DNA of 35,123 nucleotides, from NCBI GenBank assembly GCA_016284035.1, contig JAEEOC010000005.1, positions 1-35,123 on the forward strand, written 5' to 3'. Source of the DNA: Dehalococcoidales bacterium. GTDB taxonomy: Bacteria > Chloroflexota > Dehalococcoidia > Dehalococcoidales > UBA1222. Shown here piece by piece: positions 1 to 35,123 of this stretch (positions within the stretch are counted from its first letter, which is position 1; the number at the start of each line of letters is the position of its first letter). Both the position numbers and the translations under genes were made by a program. The notes beneath the pieces are model-generated. The model was not told where the DNA came from. It was given only the letters and a program-made list of their open reading frames with translations, and ran no database searches.

Positions 1-114
1 ACGGGTGTCTGGTATCAGAATAAACCTTGTGCGCAATACGAAACGGAAATTGCAAATGATGATAATCTCGTGCTTTTCCTATCTAAGAAATTAAAACGGC
101 AAGACGAAAACTAA
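1..114 (+). CDS. 3' end of an unknown protein (truncated by window edge)
   Basis: Frame +1 is open from base 1 (TGVWYQNKPCAQYETEIANDDNLVLFLSKKLKRQDEN) to TAA at 112-114; AT-rich and convergent on the next gene. Not in the ORF track. Confidence 0.45.
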   Translation, partial: TGVWYQNKPCAQYETEIANDDNLVLFLSKKLKRQDEN

Positions 115-117
115 TCT

Positions 118-135
118 TACAAATTCCAATTTGTA
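118..135. repeat. Perfect 8-2-8 palindrome TACAAATT-CC-AATTTGTA
   Basis: Read directly, 3 nt after the stop at 114; its first 11 nt (TACAAATTCCA) recur at 528-538. Confidence 0.6.
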
Positions 136-155
136 GTACTTCGTACGTTTCAGTA

Positions 156-581
156 TCAATTATTAGTTCGGCGCTTCATACGTTGTTCCCGGTTCTTTTC
201 TTCGGAATCGAACAGCGTCACTGCCAGATCAGTCAGTTCTTTGCCCCATAGTTCACCCGTTTTTTGTACCTCTGCCCATGGACAGAGGGCGGCATAGTCT
301 TCATCGAGTTCGATATCATATGAACCATTGCGGTCGCTGACGCTTTTATACAAGTGTCTGCCCGTGCCGATCAACTCATGGGCGCCTCGGCGGTCCAGAC
401 GTTCAGTTTTAAGACGGCTGTAGGTGTCCTTGCCGATCTCATATAGATCGTAGTATCCGGCTACATAAGATTCTGCGGTGTAGAGTTCTCTTTTTTTGTC
501 GTGACAGGCTTTCCAGCCGTCACCCTCTACAAATTCCAGCTGTTCTTCTGTGTCTTGTGTCATCTTAGGTTTTCTTGGCAT
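156..581 (-). CDS. Hypothetical protein (141 aa)
   Basis: Protein-like ORF starting 14 nt after the ispG stop on the same strand; no motif recognised. Confidence 0.7.
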   Translation of the reverse strand: MPRKPKMTQDTEEQLEFVEGDGWKACHDKKRELYTAESYVAGYYDLYEIGKDTYSRLKTERLDRRGAHELIGTGRHLYKSVSDRNGSYDIELDEDYAALCPWAEVQKTGELWGKELTDLAVTLFDSEEKNREQRMKRRTNN

Positions 582-595
582 AATGGATCCCCGTT

Positions 596-1639
596 CTAGA
601 GATCTTCTATCTCCTTGAGGATACGGGGAATGATCTCATCTTCGGGGACATTACCGATGGTCTCTCCCTTCTTGAAGATGAGTCCGCAATTCTTTCCGCA
701 GGCGACGCCGACATCGGCATCTCTTGCTTCGCCCGGACCGTTCACGGCACATCCCATGACGGCGACTTTGATTGGCTTTTTGATGTCTTTCAGAGCTTCT
801 TCCATGTCGTGAGCCAGCTTGAAGACATCAGCCTGTGTCCTTCCGCAGGTGGGACAGCTGATGAGCTTGGGACCGTTGTCCCGTAGTCCCAGAGATCTAA
901 GTATCTCGAGTCCTGCTCTGACTTCTTCCACTGGGTCGGCAGTTAAGGACACTCTGATGGTGTCTCCGATACCTTCATCCAGAAGTATCCCCAGTCCCAC
1001 CGAGCTCCTGATGACACCGCAGTAGGAAGTCCCTGCTTCGGTGATCCCCAGATGCAGAGGATAGGGGATGAGTTTGGCTATCTTCTCGTATGCCCTGACA
1101 GTAGTCGGGACATCGGATGCTTTCAATGATACTTTTATGAGCCCGAAATCCAGGTCTTCCAGGATTCGTACATGGCGCATGGCGGCTTCCACCATGCGGT
1201 CGGGAAGCGGCATGCTCTCATCCAGATCCTTGGGGAGAGAGCCGGCATTGACGCCGATCCTGATGGGGATGTTTCTTTCTTTAGCGGCTTTTACGACGGC
1301 TTCGGTGCGTTCGCGTCCGCCGATATTGCCGGGATTCAGTCTGAGGGCATCTACTCCGCCTTTGATGGCGGTGAGGGCCAGTCGGTAATCGAAGTGGATA
1401 TCGGCAACGAGCGGGATACGGATCTGTTTTCTGATATCGGCAAGAGCTTCAGCGGCCTGTTCATCGGGTACCGCAAGACGGATGATCTCGCATCCGGCTT
1501 CTTCCAGTTCCCTGATGCTTCGGACAGTCGCTTTGATGTCGCGGGTATCGGTCTTGGTCATGGACTGTACGGTGATTGGTGCATCACCGCCGACAAGAAC
1601 GTCACCGATATGTAGCTGAATGCTCTTCCTGCGTGTCAT
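596..1639 (-). CDS. ispG: (E)-4-hydroxy-3-methylbut-2-enyl-diphosphate synthase
   Basis: VQSMT, ADIHFD, RLNPGNIG, RIGVNAGSL, HLGITEAG, GIGDTIRVSL and 4Fe-4S ligands CPTCGR...MGCAVNGPGE. Confidence 0.97.
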   Translation of the reverse strand: MTRRKSIQLHIGDVLVGGDAPITVQSMTKTDTRDIKATVRSIRELEEAGCEIIRLAVPDEQAAEALADIRKQIRIPLVADIHFDYRLALTAIKGGVDALRLNPGNIGGRERTEAVVKAAKERNIPIRIGVNAGSLPKDLDESMPLPDRMVEAAMRHVRILEDLDFGLIKVSLKASDVPTTVRAYEKIAKLIPYPLHLGITEAGTSYCGVIRSSVGLGILLDEGIGDTIRVSLTADPVEEVRAGLEILRSLGLRDNGPKLISCPTCGRTQADVFKLAHDMEEALKDIKKPIKVAVMGCAVNGPGEARDADVGVACGKNCGLIFKKGETIGNVPEDEIIPRILKEIEDL

Positions 1640-2697
1640 GGGATTATCCTGACTCCTGATATCAGTCTTCCGATATCAGATGATATTGCAAAGATCATCA
1701 GTGCCGCAAGGCATAAGAATCCGATCATATTGATCACTCTGGTCGCAGTATCGGGAAGCGGCTTGCCCCTGACCCATTCGATGATGGAGATGATGACCTG
1801 TCCTCCGTCGAGACCCGGGATGGGAAGCAGATTGAGTACTGCCAGGTTGATGCAGAGGAGTGCCATGAAGAGCAATAGAGTGCTGAATCCCATGTCGAGG
1901 TAGGCCCCTGTGACCTGAACGATGCTGATGGGACCTGCGACGTCGAAAGGTTCTTCACCTGAAAAGACCTTCGCAAACGCGCCGATGAAGAGTGTGTAGA
2001 AAGAATTGGTGGTCGTGATGGACTGCGGAATGGCTTCCAGCAGAGGGACCGAGCCTTTTACTATCTCATAATCGATGAACTGGACCATGATGCCGAGGGC
2101 TCCCTGTCCTTCGGGAGGATTGCTCCTGGGGATGACTGTCAGGTCAACGATGGTACCGTCATTCTTTTTGACGGTGATGGTGTTCTCCTGATCGAGTCTT
2201 CCTGCAATGGCGTCTTCCAGTCTGGAATCATATGATATCTCGATGCCGTTGGCAGACAGGATGATGTCGCCCGGGACGAGTCCGGCAGCTGCTGCCGGGG
2301 TGCCGTCGACGACTGCAGATACCTGCATCTTGCCGCCGCTGATACCGATATCATGGGGTACGATCAGCGCGATGAATACGATGACGTAAGCCAGTATGGC
2401 TGTTGCGACTGAACCTGCCAGTGCTATGAGAAGCCTTTTCCAAGGTTTCTGGTTGTTGAGAGCGCGGGCATCAGTGCCCGTTTCATCTATATTGAAGCGG
2501 TTGAAACCGCCCAAAGGTATCCAGTTCAGTGAATAGGTGGTCTCGCCTTTGGTGGTCGAGATGATCTTGGGAGGATATCCGATGCCGAATTCGTCGACTC
2601 TTACGTTCAGAGCTTTGGCAACGGAAAAATGCCCCAGTTCATGGAAGAATACGATGATGCCAAGGATGATCACGCAGGTGAGGATGTTAGCGATCAT
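1636..2697 (-). CDS. rseP: RIP metalloprotease RseP (M50 family, one PDZ domain)
   Basis: HELGH, IPLGG, PDZ-like TPAAAAGLVPGDII, NLLPIPGLDGG; typical dxr-rseP-ispG order. Confidence 0.95.
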   Translation of the reverse strand: MIANILTCVIILGIIVFFHELGHFSVAKALNVRVDEFGIGYPPKIISTTKGETTYSLNWIPLGGFNRFNIDETGTDARALNNQKPWKRLLIALAGSVATAILAYVIVFIALIVPHDIGISGGKMQVSAVVDGTPAAAAGLVPGDIILSANGIEISYDSRLEDAIAGRLDQENTITVKKNDGTIVDLTVIPRSNPPEGQGALGIMVQFIDYEIVKGSVPLLEAIPQSITTTNSFYTLFIGAFAKVFSGEEPFDVAGPISIVQVTGAYLDMGFSTLLLFMALLCINLAVLNLLPIPGLDGGQVIISIIEWVRGKPLPDTATRVINMIGFLCLAALMIFAISSDIGRLISGVRIIP

Positions 2698-2703
2698 GTC
2701 CTG

Positions 2704-3804
2704 TTACCGTCCCTGACAGAGAGACCTGACGTATTCGTGGGTCTCGGTAGTGATCTTTCGGATATCCTGTGCATCGAAGGTATCCAGCGCTTTATGATGA
2801 GAAAGAGCGTCTTCGATGACGGCGGGGATGTCGGTGTATTTGATCTTTCGGTCGAGGAAAGCCTCGACGGCGATATCATCGGCAGCGCACAGTACGGTGG
2901 GGTAGGTCTTTCCCAGCGTGATCGCTCTTACCGCCAGCCCCAGACAGGGGAATCGGTCATTATCCGGTCTCTCGAATGTCATGGTTGTCAGTGTGTCGAG
3001 ATCGATAGCAGGAATAACGGGATTCGGCAGCCTCTCAGGATATGAGAGAGCGAACTGGATGGGGATACGCATATCGGGTACTCCCAGCTGGGCCTTGATG
3101 GCGCCGTCCACGAACTCCACCATTGAATGGATGATGCTCTGGGGATGGACCAGTACTTCGATCTGATCGATAGCAGTTCCGAAGAGACGGTATGCTTCGA
3201 TGATCTCAAAACCCTTGTTCATAAGGGTAGATGAATCGATGGTGACTTTCTTTCCCATATTCCATGAAGGGTGTTTCAAGGCCTGTTCGGGGGTGATGGA
3301 AGGCATTTCGGATTTGGGAGTCTTTCTGAAGGGACCGCCTGATGCGGTGAGTATGATCTTGCGGGGCTTTCCCTCTCCAAGGAGACACTGCCAGATGGCA
3401 GAATGTTCGCTGTCGATGGGATGAAGTCTTGCACCGCTCTTCTTACAGTTCTTATTGATGATCTCGCCGGCTGAGACCAGCGTTTCCTTATTGGCGATGG
3501 CAATCGTTTTTCCGCAGGTCGATGCACCGATGGTGGCTTCCAGAGCAGAAAGACCGACGGTCGCGATGACGACGATATCGGCTTCATCCATGGTGGCAAG
3601 ATCGGTAAGGATGGATGCATCCTGATTAGATGCGACGAAGACATGTTTCGGGGAGAAAGCGCGGATCTGTTCCTGAAGCAGCGGAGTATCATGACCTGCT
3701 GCCAGTGCTGTTACTTCATACAGGTCGCGGTGCTGATCGATGACATCCAGTGTCTGGGTGCCGATGCTTCCGGTGGAACCTAGTATCGCTACGCGTTTCT
3801 TCAT
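2704..3804 (-). CDS. dxr: 1-deoxy-D-xylulose-5-phosphate reductoisomerase
   Basis: LGSTGSIG, ANKETLV, PIDSEHSAIWQ, LTASGGPF, HPSWNMGKKVTIDS. Confidence 0.97.
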   Translation of the reverse strand: MKKRVAILGSTGSIGTQTLDVIDQHRDLYEVTALAAGHDTPLLQEQIRAFSPKHVFVASNQDASILTDLATMDEADIVVIATVGLSALEATIGASTCGKTIAIANKETLVSAGEIINKNCKKSGARLHPIDSEHSAIWQCLLGEGKPRKIILTASGGPFRKTPKSEMPSITPEQALKHPSWNMGKKVTIDSSTLMNKGFEIIEAYRLFGTAIDQIEVLVHPQSIIHSMVEFVDGAIKAQLGVPDMRIPIQFALSYPERLPNPVIPAIDLDTLTTMTFERPDNDRFPCLGLAVRAITLGKTYPTVLCAADDIAVEAFLDRKIKYTDIPAVIEDALSHHKALDTFDAQDIRKITTETHEYVRSLCQGR

Positions 3805-3811
3805 ATCTTTA

Positions 3812-3840
3812 ATGATAGCTAATGAACAGGAAAATCTAAA
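3812..3840 (-). promoter_or_regulatory. Candidate internal promoter for dxr (TTTAGA-17-TATCAT), 7 nt before the ATG
   Basis: Hexamers and 17-nt spacer read on the minus strand; no clear Shine-Dalgarno before dxr. Confidence 0.4.
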
Positions 3841-3858
3841 ATGATCTGACGGGCATGG

Positions 3859-4695
3859 CTACAGGGCGAGTACCATGGACCAGATGAATGTGACGAGACC
3901 GCTCATTATCAGGCTGTCGATCCTGTCCAGCATACCGCCGTGACCGGGAAGGAGATTCGAAGAATCCTTGAGATTGGCTGAACGTTTGAAATAGGATTCG
4001 ATGAGATCGCCGAATACGGCCACCGGGAAGAGTGTCACACAGTAGAGGATCACCTGCCAGACGGCAAAACCGATATGGAGGAAGTGGTTGAGCAGGAGTG
4101 CTGATGCAACGAGTCCGGCGAAACCTCCGAAGAGTCCTTCGACACTCTTTTTGGGACTCAGATTAGGAGCAAAGTGGTGTCTTCCCAAAGAAACGCCGAC
4201 AAAATACGAGAAGATATCGATAGCAAATACGTTGACGAAGGCGAAGATGAGCAGGAACTTTCCGTCTTCAGCTGCGCCGATATTGACATAGAAGCTGGGC
4301 AGAAGGCCGAGATAGATGATGCCGAACATGGTCCACGCTGCAGAGTCGGCGCCTTCTCTGTAATCTCTGTGTCTGAGCATGTTGCAGAGTACCACGGCTG
4401 CAATCACTCCGACCAGCACGAACGATACCGCTACCGGGCTGATGTACAGCACCGATGAACTGATGGCCAGTCTGGAAATGTAGAGCGCAAAAATGAGGAA
4501 TACGATCGCGACATGACCGATCCTGCGGAAAGGTTTGTGTCCGATGCTGACGGCGATGTCATAGAACTCTTTGAGCGCCAGTTCACATGCCGCTGTCAGC
4601 AGTACCGCAAACAGCGGCAGCGGTGCATTGTTGAACCATATGCATACAGCCAGGATCGGGACCAAAATGAGAGCAGTGAGAATTCTTTTTAACAT
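3859..4695 (-). CDS. cdsA: Phosphatidate cytidylyltransferase
   Basis: Hydrophobic protein with SPKKSVEG and DLIESYFKRSANLKDSSNLLPGHGGMLDRIDS. Confidence 0.95.
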   Translation of the reverse strand: MLKRILTALILVPILAVCIWFNNAPLPLFAVLLTAACELALKEFYDIAVSIGHKPFRRIGHVAIVFLIFALYISRLAISSSVLYISPVAVSFVLVGVIAAVVLCNMLRHRDYREGADSAAWTMFGIIYLGLLPSFYVNIGAAEDGKFLLIFAFVNVFAIDIFSYFVGVSLGRHHFAPNLSPKKSVEGLFGGFAGLVASALLLNHFLHIGFAVWQVILYCVTLFPVAVFGDLIESYFKRSANLKDSSNLLPGHGGMLDRIDSLIMSGLVTFIWSMVLAL

Positions 4696-5393
4696 CCTTC
4701 AACCCTTCCGAATTTTCTTTTTCGTTCGGCATAAGACTCCAATGCTTTGGATATCTCTTCATCGCCGAAATCCGGCCAGAGGGTCGGAGAATAGTAGTAT
4801 TCCGCATAGGCGCATTCCCAAATGAGGAAGTTGGAAAGGCGCTGTTCGCCGGCGCTGCGGATCACGAGATCCACAGGCGGCATGTTGGGCACATAAAGGT
4901 GACTGTCCATCATCTCTTCAGTGACATTTGAGAGATCACAGCCTTCCTCAGCCATGGAGCGCACCGCATCGATGATCTCCTGTCTGCCGCCGTAATCGAT
5001 GGCAAGACAGAGAGTCATGCCGGTATTCTTGCTCGTCCTGAGGACTGCGTCATCCAGGGCTTTCTTGACCTTTTCGCTGAAGTGGCAGGTCCTGCCGGTG
5101 TGGATGAGACGGACATTGTTGGAATCGATCTTGTCGATATACTTCCCCAGACTCTTGATGAACAGTTCAAAGAGTCCGGATACTTCATCGGAAGGACGGT
5201 TCCAGTTTTCTGTCGAGAATGTATAGAGTGTTGCAAACTCGATATTATGGTTGACCAGGGATTCCAGTACGCGGTCGGTGGCTTCGACACCGGCTTTGTG
5301 TCCGAACAGACGCGGGAGCTTTTTGGACGTAGCCCAGCGGCCGTTGCCGTCCATGATGATCGCTATATGTTTAGGGAGTTGCTTCTCATCCAT
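4689..5393 (-). CDS. uppS: Undecaprenyl diphosphate synthase
   Basis: PKHIAIIMDGNGRWA, FSTENWNRP, YGGRQEI, RLSNFLIW. Confidence 0.96.
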   Translation of the reverse strand: MDEKQLPKHIAIIMDGNGRWATSKKLPRLFGHKAGVEATDRVLESLVNHNIEFATLYTFSTENWNRPSDEVSGLFELFIKSLGKYIDKIDSNNVRLIHTGRTCHFSEKVKKALDDAVLRTSKNTGMTLCLAIDYGGRQEIIDAVRSMAEEGCDLSNVTEEMMDSHLYVPNMPPVDLVIRSAGEQRLSNFLIWECAYAEYYYSPTLWPDFGDEEISKALESYAERKRKFGRVEGC

Positions 5394-5408
5394 GGCGGTC
5401 GGCGGTCT

Positions 5409-5963
5409 CTATACCTGTCGTAACTCGGTTTCCTTGGCAGCGGTCAGCTGGTCGATGTTGGCGACATAAGCGTCGATCATCTTCTGGAGCTTGGCTTCAC
5501 CGCGTTTCATGTCATCCTGGGAGATCTCTTTGTCCTTCTCCAGTTTCTTGATGCCGTCGAGCGCGTCGCGTCGGTGATTCCTGAGGATGACTTTCTGTTC
5601 TTCGGCCATCTTCTTGATCTGTTTGACGAGATCGTTTCGGCGTTCCTCGGATAGGGGAGGGATGGTGAGACGGATGATCGAACCGTCGTTGGACGGGGTG
5701 ATGCCGAGAGAGCTCTGCATGATCGCTTTTTCGATCAGGTTGATGCTCTTATGATCCCACGGCTGGATGGTGATCATGTTGCTGGCTGCAACGGATACCA
5801 CGGCCATGTGATTGATGGGAGTAGGTGTTCCGGCGTAATCGACTTTGATGTTATCAAGCATAGAAGGATTGGCGCGGCCGGTGCGGATCGTGGCGAAATC
5901 CTTCTTGAGAGCTTCGATCGTTGCCTGCATCTTACCCTCGGTCTTCTGAAGAATATCGTTCAT
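5409..5963 (-). CDS. frr: Ribosome recycling factor
   Basis: IRTGRANP, GITPSNDG, PPLSEERR; GAGG RBS; follows pyrH. Confidence 0.97.
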   Translation of the reverse strand: MNDILQKTEGKMQATIEALKKDFATIRTGRANPSMLDNIKVDYAGTPTPINHMAVVSVAASNMITIQPWDHKSINLIEKAIMQSSLGITPSNDGSIIRLTIPPLSEERRNDLVKQIKKMAEEQKVILRNHRRDALDGIKKLEKDKEISQDDMKRGEAKLQKMIDAYVANIDQLTAAKETELRQV

Positions 5964-5985
5964 TTCATTACCTCCTATTGATCGA

Positions 5986-6708
5986 TTATTCCAATGTCAC
6001 TTTCGTTCCGACATGCTCGCCTGTGAGGAGCTTTGCGAGATCATCGTTGGCAAGGATATCGAAGACGTTGATCGAGACATTGTTTTCCATGCATAAAGTC
6101 AAAGCAGTTGCATCCATGACAGAAAGCTTTCTTGAGAGGGCTTCTGCGAATGTGATGTGGTCGAACTTCTTGGCATTTTTGTTCTTCCTGGGATCTGAAT
6201 CATAGATGCCGTCTACTTTGTTCTTGCTCATGATGAGCAGATCGACCCCCAGTTCGATCGCACGCAATGCTGCGGCGGTGTCTGTGGTCATATAAGGGTT
6301 GCCGGTACCGCCGGCAAGGATGACGACACGTCCCTTTTCCATATGTCGGAGGGCTTTTCTGCGGATATACGGTTCGGCTACCTGCTGGATGTTGATGGCA
6401 GTCTGGATACGTGTGTCAATGCCCTGTTTTTCCAGAGCGTCCTGTAAAGAGATGGCGTTGATGACAGTTGCTAGCATGCCGGCATAATCGGCAGCTGCTC
6501 TGTCGAAGCCCTGCTGTTCAGCAGGTGCACCGCGCCAAATGTTTCCCCCACCAACAACTATGGCTACTTCAATGCCCATGTCGTGAGCGACTTTAACGCG
6601 CGATGCTACCTGTTGCAGTGTCTTGGCATCGATACCATAGTCTGTATTACCTTTGAAAGCCTCTCCGCTCAGTTTGAGAAGGATCCGTTTGTAAACGGGA
6701 TTAGGCAT
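5986..6708 (-). CDS. pyrH: UMP kinase
   Basis: [36 protein letters not shown]. Confidence 0.97.
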
Positions 6709-6723
6709 AGCAGACTCCTGGAT

Positions 6724-7257
6724 TTAGTTATTTGCGTTTATTACGTTGGTCTTACCGACTTCATATCGGATGAAGCGGGAGACTTTGATGTTTTCCTTAT
6801 ACTTTGCAACACAATCGATGATGAGATCTTTGATTGTGAGGGAAGGATCCTTGAAGAACGGCTGGCTCAGGAGGTCGACGATCTCGTCGGATTCGAGAGT
6901 CTCTTTGCGTTCTGCAGGGACGGATTCGGGGTTGATATATTCGGGAGCCATTGCAGCGATCTGCATTGCGATGTTGCGGGCGAGTTCCTGGAAACCTTCG
7001 TTATGAGCAACGAAGTCGGTCTCGCAGTTGACTTCGACCATGGCGCCGATTCGTCCGTTGTGGACATATGAACCGATACAACCCTGGGCGGCTACTCGGT
7101 CTGCTTTCTGTGCTGCCTTGATGACACCCTTTTCTCGGATGATCTCGATAGCTCTCTTGATGTCGCCGTCGGCTTCTTCAAGAGCTTTCTTGCAGTCCAT
7201 GGTTCCGGCCTGGGTGATACCACGTAATTCTTTAATCTGTTCGATAGAGATAGCCAT
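6724..7257 (-). CDS. tsf: Translation elongation factor Ts (short, 177-aa form)
   Basis: IKELR...[28 protein letters not shown]; between rpsB and pyrH. Confidence 0.96.
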
Positions 7258-7298
7258 CTAAGTTGTCTCCAATCTTCTTAATAATTAATGTCAGAAAA

Positions 7299-8063
7299 CT
7301 ATTCAGCGGCTGCTTCGGCAGCTTCTTCGGTTGCTTCTGCAGTTTCTTCGATCTCAACCTGTTCGACGGTGGGCTGTCCGCCAGTGACTTCCAGGATGGA
7401 AGTGGCGATCTTGCCGGCGATCAGTTTGATTGCGCGAAGAGCATCATCGTTGGAAGGAATAGGGGCATCGATCTCGTCAGGGTTGCAGTTAGTGTCGACC
7501 ATGGCGATGATGGGGATACCGACTCGCTGAGCTTCTGCAACGGCGATTCGTTCCTTGGTAGGATCGATGATGAAGAGGGCAGCGGGAAGTGCGGTCATTT
7601 CTTTGATGCCGCCGAGCTGGACGTTGAGTTCATCGATCTCTTCGTTGAGATCCTGGACTTCTTTCTTGGGAAGTCGGGCGAACTCGCCTTTTTCTCGCTG
7701 GTCTTCAAGCTGGACCAAGTGGTCGATTCGCTTCTGGATGGTCTGGAAGTTGGTAAGGGTACCGCCGATCCATCTCTGATTGACATAATACATGTTGCAG
7801 CGTTTTGCTTCTTCTTCGATGATGGTCTGAGCCTGTTTTTTGGTACCTACGAAAAGGATCTTGCCGCCTTCACCGGCGATCTCTTTAACATAGTCACATG
7901 CTTCGTTGAGCATGGCAGCGGTCTTTTCAAGGTCAATGATATGGATGCCGTTCCTCTTGGTGAAGATATACTTCTTCATGTGAGGATTCCAGCGGCTGGT
8001 CTGATGACCGAAATGAGCACCCGCTTCAAGTAATTCTTTGATTGTAGTGGTATTGTCTGCCAA
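7299..8063 (-). CDS. rpsB: 30S ribosomal protein S2
   Basis: [37 protein letters not shown]; TTG start with GGAGG RBS. Confidence 0.98.
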
Positions 8064-8109
8064 GAAATTTGCCCTCCAAGGTCTTGTTCTAAATTTATTT
8101 CAAAGCGGT

Positions 8110-8138
8110 ATTTTAGCATATCTCCTGTTCATGAGCAA
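8110..8138 (-). promoter_or_regulatory. Sigma70-type promoter of the rpsB operon (TTGCTC-17-TAAAAT, extended TG)
   Basis: -35 at 8138-8133, -10 at 8115-8110, 17-nt spacer ending TGC. Confidence 0.65.
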
Positions 8139-8239
8139 ACTCTATTTTATTTATTTAAGACTTTTCTCTTTGTAAAACTGCTACCAAAATAGGTTGAGAT
8201 CATATTGTTTTTGAGTTCAAAACAGTCTTGTTGATGCAG

Positions 8240-8267
8240 TTGATTTTCATTTTTCGGGTGTTATAAT
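8240..8267 (+). promoter_or_regulatory. Promoter of USP-trkA-trkA (TTGATT-16-TATAAT, extended TG), probably leaderless
   Basis: TGtTATAAT at 8259-8267, 6 nt before ATG 8274, no SD. Confidence 0.65.
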
Positions 8268-8273
8268 TGCAAC

Positions 8274-8732
8274 ATGCCAATTCAAGATTTTCAGACGGTT
8301 ATCGTTCCTTTAGCTGGTGACGACCGGGATATCGAAACGGTGTCTTTGGCCTGCAGCCTCTACAGAACGAAAGCTGCCAAGAGAACGGTCATCGCTCTCC
8401 GTGTGGTTGAGATCGACCGCTCCCTTCCTATCAATGCAGACCTGAGTCATGAGGTTGACAAGGCCAACGCGATGATCGAAGACATCCGACAGAAGACCCA
8501 GGAGCTGTTCAAACTGAATGAGTGTGATTTCGTCGCCGATGTAAGACAGGCGCGTATCATAGGTTCAGCAATCATCGAAGATGCTGAAGAATTCAAAGCT
8601 GATCTGATCGTGATGTCCTTAAATGCAGACCATGATCTCGGCGAGTACAGCATGGGAACCATCGTTCCCTATGTCCTTGAGAATGCCAAGTGCAGGGTCA
8701 TCGTCGATCAGGAACCGGCAATCAAGGAATAA
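8274..8732 (+). CDS. Universal stress protein (USP) family
   Basis: N-terminal IVPLAG strand; C-terminal AIIEDAEEFKADLIVMS...MGTIVPYVLENAKCRVIV fits the USP signature. Confidence 0.85.
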   Translation: MPIQDFQTVIVPLAGDDRDIETVSLACSLYRTKAAKRTVIALRVVEIDRSLPINADLSHEVDKANAMIEDIRQKTQELFKLNECDFVADVRQARIIGSAIIEDAEEFKADLIVMSLNADHDLGEYSMGTIVPYVLENAKCRVIVDQEPAIKE

Positions 8733-8736
8733 TCTT

Positions 8737-9216
8737 ATGAAAATCATTATTTTTGGCTGCGGCCGCGTAGGCTCTAGATTAGCTGTCCTTTTGCATTCAT
8801 TGGGACATGATGTATCTGTCATCGATTATAACCCCGACGCATTTCTGAAACTTCCCGAGACATATAAGGGCACCAACATCCTGGGAAACGGTATGGATGA
8901 TGACGTTCTCCGACGTGCCGGCATCGAGAAAGCCGATGCCCTCATCGCTGTGACTCAGGGCGACAACAGGAATATCATGGTTTCAGAGATCGCCAAATAC
9001 ATTTACAACGTTCCTAAAGTCATCACCAGGGTCTATGATCCTGTCCGATGTGAGATGTTCGGCAAACTGGGACTCGATACCAGCAGTCCGACACTCACTT
9101 TCACCAATGCCATCTCGGAAGATCTCCTTCAGGGATGGGCGGTACCTGAACCTTCTGATCCGAAAGAAGAGGAACCCGAAAAGGCCGAGGATCCCAAAGA
9201 GGAGGTGGCTCAGTAA
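8737..9216 (+). CDS. trkA: TrkA-N (RCK_N-only) potassium transport regulatory protein with acidic tail
   Basis: MKIIIFGCGRVG Rossmann motif, AGIEKADALIAVTQGDNRN; start moved from 8623 to ATG 8737 (AAGGA RBS). Confidence 0.88.
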   Translation: MKIIIFGCGRVGSRLAVLLHSLGHDVSVIDYNPDAFLKLPETYKGTNILGNGMDDDVLRRAGIEKADALIAVTQGDNRNIMVSEIAKYIYNVPKVITRVYDPVRCEMFGKLGLDTSSPTLTFTNAISEDLLQGWAVPEPSDPKEEEPEKAEDPKEEVAQ

Positions 9217-9878
9217 TGTACGTCATCATCATGGGCGGCGGCCAGGTCGGTGTAAATCTGGCACAGAAACACCTTGCAGCTCGTGACGAGGTCCTCGTCA
9301 TCGAGCAGAATAAGAACGAACTCGAGTGGATCACCCGTAAACTCAATAAAGACTATGTGCTCTTCGGCGACGGATGCGAAGTCTCCGTCCAGAACGAAGC
9401 CGGCATGATCCGTGCCGATATGTTCATTGCAGCGACCAAACAGGACGAGGACAACCTTATTGCCTGCCAGATCGCTAAGAACCACTTCAATGTTAAGACC
9501 ACTGTTGCCAGGATCCATGATCCCAAACATGAAAGTATCTTCAATGCCATGGGCATCGATATCATCATCGATGATACCAATGTCGTCATCAGTGAACTCG
9601 AACACCGCATCGTGAAGACTCCTGTCGAATCACTTCTTGAGATCCCCAGCATCACTTCTCAGATCGTCAAAGTGATCATCCCGGATAACGGCAGGGTCGT
9701 TAATCAGCTGGTGAAGGACATAAAACTGCCCGATGAAACAGTGATAATGGGCATCTTCAGAAAAGATCTCCCGCTGATCAAGCCTGATGTACAGACATAT
9801 TACATGGCGGGCGATATGCTCGTCGTTTGCGTCAAGGAAGAATCCCGCGAAGCGCTCTTGAAGATCCTGACCAAATAG
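9216..9878 (+). CDS. trkA: TrkA family protein (RCK_N + RCK_C)
   Basis: MYVIIMGGGQVG, GDGCE, ATKQDEDNLIAC, C-terminal RCK_C-like region; TAATG overlap with the previous gene. Confidence 0.9.
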   Translation: MYVIIMGGGQVGVNLAQKHLAARDEVLVIEQNKNELEWITRKLNKDYVLFGDGCEVSVQNEAGMIRADMFIAATKQDEDNLIACQIAKNHFNVKTTVARIHDPKHESIFNAMGIDIIIDDTNVVISELEHRIVKTPVESLLEIPSITSQIVKVIIPDNGRVVNQLVKDIKLPDETVIMGIFRKDLPLIKPDVQTYYMAGDMLVVCVKEESREALLKILTK

Positions 9879-9883
9879 CAGGT

Positions 9884-10336
9884 CTATTTCAGCTTATCTT
9901 TGCTGTCCACCATGATCGTGACGGGACCGTCGTTCTCGATATGCACGACCATCATCGTTTGGAAGACTCCGGTCTCGACCTTAACACCGAGACCTCTTAC
10001 TTTTTTGATGAATTCCTCATAAAAACTGTCAGCGACCGCAGGCGGAGCCGCGTTTATGTATGACGGACGGCGTCCTTTGCGGGTATCGGCCAGGAGCGTG
10101 AACTGACTCACTACCAGCATCTCTCCTCCGACATCGAGCAATGACAGGTTCATCTTTCCGTCTCCGTCATCGAAAATCCTGAGATTCACGGTCTTGTCCA
10201 CCAGGTAGTCCAGGTCTTTTTCGGAATCATCGTTCTCGACTCCCAGGAGGACGACGAGACCTTTGCCGATCACGCCGGTCATCTTTCCTTCCGATTCCAC
10301 GGAACCTTTGTTGACTCTCTGAAGAAGTGCTTTCAT
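9884..10336 (-). CDS. dtd: D-aminoacyl-tRNA deacylase
   Basis: [33 protein letters not shown]. Confidence 0.96.
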
Positions 10337-10465
10337 GGGTCTGTCCTGTTGATTTATTTATTACAGATTACATCATTTTACGGACTTATGCTCCTGCTGT
10401 GTTTTTACCGGACGGGCACAGAGAATTATAATTAGTTCATTACGTAGGAAGGACAGAACTGTTTT

Positions 10466-10822
10466 ATGGATGACATCGTACGCTTGTTCAAAAAGGGCGA
10501 GGCCTGCCGGGCAGATCTTGAAGAAGCTCTGGCAGATAAACTTGCAGATCCCGAAAACCTGCCGCTGACTGAGATAACCTGTCGCGACGTCATCAGGGTC
10601 ATCAACCGATATCTGGATGACTCGATCTCATCAGCATTCCTTGAAGACTGGGCAGATACTGTCCTCAATACCGAGTACTTTGAGATCAATATCAACGATG
10701 AGGAGACCGTCGAGAGCGTACTCGCGATCCTCTGTAATGAAGATGATATAGAAAAACTGGGACGGGCGGAGTTTGAAGAGATCATCGAATGTCTTGAAAA
10801 CAATGACCCGATTGAGTTCTAA
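10466..10822 (+). CDS. Hypothetical acidic protein (118 aa)
   Basis: Clean ORF with AGGA upstream, ends 3 nt before folC; no family recognised. Confidence 0.7.
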   Translation: MDDIVRLFKKGEACRADLEEALADKLADPENLPLTEITCRDVIRVINRYLDDSISSAFLEDWADTVLNTEYFEININDEETVESVLAILCNEDDIEKLGRAEFEEIIECLENNDPIEF

Positions 10823-10825
10823 CCG

Positions 10826-12157
10826 ATGAATAACGAGATCAACGACTATCAGAGCGCACTGGACTTCATCTTCGGTCTCGTCGACTATGAGAAGATGTCC
10901 CATAACCGGGCGACGCAGAACTATGATCCCCGCCGCATCAGACTTCTGATGCATGAACTGGGAGATCCCCATCTGCAGGTCCCCTGTGTCCATGTCGCCG
11001 GTACCAAGGGGAAGGGCAGTACTGCCACCATGATCGCCTCGATCCTTGAGGAAGCATATGGTAATGTCGGGCTTTTTACCTCCCCTCATCTGGTGACCCC
11101 GAGGGAAAGGATCGTCCTGGGACGGAAGATGATTTCTGAGGAAGATCTGATATCAACAGTACAAGATATAGCACCAGTTATCACTCGTCTTAACAACGAA
11201 GAAGAGTACGGCAGAGTGACTACTTTCGAGACTCTGACGGCACTGGCGTTCTTCTATTTCGCTAAAAAGGGTGCATCATATAACGTCATCGAAGTGGGAC
11301 TCGGCGGAAGGCTCGATGCCACCAATGTCGTGCTCCCCAGGGTCTCCGTCATCTCGGTGATCGGCCTCGATCATACCGATGTCCTAGGCGATACTCTGGC
11401 AAAGATCGCCGCTGAAAAGTGCGGGATAATCAAAGATAACATCCCAGTCGTTTCGGCTGAACAAGCCCCGGAATCAGCTTTGGTCGTCCAAGAAACTGCA
11501 CAAGTTAAACACTCATCTTTGGCCTCAGTCGGCAAGGATGTGACCTATGAGATCCTTGACCGGTCCTATGAAAAAGAAGACCTTCATTTCATGATCCATG
11601 GGATGAAAGATGACTATGATATCCATCTGCCGGTGCTGGGGGATTTCCAGGCCAAAAATGCATCTCTGGCGGTCCTGGCGGCAGAGTCTTTGGATGATGA
11701 GAAGATCACCAGACAGGTCATCGAGGACGGTCTAAAGAAGATGTCCATCATCGGTCGTTTCCAGTTCATCGACGGGCCGGTGAAGATCCTTATCGACGGG
11801 GCTCATAACAACATCTCGGCGGATGAACTGCAGCGGTCGCTGGTCATCTTCAAAGATATCGTGCCGCGTATCCTGATCATCGGTCTGTCAGACGACAAGG
11901 ACTATCAGGGAGTTCTGCACAGACTGGTCCCGTTCTTTGATTACGTCATTACGACACGGGCCGATAATCCCAGGGCAAAGGATCCCGAGGAATTGGCGCT
12001 TGCGGTATATGAGATGGGCTACGACTGCGAGACGCAGGACAGTGTGAAAAAGGCCGTCGAAAGGGCCTCCGACTTGTGCGGTAGCTGTGGCTTTATATGC
12101 GTAACCGGGTCATTATTTGTGGCAGGGGAAGCAATAGGGTTTTTGAAACAACAATAG
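10826..12157 (+). CDS. folC: Folylpolyglutamate synthase / dihydrofolate synthase
   Basis: VHVAGTKGKGST, FTSPHL, EVGLGGRLDATN, DGAHN, VTGSLF. Confidence 0.96.
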   Translation: MNNEINDYQSALDFIFGLVDYEKMSHNRATQNYDPRRIRLLMHELGDPHLQVPCVHVAGTKGKGSTATMIASILEEAYGNVGLFTSPHLVTPRERIVLGRKMISEEDLISTVQDIAPVITRLNNEEEYGRVTTFETLTALAFFYFAKKGASYNVIEVGLGGRLDATNVVLPRVSVISVIGLDHTDVLGDTLAKIAAEKCGIIKDNIPVVSAEQAPESALVVQETAQVKHSSLASVGKDVTYEILDRSYEKEDLHFMIHGMKDDYDIHLPVLGDFQAKNASLAVLAAESLDDEKITRQVIEDGLKKMSIIGRFQFIDGPVKILIDGAHNNISADELQRSLVIFKDIVPRILIIGLSDDKDYQGVLHRLVPFFDYVITTRADNPRAKDPEELALAVYEMGYDCETQDSVKKAVERASDLCGSCGFICVTGSLFVAGEAIGFLKQQ

Positions 12158-12215
12158 CATCATCGCTGCATCATCACGATGCAGAACAGGGGATAGATCG
12201 ATTATCCGGTTTCTA

Positions 12216-12482
12216 TTAAGCGTTTTCCGCTTTGTTGAAGTTGACCTTATCTTCGGGTTTCAGCATCTTTTCAAGAAGCTTTTCCATTGCCATGGTATGG
12301 CAGCAGAAGCCCCAGTTTCCGAAGAATGAGCAGGTGCAGCTCCAAGCATCATCCTTAAGGGATACTGTATGAGTGTCATTCTCGCCTTGGAAACTGACGG
12401 TCATGTTCTGGAATGAAACTCGTTCGGGTTCGTTTGCGTAGACTTTGGCTTTGTTGATCTTGCCGATGATACTTGATTGCAT
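12216..12482 (-). CDS. Small SWIM zinc-finger protein (88 aa)
   Basis: WSCTCSFF....CCH = CxC-xn-CxH SWIM signature; GGGGG RBS. Confidence 0.8.
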   Translation of the reverse strand: MQSSIIGKINKAKVYANEPERVSFQNMTVSFQGENDTHTVSLKDDAWSCTCSFFGNWGFCCHTMAMEKLLEKMLKPEDKVNFNKAENA

Positions 12483-12546
12483 TTCAGCCCCCTTAAGATT
12501 ATTTCTGTATAGATTTTACTACCTAAAAGGGCTGATAGTCTATGAC

Positions 12547-14397
12547 TTATTTGCTGAACTGGCTGTTGTAAAGGTTGGCATAGAAGCCGTTTTTAGCCAG
12601 TAATTCCTCATGATTTCCCTGTTCGATTATGTCACCATTGTCGATGACGAGGATGAGATCGGCATTGCGGATGGTGGACAGTCTGTGGGCGATGATGAAT
12701 GATGTCCTGCCTTTGAGGAGCTTATCGATAGCTTCCTGGATCAGGACCTCTGTTCGGGTATCCACGGAACTGGTAGCTTCGTCCAGGATGAGGACCTTGG
12801 GATCGGCTAAGATGGCGCGGGCGATGGTTATGAGCTGCTTCTGACCCTGAGACAGATTGCTGGAATCTTCATCGAGTTCCTGCTGATATCCTTTGGGAAG
12901 AGCGCTGATGAAGTGATCGGCCTGGGCGGTCTTGGCGGCTTCGATGACTTCTTCATCGGTGGCATCGAGACGTCCGTAACGGATGTTCTCCATGATGGTG
13001 CCGCTGAAGAGCCAGGTATCCTGTAAGACCATTCCGAAGTAGTTCCTCACTTCATGTCGGTCGAAACCTGCGATATCGTGTCCGTCGAGTAAGATCTCGC
13101 CGCCGTTCAGGTCATAGAACCGCATGAGCAGTTTGACCAGTGTGGTCTTGCCGGCACCGGTGGGCCCGACGATGGCGACCATCTGGCCGGGTTCGGCTTT
13201 GGCGGAGAAGTCTTTGATGATGGTCTTCTCGGGATTGTATCCGAACTTAACATGTCTGAATTCCACTTCGCCTTTGATGTCGATATCCGAAAGTGACAGC
13301 AGTTTTTCGGCAGCGGTCTCTTCGTCTGCATCAAGGATTCCGAAGACACGTTCGGATGCGGCGGCCATACGCTGCAGTGTGGATGAGATGTTGGATATCT
13401 CAGTGATGGGGTGGCTGAAGTTCCTGACGTACATCATGAAGGCCTGGATATCGCCGATGGTGATGGCCCCGGATGCGGCGCGGATTGCACCGACGATACA
13501 GACTGCGACATATCCCAGATTGCCGATGAAGTTGTTGGACGGGTAGAGGAGACCGGACAGGAACTCGGCCTTGAACGAATGTTCGCGGAGGATCTGGTTG
13601 TCTTTTTCAAATTCATCATGGACCTTGTCCTGGAGATTGAAAGATGTCACGACGGAATTAGCGCTGAGGTCTTCTTCAACATGTCCGTTGACCTTTCCCA
13701 GATAGTTCTGGTTGTTCTTGAAGTGTTTCTGGGAGAGCTTGACCAGGATCATGATATTGACGAATGAGAGCGGGGTGATGAGGATGACGACGAGAGCCAT
13801 CTGCCAGTTCATGAGGAACATCATCACGGTTATACCGACGAGTGTGACCGTAGATGATACGATGCGGATGAGACTCTGGCTGAGGCTTGCTTCGATGGTG
13901 TCGATATCGTTGGTGATGATGGAAAGCACGTTGCCCTGACTTGCCTGTGAGAGGAAGCTCAGAGGAAGCTTGTTGATCTTCTTCATGACCTGGGTACGGA
14001 TATTGAAGGCGAACTGTGTCGAGATATTGGACATGAGGATCGCCTGGATTCCGCCGAAGATGGCGCTGATGACATAGAGTCCCAGAAGTCCCAGGAGGAC
14101 CTTTCCGATGTATCCGTAATCCATATTGGCGGGAAGACCTTTGATGATGTTCTTCACCCCTTCGGCCAGTTCGTCCGTGGCAAGCGCCATGATGCTGGGA
14201 CCGGCGACAGAGAATACCACCGATACGATCGTCAGCAGGAAGACGAGGAATATCTGGAACTTGAACGGAGCCAGCCATTTAAGAAGACGTTTGGTCTCTT
14301 TCTTGACGCTGGCATTCGTCTTGAAAGTATGCATATTGTTGATAGTGTTCCTGGTGGGAGGACCACTCTTACCCATTCTGGTTATTGAAGGAGGCAT
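12547..14397 (-). CDS. Heterodimeric ABC exporter subunit (TM288-like), TMD + NBD
   Basis: GPTGAGKTT, degenerate signature LSQGQ, intact LILDEATS and IAHR; start placed at ATG 14397 (TGATG overlap), track alternative 14406. Confidence 0.92.
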   Translation of the reverse strand: MPPSITRMGKSGPPTRNTINNMHTFKTNASVKKETKRLLKWLAPFKFQIFLVFLLTIVSVVFSVAGPSIMALATDELAEGVKNIIKGLPANMDYGYIGKVLLGLLGLYVISAIFGGIQAILMSNISTQFAFNIRTQVMKKINKLPLSFLSQASQGNVLSIITNDIDTIEASLSQSLIRIVSSTVTLVGITVMMFLMNWQMALVVILITPLSFVNIMILVKLSQKHFKNNQNYLGKVNGHVEEDLSANSVVTSFNLQDKVHDEFEKDNQILREHSFKAEFLSGLLYPSNNFIGNLGYVAVCIVGAIRAASGAITIGDIQAFMMYVRNFSHPITEISNISSTLQRMAAASERVFGILDADEETAAEKLLSLSDIDIKGEVEFRHVKFGYNPEKTIIKDFSAKAEPGQMVAIVGPTGAGKTTLVKLLMRFYDLNGGEILLDGHDIAGFDRHEVRNYFGMVLQDTWLFSGTIMENIRYGRLDATDEEVIEAAKTAQADHFISALPKGYQQELDEDSSNLSQGQKQLITIARAILADPKVLILDEATSSVDTRTEVLIQEAIDKLLKGRTSFIIAHRLSTIRNADLILVIDNGDIIEQGNHEELLAKNGFYANLYNSQFSK

Positions 14398-16538
14398 CAG
14401 TCCCACTCTCCTTTCGAGAACTGAGACTCGGTGATCTCACGGTAGGTCGGGCAGTTCTCAAGCAGTTCTGAATGCTTTCCCATGCCGACGATCTTTCCTT
14501 CATCGAGGACGATGATCTTGTCGGCATTCATGATGGTGCTGATCCTCTGAGCAACGACGATCATGGTAAGGTCTTTATAATTCTCTGCGATGGCTTTGCG
14601 CAGTGCGGCATCGGTCTTGACGTCCAGTGCCGAATAACTGTCATCGAAGATACAGATGGGTGCGCCTTTGATGAGGGCTCGGGCGATGGCAAGTCGCTGT
14701 CTCTGACCGCCGCTGACGCTGGTTCCGCCCTGACTTACTTCGGTGTCGAGACCATGTTCGGACTCCATGACGAAGTCCTTGGCCTGAGCGATCTCAAGTA
14801 TCCGGAGTATCTCTTCATCAGTGGCATCTGCTTTTCCGACTAACATATTGGATCTGAAGGTCCCCTGGAACAGTATGCTCTGCTGGGGGACGAATCCGAT
14901 GTTTTCGCGGAGATCGTGCAGTGTGATATCGCGGATGTCGATGCCGTCGATCTCGACGGAGCCGGAATTGGTGTCGTAAAGACGCATGATGAGGTTGACC
15001 AGAGTGGTCTTGCCGGCACCGGTGGAACCGATGATGGCGGTAGTTTTGCCGGGTTCGGCGGTGAAACTGATATCAGACAGAGCGTCAAAATTTGAATCTG
15101 AATATCGGAAAGTCACGTTCTTGAATTCGATCTTACCGGTTGCTCTTCCAATCTGTACAGGACTCTCTGGATCTTTGATCGAAGGTTCTGTGGTGAGGAC
15201 TTCTTCGATACGTCGGATCGAGATGAGTGCTCGCGGGACCATGACGAACATCGTTGCCACGATCATGAAGGACATCACGACGTGCATCGCATACTGCATA
15301 TAGGCCAGAAGGTCTCCCACGCCCATCTCAGATGATGCGATGAGGTCTTTGCCCAGCCAGATGAGGAGCAGTGCCGCCACATTCATGAGGATGGTCATGG
15401 CGGGTCCCATGAAAGCCATGGTCCTCTGGGTGAAGCGGTTGGTATTCTTGAGATCGTTGCTGGTCTTATCAAAATTGTCTTCAGCAAACTTTTCATTGCC
15501 GAAAGCTCGGATGACCAGTGTACCTTTGAGGAATTCACGGCTCAGCTGGTTGACGCGGTCGACCAAAGACTGCAGTTTTTTGAATTTCGGCATGACGATG
15601 GCGCTGAGGATGCCCATGATGGCAAGAAGTGCCACCAGTGTCACGCCAGGGATCCAGCTCAGTTTGATGCTGGTCGTAGCCGCCATGATGAATGAGCCTA
15701 TGGACATGACGAAGGCGAATATGAATAATCGAAGCACCATGATGATGAGAGAAAGGGTCTGTGAGATATCGTTGGTGCTTCTTGTTATGAGTGATGCAAC
15801 AGGCATCTTGTCGAATTCTTTGTTTGAGAATTTGATGTATTTCCTGAAGAGAGCCGAACGCATATTGGTCGCAAAGCCGGTGGCGGTCTTCACGGCACAG
15901 TAGCCGACCGTGACGTTGAAGAGCAGTACAACGAAGAGATAGACGATCATTAATAACGATCGTTTGATCATATAATCCATCTGGATCTTGTGGAGATCCA
16001 ACCCCAGGTCTTCTGCGAATCCTTTGGAGAAAGTCACGCAGATCTCAGCGCCGTTGCCGGTCAGTGTATATGTCTTTTGGGCTTCATCGATATATCTGCC
16101 GATGGAACCGTCAGCCACCATGGCATCGATCTCTGGCGTGTGTCCGTAAAACCAGTTAAGGGAGAAGGAATCGTCTTCATCCGATATGTCTCTGTAATAT
16201 GCGAGAGCTGCCATACATGAAGTGATGTATATCTCATCCAGTTCTTTGGATGCTGCGTCTTCGGAAAGGATCCAGTGACCGCTGTATGCATCTTCATAGC
16301 TGTTTTTGAAGGTTTCGGCATCTTCGTCTGTCATGAACTTTCCGAGAGTATCGATACCTTCGCGGGTGATGTCTGAAGGTGCTTTTTCCTCGAAACCGCC
16401 GTACTGGATGCCGACGTTCACGAGGTCGCTCATGATGTTCGGCAGTTTCAGTTCGCCATAAGCCCTCACGACCTGACAGCAGAGACAGATCACGATGAAA
16501 ACTAGGAACGGTTTGAGATACTTGATTACGGTCTTCAT
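14397..16538 (-). CDS. Heterodimeric ABC exporter subunit (TM287-like) with large insertion after TM1
   Basis: GSTGAGKTT, VSGGQRQR, degenerate Walker B CIFDDS and switch VAQR; long hydrophilic insert between the first two TM segments. Confidence 0.92.
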   Translation of the reverse strand: MKTVIKYLKPFLVFIVICLCCQVVRAYGELKLPNIMSDLVNVGIQYGGFEEKAPSDITREGIDTLGKFMTDEDAETFKNSYEDAYSGHWILSEDAASKELDEIYITSCMAALAYYRDISDEDDSFSLNWFYGHTPEIDAMVADGSIGRYIDEAQKTYTLTGNGAEICVTFSKGFAEDLGLDLHKIQMDYMIKRSLLMIVYLFVVLLFNVTVGYCAVKTATGFATNMRSALFRKYIKFSNKEFDKMPVASLITRSTNDISQTLSLIIMVLRLFIFAFVMSIGSFIMAATTSIKLSWIPGVTLVALLAIMGILSAIVMPKFKKLQSLVDRVNQLSREFLKGTLVIRAFGNEKFAEDNFDKTSNDLKNTNRFTQRTMAFMGPAMTILMNVAALLLIWLGKDLIASSEMGVGDLLAYMQYAMHVVMSFMIVATMFVMVPRALISIRRIEEVLTTEPSIKDPESPVQIGRATGKIEFKNVTFRYSDSNFDALSDISFTAEPGKTTAIIGSTGAGKTTLVNLIMRLYDTNSGSVEIDGIDIRDITLHDLRENIGFVPQQSILFQGTFRSNMLVGKADATDEEILRILEIAQAKDFVMESEHGLDTEVSQGGTSVSGGQRQRLAIARALIKGAPICIFDDSYSALDVKTDAALRKAIAENYKDLTMIVVAQRISTIMNADKIIVLDEGKIVGMGKHSELLENCPTYREITESQFSKGEWD

Positions 16539-16563
16539 TTATACAGAAGTGATTATAGATTAT

Positions 16564-17799
16564 TTAAGACCGTATGTCTTTACGGTTTGGTGTAGGTGTC
16601 ATTTTTTCAGAAAAAGCGTAATAGTCATTGACCAGACTCTTATACCCAAGAGCCTTGAGATCTTCGTAGCGTGCATTGAAACGGGATTTTTTCCTTGTGC
16701 CGGAATACAGGAAACGGATGCAGTCCTGGGCATAGAGATCGATGGCATGCAAACTTTCTGTAGTGTTGATCACGGAGAAGAACCAATAACTCCAGGTCAG
16801 CTCGTTATCACCGGCATTCTCCATGAGTTTCCGGTTGAATACTCTGATGAATGCCCTGGCGGCTCTCTCCCCGTCTTCATCGTGGCGGTCGCTCCAGCGC
16901 CGGAGGGCCCGGGCTTTCCTGCGCATCTTCTTCTTGAGTTTCATCAGTGTCACGGGAGCGATATCGATGACACCGTCCTTTTCGCAGAATCCCAGGAAGG
17001 TCCATCCTTCATCCGGTGTCGAGAATAACTCTTTGTCCGGATTAACTGAGAGACCTTTGGCAGCCAGAAGCTCTTTTATCTTGGCGGCATAGGATTCAGT
17101 TTCTTCTCTGGTTTTTCCGAAGACGATGATGTCATCTGAATATCTGGCGTAGGGGATCCTTGAAGATTCGAACCATTCATCCATGTCTTTCAGATAGAGA
17201 TTGGCGTAGAAAGCTGCCAGAGGCGTACCTGCCATGATGCCTTTTTCTTCGCAGATGATCTTTCCGCGGTCGGAGACTTCCTCTTTTTTCAGCAGTGCCG
17301 ACAGAAACTCATATAACGGAGCATCGTCCGAAAGTGTTTCCTTCAGGATCGGAAGAAATCTTTCGATGGGTATTGAATTGAAGTAGTTGCTGATATCGAC
17401 TTTATAGGAATACATCCCGCGTATCCCGGGGATGCCGGTAAGTCTCCGTATGGCGTCCTTGGCGGTCTTGCCGGGACGGAAAGAATAGAGATTAGCGGAG
17501 AATATCCCGTCGTACTTCCTTAATAACAGATATGTAAGGAGCTTCAGGACCGTCGTTTCGTCCTTGGGATAGATGTAGACGATACGTTTCTTTTTGGTGT
17601 CGATCTTGCTGATGACGGCTCTTCTCGGAAGCGGGAACGAAGCGGCATCGGACGTCTCATCGCAGACGGGAAGGTATCTTTCATTGTCGATGAACGATCT
17701 GAGCTCTTTGGTATACTGTTTGGGACAGACCAAAGACGTCTTATATTCGTAAAATGCTTCCCAGCGGGCGGGATCTTTAAGCTCTGCGAGCAGGGTCAT
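16564..17799 (-). CDS. Reverse transcriptase, group II-like lineage (YSDD), with maturase-like thumb and no endonuclease domain
   Basis: RT motifs in order: ISK..KKKRIVYI, YSFRPGKTAKDAI, KVDISNYFNSI, KGIMAGTPLAAFYANLYL, YARYSDDIIVF, GLSVNPDK, WTFLGF; thumb-like WSYWFF...LHAIDLY...LKALGYKSL; AGAAAGG RBS. Confidence 0.93.
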   Translation of the reverse strand: MTLLAELKDPARWEAFYEYKTSLVCPKQYTKELRSFIDNERYLPVCDETSDAASFPLPRRAVISKIDTKKKRIVYIYPKDETTVLKLLTYLLLRKYDGIFSANLYSFRPGKTAKDAIRRLTGIPGIRGMYSYKVDISNYFNSIPIERFLPILKETLSDDAPLYEFLSALLKKEEVSDRGKIICEEKGIMAGTPLAAFYANLYLKDMDEWFESSRIPYARYSDDIIVFGKTREETESYAAKIKELLAAKGLSVNPDKELFSTPDEGWTFLGFCEKDGVIDIAPVTLMKLKKKMRRKARALRRWSDRHDEDGERAARAFIRVFNRKLMENAGDNELTWSYWFFSVINTTESLHAIDLYAQDCIRFLYSGTRKKSRFNARYEDLKALGYKSLVNDYYAFSEKMTPTPNRKDIRS

Positions 17800-17823
17800 G
17801 CAGCTACCTTTCTAAAAAAAATA

Positions 17824-17957
17824 AAGGCAGGATGAGAAATCATTAAAGTCCGGAATGTTCCGGAGTGTACCAGACCGTACACGAACAACTGCCTGCGAAG
17901 TTGTTTTTGCGTTCGTGCCGGGCCCGCCGCAGGCGCTAAGCGTTCTCATTCTGCCTT
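17824..17957 (-). ncRNA. Predicted structured RNA directly upstream of the RT (~134 nt)
   Basis: 15-nt terminal inverted repeat with 14/15 match (17957-17943 / 17838-17824); hairpins at 17849-17864, 17865-17882 and 17884-17905; 7-bp loop pairing 17891-17897 with 17928-17934; U-tract at 17823-17814. Expression not shown. Confidence 0.7.
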
Positions 17958-17972
17958 GCAGAAAAGCCGATG

Positions 17973-18530
17973 TTAACCTTCCAGTGCTTTTCGAGTCCTG
18001 TCGATCACATAGGATTTGGTGTTCCACCAGCCATCTACGTCAGTATAGTAGCGCAGGTAGGGGATACCTGCATCGATGGTATCTCTGCGGAGCTTCTTGG
18101 CGCCGGACTTCTTCTTGAGGAGTTCGACCACGAGTGCTTTCCTGCCGAGAGAATAGAATGTGAAGAGATATCCTTCATATTCGGTATTGAATCCCGCTTC
18201 GATGGAATACTTACCGGAGAAGTTCTCGTCAAAGATCTTCTTGAAGTACTCATGTGGTTTGCCGTTGAAGTTGAACTGGTTTTCTTCATCGGGCATCTCT
18301 TCGCCCCAGGATACGCCGGACTTAGGTCGGTCGTCGTCGTAACTGTCGTTCTTCTTTTCTTCGACTTTGAACATATCCTTCAAAGGATCGCTGGCTTCTG
18401 CAGGTTTGGCTGAAGCTTCATTCTTTTTCACTTCGATGCCGGCATCCTTCATTGCTTTCTCAAACTCATTGAACTGCTGCTTGAGTTCATCCAGTTTGGC
18501 ATCGCCGAAAAGTTTGTCGAATAGACCCAT
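17973..18530 (-). CDS. Hypothetical RT-linked protein (185 aa): amphipathic N-terminus, charged linker, possible DUF559/DUF2726-like C-terminal fold
   Basis: Start moved from 18605 to ATG 18530 (GGAGG RBS), giving MGLFDKLFG; C-terminal ALVVELL...RRDTIDAGIPYLRYY. Fold call is inference. Confidence 0.8.
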   Translation of the reverse strand: MGLFDKLFGDAKLDELKQQFNEFEKAMKDAGIEVKKNEASAKPAEASDPLKDMFKVEEKKNDSYDDDRPKSGVSWGEEMPDEENQFNFNGKPHEYFKKIFDENFSGKYSIEAGFNTEYEGYLFTFYSLGRKALVVELLKKKSGAKKLRRDTIDAGIPYLRYYTDVDGWWNTKSYVIDRTRKALEG

Positions 18531-18595
18531 ATCATCCTCCTGATAGACCGTGTCCATGAGAGGTGTTAGCGGAAGGACGTGATTGTTTTGCCAGT

Positions 18596-18624
18596 ATTCT
18601 ATCACCCGCTATAGTGCATAACAA
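18596..18624 (-). promoter_or_regulatory. Sigma70-type promoter for the orf185-ncRNA-RT unit (TTGTTA-17-TAGAAT, extended TG)
   Basis: -35 at 18624-18619, -10 at 18601-18596, 17-nt spacer ending TGA. Confidence 0.55.
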
Positions 18625-18711
18625 TCACTACATTATTGGTATTACTTTAATATCTATGCCAAAAATGGTATCTTTTATTCTGTTCATCAAGCATAGATTG
18701 GAATAGTTATC

Positions 18712-19638
18712 ATGTATTACGACAATATCCTTCAGGCAGTCGGCCATACACCAATGGTCAAACTTCAGAGAATGGTCTCGCCCGAGATGGCTGATGTCAT
18801 CGTCAAATACGAGGGCCTCAATGTCGGCGGTTCGATCAAGACCAGAACTGCGCTGAACATGATCGAAGAGGCTGAACGCAAAGGTCTCATCAAAAAGGAT
18901 ACTGTCATCGTTGAGCCTACCAGCGGCAATCAGGGCATCGGTCTGGCATTGGTGGGTGCTGTCAAAGGATACCGCACTGTCATCGTCATGCCTGATTCCG
19001 TCAGCAGCGAACGAAAGTTCCTCATGGAACATTATGGTGCAGAGGTCATCCTCGTACATGATGACGGCAACATCGGCGAATGCATGGAGAACTGTCTCAA
19101 GACAGCTATGAAGATGGCAGAAGAAGATCCCAAGGTCTATGTACCTCAGCAGTTTTCGAATCCTGACAATCCTCTTGCTCATAAGCATCACACTGCTCTT
19201 GAGATCATGGAACAGATCGCAGGTCCCATCCATGGTTTCTGTGCCGGTGTAGGTACCGGCGGTACTCTTTCCGGTATCGGTGAGGTCTTGAAGGCACAGT
19301 ATCCCGACATCGAGATCTGGGCGGTTGAACCTGAGAATGCTGCGATCCTGGCCGGCGGAACTGTCGGAACTCATCTCCAGATGGGTATCGGCGACGGTAT
19401 CATTCCCGACAATCTCAATCAGAACATCTATTCCAGTGTCTATGTCGTAACCGATGAAGAGGCTATCCAGACTGCCAAGGATCTGGCCAAGAAAGAGGGT
19501 CTCATGTGCGGCATTTCCAGCGGAACTAATGTCGCGGCAGCACTCAGTCTGGCTAAAAAGTTGGGTCCCGGCAAGACTGTTGTTACAATATTACCTGATA
19601 CTGCAGAACGATATTTCAGTACGCCCTTGTTCAAATAG
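18712..19638 (+). CDS. cysK: Cysteine synthase (O-acetylserine thiol-lyase family, PLP)
   Basis: GGSIKTR PLP lysine, EPTSGNQG, GVGTGGT, GISSG, PDTAERYFST. Confidence 0.9.
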   Translation: MYYDNILQAVGHTPMVKLQRMVSPEMADVIVKYEGLNVGGSIKTRTALNMIEEAERKGLIKKDTVIVEPTSGNQGIGLALVGAVKGYRTVIVMPDSVSSERKFLMEHYGAEVILVHDDGNIGECMENCLKTAMKMAEEDPKVYVPQQFSNPDNPLAHKHHTALEIMEQIAGPIHGFCAGVGTGGTLSGIGEVLKAQYPDIEIWAVEPENAAILAGGTVGTHLQMGIGDGIIPDNLNQNIYSSVYVVTDEEAIQTAKDLAKKEGLMCGISSGTNVAAALSLAKKLGPGKTVVTILPDTAERYFSTPLFK

Positions 19639-19650
19639 GGCGTGTATCGA

Positions 19651-19726
19651 GCCAGCGTAGCTCAGTTGGTAGAGCAACGGTTTCGTAAACCGTCGGTCAA
19701 GAGTTCAAATCTCTTCGCTGGCTCCA
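19651..19726 (+). tRNA. tRNA-Thr (anticodon CGT)
   Basis: 76-nt cloverleaf: acceptor GCCAGCG/CGCTGGC, anticodon arm ACGGT-TTCGTAA-ACCGT, T arm AAGAG-TTCAAAT-CTCTT, encoded CCA. Confidence 0.97.
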
Positions 19727-19819
19727 TTTTTTTTAGAATTCTTTTTTTCTTTACCTAATTTTTACATTCAGTCGTCTAGAATGTTGGTGAAAGCTTGAAA
19801 AAAACTCTATCCCCTTTAC

Positions 19820-19870
19820 AAAGAAAAAAGGTCTGCGGAATCGGAAGTAACGCAGACCTTTTTCTTTTTT
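19820..19870. terminator. Bidirectional intrinsic terminator
   Basis: AAAAAGGTCTGCG...CGCAGACCTTTTT flanked by A and T runs, between the convergent tRNA and ORF 19885-20262. Confidence 0.8.
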
Positions 19871-19884
19871 CAGTTGTTTAACAG

Positions 19885-20262
19885 CTAGTCTTTTTTCTGT
19901 TTCTCGACGGCAAGTTCGTCAGAGATCCTCTTTGCCATCGCGACGTAGCAACCGACCATGGTGTTGCTTCCCCACTGTTTGGCGGTTTCTTCATCGACTT
20001 CATCGTCGGCTTCGATACCGAACAGTTCGGCCAGTTTTTCGTCGGTGGTGGTATTGTAGGGGCAGTCTTTGGCGATGCACTGATGTCCGGCATCGCAGGT
20101 CCCATCCTCATCGAAATATGTTTCCTGGTTGAAGAGTTTCTTTAAGGGATCGGCGCCGAAAGTCATATATCTGACTTTGTTGCAGAAACCGCAGATAGCG
20201 ATGGAGAAGTTCTGTCCGGACGGCAACTGTAGATCGCGCCATTCTGTGTCGAAAGATTTCAT
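19885..20262 (-). CDS. Hypothetical cysteine-rich protein (125 aa)
   Basis: GGGGG RBS and downstream terminator; CGFC, C-x5-C-x4-C and a further Cys. Confidence 0.8.
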   Translation of the reverse strand: MKSFDTEWRDLQLPSGQNFSIAICGFCNKVRYMTFGADPLKKLFNQETYFDEDGTCDAGHQCIAKDCPYNTTTDEKLAELFGIEADDEVDEETAKQWGSNTMVGCYVAMAKRISDELAVEKQKKD

Positions 20263-20289
20263 TGATAACCCCCTTGTTAATCTTCCCTG

Positions 20290-20306
20290 AATGCTATACT
20301 AGCATT
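20290..20306. promoter_or_regulatory. 7-3-7 palindrome carrying overlapping extended -10 elements for divergent genes
   Basis: AATGCTA-TAC-TAGCATT reads TGcTATACT on + and TGcTAGTAT on -. Confidence 0.5.
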
Positions 20307-20340
20307 TAATATTTCAATCAACAAATGATAGGGGCATTCC

Positions 20341-20820
20341 ATGACTGAAATGAGATTTCGATTTGCTGAAAAGAAAGATGCAGGTCTCGTCCTGGATTTC
20401 ATAAAGGAGCTTGCGGCATACGAGAAGATGGATGATGAGGTCGTCAATACCAAAGAGATGATCGAGGACTGGGTCTTCGACCGTCATTATGCCGAAGTCC
20501 TCTTTGTCATGGAAGATGATAAGGAAGCCGGATTTGCCCTCTTCTTCTATAACTATTCCACTTTTGTCGGACGTGCCGGTCTCTGGCTCGAAGATCTTTT
20601 TGTAAGACCTGATTATCGCGGAAAAGGTTATGGCAAGGCTTTGCTGGAAAAGCTTGCTTCCATTGCAGTAGAGCGCGGATACGGACGTATGGAATGGAAC
20701 TGTCTGGACTGGAACAAGCCCAGTATCGATTTCTATCTCTCAGAGGGTGCGGTCCCGATGGACATCTGGACCACTTACAGACTTACGGGCGATGCCCTTA
20801 AAAAAGCTGGGAACGGTTAG
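20341..20820 (+). CDS. GNAT N-acetyltransferase (diamine/spermidine acetyltransferase-like)
   Basis: FIKELAAYEK, YSTFVG, LEDLFVRPDYRGKGYGKAL, LDWNKPSIDFY. Confidence 0.9.
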   Translation: MTEMRFRFAEKKDAGLVLDFIKELAAYEKMDDEVVNTKEMIEDWVFDRHYAEVLFVMEDDKEAGFALFFYNYSTFVGRAGLWLEDLFVRPDYRGKGYGKALLEKLASIAVERGYGRMEWNCLDWNKPSIDFYLSEGAVPMDIWTTYRLTGDALKKAGNG

Positions 20821-21592
20821 CCGGTTTTCCCAGTAAGTAACCGCCTGAATACTGGACCAGCTCGATCTCACTGTAGATCTTACCGAGTTTCTCTTTGACT
20901 TCTTCGGCTGATGCCGTGCGCATATCCAGTTCATCGATGAGCAGACCGTCATCCACCAGGAAGATCCTGTCGCTGTACTGGATGGCGAAATTGGGGTCAT
21001 GGAGAGTGATTAGACAGGCTTTCTGTTCGCTCTTCACCAGTTCCCTGATACGGTTCAGTACGCGGTGTCTCCTCAGAAAATCGAGGGCGCTGTCGGGTTC
21101 ATCCATGAGCATCACAGGGGTATCCTGTACCAGCGTCCTGGCCAGGATGATCATCTGTTTCTGGCCCTGGCTCAGCTGATTGTACATGCGTTCCTCAAAG
21201 TCCGATACGTTCAGTTTGGCGAGTGCTTCACGTGCCTTGATGCGGTGTTCTTCTCTGGGGGATTCGAGGAGCCCCAGATAAGGATTGGCGCCCATGAGGA
21301 GGACGTCCATCACAGATTTTCCGTGATAGGGACTGCTGACCTGAGGAATGAATGAGATATAGCGGGCCCTTTCATGTTCATTCATCCCGGCGGTATCTTT
21401 GCCTGAGATGATGCATCTGCCTGATGCTTCATTGAGACCGCAGATGCCGCGGAGAAGCGTGGTCTTGCCGCTTCCGTTGAGCCCTAGCAGTGTGCACAGT
21501 TCGCCGCCTGCGATCGAAAAGCTGATGCCTTTCACGATCTCAGTCTTACCGTAGCTGACATGGATGTCCTTGATAGTAAGCAGTTCTTCCAT
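20798..21592 (-). CDS. ABC importer ATPase (FecE/BtuD-like)
   Basis: GLNGSGKTT, LSQGQKQ, MLMDEP, TLHDPN; overlaps the GNAT 3' end by 23 nt. Confidence 0.92.
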   Translation of the reverse strand: MEELLTIKDIHVSYGKTEIVKGISFSIAGGELCTLLGLNGSGKTTLLRGICGLNEASGRCIISGKDTAGMNEHERARYISFIPQVSSPYHGKSVMDVLLMGANPYLGLLESPREEHRIKAREALAKLNVSDFEERMYNQLSQGQKQMIILARTLVQDTPVMLMDEPDSALDFLRRHRVLNRIRELVKSEQKACLITLHDPNFAIQYSDRIFLVDDGLLIDELDMRTASAEEVKEKLGKIYSEIELVQYSGGYLLGKPANRSQLF

Positions 21593-22608
21593 CAGTTGAG
21601 TCCCTTCTGTTTTACAAGGAAGTAGACCAGGACGGGAACGCCGATCATGGTCGTCAGGATACTGATAGGTATCTCAGCGGTATAGATCGACCTCGCCAGG
21701 ACATCGCCGATGATGAGTATCAGCCCGCCGATGAGAGCTGCCATCACACAGGTAGTGAAATTGTTGCGTTTCATGAGGAGCCTTGCGATATGGGGTGCCA
21801 CGAGACCGATGAAAGTGATGAGACCGGATATCGATATCACGGATGCCACCATGAGAGTGGAGAGGGCCAGGATAACGGTCCTTACGTAAGTAAGCCTGAC
21901 TCCCAGCATCTTGCTCTCATCTTCATTCATGGAGAGCAGCCCGATCTGGTTTCTCAGAAGGATGATGCCGATGAAAGAGATCAGGAAGACGGGCAGGATC
22001 GAGAGAAGCTTATCCAGCGTGACATTGGCAAAACTGCCCATGGTCCAGTATTCGATGGCGGCCAATTCGCCCGCGGGATCGGCATAATACTTCAGGAGCA
22101 TGATGAGTGCCCGCGTGGTGTGGGTCAGTACGATACCGGCCAGGATATAGGTCGCTGTGGTATTGGACGGGGTGGCTTTGACCAGAAGGAGCACCAGCAT
22201 TACGACGACGATGCCGCCGATGAAGGCGCCCAGCTGGATGGATAATGCAGTGCCGCCCAGGAAGACGATGGCGATAGCGCTGCCGAGATTGGCGCCCGGT
22301 GCGACGCCGATGATGTCAGGTGATGCCAGATGATTCTTGAAGATGGTCTGGTAGATGCTGCCGGCAAGTCCTAAGCCGATGCCGGCGATGAAGCTTGCAA
22401 GAACACGAGGAACACGCAGAGTATAAAATACCCTGCGTGTTATCTCTTTTACTTCGCCGCCTGTAAGGATCGCGAAGATGTCTTTCAGTGTTATCGGATA
22501 CTGTCCGATACAGATGGCGATTATGATTGCCGCTATGATCGCGATGCTTATCCCTGCAAAGAGCAGGACGGTCTTATTCTTTTTTGCTTCGTGAAGAAGT
22601 GCTGCCAT
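21592..22608 (-). CDS. FecCD/BtuC-family ABC permease
   Basis: LRVPRV, QTIFKNHLASPDIIG, ITFIGLVAPHIAR. Confidence 0.93.
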   Translation of the reverse strand: MAALLHEAKKNKTVLLFAGISIAIIAAIIIAICIGQYPITLKDIFAILTGGEVKEITRRVFYTLRVPRVLASFIAGIGLGLAGSIYQTIFKNHLASPDIIGVAPGANLGSAIAIVFLGGTALSIQLGAFIGGIVVVMLVLLLVKATPSNTTATYILAGIVLTHTTRALIMLLKYYADPAGELAAIEYWTMGSFANVTLDKLLSILPVFLISFIGIILLRNQIGLLSMNEDESKMLGVRLTYVRTVILALSTLMVASVISISGLITFIGLVAPHIARLLMKRNNFTTCVMAALIGGLILIIGDVLARSIYTAEIPISILTTMIGVPVLVYFLVKQKGLN

Positions 22609-23633
22609 TAGTTAATGTTTGATGTATCTGCATCGAAGCCGTAGAACTTCTTGTAGAAATCAGTAAGATCCTTCTTAAAAGTATCGAGTGAATATTTCTC
22701 ACCGTGTGCCTTTGCAAGGATGTAAAGGGTGCCGAGGACGCCGGAAGGAACAGGGGAGTCAAGAGCTTCGAAATAAGGCATCTTGTAGACTGCCTTGTTC
22801 TTTACTGCCTTGACGGAGGCGAGCTGCTTATCATTGAGGACATCATCGATGCTGTAGGATGCTTCGGAAGGCAGGATGATGATATCGGGGTCCATAGCCA
22901 GAAGCTGTTCATATGAGACATCGGTCCATTTGTCGCCGTCGATATCTTTGGCGGCATTGACGGCACCGGCCTTGGCGATCAGGTCAGCCTGGTACATGTT
23001 CTTGGGGGAGGTGGAGAGGTAGGAGGAAACTGCGCCCATGTAGACGACAGGCTTTTCAGCATCGCTGAACTTAGAGGTGATCTTTTCGACCTTCTTGTAG
23101 GTGTCATCGTAATACTTGATGAGTGCATCTGCATTGCCGGGGACGCCGCAGAGGGAAGCGATCATCTTGATCTCTTCTTCCAGGAGAGCCTGGCTTTCAG
23201 GGTAGCAGATAGCGACAGGGATGCCGACTGCTTCGAAAGCGGAGACGTTGCTCTGAAGAGACTTGGCCATGAGGACCAGATCAGGTTCGAGAGCGATAGC
23301 TGCTTCGATGTTGGGCTGTTTCTGGGAGCCGACATTGGGAAGATTGAGGAGTTCGGGGGCTGCCAGTGAATAGATTGGTCGCTGATTGGCTTTTGCTTCG
23401 ATACCGATCAGTCGGTCAGCAAGTCCCAATGCGATAACGGCATAGGTCTGGTTGTAGCCAAAAGATACGATCTTCTGTGCGGGTTTTTCGAGGGTCACGG
23501 TCCTGCCGGCCTGATCCGTTACAGTGACTTGGCCTTCAGTCTGTGTCTTGCCTTTGCCTGAACAGGCAACGCTGGAGAAGACCAGGGTCATGCAGAGGAT
23601 GGCGGAGAGAACACAAAGTAAGAACTTCTTCAT
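22608..23633 (-). CDS. Lipoprotein substrate-binding protein, iron-siderophore/cobalamin (BtuF/FepB-like) class
   Basis: Lipobox SVAC, VTDQAGRTVTLEKPAQKIVS, VSYEQLLAMDPDIII, VKAVKNKAVY; AAGGAG RBS. Confidence 0.9.
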   Translation of the reverse strand: MKKFLLCVLSAILCMTLVFSSVACSGKGKTQTEGQVTVTDQAGRTVTLEKPAQKIVSFGYNQTYAVIALGLADRLIGIEAKANQRPIYSLAAPELLNLPNVGSQKQPNIEAAIALEPDLVLMAKSLQSNVSAFEAVGIPVAICYPESQALLEEEIKMIASLCGVPGNADALIKYYDDTYKKVEKITSKFSDAEKPVVYMGAVSSYLSTSPKNMYQADLIAKAGAVNAAKDIDGDKWTDVSYEQLLAMDPDIIILPSEASYSIDDVLNDKQLASVKAVKNKAVYKMPYFEALDSPVPSGVLGTLYILAKAHGEKYSLDTFKKDLTDFYKKFYGFDADTSNIN

Positions 23634-23750
23634 TGTATGCTCCTTTTACGACATAAAAGTGTACAGATTTACACATAATAATGATAGTATAAATGCTCGT
23701 TGTCAATCTTATAAATAGTATTTATGAAGCATCATGTAGGATAAATGACG

Positions 23751-23779
23751 TTGAATTAATGAATGACGAGTGGTAGACT
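23751..23779 (+). promoter_or_regulatory. Promoter of the rib operon (TTGAAT-17-TAGACT, extended TG)
   Basis: Hexamers with 17-nt spacer about 15 nt upstream of the FMN aptamer. Confidence 0.65.
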
Positions 23780-23794
23780 GTTCTCAAATTGAAT

Positions 23795-23908
23795 AATGAT
23801 CTTCAGGGCAGGGTGTGATTCCCCACCGGCGGTATAACCCGCGAGCCGCAAGGCATGATTCGGTGAGATTCCGAAGTCGACAGTAGAGTCTGGATGGAAG
23901 AAGATTTA
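23795..23908 (+). promoter_or_regulatory. FMN riboswitch (RFN element)
   Basis: ATCTTCAGGGCAGGGTG..ATTCCCCACCGGCGGT...CCCGCGAGC...GATTCCGAAGTCGACAGT..AGTCTGGATGGAAGAAGAT matches the RFN consensus; upstream of ribD. Confidence 0.95.
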
Positions 23909-23979
23909 TGGTAAGAATCTTTGTAAGTATGCGCTGGTATCTATGACCAGAGTTTTTTATTTATAAAAGATGTACGCAG

Positions 23980-24014
23980 AGCCCTGAACATCAGATGTGT
24001 TTGGGGCTTTTTTT
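23980..24014 (+). terminator. Riboswitch-controlled terminator
   Basis: AGCCCTGAACA-loop-TGTTTGGGGCT followed by a T run; 5' arm GCCCTGAA is complementary to TTCAGGGC in the aptamer. Confidence 0.8.
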
Positions 24015-25106
24015 ATGGCGACAGATAAAGAATTTATGCAGATGGCGATCGACCTTGCAGAGAAGGGAATGGGGAACACCTCTCCCAATCCCATGGTCGG
24101 AGCAGTCATCGTAAAAGACGGCCGGGTCATCGGCAAAGGTTTCCATGAGAGATACGGCGAACTCCATGCCGAACGCAATGCGCTGAAGATGTGTACCGAG
24201 GATCCCCGCGGTGCCGTCATGTACGTGACACTGGAACCCTGCTGCCATACCGGAAAACAGCCTCCTTGTACGGATGCAGTGATCTCTTCCGGCATCAGCA
24301 AGGTCGTCGTCGGCTCTTCGGATCCGAATCCCGAAGTAGCCGGTAAAGGCATTCAGATCCTTCGCGAGCATGGTATCGAAGTCATCGAAGGCTTTATGAA
24401 AGAAGAATGCGACGCGCTGAATTATGTGTTCTTCCATTACATTACAAAAAATGTACCTTACGTCGTCATGAAATACGCTATGACCATCGATGGGAAGATC
24501 GCCACCTTTACGGGACACTCCAAATGGGTGTCATGCGAAGAGTCCCGTGAGGATGTCCAGATCCTTAGAAAACGTTATTCTGCCATCATGGTGGGGATCG
24601 GTACGGTGCTTGCGGATGATCCGATGCTCAATTGCAGGATCCCCGGTTCAAGACAGCCTGTCCGCATAATCTGTGATTCAAATCTGAGTATTCCGCTCGA
24701 ATCTAATATCGTCAGGACCGCGCAGGATTATAAGACTGTCATCGCGACATCCAGTGATGACGCTTCTAAGAAAGAAGAACTCAAGGGATTGGGATGCCGG
24801 ATACTGGATATCCCATCCTGTGACGGGCTCCTCGATCTTGAGATGCTCATGAGAGAACTTGGAAATATGAAGATCGACAGTATTCTCCTTGAAGGCGGCG
24901 GTACCATCAACTGGTCGATGGTAAAGGATGGGCTCATCGACAGAGTGGTCACATATATCGCCCCGAAGTTCTTCGGCGGGGATGCGGCAAAATCGCCTGT
25001 GGAAGGACAGGGTTTCGAAGAACCTTTCCAGGCTATGAATCTAAAAGTAGTCTCCGTCAGGAGATGTGATACAGACGTCGTTATCGAGAGCGAGGTGATC
25101 AGATAA
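24015..25106 (+). CDS. ribD: Bifunctional riboflavin deaminase/reductase
   Basis: PNPMVGAV, HAE, TLEPCCH....PPC, LLEGGG; start moved from 23997 to ATG 24015. Confidence 0.96.
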   Translation: MATDKEFMQMAIDLAEKGMGNTSPNPMVGAVIVKDGRVIGKGFHERYGELHAERNALKMCTEDPRGAVMYVTLEPCCHTGKQPPCTDAVISSGISKVVVGSSDPNPEVAGKGIQILREHGIEVIEGFMKEECDALNYVFFHYITKNVPYVVMKYAMTIDGKIATFTGHSKWVSCEESREDVQILRKRYSAIMVGIGTVLADDPMLNCRIPGSRQPVRIICDSNLSIPLESNIVRTAQDYKTVIATSSDDASKKEELKGLGCRILDIPSCDGLLDLEMLMRELGNMKIDSILLEGGGTINWSMVKDGLIDRVVTYIAPKFFGGDAAKSPVEGQGFEEPFQAMNLKVVSVRRCDTDVVIESEVIR

Positions 25107-25753
25107 TGTTTACCGGCATCATCGAAGAAGTCGGAACGATCAGAAGCGTACAGAGGGGACGCGATTCTGAGATCGTCACTGTTTCAGCATCTAAAGTGCT
25201 TGAAGGTACTAAGATCGGCGACAGCATTGCCGTGAACGGCATCTGTCTTACTGTGACTTCCCTTTCCGATGGAGCTTTTTCTGCCGATGTAATGCATGAG
25301 ACTTTAAACAGGTCTTCACTGAAAGGCGCATCTGTCGGTACTAAAGTGAATCTGGAACGCGCCATGCCGGCTGACGGCAGGTTCGGAGGACATATCGTGT
25401 CTGGACATGTGGACGGTACCGGCAGCATCACTTCCATAAGACGTGATGACAATGCTGTCTGGTTCACTGTCAGACCGGCTGCAGGACTCATGCGATATAT
25501 CGTCGAGAAGGGCTCTGTTGCTCTCGACGGTATCAGCCTGACGGTCGCCAAAGTCACTCCCGAGACATTTTCAGTCTCGATCATTCCGCATACTCTCGAC
25601 CAGACAGTGCTCTCGCACCGCAAGGTCGGGGATGACATCAATATCGAGACCGACATCATCGGAAAGTATGTAGAACATTTGCTTAAGAAGGATGAAGCTC
25701 CGGCCGGGAGATCCGGTATCACGGAGGAATTCCTTGAAAGATATGGTTTTTAG
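25106..25753 (+). CDS. ribE: Riboflavin synthase (alpha chain)
   Basis: [32 protein letters not shown]. Confidence 0.96.
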
Positions 25754-25762
25754 GAGGGATGG

Positions 25763-26962
25763 ATGATCCAATTCGATACAATTGAAGAAGCACTTGAAGA
25801 TCTGAAAAAAGGAAAGATAATCCTGGTTACTGACGATCCAGACCGTGAGAACGAAGGAGACTTCATCTGTGCGGCTGAGTTTGCCACCACTGCCAACATC
25901 AATTTCATGGCCAGTTACGGCAAGGGTCTCATCTGTATGCCCATGTCGGCTGAATATGTCAGGAAACTGCGTATCCCCCAGATGGTCCAGCAGAATACGG
26001 ATAACCATGAGACCGCTTTCACTGTTTCTATCGACCATGTTTCAACTTCCACCGGTATCTCAGCGGCTGAACGTTCTGTGACAGCGATGGCCTGTGTATC
26101 AGACGATGCCAAGCCTGATGATTTCCGACGTCCCGGTCACATGTTCCCGCTCCTTGCTAAACGCAACGGCGTCCTTGAAAGGAACGGTCATACCGAAGCA
26201 ACAGTCGATCTTTGCCGGCTTGCCGGTCTCAAGGAATGCGGCCTTTGCTGTGAGATCATGCGGGAAGACGGCACCATGATGCGCACTCCCGAACTGTATG
26301 AACTGGCCAAACAGTGGGATATGAAGTTCATCACCATCAAGGATCTGCAGACTTACCGCAAATACCACGATAAGCTTGTCGATCTGGTCACCAGTGTCAG
26401 TATGCCCACCAAATACGGTGAGTTCAGAGCCTACGGTTTTGTGAACAGACTCAACGGCGAACATCATGTGGCTCTCGTCAAAGGCGATATCGGAGATGGC
26501 AGGGATGTCTTATGCCGGGTTCATTCCGAGTGCCTTACCGGTGACACTTTCGGATCTCTCCGCTGCGACTGCGGACAGCAGTTTGCATCGGCCATGACCC
26601 AGATCGAACATGAAGGACGCGGTGTGCTCCTTTACATGCGTCAGGAAGGTCGCGGCATCGGTCTCATCAATAAGCTCAGAGCTTACGAACTGCAGGAACA
26701 GGGCATGGATACCGTCGATGCCAATATCGCACTGGGTTTCAGGAGCGATGAACGCGAATACTTCATCGGTGCTCAGATCCTGCGCGAACTGGGCGTAAAG
26801 AGCATGAGGATACTTACCAACAATCCCGACAAGGTCTATCAGCTCAAGGAATTTGGTTTGGAGATCACGGAGAGGGTCCCCATCCAGATGTCTGCCACTG
26901 ATTATGATGTCAATTATCTCAAGACCAAACAGGTCCGTATGGGTCACATCCTGGATATCTAG
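25763..26962 (+). CDS. ribBA: Bifunctional DHBP synthase / GTP cyclohydrolase II
   Basis: [51 protein letters not shown]. Confidence 0.97.
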
Positions 26963-26994
26963 TAAATATATATAAATGTAGAGAGGTAAAAACT

Positions 26995-27462
26995 ATGAGG
27001 ACATTTGAAGGAAAACAGGTTTCAAGAGATATCAAGATCGGTATCGTTGCTTCGAGATTCAACGAATTCATCACTGCCAAGCTCCTGAGCGGAGCCATCG
27101 ATGGTCTTGTACGACATGACGTCAATGAAGACGATATCTCTGTCGCATGGGTCCCCGGTGCATTCGAGATCCCTGTCATCGCCCAGAAGATGGCTAAGAG
27201 CGGCAACTATGATGCCATTATCTGTCTCGGTGCCGTCATCCGCGGTTCCACGAGCCATTATGATTATGTCTGCAGCGAAGTATCAAAGGGTATTGCCAGC
27301 GTTTCGCTCAAATATGGTCTTCCTGTGATGTTCGGCGTACTCACCACTGACAGCATCGAACAGGCGATCGAACGGGCAGGTACCAAGGCCGGCAATAAAG
27401 GTTATGATTGTGCCATCAACGCTATCGAGATGGTCAATCTTATGAATGCGCTCGATCGGTAA
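26995..27462 (+). CDS. ribH: 6,7-dimethyl-8-ribityllumazine synthase
   Basis: [39 protein letters not shown]. Confidence 0.97.
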
Positions 27463-27513
27463 TATGTCATCCACCTTTGGTGTTTTGCTATAGGTTTTGA
27501 TAGACTTAATATA

Positions 27514-29160
27514 ATGTCGATTGGGAAAGCAGGTGATTACTCCATGTCCTGTAAAAAGATCACGCTGGTAATCCTTTCAGTCTTAATTATAGCAAGTCTG
27601 GGAATTACTTCCTGTAAGGATAATAAGAAAGATAAAGAGATTAGGGTCCATTTGACAGACAATGTGGTGTCATTGGACTCGGGTCTTGCTGAAGATGATA
27701 TATCTCATGAGATCATCGCCGGTTTTACGGACGGGCTGATGCAGCTCGATCATGACGGCAATGCTGTTTGTGCGCTTGCCGAATCATATGAAGTCGACGA
27801 AGATGATCTTGTTTACACTTTCAAACTGCGCAATGCCAAATGGAGCAATGGCGACAAGGTCACTGCTGATGATTTCGTTTATGCTCTAAGAAGATTGGCT
27901 GACCCGGCATTTGATTCCAATTGCTCTTATCTGTTGTCTGATGTCGCCAGGATCAAGAACGCAAGGGACATCATCGCAGGAAAGAAGGCGGTCTCAGAGC
28001 TGGGTGTCAGTGCCAAAAACGACAGGACACTTGTGATCGAGCTTGAGAGCAGCTGTCAGTATCTGTTGAGTCTCCTGACTTATCCGGCTTTTTATCCTGT
28101 TAACGAAAAGTTCTGCGAGGGATGCGGCGACAGATATGCCACATCTTATGATAATGTCCTTTCATGCGGTGCATTCGTAATCGACAGCAATTATTCTCCT
28201 TTAGGTGATTCGTTCTCGATGTCCAGAAACACCGAATACTGGGATAACGATAATGTATCTGTTGATAAGATCTCTTATCGGATCATCAAAGACAGTGATG
28301 AAGCATTGAATGAATACAGAAACGGTGCCTTGGACCTGGTTTTCCTTTCCGATTCCCAGATCGATCAGTATAAGGATAACGAAGAATTCTTCAGCCTTGA
28401 TTCAGGAACCCTTTGGTATGTTTCTATGAACGTCTTACAGAATGTGTTCCTGCAGAATCTTGATATGCGTAAAGCCCTGGCAGCTGCGATCGATCGTGAA
28501 TTGCTTTGCCGCGACGTCGTCAAAGGCGGACTTGCCGCTTATTACTCTGTCCCTGAGGGTATTGCTTTCGGCCCTACCGGAAACGATTTCACCACAGACT
28601 GCCCCAAGTGGAATTACGGTGTCTTTGCAGAGGCAGAAGCTTATCTGACAAAAGCTAAACAGGAATTGGGAATGCAGACCTTTGTGATCAGTCTGCTTGT
28701 TGAAGATGATCCTGAGGTTAGGGAGGTCGCATCGTTTATTGAATCCTGCTGGGATAAGCTCAACGGAGTCGATTGTTCCTTGGTCGTAAAGACCGAAGAT
28801 GAAGTGTCAGCATCTCTGATGGCACATGATTTCGTGGTGTGCCTTACTAAACAAGATGCCGATTATCCCGATGCTTTATCTTTCCTGGATATGTTCAGGA
28901 CGGCTTCTGAATTCAATTTCGGACAGTGGTCTAGTGATATGTACGATTCCGTCATTGCCAGTGTGACTATGGGAGATCTTTCTCATTCGTTCAACAAACG
29001 CTGGATGGGCCTTCTCAAAGCTGAGAAGATGGTCATGGAAGACATGGTAATGATCCCGGTCTACCAGCCTTACGACGGCATACTCCTGAAGAAATCCGTC
29101 AAAGGCGTTGATTTCCATTCGGTATCGGCACCGCGTATCTTTAAACACGTTACGTTCTGA
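27514..29160 (+). CDS. OppA-like peptide ABC substrate-binding lipoprotein (family 5)
   Basis: Lipobox ITSC, YTFKLRNAKWSNGDKVTADDFVYA, RKALAAAIDR; alternative start near 27544 (MSCKK). Confidence 0.88.
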   Translation: MSIGKAGDYSMSCKKITLVILSVLIIASLGITSCKDNKKDKEIRVHLTDNVVSLDSGLAEDDISHEIIAGFTDGLMQLDHDGNAVCALAESYEVDEDDLVYTFKLRNAKWSNGDKVTADDFVYALRRLADPAFDSNCSYLLSDVARIKNARDIIAGKKAVSELGVSAKNDRTLVIELESSCQYLLSLLTYPAFYPVNEKFCEGCGDRYATSYDNVLSCGAFVIDSNYSPLGDSFSMSRNTEYWDNDNVSVDKISYRIIKDSDEALNEYRNGALDLVFLSDSQIDQYKDNEEFFSLDSGTLWYVSMNVLQNVFLQNLDMRKALAAAIDRELLCRDVVKGGLAAYYSVPEGIAFGPTGNDFTTDCPKWNYGVFAEAEAYLTKAKQELGMQTFVISLLVEDDPEVREVASFIESCWDKLNGVDCSLVVKTEDEVSASLMAHDFVVCLTKQDADYPDALSFLDMFRTASEFNFGQWSSDMYDSVIASVTMGDLSHSFNKRWMGLLKAEKMVMEDMVMIPVYQPYDGILLKKSVKGVDFHSVSAPRIFKHVTF

Positions 29161-29236
29161 TATTTTTTTTCGTAAAGTAGTACTCTTTCGGTATTGAATG
29201 CTAGACTATAAGTATCCAATACTACGGAGGATATTT

Positions 29237-29557
29237 ATGAGATATTGTGAGAATTGCGGAAAAGAAGTCCTTGATTCTGCAGTGGTCTGCGTTAACTGCG
29301 GTGCTTCCCTGAAGAGCAATACGAGTTCCAGCCTGAACGGCGAGATCAAGAACAACAAGCTCTATATGCTTCTCTTCTCGATCTTCTTGGGCGAACTTGG
29401 TATCGACCGATTCCTGCTGGGTTATACCGGTCTTGGCGTTTTGAAGCTCCTTACCGCCGGCGGTTTCGGCATCTGGTGGATCATCGATGTCGTCCTGATC
29501 GCTACCGGCAGCCTTGGCCCTAAAGACGGCTCAGGCTATACCACCGAGCAGTTCTAG
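29237..29557 (+). CDS. Zinc-ribbon + TM2 domain membrane protein
   Basis: YCENCG...CVNCG, then LFSIFLGELGIDRFLLG...KLLTAGGFGIWWIID; start moved to ATG 29237 (GGAGG RBS). Confidence 0.88.
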   Translation: MRYCENCGKEVLDSAVVCVNCGASLKSNTSSSLNGEIKNNKLYMLLFSIFLGELGIDRFLLGYTGLGVLKLLTAGGFGIWWIIDVVLIATGSLGPKDGSGYTTEQF

Positions 29558-29592
29558 TCTCAGTTTAGTATCGACCAAGTGAGGAGGATAAC

Positions 29593-29943
29593 ATGCCTGG
29601 ATATGATTACGATATCAACATTGCCCCGTTCATTATCGTAGCTATCGTCATTGCTGTGATACTTCTGATTGCCTTGGGTGTGGGCATATATTTCCTGGTC
29701 AAGGCAATATCCAAGGATTCATCCGGTAAAGTCGTAAAACAGCGTATCATCTGCCGTCAGTGTGGTTCTGTGATCGAGGAAGGCGTCAGGTTCTGTGCTG
29801 CCTGTGGCGGCGATGCTTCCAATTCATTCACTCAGAATCCTGCGGATTCCGGTACCGGCACCAAGAAGGTCTGCATGCATTGCGGATCGGAGATCAGCGG
29901 CGGTGCCAGATTCTGCAAGTACTGCGGAAAAGAACAGCCTTAA
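29593..29943 (+). CDS. Single-pass membrane protein with two zinc ribbons
   Basis: N-terminal TM helix; CRQC...CAAC and CMHC...CKYC; GAGGAGG RBS. Confidence 0.85.
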   Translation: MPGYDYDINIAPFIIVAIVIAVILLIALGVGIYFLVKAISKDSSGKVVKQRIICRQCGSVIEEGVRFCAACGGDASNSFTQNPADSGTGTKKVCMHCGSEISGGARFCKYCGKEQP

Positions 29944-29964
29944 TTAAACTGTCTGTCCAATCTG

Positions 29965-29997
29965 AAGCGGGCCGATCATCTTCGGTCCGCTTTTTTT
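29965..29997 (+). terminator. Intrinsic terminator
   Basis: AAGCGGGCCGA-TCATCT-TCGGTCCGCTT followed by a T run. Confidence 0.8.
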
Positions 29998-30055
29998 ATG
30001 AAACGATCGGCAACTTTTTTACGTTCTTTAAACGTGATAAACTCACATTTACATT

Positions 30056-30874
30056 ATGTATAAGTTATATATAGTAGGAACACCCATCGGTAATCTGGAA
30101 GACATGACTATGAGGGCCGTCCGTATCCTCAAAGAGGTCTCATTGATCGCGGCTGAAGATACCCGCAATACATCCCATCTTTTAAAGCATTTTGAGATCA
30201 AGACTCCGACGGTGAGTTTCCATGAATACAGCGATGAAAAGAAAGTCGAATTCCTGCTCTCCAAACTGGAAGCAGGGGATGTGGCCATCGTTACTGATGC
30301 CGGCATGCCCTGCATATCCGATCCCGGTTATGAACTCATAAAGGCGGCGTCGGACAGGGGAGTGAAAGTCGAAGTGATCCCGGGCCCTTCGGCATCCACT
30401 GCGGCCGTTGCTCTTTCGGCTCTGTCCTGTGAGCATTTCACTTTCATCGGATTCCTTCCCAGAAAACAGTCGGACAGGCTTAAGATCCTTAATGAAGTGA
30501 AGCACTATCCTCATCCGTTGGTCTTCTATGAAGCACCTCATCGCCTAAATAAGACTATACGTGATATAATATCCGTTCTAGGAGATCGCAAGGTCTCGGT
30601 TTCCCGTGAGATGACCAAGATCTACGAGGAGACTTACCGAGGGACACTGAGTTCCGCTGATGCCTATTTCAGTGATCCCAGGGGTGAGTTTGCATTCGTG
30701 GTCGATGGCTGGGATGCCGGTTCCGAAAGGTCTTTTGGAGATATTGATGCATTGATCAAAGATGCTCAATCGTCCGGCAGGAGTTTCAAAGATTCCTGTC
30801 AGGATCTGATAGATGCGACCGGGATGTCCCGTCGCGATATCTATAAAAAGTGGTTGTCAATTGAAAAGGAGTAG
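30056..30874 (+). CDS. rsmI: 16S rRNA (cytidine1402-2'-O)-methyltransferase
   Basis: LYIVGTPIGNLEDMT, AEDTR, DAGMPCISDPG, FYEAPHR, REMTKIYEE. Confidence 0.96.
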   Translation: MYKLYIVGTPIGNLEDMTMRAVRILKEVSLIAAEDTRNTSHLLKHFEIKTPTVSFHEYSDEKKVEFLLSKLEAGDVAIVTDAGMPCISDPGYELIKAASDRGVKVEVIPGPSASTAAVALSALSCEHFTFIGFLPRKQSDRLKILNEVKHYPHPLVFYEAPHRLNKTIRDIISVLGDRKVSVSREMTKIYEETYRGTLSSADAYFSDPRGEFAFVVDGWDAGSERSFGDIDALIKDAQSSGRSFKDSCQDLIDATGMSRRDIYKKWLSIEKE

Positions 30875-30880
30875 TTAAAT

Positions 30881-31111
30881 ATGCGACGAGGTTGTATCAC
30901 ACAGAGCCTGCTTATCTGTTCAAAATGCGGCGGCGAGATCGTCGTCCCGTCCCGTTACCTGGTTGTCGATGAAGACGAGAAGGGCAACGAAGTTGAGGAA
31001 GGCGGCAAATCCGTAATCTATTGTATCGACTGTGCACTTGAAAAAGGTTATGCACACTATCGTGAGAGCAAGGGCGAAAGGTTCCTTTCTTTCCTTCCCG
31101 ATTCCGAATAA
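30881..31111 (+). CDS. Small hypothetical protein with two CxxC pairs (76 aa)
   Basis: AAGGAG RBS; CSKC...CIDC; fills the gap between rsmI and metG. Confidence 0.75.
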   Translation: MRRGCITQSLLICSKCGGEIVVPSRYLVVDEDEKGNEVEEGGKSVIYCIDCALEKGYAHYRESKGERFLSFLPDSE

Positions 31112-31133
31112 TTAAGTTCATCCAGGAGACGAT

Positions 31134-32801
31134 ATGTCTGAAAGAATTTTCATCGGTGTTGCCTGGCCTTATGCCAACAGCAATCTCCATTTAGGTCATG
31201 TCGCAGGCGCATATCTGCCTGCTGATATCTTTGCCCGTTACAACCGAATGATCGGCAACGAGGTTCTGATGGTTTCAGGTTCAGACCGCCACGGTACTCC
31301 TGTGACGATCAGTGCGGAAAAGGAGAATACCACTCCTGAAAAGGTCGCCCAGAAATATCATGATTCGTTCTGCCGCTCATGGGAGCAGCTCAATATCTCA
31401 TGGGACCTCTTCACTTCCACTGAGACCGAGAATCATAAGAAAGTCTCCCAGGACATCTTCCTGAAACTCCTGGATAAAGGCTATATCTATAAGGATTCCG
31501 TCAAACAGTTCTACTGTGAATCCTGCAAACGATACCTTCCTGACCGCTATGTCGAGGGCACATGTCCTCTCTGCGGTGCAGCCGGTGCCCGCGGCGATCA
31601 GTGTGATGTCTGCGGCAAGCCTCTGAACAGCATCGAACTGAAGGATCCGAAGTGTAAGATCTGCTCTTCTACTCCTGTCATCAAGAGCTCAGATCATTTC
31701 TTCTTGAAACTCAGCGCTTTCCAGGACGATCTCATCAAATGGATCGATTCCGTCAACGGAAAGTGGCGACTCAACGTCCAGCGATTCACCAAGAACTACC
31801 TCGAGGGCGGTCTCAAGGACCGTGCCATCACCCGTGATCTGGACTGGGGCATCCCTCTTCCCATCGAGGGATATGAAGGAAAGTGTCTCTATGTCTGGTT
31901 CGAGGCCGTCATCGGTTACCTTTCTGCCAGTATCGAATGGGCTGAGAAGAAGGGCGACAAAGATGCCTGGAAGCCGTTCTGGCTGGACAAGGATACTAAG
32001 TCTTATTACTTCATCGGCAAGGACAACATTCCTTTCCATACCATCATCTGGCCTGCCATGCTCATGGGCTACGGCGATCTCATCCTTCCATATGATGTAC
32101 CTGCCAACGAGTTCCTGACCATCGAGAGTCAGAAGCTCTCCAAGAGCCGCAACCTGGCAGTCTGGGTCTATGATTACTTTGAACGATATGCAGCCGATCC
32201 TCTGCGATTTCTCTTATCCATCAATATGCCTGAGACCGGTGATGCCGATTTCTCATGGCGAGAACTCGTCCGACGTAATAATGATGAACTGGTCGCGACC
32301 TACGGCAACCTCTGCCAGCGCGTCCTGACATTCACATTCAAGAAGTTCGACGGCAAGGTCCCGCCCAAAGGCGATCTTGATGAGGCCAGTGTCGCTCTTA
32401 TGAAACAATCCGAAGACACTCTTCAGAAAGTCGGGGAATTATTATCGACCTGTCATTTCAAGGATGCCATCCGGGAAGCAATGGAACTGGCACATTCCGC
32501 CAACCGTTATCTCGACGATGCCGCTCCCTGGAAGACCATCAAGGAAGACGAAACAAAAGCCGCTTCTTCCTTATATACAGTCATTGCAGTCATCTCTGCA
32601 TTGAAGACCATGCTCTATCCTTTCCTTCCTGACAGTTCCCAGAAGCTCCACGGTTTCCTCGGTTTCGATGGAAACGTTGCTGATTCCGGTTGGAAGATAG
32701 TCATTCCTGAAGAAGGACAGCAGTTGCGAGAACCCAGCATCCTGTTCACCAAGCTTGATGAGTCCATCATCGAGGAAGAACAGGCCCGAATGGGTATCTA
32801 G
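31134..32801 (+). CDS. metG: Methionine--tRNA ligase (short form without C-terminal tRNA-binding domain)
   Basis: AWPYAN..LHLGH, four CxxC pairs, YVWFEA, GKDNIPFH, KLSKS. Confidence 0.97.
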   Translation: MSERIFIGVAWPYANSNLHLGHVAGAYLPADIFARYNRMIGNEVLMVSGSDRHGTPVTISAEKENTTPEKVAQKYHDSFCRSWEQLNISWDLFTSTETENHKKVSQDIFLKLLDKGYIYKDSVKQFYCESCKRYLPDRYVEGTCPLCGAAGARGDQCDVCGKPLNSIELKDPKCKICSSTPVIKSSDHFFLKLSAFQDDLIKWIDSVNGKWRLNVQRFTKNYLEGGLKDRAITRDLDWGIPLPIEGYEGKCLYVWFEAVIGYLSASIEWAEKKGDKDAWKPFWLDKDTKSYYFIGKDNIPFHTIIWPAMLMGYGDLILPYDVPANEFLTIESQKLSKSRNLAVWVYDYFERYAADPLRFLLSINMPETGDADFSWRELVRRNNDELVATYGNLCQRVLTFTFKKFDGKVPPKGDLDEASVALMKQSEDTLQKVGELLSTCHFKDAIREAMELAHSANRYLDDAAPWKTIKEDETKAASSLYTVIAVISALKTMLYPFLPDSSQKLHGFLGFDGNVADSGWKIVIPEEGQQLREPSILFTKLDESIIEEEQARMGI

Positions 32802-32810
32802 GAGATAAGG

Positions 32811-33779
32811 ATGGATTTCAAGGAAGTATTGGATTTCATCAAAGGCGATCTTGATACCGTTACCGATGGCTTCAGGGAGATCGTCGATTCCAAGAAAGAG
32901 TTTCCCGAGATGCAGAAGATGCTCTCGATGGTGCTCCTCGGCGGCAAGATGGTCCGACCGACACTTGTCTTCCTCTGCGGAAGGCTCTTCAACGGCGACA
33001 TCGAGTTATTGAAGAAGATGGCTCTTTCTGCCGAGACCATGCACATTGCGACTCTCGTTCATGACGATGCCATCGATTCGGCTGATCTGAGGCGCGGACA
33101 TCCTACCATCAACTCGGTCTACGGTGTCGATCTGGCGATCCTCCTGGGAGATTATCTCTTCTCCAGGGCAGGTCATTTCGTAGCCGATACCGATAATATG
33201 CGTGCCATGAAACTCTTCACCAAGACTCTCGGAATCATCTCCCGCGGTGAGATAAAACAGGCCGTATCATCTTTTGTTTTGAATCAGAATTATGATCAGT
33301 ATATCGAGCGTATGGCCGGCAAGACTTCAGCTCTCTTCCAGATGTCCACACAATCCGGAGCGATACTTGCCAACGCACCTGAAGCAGCCATACAGGCCCT
33401 CGACAGGTTCGGATATAATCTTGGTCTGGCTTTCCAGATCGTGGACGATATCCTTGATTACACCGGCAATTCCAAAGATGTGGGAAAACCCGTTGGCGCC
33501 GACCTTCGTGAAGGCACGCTGACTCTTCCGGCTGCAAAACTCATGAAGATGTATCCTGGTGATAATCCTGTCATCGAGGTATTCAATCACAGGAATGTTG
33601 AAGAGAATATCAAGAAGACCATCGAGATGATCAAACAGACCAATATCATCGAAGAGTGCTATGAAGAAGCCGAGAAGTATTACAAACTGGCCTGCGACGA
33701 TCTCGCAGGACTTCCCGATAACCAGTACCGCGACTGTCTTTATGCTCTCGCAGGCTACGTCATCGAACGCCATTCATAA
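32811..33779 (+). CDS. Trans-polyprenyl diphosphate synthase (HepT/IspB-like)
   Basis: GGKMVRP, LVHDDAID....RRG, KTS, FQIVDDILD, GKPVGADL. Confidence 0.93.
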   Translation: MDFKEVLDFIKGDLDTVTDGFREIVDSKKEFPEMQKMLSMVLLGGKMVRPTLVFLCGRLFNGDIELLKKMALSAETMHIATLVHDDAIDSADLRRGHPTINSVYGVDLAILLGDYLFSRAGHFVADTDNMRAMKLFTKTLGIISRGEIKQAVSSFVLNQNYDQYIERMAGKTSALFQMSTQSGAILANAPEAAIQALDRFGYNLGLAFQIVDDILDYTGNSKDVGKPVGADLREGTLTLPAAKLMKMYPGDNPVIEVFNHRNVEENIKKTIEMIKQTNIIEECYEEAEKYYKLACDDLAGLPDNQYRDCLYALAGYVIERHS

Positions 33780-33797
33780 TTTAAAGCTACGGATAAT

Positions 33798-33831
33798 AAA
33801 AAAGGTGAAACATCAGTTTCACCTTTTTTTT
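33798..33831. terminator. Bidirectional intrinsic terminator
   Basis: AAAAAAGGTGAAA-CATCAG-TTTCACCTTTTTTTT between convergent genes. Confidence 0.85.
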
Positions 33832-33848
33832 GTTTCACTTATCGGATG

Positions 33849-35123
33849 CTATTCGGCAGGAGTTTCGGTCTCGTCTTTGGGAGTTTTAGATTCGGCGGCA
33901 GGGGCTTCATCTTTGGGCTCTTCTGCCTTAGGACCGTCAGTGATGCCGAATTCGTTTTTGATCTCTTCGATCTCTTTCTCGAGAAGCTTCATGTTCTCGG
34001 GCATCTCGACTCCCAGGACCTTGTAAAGCTCTTCGCCTTCGAGGGTCTCATATTCGAGGAGACCTTCAGCCAGCTTATCCAGAAGATCGCGATGTTCGGT
34101 CAATGTCTTGACGGCAGATTCGTAACCTTCGGTAACGATACGTTTGACTTCTGCATCGATGGCATTGGCTGTCTCTTCACCGTAGTCTCTCTGTTCGGAG
34201 ATCTCACGGCCCAGGAAGACCATGTCGTCATGTTTGCCGAAAGATCTGGGACCCAGGAGCTTGCTCATACCGTATTCGGTGACCATGGATACGGCGATCT
34301 CGGTTGCCTTCTTGATATCGGATGAAGCGCCGGTGGAGATCTCGTTGAAGACCAGTTCTTCGGCTACTCGTCCGCCCATGGCCATGGCGATGCTGTCCTG
34401 GAGCTGTTCGAGAGTATTTACATCTTTATCCTCTGAGAGCGGCTTGGTGTAACCGAGAGCCATGCCTCTGGGAATGACGGTCACTTTTCTGGGGTTATCG
34501 GCATGAGGAAGGATGAGTGCCACGATGGCATGTCCTGCCTCATGATAGGCGGTGACTTTCTTTTCTTTATCGGTAACTTTATGGCTCTTTCGTTCCGGAC
34601 CGAAGAGGACGCGGTCGATGGATTCTTCGATCTCGGGCATGCCGATGAGAGACTTGTTCCTGCGGGCGGCCAGGATGGCGGCTTCGTTCAGGAGGTTCTG
34701 CAGATCGGCACCGGAGAAACCGGATGTAAGCTTAGCAATGATATTGAAATTGATGTTACTTTCAAGAGGCTTGTCTTTGGCGTGGACTTTGAGGATAGCT
34801 TCTCGTCCTTTGACATCAGGTCGTCCCAGGATGACTCGTCGGTCGAATCGGCCTGGACGCATGAGTGCGGGATCGAGGATGTCAGGTCGGTTGGTCGCAG
34901 CCATGACGATGATGCTCTGGTCAGTCTCAAAACCATCCATCTCGACGAGGATCTGGTTGAGTGTCTGTTCACGTTCATCGTGTCCGCCGCCGAGACCTGC
35001 TCCTCGCTGTCGGCCGACAGCATCGATCTCATCGATGAAGATGATACAGGGAGCTGCTTTCTTAGCTTCTCCGAAAAGGTCACGGACTCGGGATGCACCG
35101 ACACCGACGAACATCTCGACGAA
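33849..35123 (-). CDS. ftsH: ATP-dependent zinc metalloprotease FtsH (5' part beyond the window)
   Basis: Frame open to the edge ([17 protein letters not shown]), [36 protein letters not shown]. Confidence 0.97.

Follow-up and report, generated by a model that had tools for sequence, protein, structure and literature searches.

The window analysed here is the whole 35,123-nucleotide stretch of contig JAEEOC010000005.1 from a Dehalococcoidales bacterium with a genome size of 1.32 Mb. At 16564..18624 of its minus strand three parts follow each other in the order partner open reading frame (ORF), structured RNA and reverse transcriptase (RT), and the layout given for them in an earlier note on this DNA (a 185-aa ORF, a 173-nt gap with a structured RNA at 17800..17972, and a 411-aa RT) proved exact in its coordinates. 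An ABC transporter gene begins 25 nt past the RT stop, and the neighbours of the locus in the window (ABC exporters, a PALP enzyme, GNAT, a FecCD transporter and tRNA) are of the housekeeping kind; PADLOC returned only generic ABC-ATPase matches in the window flanks and no defence island. The features of the locus are the following.

18596..18624, minus strand: candidate promoter, TTGTTA-17-TAGAAT with a TG-extended -10, upstream of the partner gene (consensus scan)
17973..18530, minus strand: partner protein, 185 aa (PADLOC RTasCOG2852)
17826..17955, minus strand: structured non-coding RNA (ncRNA) of ~130 nt, from the P0 5' strand to the P0 3' strand (Rfam, covariance model, covariation)
17943..17955, minus strand: P0 5' strand GGCAGAAUGAGAA, pairing with 17826..17838 (covariation, duplex test)
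17934..17942, minus strand: small hairpin Pa, CGC-UUA-GCG (98.1% paired; changes one-sided only)
17928..17933, minus strand: pseudoknot 5' strand CCUGCG, pairing with CGCAGG of the P2b loop at 17892..17897 (98.1% of cells paired)
17871..17926, minus strand: P1/P2/P2b stem of the RT-5 core with the conserved pseudoknot loop (Rfam consensus and covariation)
17849..17864, minus strand: P3 hairpin UCCGGA/UCCGGA (6/6 pairs with compensatory changes)
17839..17848, minus strand: single-stranded 3' tail CUUUAAUGAU between P3 and P0 (invariant or near-invariant columns)
17813..17825, minus strand: U-run immediately past the P0 3' strand, intrinsic-terminator-like (sequence)
16564..17799, minus strand: reverse transcriptase, 411 aa, UG26 group (PADLOC RT_UG26, Pfam RVT_1)

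The minus-strand promoter proposed earlier is present as a consensus site, but 5 sites of this type were found in the region, compared with 3.1 +/- 1.7 in shuffled sequences, and it is therefore regarded as a plausible candidate only. Another promoter-like site at 17976..17948, whose -10 falls within the P0 5' strand, was judged to be due to chance, because a start there would sever the covarying P0 helix. RNA-library contigs from two studies (17870-18018 and 17893-18175, depth 2-4) span the partner stop into the RNA, which is a weak hint of transcription, with DNA carry-over possible; their depth cannot rank the genes, and uncovered stretches carry no information.

The RT is assigned to UG26, a group of the Class 2 UG/Abi enzymes, by its match to the PADLOC model RT_UG26 (E 3.1e-175, 580.7 bits), in which residues 1-398 align with profile positions 1-397 of 398. 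The runner-up PADLOC models are the generic RT (115.3 bits), then UG27 (99.1), UG17 (94.7) and UG4 (94), while the Drt9 model gives 72.1 bits and the Drt2 models 56-58 bits. In Pfam the protein matches RVT_1 alone (E 1.9e-20, residues 63-271) and no further known domain, and a catalytic core of this kind without additional known domains is what marks Class 2. By this profile match the enzyme falls in a catalogued group, and the earlier family label "group II-like" has to be given up. The alignment of 35 RT homologues contains 60 invariant columns, including Y217, R219, Y220-I224 and Y394, so that both the catalytic YSDD (residues 220-223, at 17142..17131) and a tyrosine near the C-terminus (Y394) are invariant. 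The ribosome-binding site of the RT gene is GAAAGG at 17807..17812.

The partner ORF opens with an ATG at 18530, which AGGAGG precedes by 5 nt, and ends with a stop at 17973..17975; this 185-aa start is favoured over the 194- and 210-aa options because the homologues begin alike, with the consensus MGLFSKLFG in the family alignment. The protein starts with the helix MGLFDKLFG, continues with a linker of low complexity and ends in a conserved domain at about residues 70-185. In PADLOC it matches RTasCOG2852 only (E 9.3e-52, profile positions 1-166 of 167), and Pfam gave no family, with no DUF559, Vsr or SLATT at E up to 1. The family profile found no match among PDB sequences, the best (E 2.6) being an unrelated ligase, and an Atlas feature search returned DUF559 at 0.85 only, which is a lead.

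In the AF2 model of the partner (pLDDT 80 overall, 75-98 over C-domain blocks) the C-terminal domain shows a restriction-endonuclease-like alpha-beta-beta-beta-alpha-beta-alpha topology with a core pLDDT above 90. The best VIA-align comparisons are with Vsr-like structures, namely 3r3p_B (Z 7.3, rmsd 2.2, 79 aa), 3hrl_A (Z 6.8) and Vsr 1cw0_A (Z 6.2), every Z being below the value of 8 from which a likeness counts as clear, and Foldseek of the model against PDB gave nothing at E <= 1e-3. In the family alignment E136 of the third strand is the sole invariant acidic core residue, with no invariant Asp or His; its mapping onto the Vsr motif is tentative. The predicted model weakly suggests a relationship to the Vsr/DUF559 endonucleases. 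Complex prediction from the RT and partner alignments scored 0.00 and 0.02, where the mark is 0.32, and returned no verdict.

The gap between the two genes contains a full-length match to Rfam RT-5 (RF03026) at 17835..17938 on the minus strand (90.6 bits versus a gathering score of 45.7, model positions 1-104 of 104), which stops 35 nt short of the RT start codon, so the earlier claim of a structured RNA at this place is well founded. The 148-nt stretch has a folding energy of -52.9 kcal/mol (z = -4.0), and 0 of 200 shuffled sequences are equally stable. A covariance model of our own gives the RNA of the locus 147.6 bits; the covariation alignment was fitted to nested helices, and the pseudoknot was left out of the model. 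Across the 35 sequences 93.9% of cells are paired, as compared with 78.8% in shuffled sequences (0/500 reach the observed value) and 36-50% when the partners are slid, and compensatory changes occur in 31 of the 45 RNA base pairs.

The RNA extends beyond the Rfam model, whose 104 positions omit the covarying 13-bp P0 and the Pa hairpin and whose CS line from cmscan leaves unpaired both pseudoknot strands that are paired here. Twelve of the 13 P0 pairs show compensatory changes, with 95.4% of cells paired, and an alignment-free duplex test gave a mean of -21.4 kcal/mol for cognate strands versus -13.5 kcal/mol for non-cognate ones. The Pa hairpin is extended in some homologues (L013, L014, L015 and L032), and the 6-bp pseudoknot changes from C-G to U-A in 5 sequences and from U-A to C-G in 1. 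In the P1/P2/P2b helices, which include a variable asymmetric internal loop at 17903..17910, compensatory changes are found in 8/13 and 3/4 pairs, while in the 3' tail UUUAA is almost invariant. A single-sequence minimum free energy fold was rejected, as it turns the two pseudoknot strands into a nested helix in place of P1/P2; its GUGUAC/GUACAC hairpin was dropped after inspection by eye, the L026-L030 sequences not keeping it. The U-run after P0 is present in most homologues and was not called by a terminator scan that admits loops of 3-8 nt only.

As for what the RNA may encode, no reading frame across it is open in all of the sequences, each sense frame being stop-free in 10-15 of 35. The 3' tail may be regarded as a candidate template region, and the variable internal loop as another candidate. 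In the homologue alignment no template was identifiable from sequence: of the A-B-A' patterns considered, GUAC...GUAC and UUU...UUU, neither is strictly conserved, and therefore neither allows a template to be assigned.

The linkage between RNA and RT holds across the family. In 34 of 36 homologous loci, whose RTs are 45-63% identical, an RT-5 RNA precedes the RT gene on the same strand, the two exceptions being L003, where only 118 nt of upstream sequence is available, and L036, an RT fragment; in an additional relative of the same genus (RT 42% identical) the RNA lies 26 nt upstream. A profile search detected the partner domain in 22/36 loci (20 strong matches and 2 weak ones, the latter bearing a Zn-ribbon N-terminus), always upstream of the RNA. 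Of the two neighbours that the earlier note proposed to look for beside homologues, the RNA is retained and the partner is variable, and from these frequencies RNA and RT constitute the core unit, while the partner would be an accessory or effector module and not an obligatory component. The distance from the RNA end to the RT start is 20-163 nt in 26/34 loci and 258-1365 nt, with other genes between, in the remaining 8/34.

The system occurs unevenly even among members of the genus and family and is rare in the class, a pattern shared with accessory genes: 1 of 30 related genomes has a full-length relative, and none of 150 further genomes drawn from the class yielded an RT-5 match. No UG26 member turned up in phage, viral-contig and plasmid collections, where all RT-domain matches stayed below 29% identity; the viral contigs were searched with exact peptide patterns, which detect close relatives only, and the plasmid-collection matches are annotated group II intron RTs (24-29% identity).

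These results bear on what was known before. The identity of the parts as UG26 RT, RTasCOG2852 partner and RT-5 RNA is practically certain, and since every part is already in public catalogues the locus is a catalogued one, contrary to the earlier supposition that it was undescribed. In the Mestre et al. 2022 study (PMC9226505), as far as its available text goes, UG26 is placed in Class 2 UG/Abi and a COG2852-like protein is given beside 9/35 members, compared with the 22/36 loci detected here by profile search; both proteins match the models of this group, with no difference at the protein level. The same text gives ncRNAs for UG2, UG3+UG8, UG28 and UG27 and none for UG26. In the Weinberg et al. 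2017 study (PMC5737381), according to the portion available, RT-5 is one of the RT-1 to RT-19 motifs, which might be parts of retrons or DGRs, and no report tying RT-5 to UG26 was found in the literature searched. New here are the linkage of RNA and RT, the optional nature of the partner and the extension of the RNA beyond its Rfam model.

The likeness to DRT systems proposed earlier is sound. In the accessible accounts of the characterised Class 2 UG RTs the ncRNA is the template for iterative cDNA synthesis. In DRT10 (UG17; bioRxiv 10.1101/2025.10.16.682844), according to the part of the preprint available, an ncRNA, a SLATT protein and an RT carry out protein-primed tandem-repeat synthesis yielding telomerase-like repeats; like the present locus it is a Class 2 UG system of three parts, and its ncRNA, similar in size at 137 nt, is a large stem bearing smaller stem-loops. 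It differs in RT group (UG17, 94.7 bits, versus UG26, 580.7 bits, for the RT studied here), in having SLATT in place of a protein with a Vsr fold by predicted model, and in the gene order RNA-SLATT-RT versus partner-RNA-RT; unlike in the DRT10 layout, the partner is dispensable here in about a third of loci.

DRT9 (UG28; PMC12483538), as described in the text at hand, consists of an ncRNA and an RT that makes poly-dA from a poly-U tract, primed by conserved C-terminal tyrosines. It shares with the present system a Class 2 UG RT, an upstream structured ncRNA and an accessory protein that is only occasional, and the UG26 RT also possesses a conserved C-terminal tyrosine (Y394); however, the DRT9 U tract is located in an internal loop, whereas the sole conserved U-run of RT-5 lies past P0 and is terminator-like. 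In DRT2 (UG2), in the accounts available, an ncRNA and an RT assemble the neo gene by rolling-circle reverse transcription. In both systems an ncRNA precedes the RT and a protein partner is not obligatory; RT-5 RNA, for its part, has no conserved stop-free frame, a finding that speaks against assembly of a gene from the entire RNA.

By analogy with these systems the best reading, held with moderate confidence, is that the locus encodes a Class 2 UG/Abi ribonucleoprotein (RNP) whose ncRNA scaffolds and templates cDNA synthesis. The RNA would be transcribed together with the upstream partner gene and would stop at the U-run or be partially read through; the RT would bind it as scaffold and template and produce cDNA, which would probably be repetitive and possibly protein-primed, as in DRT2, DRT9 and DRT10. 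Either this cDNA or its build-up once phage has infected the cell may then act as a signal or toxic agent, with the Vsr-fold partner as accessory or effector. What the sequence data establish for this locus is which parts it consists of, that RNA and RT are conserved together and how the RNA is structured; that the RT binds and copies the RNA, what product results and that the system serves in defence are what we infer.

Among the other explanations, a degenerate remnant of a group II intron, retron or DGR would be most doubtful. It is true that the best NCBIfam match of the RT is a group II intron RT model and that the plasmid-collection matches are annotated as enzymes of this type, but the TIGR04416 score is 104.8 bits versus a cut-off of 300 and the retron model NF038233 gives 48.6 versus 235, far from the value reached with UG26. 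Rfam scans of the window at gathering and E <= 10 thresholds detected no intron or retron RNA families and no ribozyme family, and only 25 nt follow the RT stop before the next gene. The repeat search of 13000-22000 found no TR/VR near-repeat pair beside the RT and no inverted repeats, the direct repeats being within or between the flanking ABC-transporter genes, plus weak 67-70% chance matches elsewhere, and so the earlier exclusion of all three element types was correct. It is improbable, too, that the RNA is a cis-acting leader or attenuator of RT expression, with P0 and the U-run as a conditional terminator, and not a template or RNP part. Such a device would be suited by a U-run directly after P0, an RT ribosome-binding site within ~15 nt of it and the short RNA-to-RT distance in 26/34 loci; against it, the RNA is fully conserved in the 8/34 loci where other genes intervene, its loops, pseudoknot and tail are conserved to the very high degree typical of an RNP, and every characterised Class 2 UG system, in the accounts available, uses the ncRNA as template. 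Leader and RNP roles are not mutually exclusive.

A less probable variant retains the same RT-ncRNA cDNA biochemistry and assigns it to a mobile element or to host physiology, as proposed for UG4/UG27. These two families are among the next-best PADLOC models of the RT (94 and 99 bits), and the available text of Mestre et al. 2022 (PMC9226505) gives them no defence enrichment and calls the prediction for UG26 inconclusive; the housekeeping flanks and the small host genome are also in line with such a role. On the other hand, its distribution in genus, family and class is that of accessory genes, phage, viral-contig and plasmid collections yielded no member, and the nearby Class 2 groups with experiments in the literature surveyed (UG2, UG17 and UG28) are reported in the accessible accounts to defend against phage.

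Within the preferred reading of a cDNA-producing ribonucleoprotein a more specific proposal can be made, though it is rather unlikely as it stands: UG26 and RT-5 together would represent a DRT type of a new sort, with an RNA that has the architecture of a minimal telomerase RNA. P0 would be the core-enclosing helix, accompanied by the pseudoknot and a short single-stranded template, which would run from the U-rich 3' tail at 17839..17848 into the first U's of P0 and be bounded on its 5' side by P3. Repeated copying, primed from the conserved C-terminal tyrosine, would generate a ~8-nt tandem repeat, and the Vsr-fold partner would bind or cut this product or couple it to cell arrest.

In summary, Class 2 UG/Abi RTs have each yielded a different and unexpected DNA product, and UG26 is among the groups still awaiting experiments, which makes it a good experimental candidate. 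With an RT that travels with RT-5, an RNA with P0 and a pseudoknot, and an optional partner of predicted nuclease fold, a database entry becomes a testable system.

The locus belongs to a catalogued family and is real, but it is not the undescribed three-part reverse transcriptase (RT) system that the earlier note had proposed, since the RT and the partner protein are end-to-end matches to the PADLOC models RT_UG26 (E 3.1e-175, 580.7 bits) and RTasCOG2852 (E 9.3e-52), respectively, and the RNA between them matches Rfam RF03026. The RT also matches Pfam RVT_1, while other PADLOC families reach at most 115 bits on it, and the group II intron RT, Drt2-5, retron and AbiA models of NCBIfam all stay far under their cut-offs; for the partner no Pfam family was found. 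In the consulted parts of Mestre et al. 2022 (PMC9226505) UG26 counts as a Class 2 UG/Abi group and as one of 16 groups with inconclusive defence prediction, a COG2852/YcjD-like cluster is co-located with 9 of 35 UG26 members, and ncRNAs are given for UG2, UG3+UG8, UG28 and UG27, not for UG26. The motifs RT-1 to RT-19 were introduced as lying near RT genes, their retron or DGR roles being speculation of the authors, as far as the consulted text goes (Weinberg et al. 2017, PMC5737381). The literature library that was searched holds no publication linking RT-5 RNA to UG26; supplementary drawings or tables may contain more.

When the open reading frames and the gap were re-derived from the window sequence, they agreed exactly with the coordinates of the earlier note. 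The promoter that it had placed upstream is present as a promoter-like site, but it is only a candidate because the region holds 5 such sites versus 3.1 +/- 1.7 expected.

Features of the locus and its surroundings in the window
18624..18596, minus strand: promoter-like site (consensus scan)
ATG at 18530, stop 17973..17975, minus strand: partner ORF, 185 aa, with AGGAGG at 18541..18536 before the ATG
17972..17800, minus strand: gap between partner ORF and RT ORF, 173 nt
17955..17943 pairing with 17838..17826, minus strand: closing helix P0, followed by a U-run, from the flanks of 35 RNAs
17835..17938, minus strand: Rfam RF03026 'RT-5 RNA', 90.6 bits versus gathering score 45.7, model positions 1-104
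17799 to 16564, minus strand: RT ORF, 411 aa, with GAAAGG before the start and YSDD at 17142..17131
23795-23909, plus strand: FMN riboswitch (RF00050, 110.8 bits)

An ABC exporter gene starts 25 nt past the RT stop. In public gene calls the partner starts 9 codons further upstream (194 aa); the length of 185 aa is preferred because 50 homologues share the start motif M-G-L-F/L-S/D-K-L.

When a single genome of each species was scanned for relatives of the RT, 36 loci with 45–63% identity came up, nearly all from Clostridia/Bacillota MAGs and most with rumen or gut in the record title. RT-5 RNA was detected at the gathering score in 34 of them, always on the same strand and upstream of the RT; the two misses are L003, where only 118 nt upstream of the RT are present, and L036, an RT fragment only. 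A same-genus RT relative, 42% identical, also has RT-5 RNA directly upstream. From RNA end to RT start there are 20–163 nt in 26 of the 34 loci and 258–1365 nt in the other 8, where genes are inserted between. The partner was found strongly by its family profile in 20 of the 36 loci and weakly in L024 and L034, with a zinc-ribbon N-terminus instead of the MGLFSKLFG helix, and wherever present it lies just upstream of the RNA. Since RT-5 is so constant and the partner less so, RNA and RT are the conserved unit and the partner is a frequent accessory.

Variants of the partner and genes inserted in homologous loci
L024:3827-4822, L034:4166-4780 and proteins P0228, P0206, P0225: partner C-terminal domain with zinc-ribbon N-terminus and long low-complexity linker
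Proteins P0121, P0125: tandem duplicates of the partner C-domain
L020, L021: lipoprotein-like ORF between RNA and RT
L023: two GNAT genes between RNA and RT
L026:4293-4973, L027:4396-5004, L028:4396-5004, L030:1275-1859: SAP_new25 + DUF6434 protein, ~200 aa, between RT-5 RNA and RT

The SAP_new25 + DUF6434 protein of this partner-less subgroup may be an alternative accessory. At L016:3754-4815 a RelA_SpoT-domain protein (PADLOC PDC-S33, E 2e-17) replaces the partner directly upstream of the RT-5 RNA.

The RNA exceeds the Rfam model in extent. A covariance model was built from P0, the small hairpin Pa and the Rfam helices, and on realignment all 35 sequences were full-length matches with 83–154 bits. 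Paired cells amounted to 93.9% in this alignment versus 78.8 +/- 0.6% in shuffles, 0 of 500 of which reached the observed value, and to 36–50% with slid controls. Compensatory changes were found in 12 of 13 pairs of P0, 6 of 6 of P3 and 8 of 13 of P1/P2. A 6-bp pseudoknot joins two conserved stretches, the 5' segment CCUGCG and the hairpin loop CGCAGG; its helix was absent from the covariance model used for alignment, and its cells are 98.1% paired, with C-G replaced by U-A in 5 sequences and the reverse change, U-A to C-G, in one. An alignment-free duplex control was added, since the nested helices had guided the alignment; in it, cognate 5'/3' flank duplexes averaged -21.4 kcal/mol versus -13.5 for non-cognate ones and the cognate 3' flank ranked first, ties included, in 21 of 35 loci. 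The window RNA folded as a single sequence gives z = -4.0, and none of the reading frames crosses the RNA uninterrupted in every sequence.

In the single-sequence MFE fold the conserved GUGUAC...GUACAC (window 17865-17882, minus strand) forms an alternative hairpin that competes with P1/P2; a conformational switch is possible on this predicted fold, and no covariation supporting the hairpin was seen by eye. Perfect TATAAT boxes precede the P0 5' strand by 9–20 nt in the partner-less L016, L026 and L035, which suggests an RNA start at about P0 in these loci.

The partner family is small: a search of 1.84 billion proteins gave 245 representatives at E <= 1e-3, and its 207 clusters in a word-indexed search are all unnamed or 'hypothetical'. 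None of the eight long proteins examined is an RT fusion. The AF2 model (pLDDT 80; C-domain blocks 75–98) has an alpha-beta-beta-beta-alpha-beta-alpha topology and gave no significant match in Foldseek. In VIA-align the I-Bth0305I catalytic domain was best (Z 7.3), together with NGO0050, a putative endonuclease-like protein of Neisseria (Z 6.8), and Vsr (Z 6.2), all under the clear level of Z 8; Atlas feature search gave DUF559 and DUF2726 at 0.85 as leads only. E136 is the sole invariant acidic residue of the core. By the model, the partner likely has a Vsr-like fold, with putative nuclease activity. The conserved motif MGLFSKLFG (residues 1-9, window 18504-18530, minus strand) is predicted to be helical and presumably resembles N-terminal amphipathic membrane-binding helices.

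The assembly of the genome comes to 1.32 Mb and is 92% complete; the window flanks carry transporters, a PALP enzyme, GNAT and tRNA; no defence island, integrase or phage gene adjoins the locus. Of 30 related genomes, 1 has a full-length relative, RT-5 is absent from all 150 other genomes in a sample of the class, and collections of viral contigs and of phage and plasmid records gave no UG26 member. Twenty public runs contain part of the stretch; their samples come from animal gut or rumen. Low-depth contigs in RNA libraries of three studies cover the partner gene and in two run past its stop into the RNA, which is a weak hint of co-transcription, DNA carry-over being possible.

A tRNA gene lies at window 19651-19723 (plus strand), and tRNA genes stand in the flanks of 7 of the 36 loci (L008, L010, L012, L013, L023, L028, L030), in L012 and L013 directly 3' of the RT; these genes are possible marks of insertion hot spots. 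The L005 flank also has an FMN riboswitch (455-598, minus strand), and Gut-1 RNA (RF01706) copies lie ~1 kb upstream of the RT-5 RNA at L027:3095-3290 and L028:2948-3511. A T-box leader at L001:4909-5144 starts ~80 nt past the RT stop, so that there too the system sits between housekeeping units.

In the consulted parts of the sources, the characterised Class 2 UG RTs all use the ncRNA as template for iterative reverse transcription: DRT2 by rolling-circle copying, DRT9 by copying a poly-U tract into poly-dA with C-terminal tyrosines as primer (PMC12483538), and DRT10, whose ncRNA has 137 nt and whose effector is a SLATT protein, by copying an A-B-A' template loop with a stem-loop as boundary into tandem repeats (bioRxiv 10.1101/2025.10.16.682844). 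By analogy, RT-5 RNA would be scaffold and template bound by the UG26 RT, giving a cDNA product, and the partner would be a downstream actor or regulator. The structure prediction for a joint RT-partner complex scored 0.00 and 0.02 against a mark of 0.32, which the tool reads neither as contact nor as its absence. Y394, an invariant tyrosine near the RT C-terminus, is compatible with protein priming; the template may lie in the conserved U-rich 3' tail, with P3 as its boundary, or in the variable internal loop of P2.

What is new here is the fixed pairing of RT-5 with UG26, the extended RNA architecture and the optional partner with its variants, which make the locus a sound experimental candidate of moderate interest.

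Follow-up and report, generated by a model that had tools for sequence, protein, structure and literature searches.

A catalogued RT-5 RNA with a covarying closing helix and pseudoknot, partnered with a UG26 reverse transcriptase: a candidate template for short cDNA

What does a compact, structured RNA do when it lies immediately ahead of a reverse transcriptase (RT) gene, and could it be the molecule that the enzyme copies? The question is raised by a contig of a Dehalococcoidales bacterium, of which a stretch of 35,123 nucleotides, hereafter the window, was analysed. An earlier note, made from the sequence alone, had described on the minus strand an RNA with a closing helix, three hairpins and a pseudoknot, and had suggested that it would suit a template from which a short or repetitive cDNA is made. 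All the minus-strand strings on which that description was built are present at their coordinates, and the RNA does lie upstream of the RT, its end falling 24 nt before the RT start codon. Read along the minus strand, the elements of the locus are as follows.

17973..18530 (-): RT-associated COG2852 accessory gene, 185 aa from Met26 of a 210-aa ORF
17943..17957 (-): 5' arm of the closing helix P0, AAGGCAGAAUGAGAA, outside the Rfam RT-5 model
17935..17942 (-): 5' linker, CGCUUAGC, with a possible mini-hairpin of 2-3 bp (YGC-loop-GCG)
17928..17934 (-): 5' strand of the pseudoknot, GCCUGCG, from covariation
17871..17926 (-): long hairpin P1-P2-P3, from the Rfam consensus structure
17891..17897 (-): 3' strand of the pseudoknot, CGCAGGC, in the apical loop of P3, from covariation
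17865..17870 (-): junction GUACAC between P1 and P4, its GUA nearly invariant
17849..17864 (-): hairpin P4, UCCGGA-ACAU-UCCGGA, a candidate anchor for the 5' template boundary
17839..17848 (-): single strand CUUUAAUGAU, consensus nUUUAAYGnn, candidate template
17824..17838 (-): 3' arm of P0, UUCUCAUCCUGCCUU, from pairing and covariation
17812..17823 (-): U-rich run after P0, likely RNA 3' end or terminator tract
16564..17799 (-): RT, 411 aa, class 2 UG/Abi group UG26, catalytic motif YSDD

A search of Rfam, one of the checks that the earlier note had proposed, identifies the RNA as RT-5 (RF03026), matched at 17835-17938 on the minus strand with 90.6 bits against a gathering cut-off of 45.7 (E 3.1e-18). 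The match is full-length (model positions 1-104 of 104) and recurs in an Rfam scan of the whole window; the conserved strings GCGCCUGCG and UUGCAGGC, the P1-P2-P3 hairpin, the 3' hairpin and the position adjacent to an RT are common to the model and the window RNA. The RNA is a real family that has been catalogued in Rfam since 2017 without an assigned function, and it is here joined to UG26. One copy is present in the genome from which the window comes, and RF03026 was not found in 150 other sampled genomes of the same class; the family is rare among those searched. RT-5 is one of the motifs RT-1 to RT-19 of Weinberg et al. (2017, NAR 45:10811) and was defined through adjacency to RT genes; the main text of that paper does not name RT-5. 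Since the family is defined by its position beside RT genes, the match is to an RT-associated family and not to one unrelated to RTs, which the earlier note had named as evidence against its own reading.

The protein is assigned to UG26 by PADLOC, whose RT_UG26 model aligns residues 1-398 with profile positions 1-397 of 398 (E 3.1e-175, 580.7 bits). The runners-up are the generic RT model PDLC01136 (115.3 bits) and the next UG group, UG27 (99.1 bits), and no retron model leads. Only RVT_1 is found by Pfam, without a known fused domain, and Y220, S221, D222 and D223 are invariant in an alignment of 31 sequences. That the RNA belongs to RT-5 and that its partner is a UG26 RT is, as a joint claim, almost certain. 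The AF2 model of the RT (pLDDT 89.6) has as its nearest folds the GsI-IIC group II intron RT (TM 0.68-0.73, E 4e-18) and then DRT9 (TM 0.59-0.61), and phmmer returns group II intron/G2L4-type RTs (E 1.7e-16). By sequence and by fold, group II intron RTs stand closer to the UG26 enzyme than DRT9, DRT2 or DRT10 do, and for this reason analogy with the DRTs may mislead. A group II intron as such was considered and rejected: the Rfam scan of the whole window contains no intron RNA, the RNA is one-sided and of about 135 nt, and the NCBIfam group II RT/maturase model gives 104.8 bits against a cut-off of 300. A search of viral contigs returned no close UG26, the best of 18 matches being 31% identical and the matches presumably belonging to other RT groups.

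RT-5 scores above the cut-off in 34 of the 36 genome loci that encode a UG26 homologue, the two misses either lacking upstream sequence or holding an RT fragment only. An extended RNA model matches 76 of 80 metagenome loci, these being the best 80 of at least 511 relatives, and three of the four misses among them have less than 150 nt upstream. The gene order is invariably accessory gene, RNA, RT, both in the genome loci and in the same best 80 of at least 511 relatives, and the accessory gene is the immediate upstream neighbour of the RNA in 20 of 34 loci from genomes and in 66 of 68 metagenome loci from that selection. Judged from these comparisons, the link between RNA and RT is strongly supported. 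The module occupies about 2 kb, with two genes and one RNA, and is surrounded by housekeeping genes.

The accessory protein is recognised by the PADLOC model RTasCOG2852 (E 1.5e-51) and consists, according to its alignment and AF2 model, of an N-terminal MGLFxKLFG motif, a disordered linker and a C-terminal Vsr/DUF559-like domain. The top VIA rows are I-Bth0305I (Z 7.3), NGO0050 (Z 7.2) and Vsr (Z 6.7), all with Z values within the background range; Foldseek against the PDB gave no match at E <= 0.001, and a sequence search of the PDB nothing below E 0.5. A COG2852 (YcjD/Vsr-like) neighbour was recorded in 9 of 35 UG26 members by Mestre (2022), where the association of UG26 with defence was found inconclusive. 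Among the papers listed for the UG26 reverse transcriptase, the relevant ones are Mestre 2022 and a study of a cold-seep virome; for DRT11-13 the only relevant item is a paper on a UG5 RT-nitrilase that holds the term DRT11, with nothing on UG26. Full-text searches returned no paper linking RT-5 with UG26, and no function or UG assignment for RT-5.

The fold of the RNA is more stable than expected from its composition, a stretch of 151 nt having a minimum free energy of -52.9 kcal/mol versus a mean of -38.5 for shuffled sequences (z -4.18; 0 of 200 shuffles as low). Covariation, which the earlier note had also proposed as a check, was analysed in two sets of homologues, 35 genome RNAs and 76 metagenome RNAs, the latter from the best 80 of at least 511 relatives, and it supports the closing helix, the pseudoknot and the UCCGGA hairpin. 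In the genome set, 30 of the 37 nested pairs have changed on both sides and 92.4% are paired, a level reached by 0 of 500 shuffles; in the metagenome set (best 80 of at least 511) the values are 29 of 37 and 95.8%.

The closing helix P0 joins 17957-17943 to 17838-17824 in 14 of 15 pairs, with a single A/C mismatch, as had been claimed. Thirteen of its 14 pairs have changed on both sides in either set, with 94.1% paired among the 35 genome RNAs and 96.2% among the 76 metagenome RNAs (best 80 of at least 511 relatives). The energy of the duplex is -22.4 kcal/mol for arms of the same locus, compared with -14.7 for arms taken across loci and -11.4 for shuffled arms. This helix of 14-15 bp, shared by all the homologues, is absent from RF03026 because the model, with its 104 positions, begins past the 5' arm and stops 4 nt into the 3' arm. 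With both arms included, the mature RNA would have a length of about 135 nt. The linker that follows the 5' arm can be paired into its mini-hairpin, which is lengthened to 7-9 bp in loci L014 and L033; its core pairs are invariant and without statistical support, and this element was set aside.

The pseudoknot, in which 17934-17928 pairs with 17897-17891, likewise stands with 7 of 7 pairs and with compensatory changes among homologues. Its pairs formed no part of the alignment model; they are 98.4% paired in the genome set, with three of seven compensatory (matched by 0-1 of 500 shuffles), and 99.2% paired in the metagenome set (76 RNAs, best 80 of at least 511 relatives), with one compensatory pair. 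The hairpin that carries the apical strand, of eight nucleotides in its loop, is interrupted by an asymmetric, A-rich internal loop, J2/3 (GCAAAAAC, 17903-17910). In the genome set, 8 of 13 pairs of P1/P2 and 3 of 4 pairs of P3 have changed on both sides, and compensatory change in the consensus helices P1-P4 recurs in the metagenome set (best 80 of at least 511).

Not all the hairpins first drawn inside P0 keep their form. For AACAACU/AGUUGUU, the inner 4 bp hold and constitute P3, whereas the outer three pairs are 37.6% paired, equal to shuffles. The hairpin UCCGGAA/UUCCGGA is real, its 6 of 6 pairs covarying in both sets, although it has 6 bp and a loop of 4 nt instead of the 7 bp originally assigned to it. 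The proposed pairing GUGUAC/GUACAC has to be abandoned: it is 85% pairable by conservation alone, shows 0 compensatory changes, is reached by 310 of 500 shuffles and competes with the covarying P1/P2. Its 3' half is the junction, where G93 and T94 are invariant and A95 is near-invariant in the genome-set alignment. As for CACGAAC/GUUCGUG, taken before as a competing extension, it is instead part of the genuine 8-bp P2 stem of the family. On this comparative evidence, covariation supports P0, the pseudoknot and P4, and P0 extends the fold beyond the Rfam model.

Between P4 and the 3' arm of P0 lies the segment that the earlier note had marked as unpaired, and it is indeed present (17848-17839) and unpaired in the minimum free energy fold. 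Its length is fixed: 10 nt in 33 of 35 genome RNAs and 73 of 76 metagenome RNAs (best 80 of at least 511 relatives), or 106 of 111 pooled, and its UUnAA is invariant across the 35 genome RNAs. A direct repeat of at least 3 nt flanks the variable part of this strand in 46 of 56 distinct contexts, and the base before the first U-run equals that before the second in 31 of 56, versus 23.2 expected (permutation p 0.012, uncorrected). This A-A' repeat consists mostly of the conserved U-runs, in the window RNA only of UUU, and there is overlap between the proposed A' and the inner closing helix. The repeat does not exceed chance when the genome set is taken alone (own 3.31 versus cross 3.16, p 0.20); with phylogenetic control, which leaves only 7 independent pairs, a mean of 3.7 are concordant, 0.3 opposite and 3.0 unchanged (median sign-test p 0.25). 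The direct-repeat signal, as read from these alignments, is weak. Arguing from related systems, we lean slightly towards a template lying within the RNA; that the 10-nt strand is that template is a tentative assignment, to which we would give somewhat less than an even chance.

Signals for the ends of the transcript were sought as well. In loci L027 and L036 there are strong promoter-like sites, with the -10 box ending 7-8 nt ahead of the 5' arm; a promoter scan found none in L017, and in the window only a 9/12 match inside the 5' arm, with no good promoter for the RNA itself. A terminator scan of 17700-18150, for short GC-rich hairpins with loops of 3-8 nt and a U-run directly behind them, returned 0 terminator-like sites, the helix that precedes the U-run enclosing 105 nt; U-runs trail the 3' arm in most homologues. 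RNA libraries from three studies yield contigs over the RNA, and in two studies the contigs stop at 17826 and 17830, a weak hint of an RNA 3' end, all four sequencing runs being represented by Logan contigs, which are uninformative on level, strand and termini. The body of the RT (17200-17715) and most of the accessory gene are without contig cover, which says nothing about the level of expression.

Taken together with the class 2 UG systems DRT2, DRT3, DRT9 and DRT10, on which the analogy draws, the locus suggests a mechanism that we regard as somewhat probable. RT-5 would be the dedicated, trans-acting ncRNA subunit of a three-part system, formed with the Vsr-like COG2852 protein and the UG26 RT, and would template a short or repeated cDNA. 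Action in trans is favoured by the loci in which the RNA stands far from the RT, by the promoter-like sites of L027 and L036 and by the U-run behind the 3' arm. The RNA, of about 135 nt, would have its ends joined by P0; inside it, the bent P1-P3 hairpin would be locked by its apical loop to the 5' strand through the 7-bp pseudoknot, followed by the GC-rich P4, from which the fixed strand nUUUAAYGnn would bridge back to P0. The UG26 RT is predicted to bind this scaffold and to copy the 10-nt strand, with P4 as one anchor and, as the other, the inner end of P0, which is conserved as GAGAA/UUCUC; the boundary role of P4 is proposed by analogy with SL5 of DRT10. The two U-runs could supply microhomology for the reset of the enzyme, and the product would therefore be a short or tandem A/T-rich cDNA, its repeat unit for the window RNA being the complement of UUUAAUGA. 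The accessory protein may act on this cDNA or downstream of it, and any role in defence would be argued from the same analogy. The idea of a template for short or repetitive cDNA fits the findings on DRT9 and DRT10, as well as a 10-nt strand flanked by two helices.

Several other explanations have to be weighed against this mechanism. An RNA that serves as scaffold or cofactor only, as the obligate partner of the RT in assembly, activation or inhibition, would account equally well for the fold and for the linkage to the RT. The enzyme could then synthesise DNA without a template, use a protein as template, or copy some other RNA, for example a transcript of phage or host. The lack of significance of the A-A' covariation under phylogenetic control agrees with this view, the conservation of UUUAA could reflect contact with a protein, and class 1 DRTs are reported to make untemplated DNA. 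Nevertheless, the class 2 UG RTs described in the papers compared here (DRT2, DRT3a, DRT9 and DRT10) each copy their own ncRNA, and a fixed, unpaired stretch of 10 nt between covarying helices is the geometry reported for their templates, so that we consider a pure scaffold unlikely. If a template exists, it might lie elsewhere, in J2/3 or in the junction GUACAC, both of them single-stranded and flanked by helices, and the poor conservation of J2/3 recalls the templates of DRT10. However, J2/3 varies in length and holds whole hairpin insertions in L005, L014, L018 and L020, which is hard to square with a template of measured length, and the GUA junction has just 5-6 nt and is nearly invariant; such a location appears improbable.

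Two further readings have also to be considered. The helix with its trailing U-run, close ahead of the RT start codon, could be a cis-acting leader (a terminator, an attenuator or an RNase III site) that controls RT expression and no functional RNA partner. RNA-library contigs span the accessory gene into the RNA, which makes co-transcription plausible, and a closing helix of 15-20 bp could be a substrate of RNase III. Nonetheless, the RNA stays beside the accessory gene where 259-1366 nt separate it from the RT, as they do in 8 of 34 genome loci, with intervening ORFs read in L021, L024 and L027; four helices, a pseudoknot with covariation and unpaired bases that do not vary go far past the needs of a terminator, and the terminator scan is empty. 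A mere leader is very improbable in our judgement. Also very improbable is a retron-like msr-msd, in which P0 would correspond to a1/a2, priming would start from the 2'-OH of a G close to the 5' arm, and the product would be a short branched msDNA. The earlier note had seen this likeness, and terminal inverted repeats do close the RNA beside an RT gene, so that the 5' linker and the 3' single strand face each other, much as with a1/a2; the main text of Weinberg et al. (2017) speculates that many RT motifs participate in retrons. But the likeness fails on the type of RT, with 48.6 bits against a cut-off of 235 for the NCBIfam model retron_St85_RT and UG26 as the best PADLOC model, and the accessory protein is another. 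The note was right that a long msd hairpin is missing: P0 encloses one hairpin with a pseudoknot and another of 6 bp. Pseudoknots are not known as a feature of retrons.

Compared with known systems, the favoured three-part reading, with its copied RNA, comes near to DRT10, whose ncRNA of 137 nt has an A-B-A' template, poorly conserved in sequence, and a boundary stem-loop directly 5' of it (Tang et al. 2025, bioRxiv 10.1101/2025.10.16.682844). Both systems have a class 2 UG RT without fused domains, an operon-encoded ncRNA of similar size, and a short single strand framed by two helices, with a stem-loop on its 5' side; short direct repeats mark its ends in DRT10 and, as a weak signal, in RT-5. 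They differ in the RT family, which is UG17 in DRT10 (the RT_UG17 model gives 94.7 bits here, versus 580.7 for that of UG26), and in the accessory protein, SLATT in DRT10 and Vsr-like here, where neither Pfam nor PADLOC detects a SLATT family in the adjacent ORFs. In DRT10 the RNA consists of 5-6 stem-loops in a pseudo-symmetric arrangement, whereas RT-5 is folded with a closing helix and a pseudoknot, a word that the preprint on the DRT10 structure (10.64898/2026.06.29.735271) does not use. DRT10 carries out telomerase-like, protein-primed synthesis of tandem repeats. DRT9, formed by a UG28 RT and its ncRNA, performs protein-primed synthesis of poly-dA on a conserved uridine tract and is the closest DRT structure to the UG26 model. 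In contrast to the UUUAAYGnn of RT-5, its tract is of pure U, its RT has about 490-500 aa instead of 411, and its RNA has an unrelated fold, with no cross-match to RT-5 in Rfam or otherwise.

The core of telomerase RNA is enclosed by a helix. RT-5 shares with it such a closing helix and a pseudoknot; a putative boundary hairpin on the 5' side of a short candidate template, and possible microhomology for alignment, complete the list of common parts. For telomerase, the template and its boundary are described in Tang et al. (2025). Differences are also evident, as the pseudoknot of RT-5 precedes the boundary hairpin and the 10-nt strand, the RNA is much smaller, and there is no homology by sequence or model; the RT-5 pseudoknot being GC-rich, a triplex of the U-A-U type is not to be expected. 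It is conceivable, albeit doubtful, that RT-5 and UG26 would form a bacterial equivalent of the telomerase core in minimal form: an RNA of about 135 nt whose 10-nt template would be read repeatedly by the compact, group-II-intron-like RT of 411 aa, giving tandem repeats of 8-10 nt that the Vsr-like, nuclease-fold protein would use or process. The DRT type would be a new one, with most of its occurrences in Clostridia of the rumen and gut. Were this so, RT-5 would be the first class 2 UG RNA with a pseudoknot. What is added here to the catalogued family is a covarying closing helix, covariation support for the pseudoknot and a fixed 10-nt strand between two helices, an arrangement that has recently been put forward as the shared logic of those class 2 UG RTs that copy an RNA template. 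If the RNA is copied, the module would test that logic in an RT closer to those of group II introns, and would show whether pseudoknotted scaffolds like that of telomerase RNA occur in bacteria.

The RNA, which lies on the minus strand in the intergenic region 17972-17800 between a 210-aa ORF (17973-18605) and a 411-aa ORF (16564-17799), belongs to a known Rfam family; the RT and accessory protein encoded on either side are likewise of catalogued groups. An Rfam scan of 17000-19000 gave a match to RF03026 (RT-5 RNA) at 17835-17938 (-), over the full model length, scoring 90.6 bits (gathering score 45.7; E 3.1e-18). This match is single-copy in the source genome (1.32 Mb), and the family was not found in 150 other genomes sampled from the same class; the whole window holds three Rfam matches, namely RT-5, a tRNA and an FMN riboswitch. 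With -52.9 kcal/mol, the 151-nt stretch folds more stably than dinucleotide shuffles, whose mean is -38.5 (z -4.18; none of 200 shuffles equal). Weinberg et al. 2017 described RT-5 as one of the motifs RT-1 to RT-19, detected near RT genes, considered too short to be group II introns and assigned speculatively to retrons or DGRs. RT-5 itself is not named in the main text of that paper, its drawing being placed in the supplement.

The 411-aa ORF (Pfam RVT_1) matches the PADLOC model RT_UG26 end to end (E 3.1e-175, 580.7 bits), the runner-up models being the generic RT (115.3 bits), UG27 (99.1) and UG17 (94.7), and the NCBIfam RT models (group II, Drt2, Drt3a, retron) all remained far under their cut-offs for this protein. 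Its YSDD motif is invariant among homologues. The predicted structure (pLDDT 89.6) is nearest to the GsI-IIC group II intron RT (TM 0.68-0.73), followed by G2L4, DRT9 (about 0.6) and DRT2 (0.49), an order that sequence search reproduces. UG26 was placed by Mestre et al. 2022 in class 2 of the UG/Abi groups with an 'inconclusive' defence prediction and a co-located COG2852 (Vsr-like) protein in 9/35 members, and their passages on this group mention no ncRNA.

The ORF upstream of the RNA corresponds to PADLOC RTasCOG2852 (E 1.5e-51). Taking into account the conserved N-terminus MGLFxKLFG, translation probably starts at Met26, which would delimit the gene to 17973-18530 (-). Residues 1-9 of the protein carry this strictly conserved sequence, and residues 30-75 form a low-confidence, compositionally biased linker that precedes the Vsr-like domain. 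In the structural model (pLDDT 76, C-terminal domain mostly at least 88) the order is alpha-beta-beta-beta-alpha-beta-alpha, and the best neighbours among 48,161 chains were the I-Bth0305I catalytic domain, the DUF559 protein NGO0050 and Vsr, with Z values of 7.3, 7.2 and 6.7 respectively. The predicted fold agrees with the COG2852 label, but such Z values are described by the tool as common. Foldseek returned no match at E <= 0.001 for the model, and in the alignment the canonical (D/E)xK is not conserved, E136 being the only invariant residue.

The module is surrounded by housekeeping genes (ABC exporters, Mur ligase, PLP enzyme, iron uptake, riboflavin operon). The FMN riboswitch (RF00050, 110.8 bits, 23795-23909 (+)) is located directly 5' of the riboflavin operon (23997-26962 (+)), which contains ribD-like, lumazine-binding and DHBP synthase/GTP cyclohydrolase II genes. 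A 248-aa ORF at 18628-19374 (-), for which no family match was obtained, is antisense to the well-supported gene of a PLP-dependent enzyme (18712-19638 (+), PALP E 3e-75) and is probably not a gene. tRNA genes occur about 1-2 kb from the module in the window (19651-19723 (+)) and beside it in four homologous loci (L013 4247-4410, L014 4411-4484, L024 620-692, L031 5081-5164), and may mark insertion hot-spots.

Scanning one genome per species yielded 36 loci with RT relatives of 45-63% identity, all of them in rumen or gut Bacillota MAGs. RT-5 was above the gathering cut-off in 19/20 plus 15/16 of these, the loci without a match being L004, with only 118 nt upstream, and L037, an RT fragment. 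From metagenomes, the best 80 of 511 contig relatives were taken, and an extended covariance model matched 76 of them; three misses have short upstream sequence (L091, 4 nt; L099, 1 nt; L114, 127 nt), and in L050 this model found no RNA despite 1500 nt upstream. No close UG26 was found in the viral contigs searched. One MAG carries two divergent accessory-RNA-RT modules on two contigs (L006 and L007), with RTs 59% and 61% identical to that of the window.

The accessory gene, where there is one, always comes first, followed by the RNA and then the RT. The RNA is immediately preceded by the end of a COG2852-like gene in 20/34 genome loci and in 66 of the 68 metagenome loci with sufficient upstream sequence, where the accessory tblastn match ends 5-176 nt before the first position of the model. 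In 8/34 genome loci the RNA is separated from the RT by 259-1366 nt. The intervening ORFs were read in three loci and labelled by appearance:

L021, 2112-2987: lipoprotein-like ORF
L024, 1714-2974: two GNAT acetyltransferase-like ORFs and a membrane ORF
L027, 2293-2973: 226-aa ORF, its N-terminal part SAP-domain-like

Judged by spacing, the L027 ORF probably recurs in L028, L029 and L031, and this SAP-like type may be an alternative accessory protein. Two or three copies of Gut-1 RNA (RF01706) are found about 1 kb upstream of RT-5 in L028 (1095-1290) and L029 (948-1511), and in L002 the module is bounded downstream by a T-box leader (4271-4506), which begins 80 nt past the RT stop.

In L027 and L036, which lack the accessory gene, promoter-like sites lie immediately 5' of the 5' arm of the closing helix. 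That of L027 scores 11/12 plus a TG extension, with its -10 box ending 7-8 nt before the arm, and that of L036, equally spaced, scores 10/12, again with a TG extension; the window has no promoter-like site of this kind before the 5' arm. A U-run follows directly 3' of the 3' arm. The RNA-RT distances, these promoter-like sites and the U-run argue for a separate trans-acting RNA and not for a leader of the RT mRNA. Contigs assembled from four RNA libraries, which come from three studies, cover the RNA. Two of them, each from another study, end at 17826 and 17830, 2-6 nt short of where the closing helix finishes on its 3' side; others extend upstream into the accessory gene, while one continues into the RT start. 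With a depth of 2-4, and having been retrieved with this same stretch, the contigs give no more than a weak hint at the 3' end of the RNA and are uninformative on level.

All the strings quoted in the earlier note were found where it had placed them. Its closing helix, pairing at 14/15 positions in the window, is seen in every locus, with sequences that differ between loci. In an alignment-free test, the mean duplex energy between 5' and 3' flanks was -22.4 kcal/mol within a locus, compared with -14.7 when the two flanks came from separate loci and -11.4 after shuffling of the arms, which confirms the terminal helix. A covariance model containing it was built, and 35 genome RNAs were realigned, with both-side changes distributed as follows:

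P0, closing helix, 17957-17943 with 17838-17824 (-): 13/14 pairs, 94.1% paired
P1/P2, outer part of the long hairpin (-): 8/13 pairs
P3, inner part of the long hairpin (-): 3/4 pairs
P4, UCCGGA hairpin (-): 6/6 pairs

Overall, the nested structure is 92.4% paired, with both-side changes in 30/37 pairs (0/500 shuffles as high) and 37-49% pairing in slid controls; in the metagenome set it reaches 95.8%, and P0 96.2% with 13/14 pairs compensatory. Alignments fitted to nested helices favour them, a bias to which neither the own-versus-cross comparison nor the slid controls are subject.

The proposed pseudoknot, in which GCCUGCG (17934-17928) can pair without mismatch with CGCAGGC (17897-17891), had no place in the model, and the alignment therefore owes nothing to it. 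It is 98.4% paired in the genome RNAs, with 3/7 pairs compensatory (G-C to A-U once, C-G to U-A five times, U-A to C-G once), a result matched by only 0-1 of 500 shuffles, and 99.2% paired with one compensatory pair in the metagenome set. In the RNA alignment A2, the C or U with which the 5' linker begins (column 21, window 17942) co-occurs with C or U in the pseudoknot strand (column 44, window 17929), CGC occurring with CCUGCGG and UGC with CCUGUGG, which is not a Watson-Crick relation.

The smaller hairpins fared less uniformly. GUGUAC/GUACAC is pairable in 85% of cases with no compensatory change, is equalled by 310/500 shuffles and competes with P1/P2, helices that covary; it may be an alternative conformer. 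From AACAACU/AGUUGUU the inner four pairs survive as P3, and the outer three, at 37.6% paired, do not differ from shuffles. CACGAAC/GUUCGUG, regarded earlier as a competing extension, is instead part of the true 8-bp P2 stem of the family, and UCCGGAA/UUCCGGA is a real hairpin, with 6 bp in the stem and 4 nt in the loop. The 5' linker may form a mini-hairpin (YGC-loop-GCG), which is longer in L014 and L033 but had no statistical support. J2/3, the internal loop of the long hairpin, holds additional hairpins of some 10-70 nt in four loci (L005 2799-2977, L014 2828-2943, L018 2833-2958, L020 2712-2837) and so is a tolerated expansion site.

Between P4 and P0 runs a single strand (17848-17839), 10 nt long in 33/35 genome and 73/76 metagenome RNAs, with the consensus nUUUAAYGnn, after which comes UUCUC, a conserved part of P0. 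Its UU and both of its A's are near-invariant, as are the inner pairs of P0, and positions 7-10 are variable. Among class 2 UG RTs there is a precedent in DRT10 (UG17): according to Tang et al. 2025, that RT works with a 137-nt ncRNA, recopying a 9-nt A-B segment and resetting on a downstream A' identical to A, with the template boundary fixed by a stem-loop directly 5' of the template. The RT-5 single strand between P4 and P0 is a candidate for a comparable site. U-runs at both ends of this site create a direct repeat of at least 3 nt in 46/56 distinct contexts, extended to five bases in L007 and L034 and to CUUU in L025. The base before the first run equals that before the second in 31/56 contexts against 23.2 expected (permutation p 0.012), and the mean length of the longest repeat is 3.36 against 3.13 (p 0.011); in the genome set alone the signal is not above chance (p 0.20), and on the RT tree only seven independent pairs are available, with a mean of 3.7 changing the same way, 0.3 the opposite way and 3.0 unchanged (median sign-test p 0.25). 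The A-A' signal is thus weak.

We take the RNA to be the partner of the RT. By analogy with DRT10, it is probably also its template, the 10-nt single strand being the best candidate for the copied segment, in which case the RT would produce a short or tandem A/T-rich cDNA. RNA-RT binding, templating, priming and any defence role are inferred.

No publication that explicitly links RT-5 to UG26 came up in the literature search, although the supplements of Weinberg et al. 2017 and Mestre et al. 2022, which lay outside it, may bear on this. To the catalogue are added this pairing, the closing helix (missing from the Rfam RF03026 model), the covariation of the pseudoknot, a near-constant three-part module and the fixed 10-nt single strand. 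Identification as a retron, as a group II intron, as a DRT10 system or as a plain terminator is rejected, each of these failing at least one defining feature tested. Without implying homology, the RT-5 RNA resembles in its parts the core of telomerase RNA, with a closing helix, a pseudoknot, a boundary element and a putative template.
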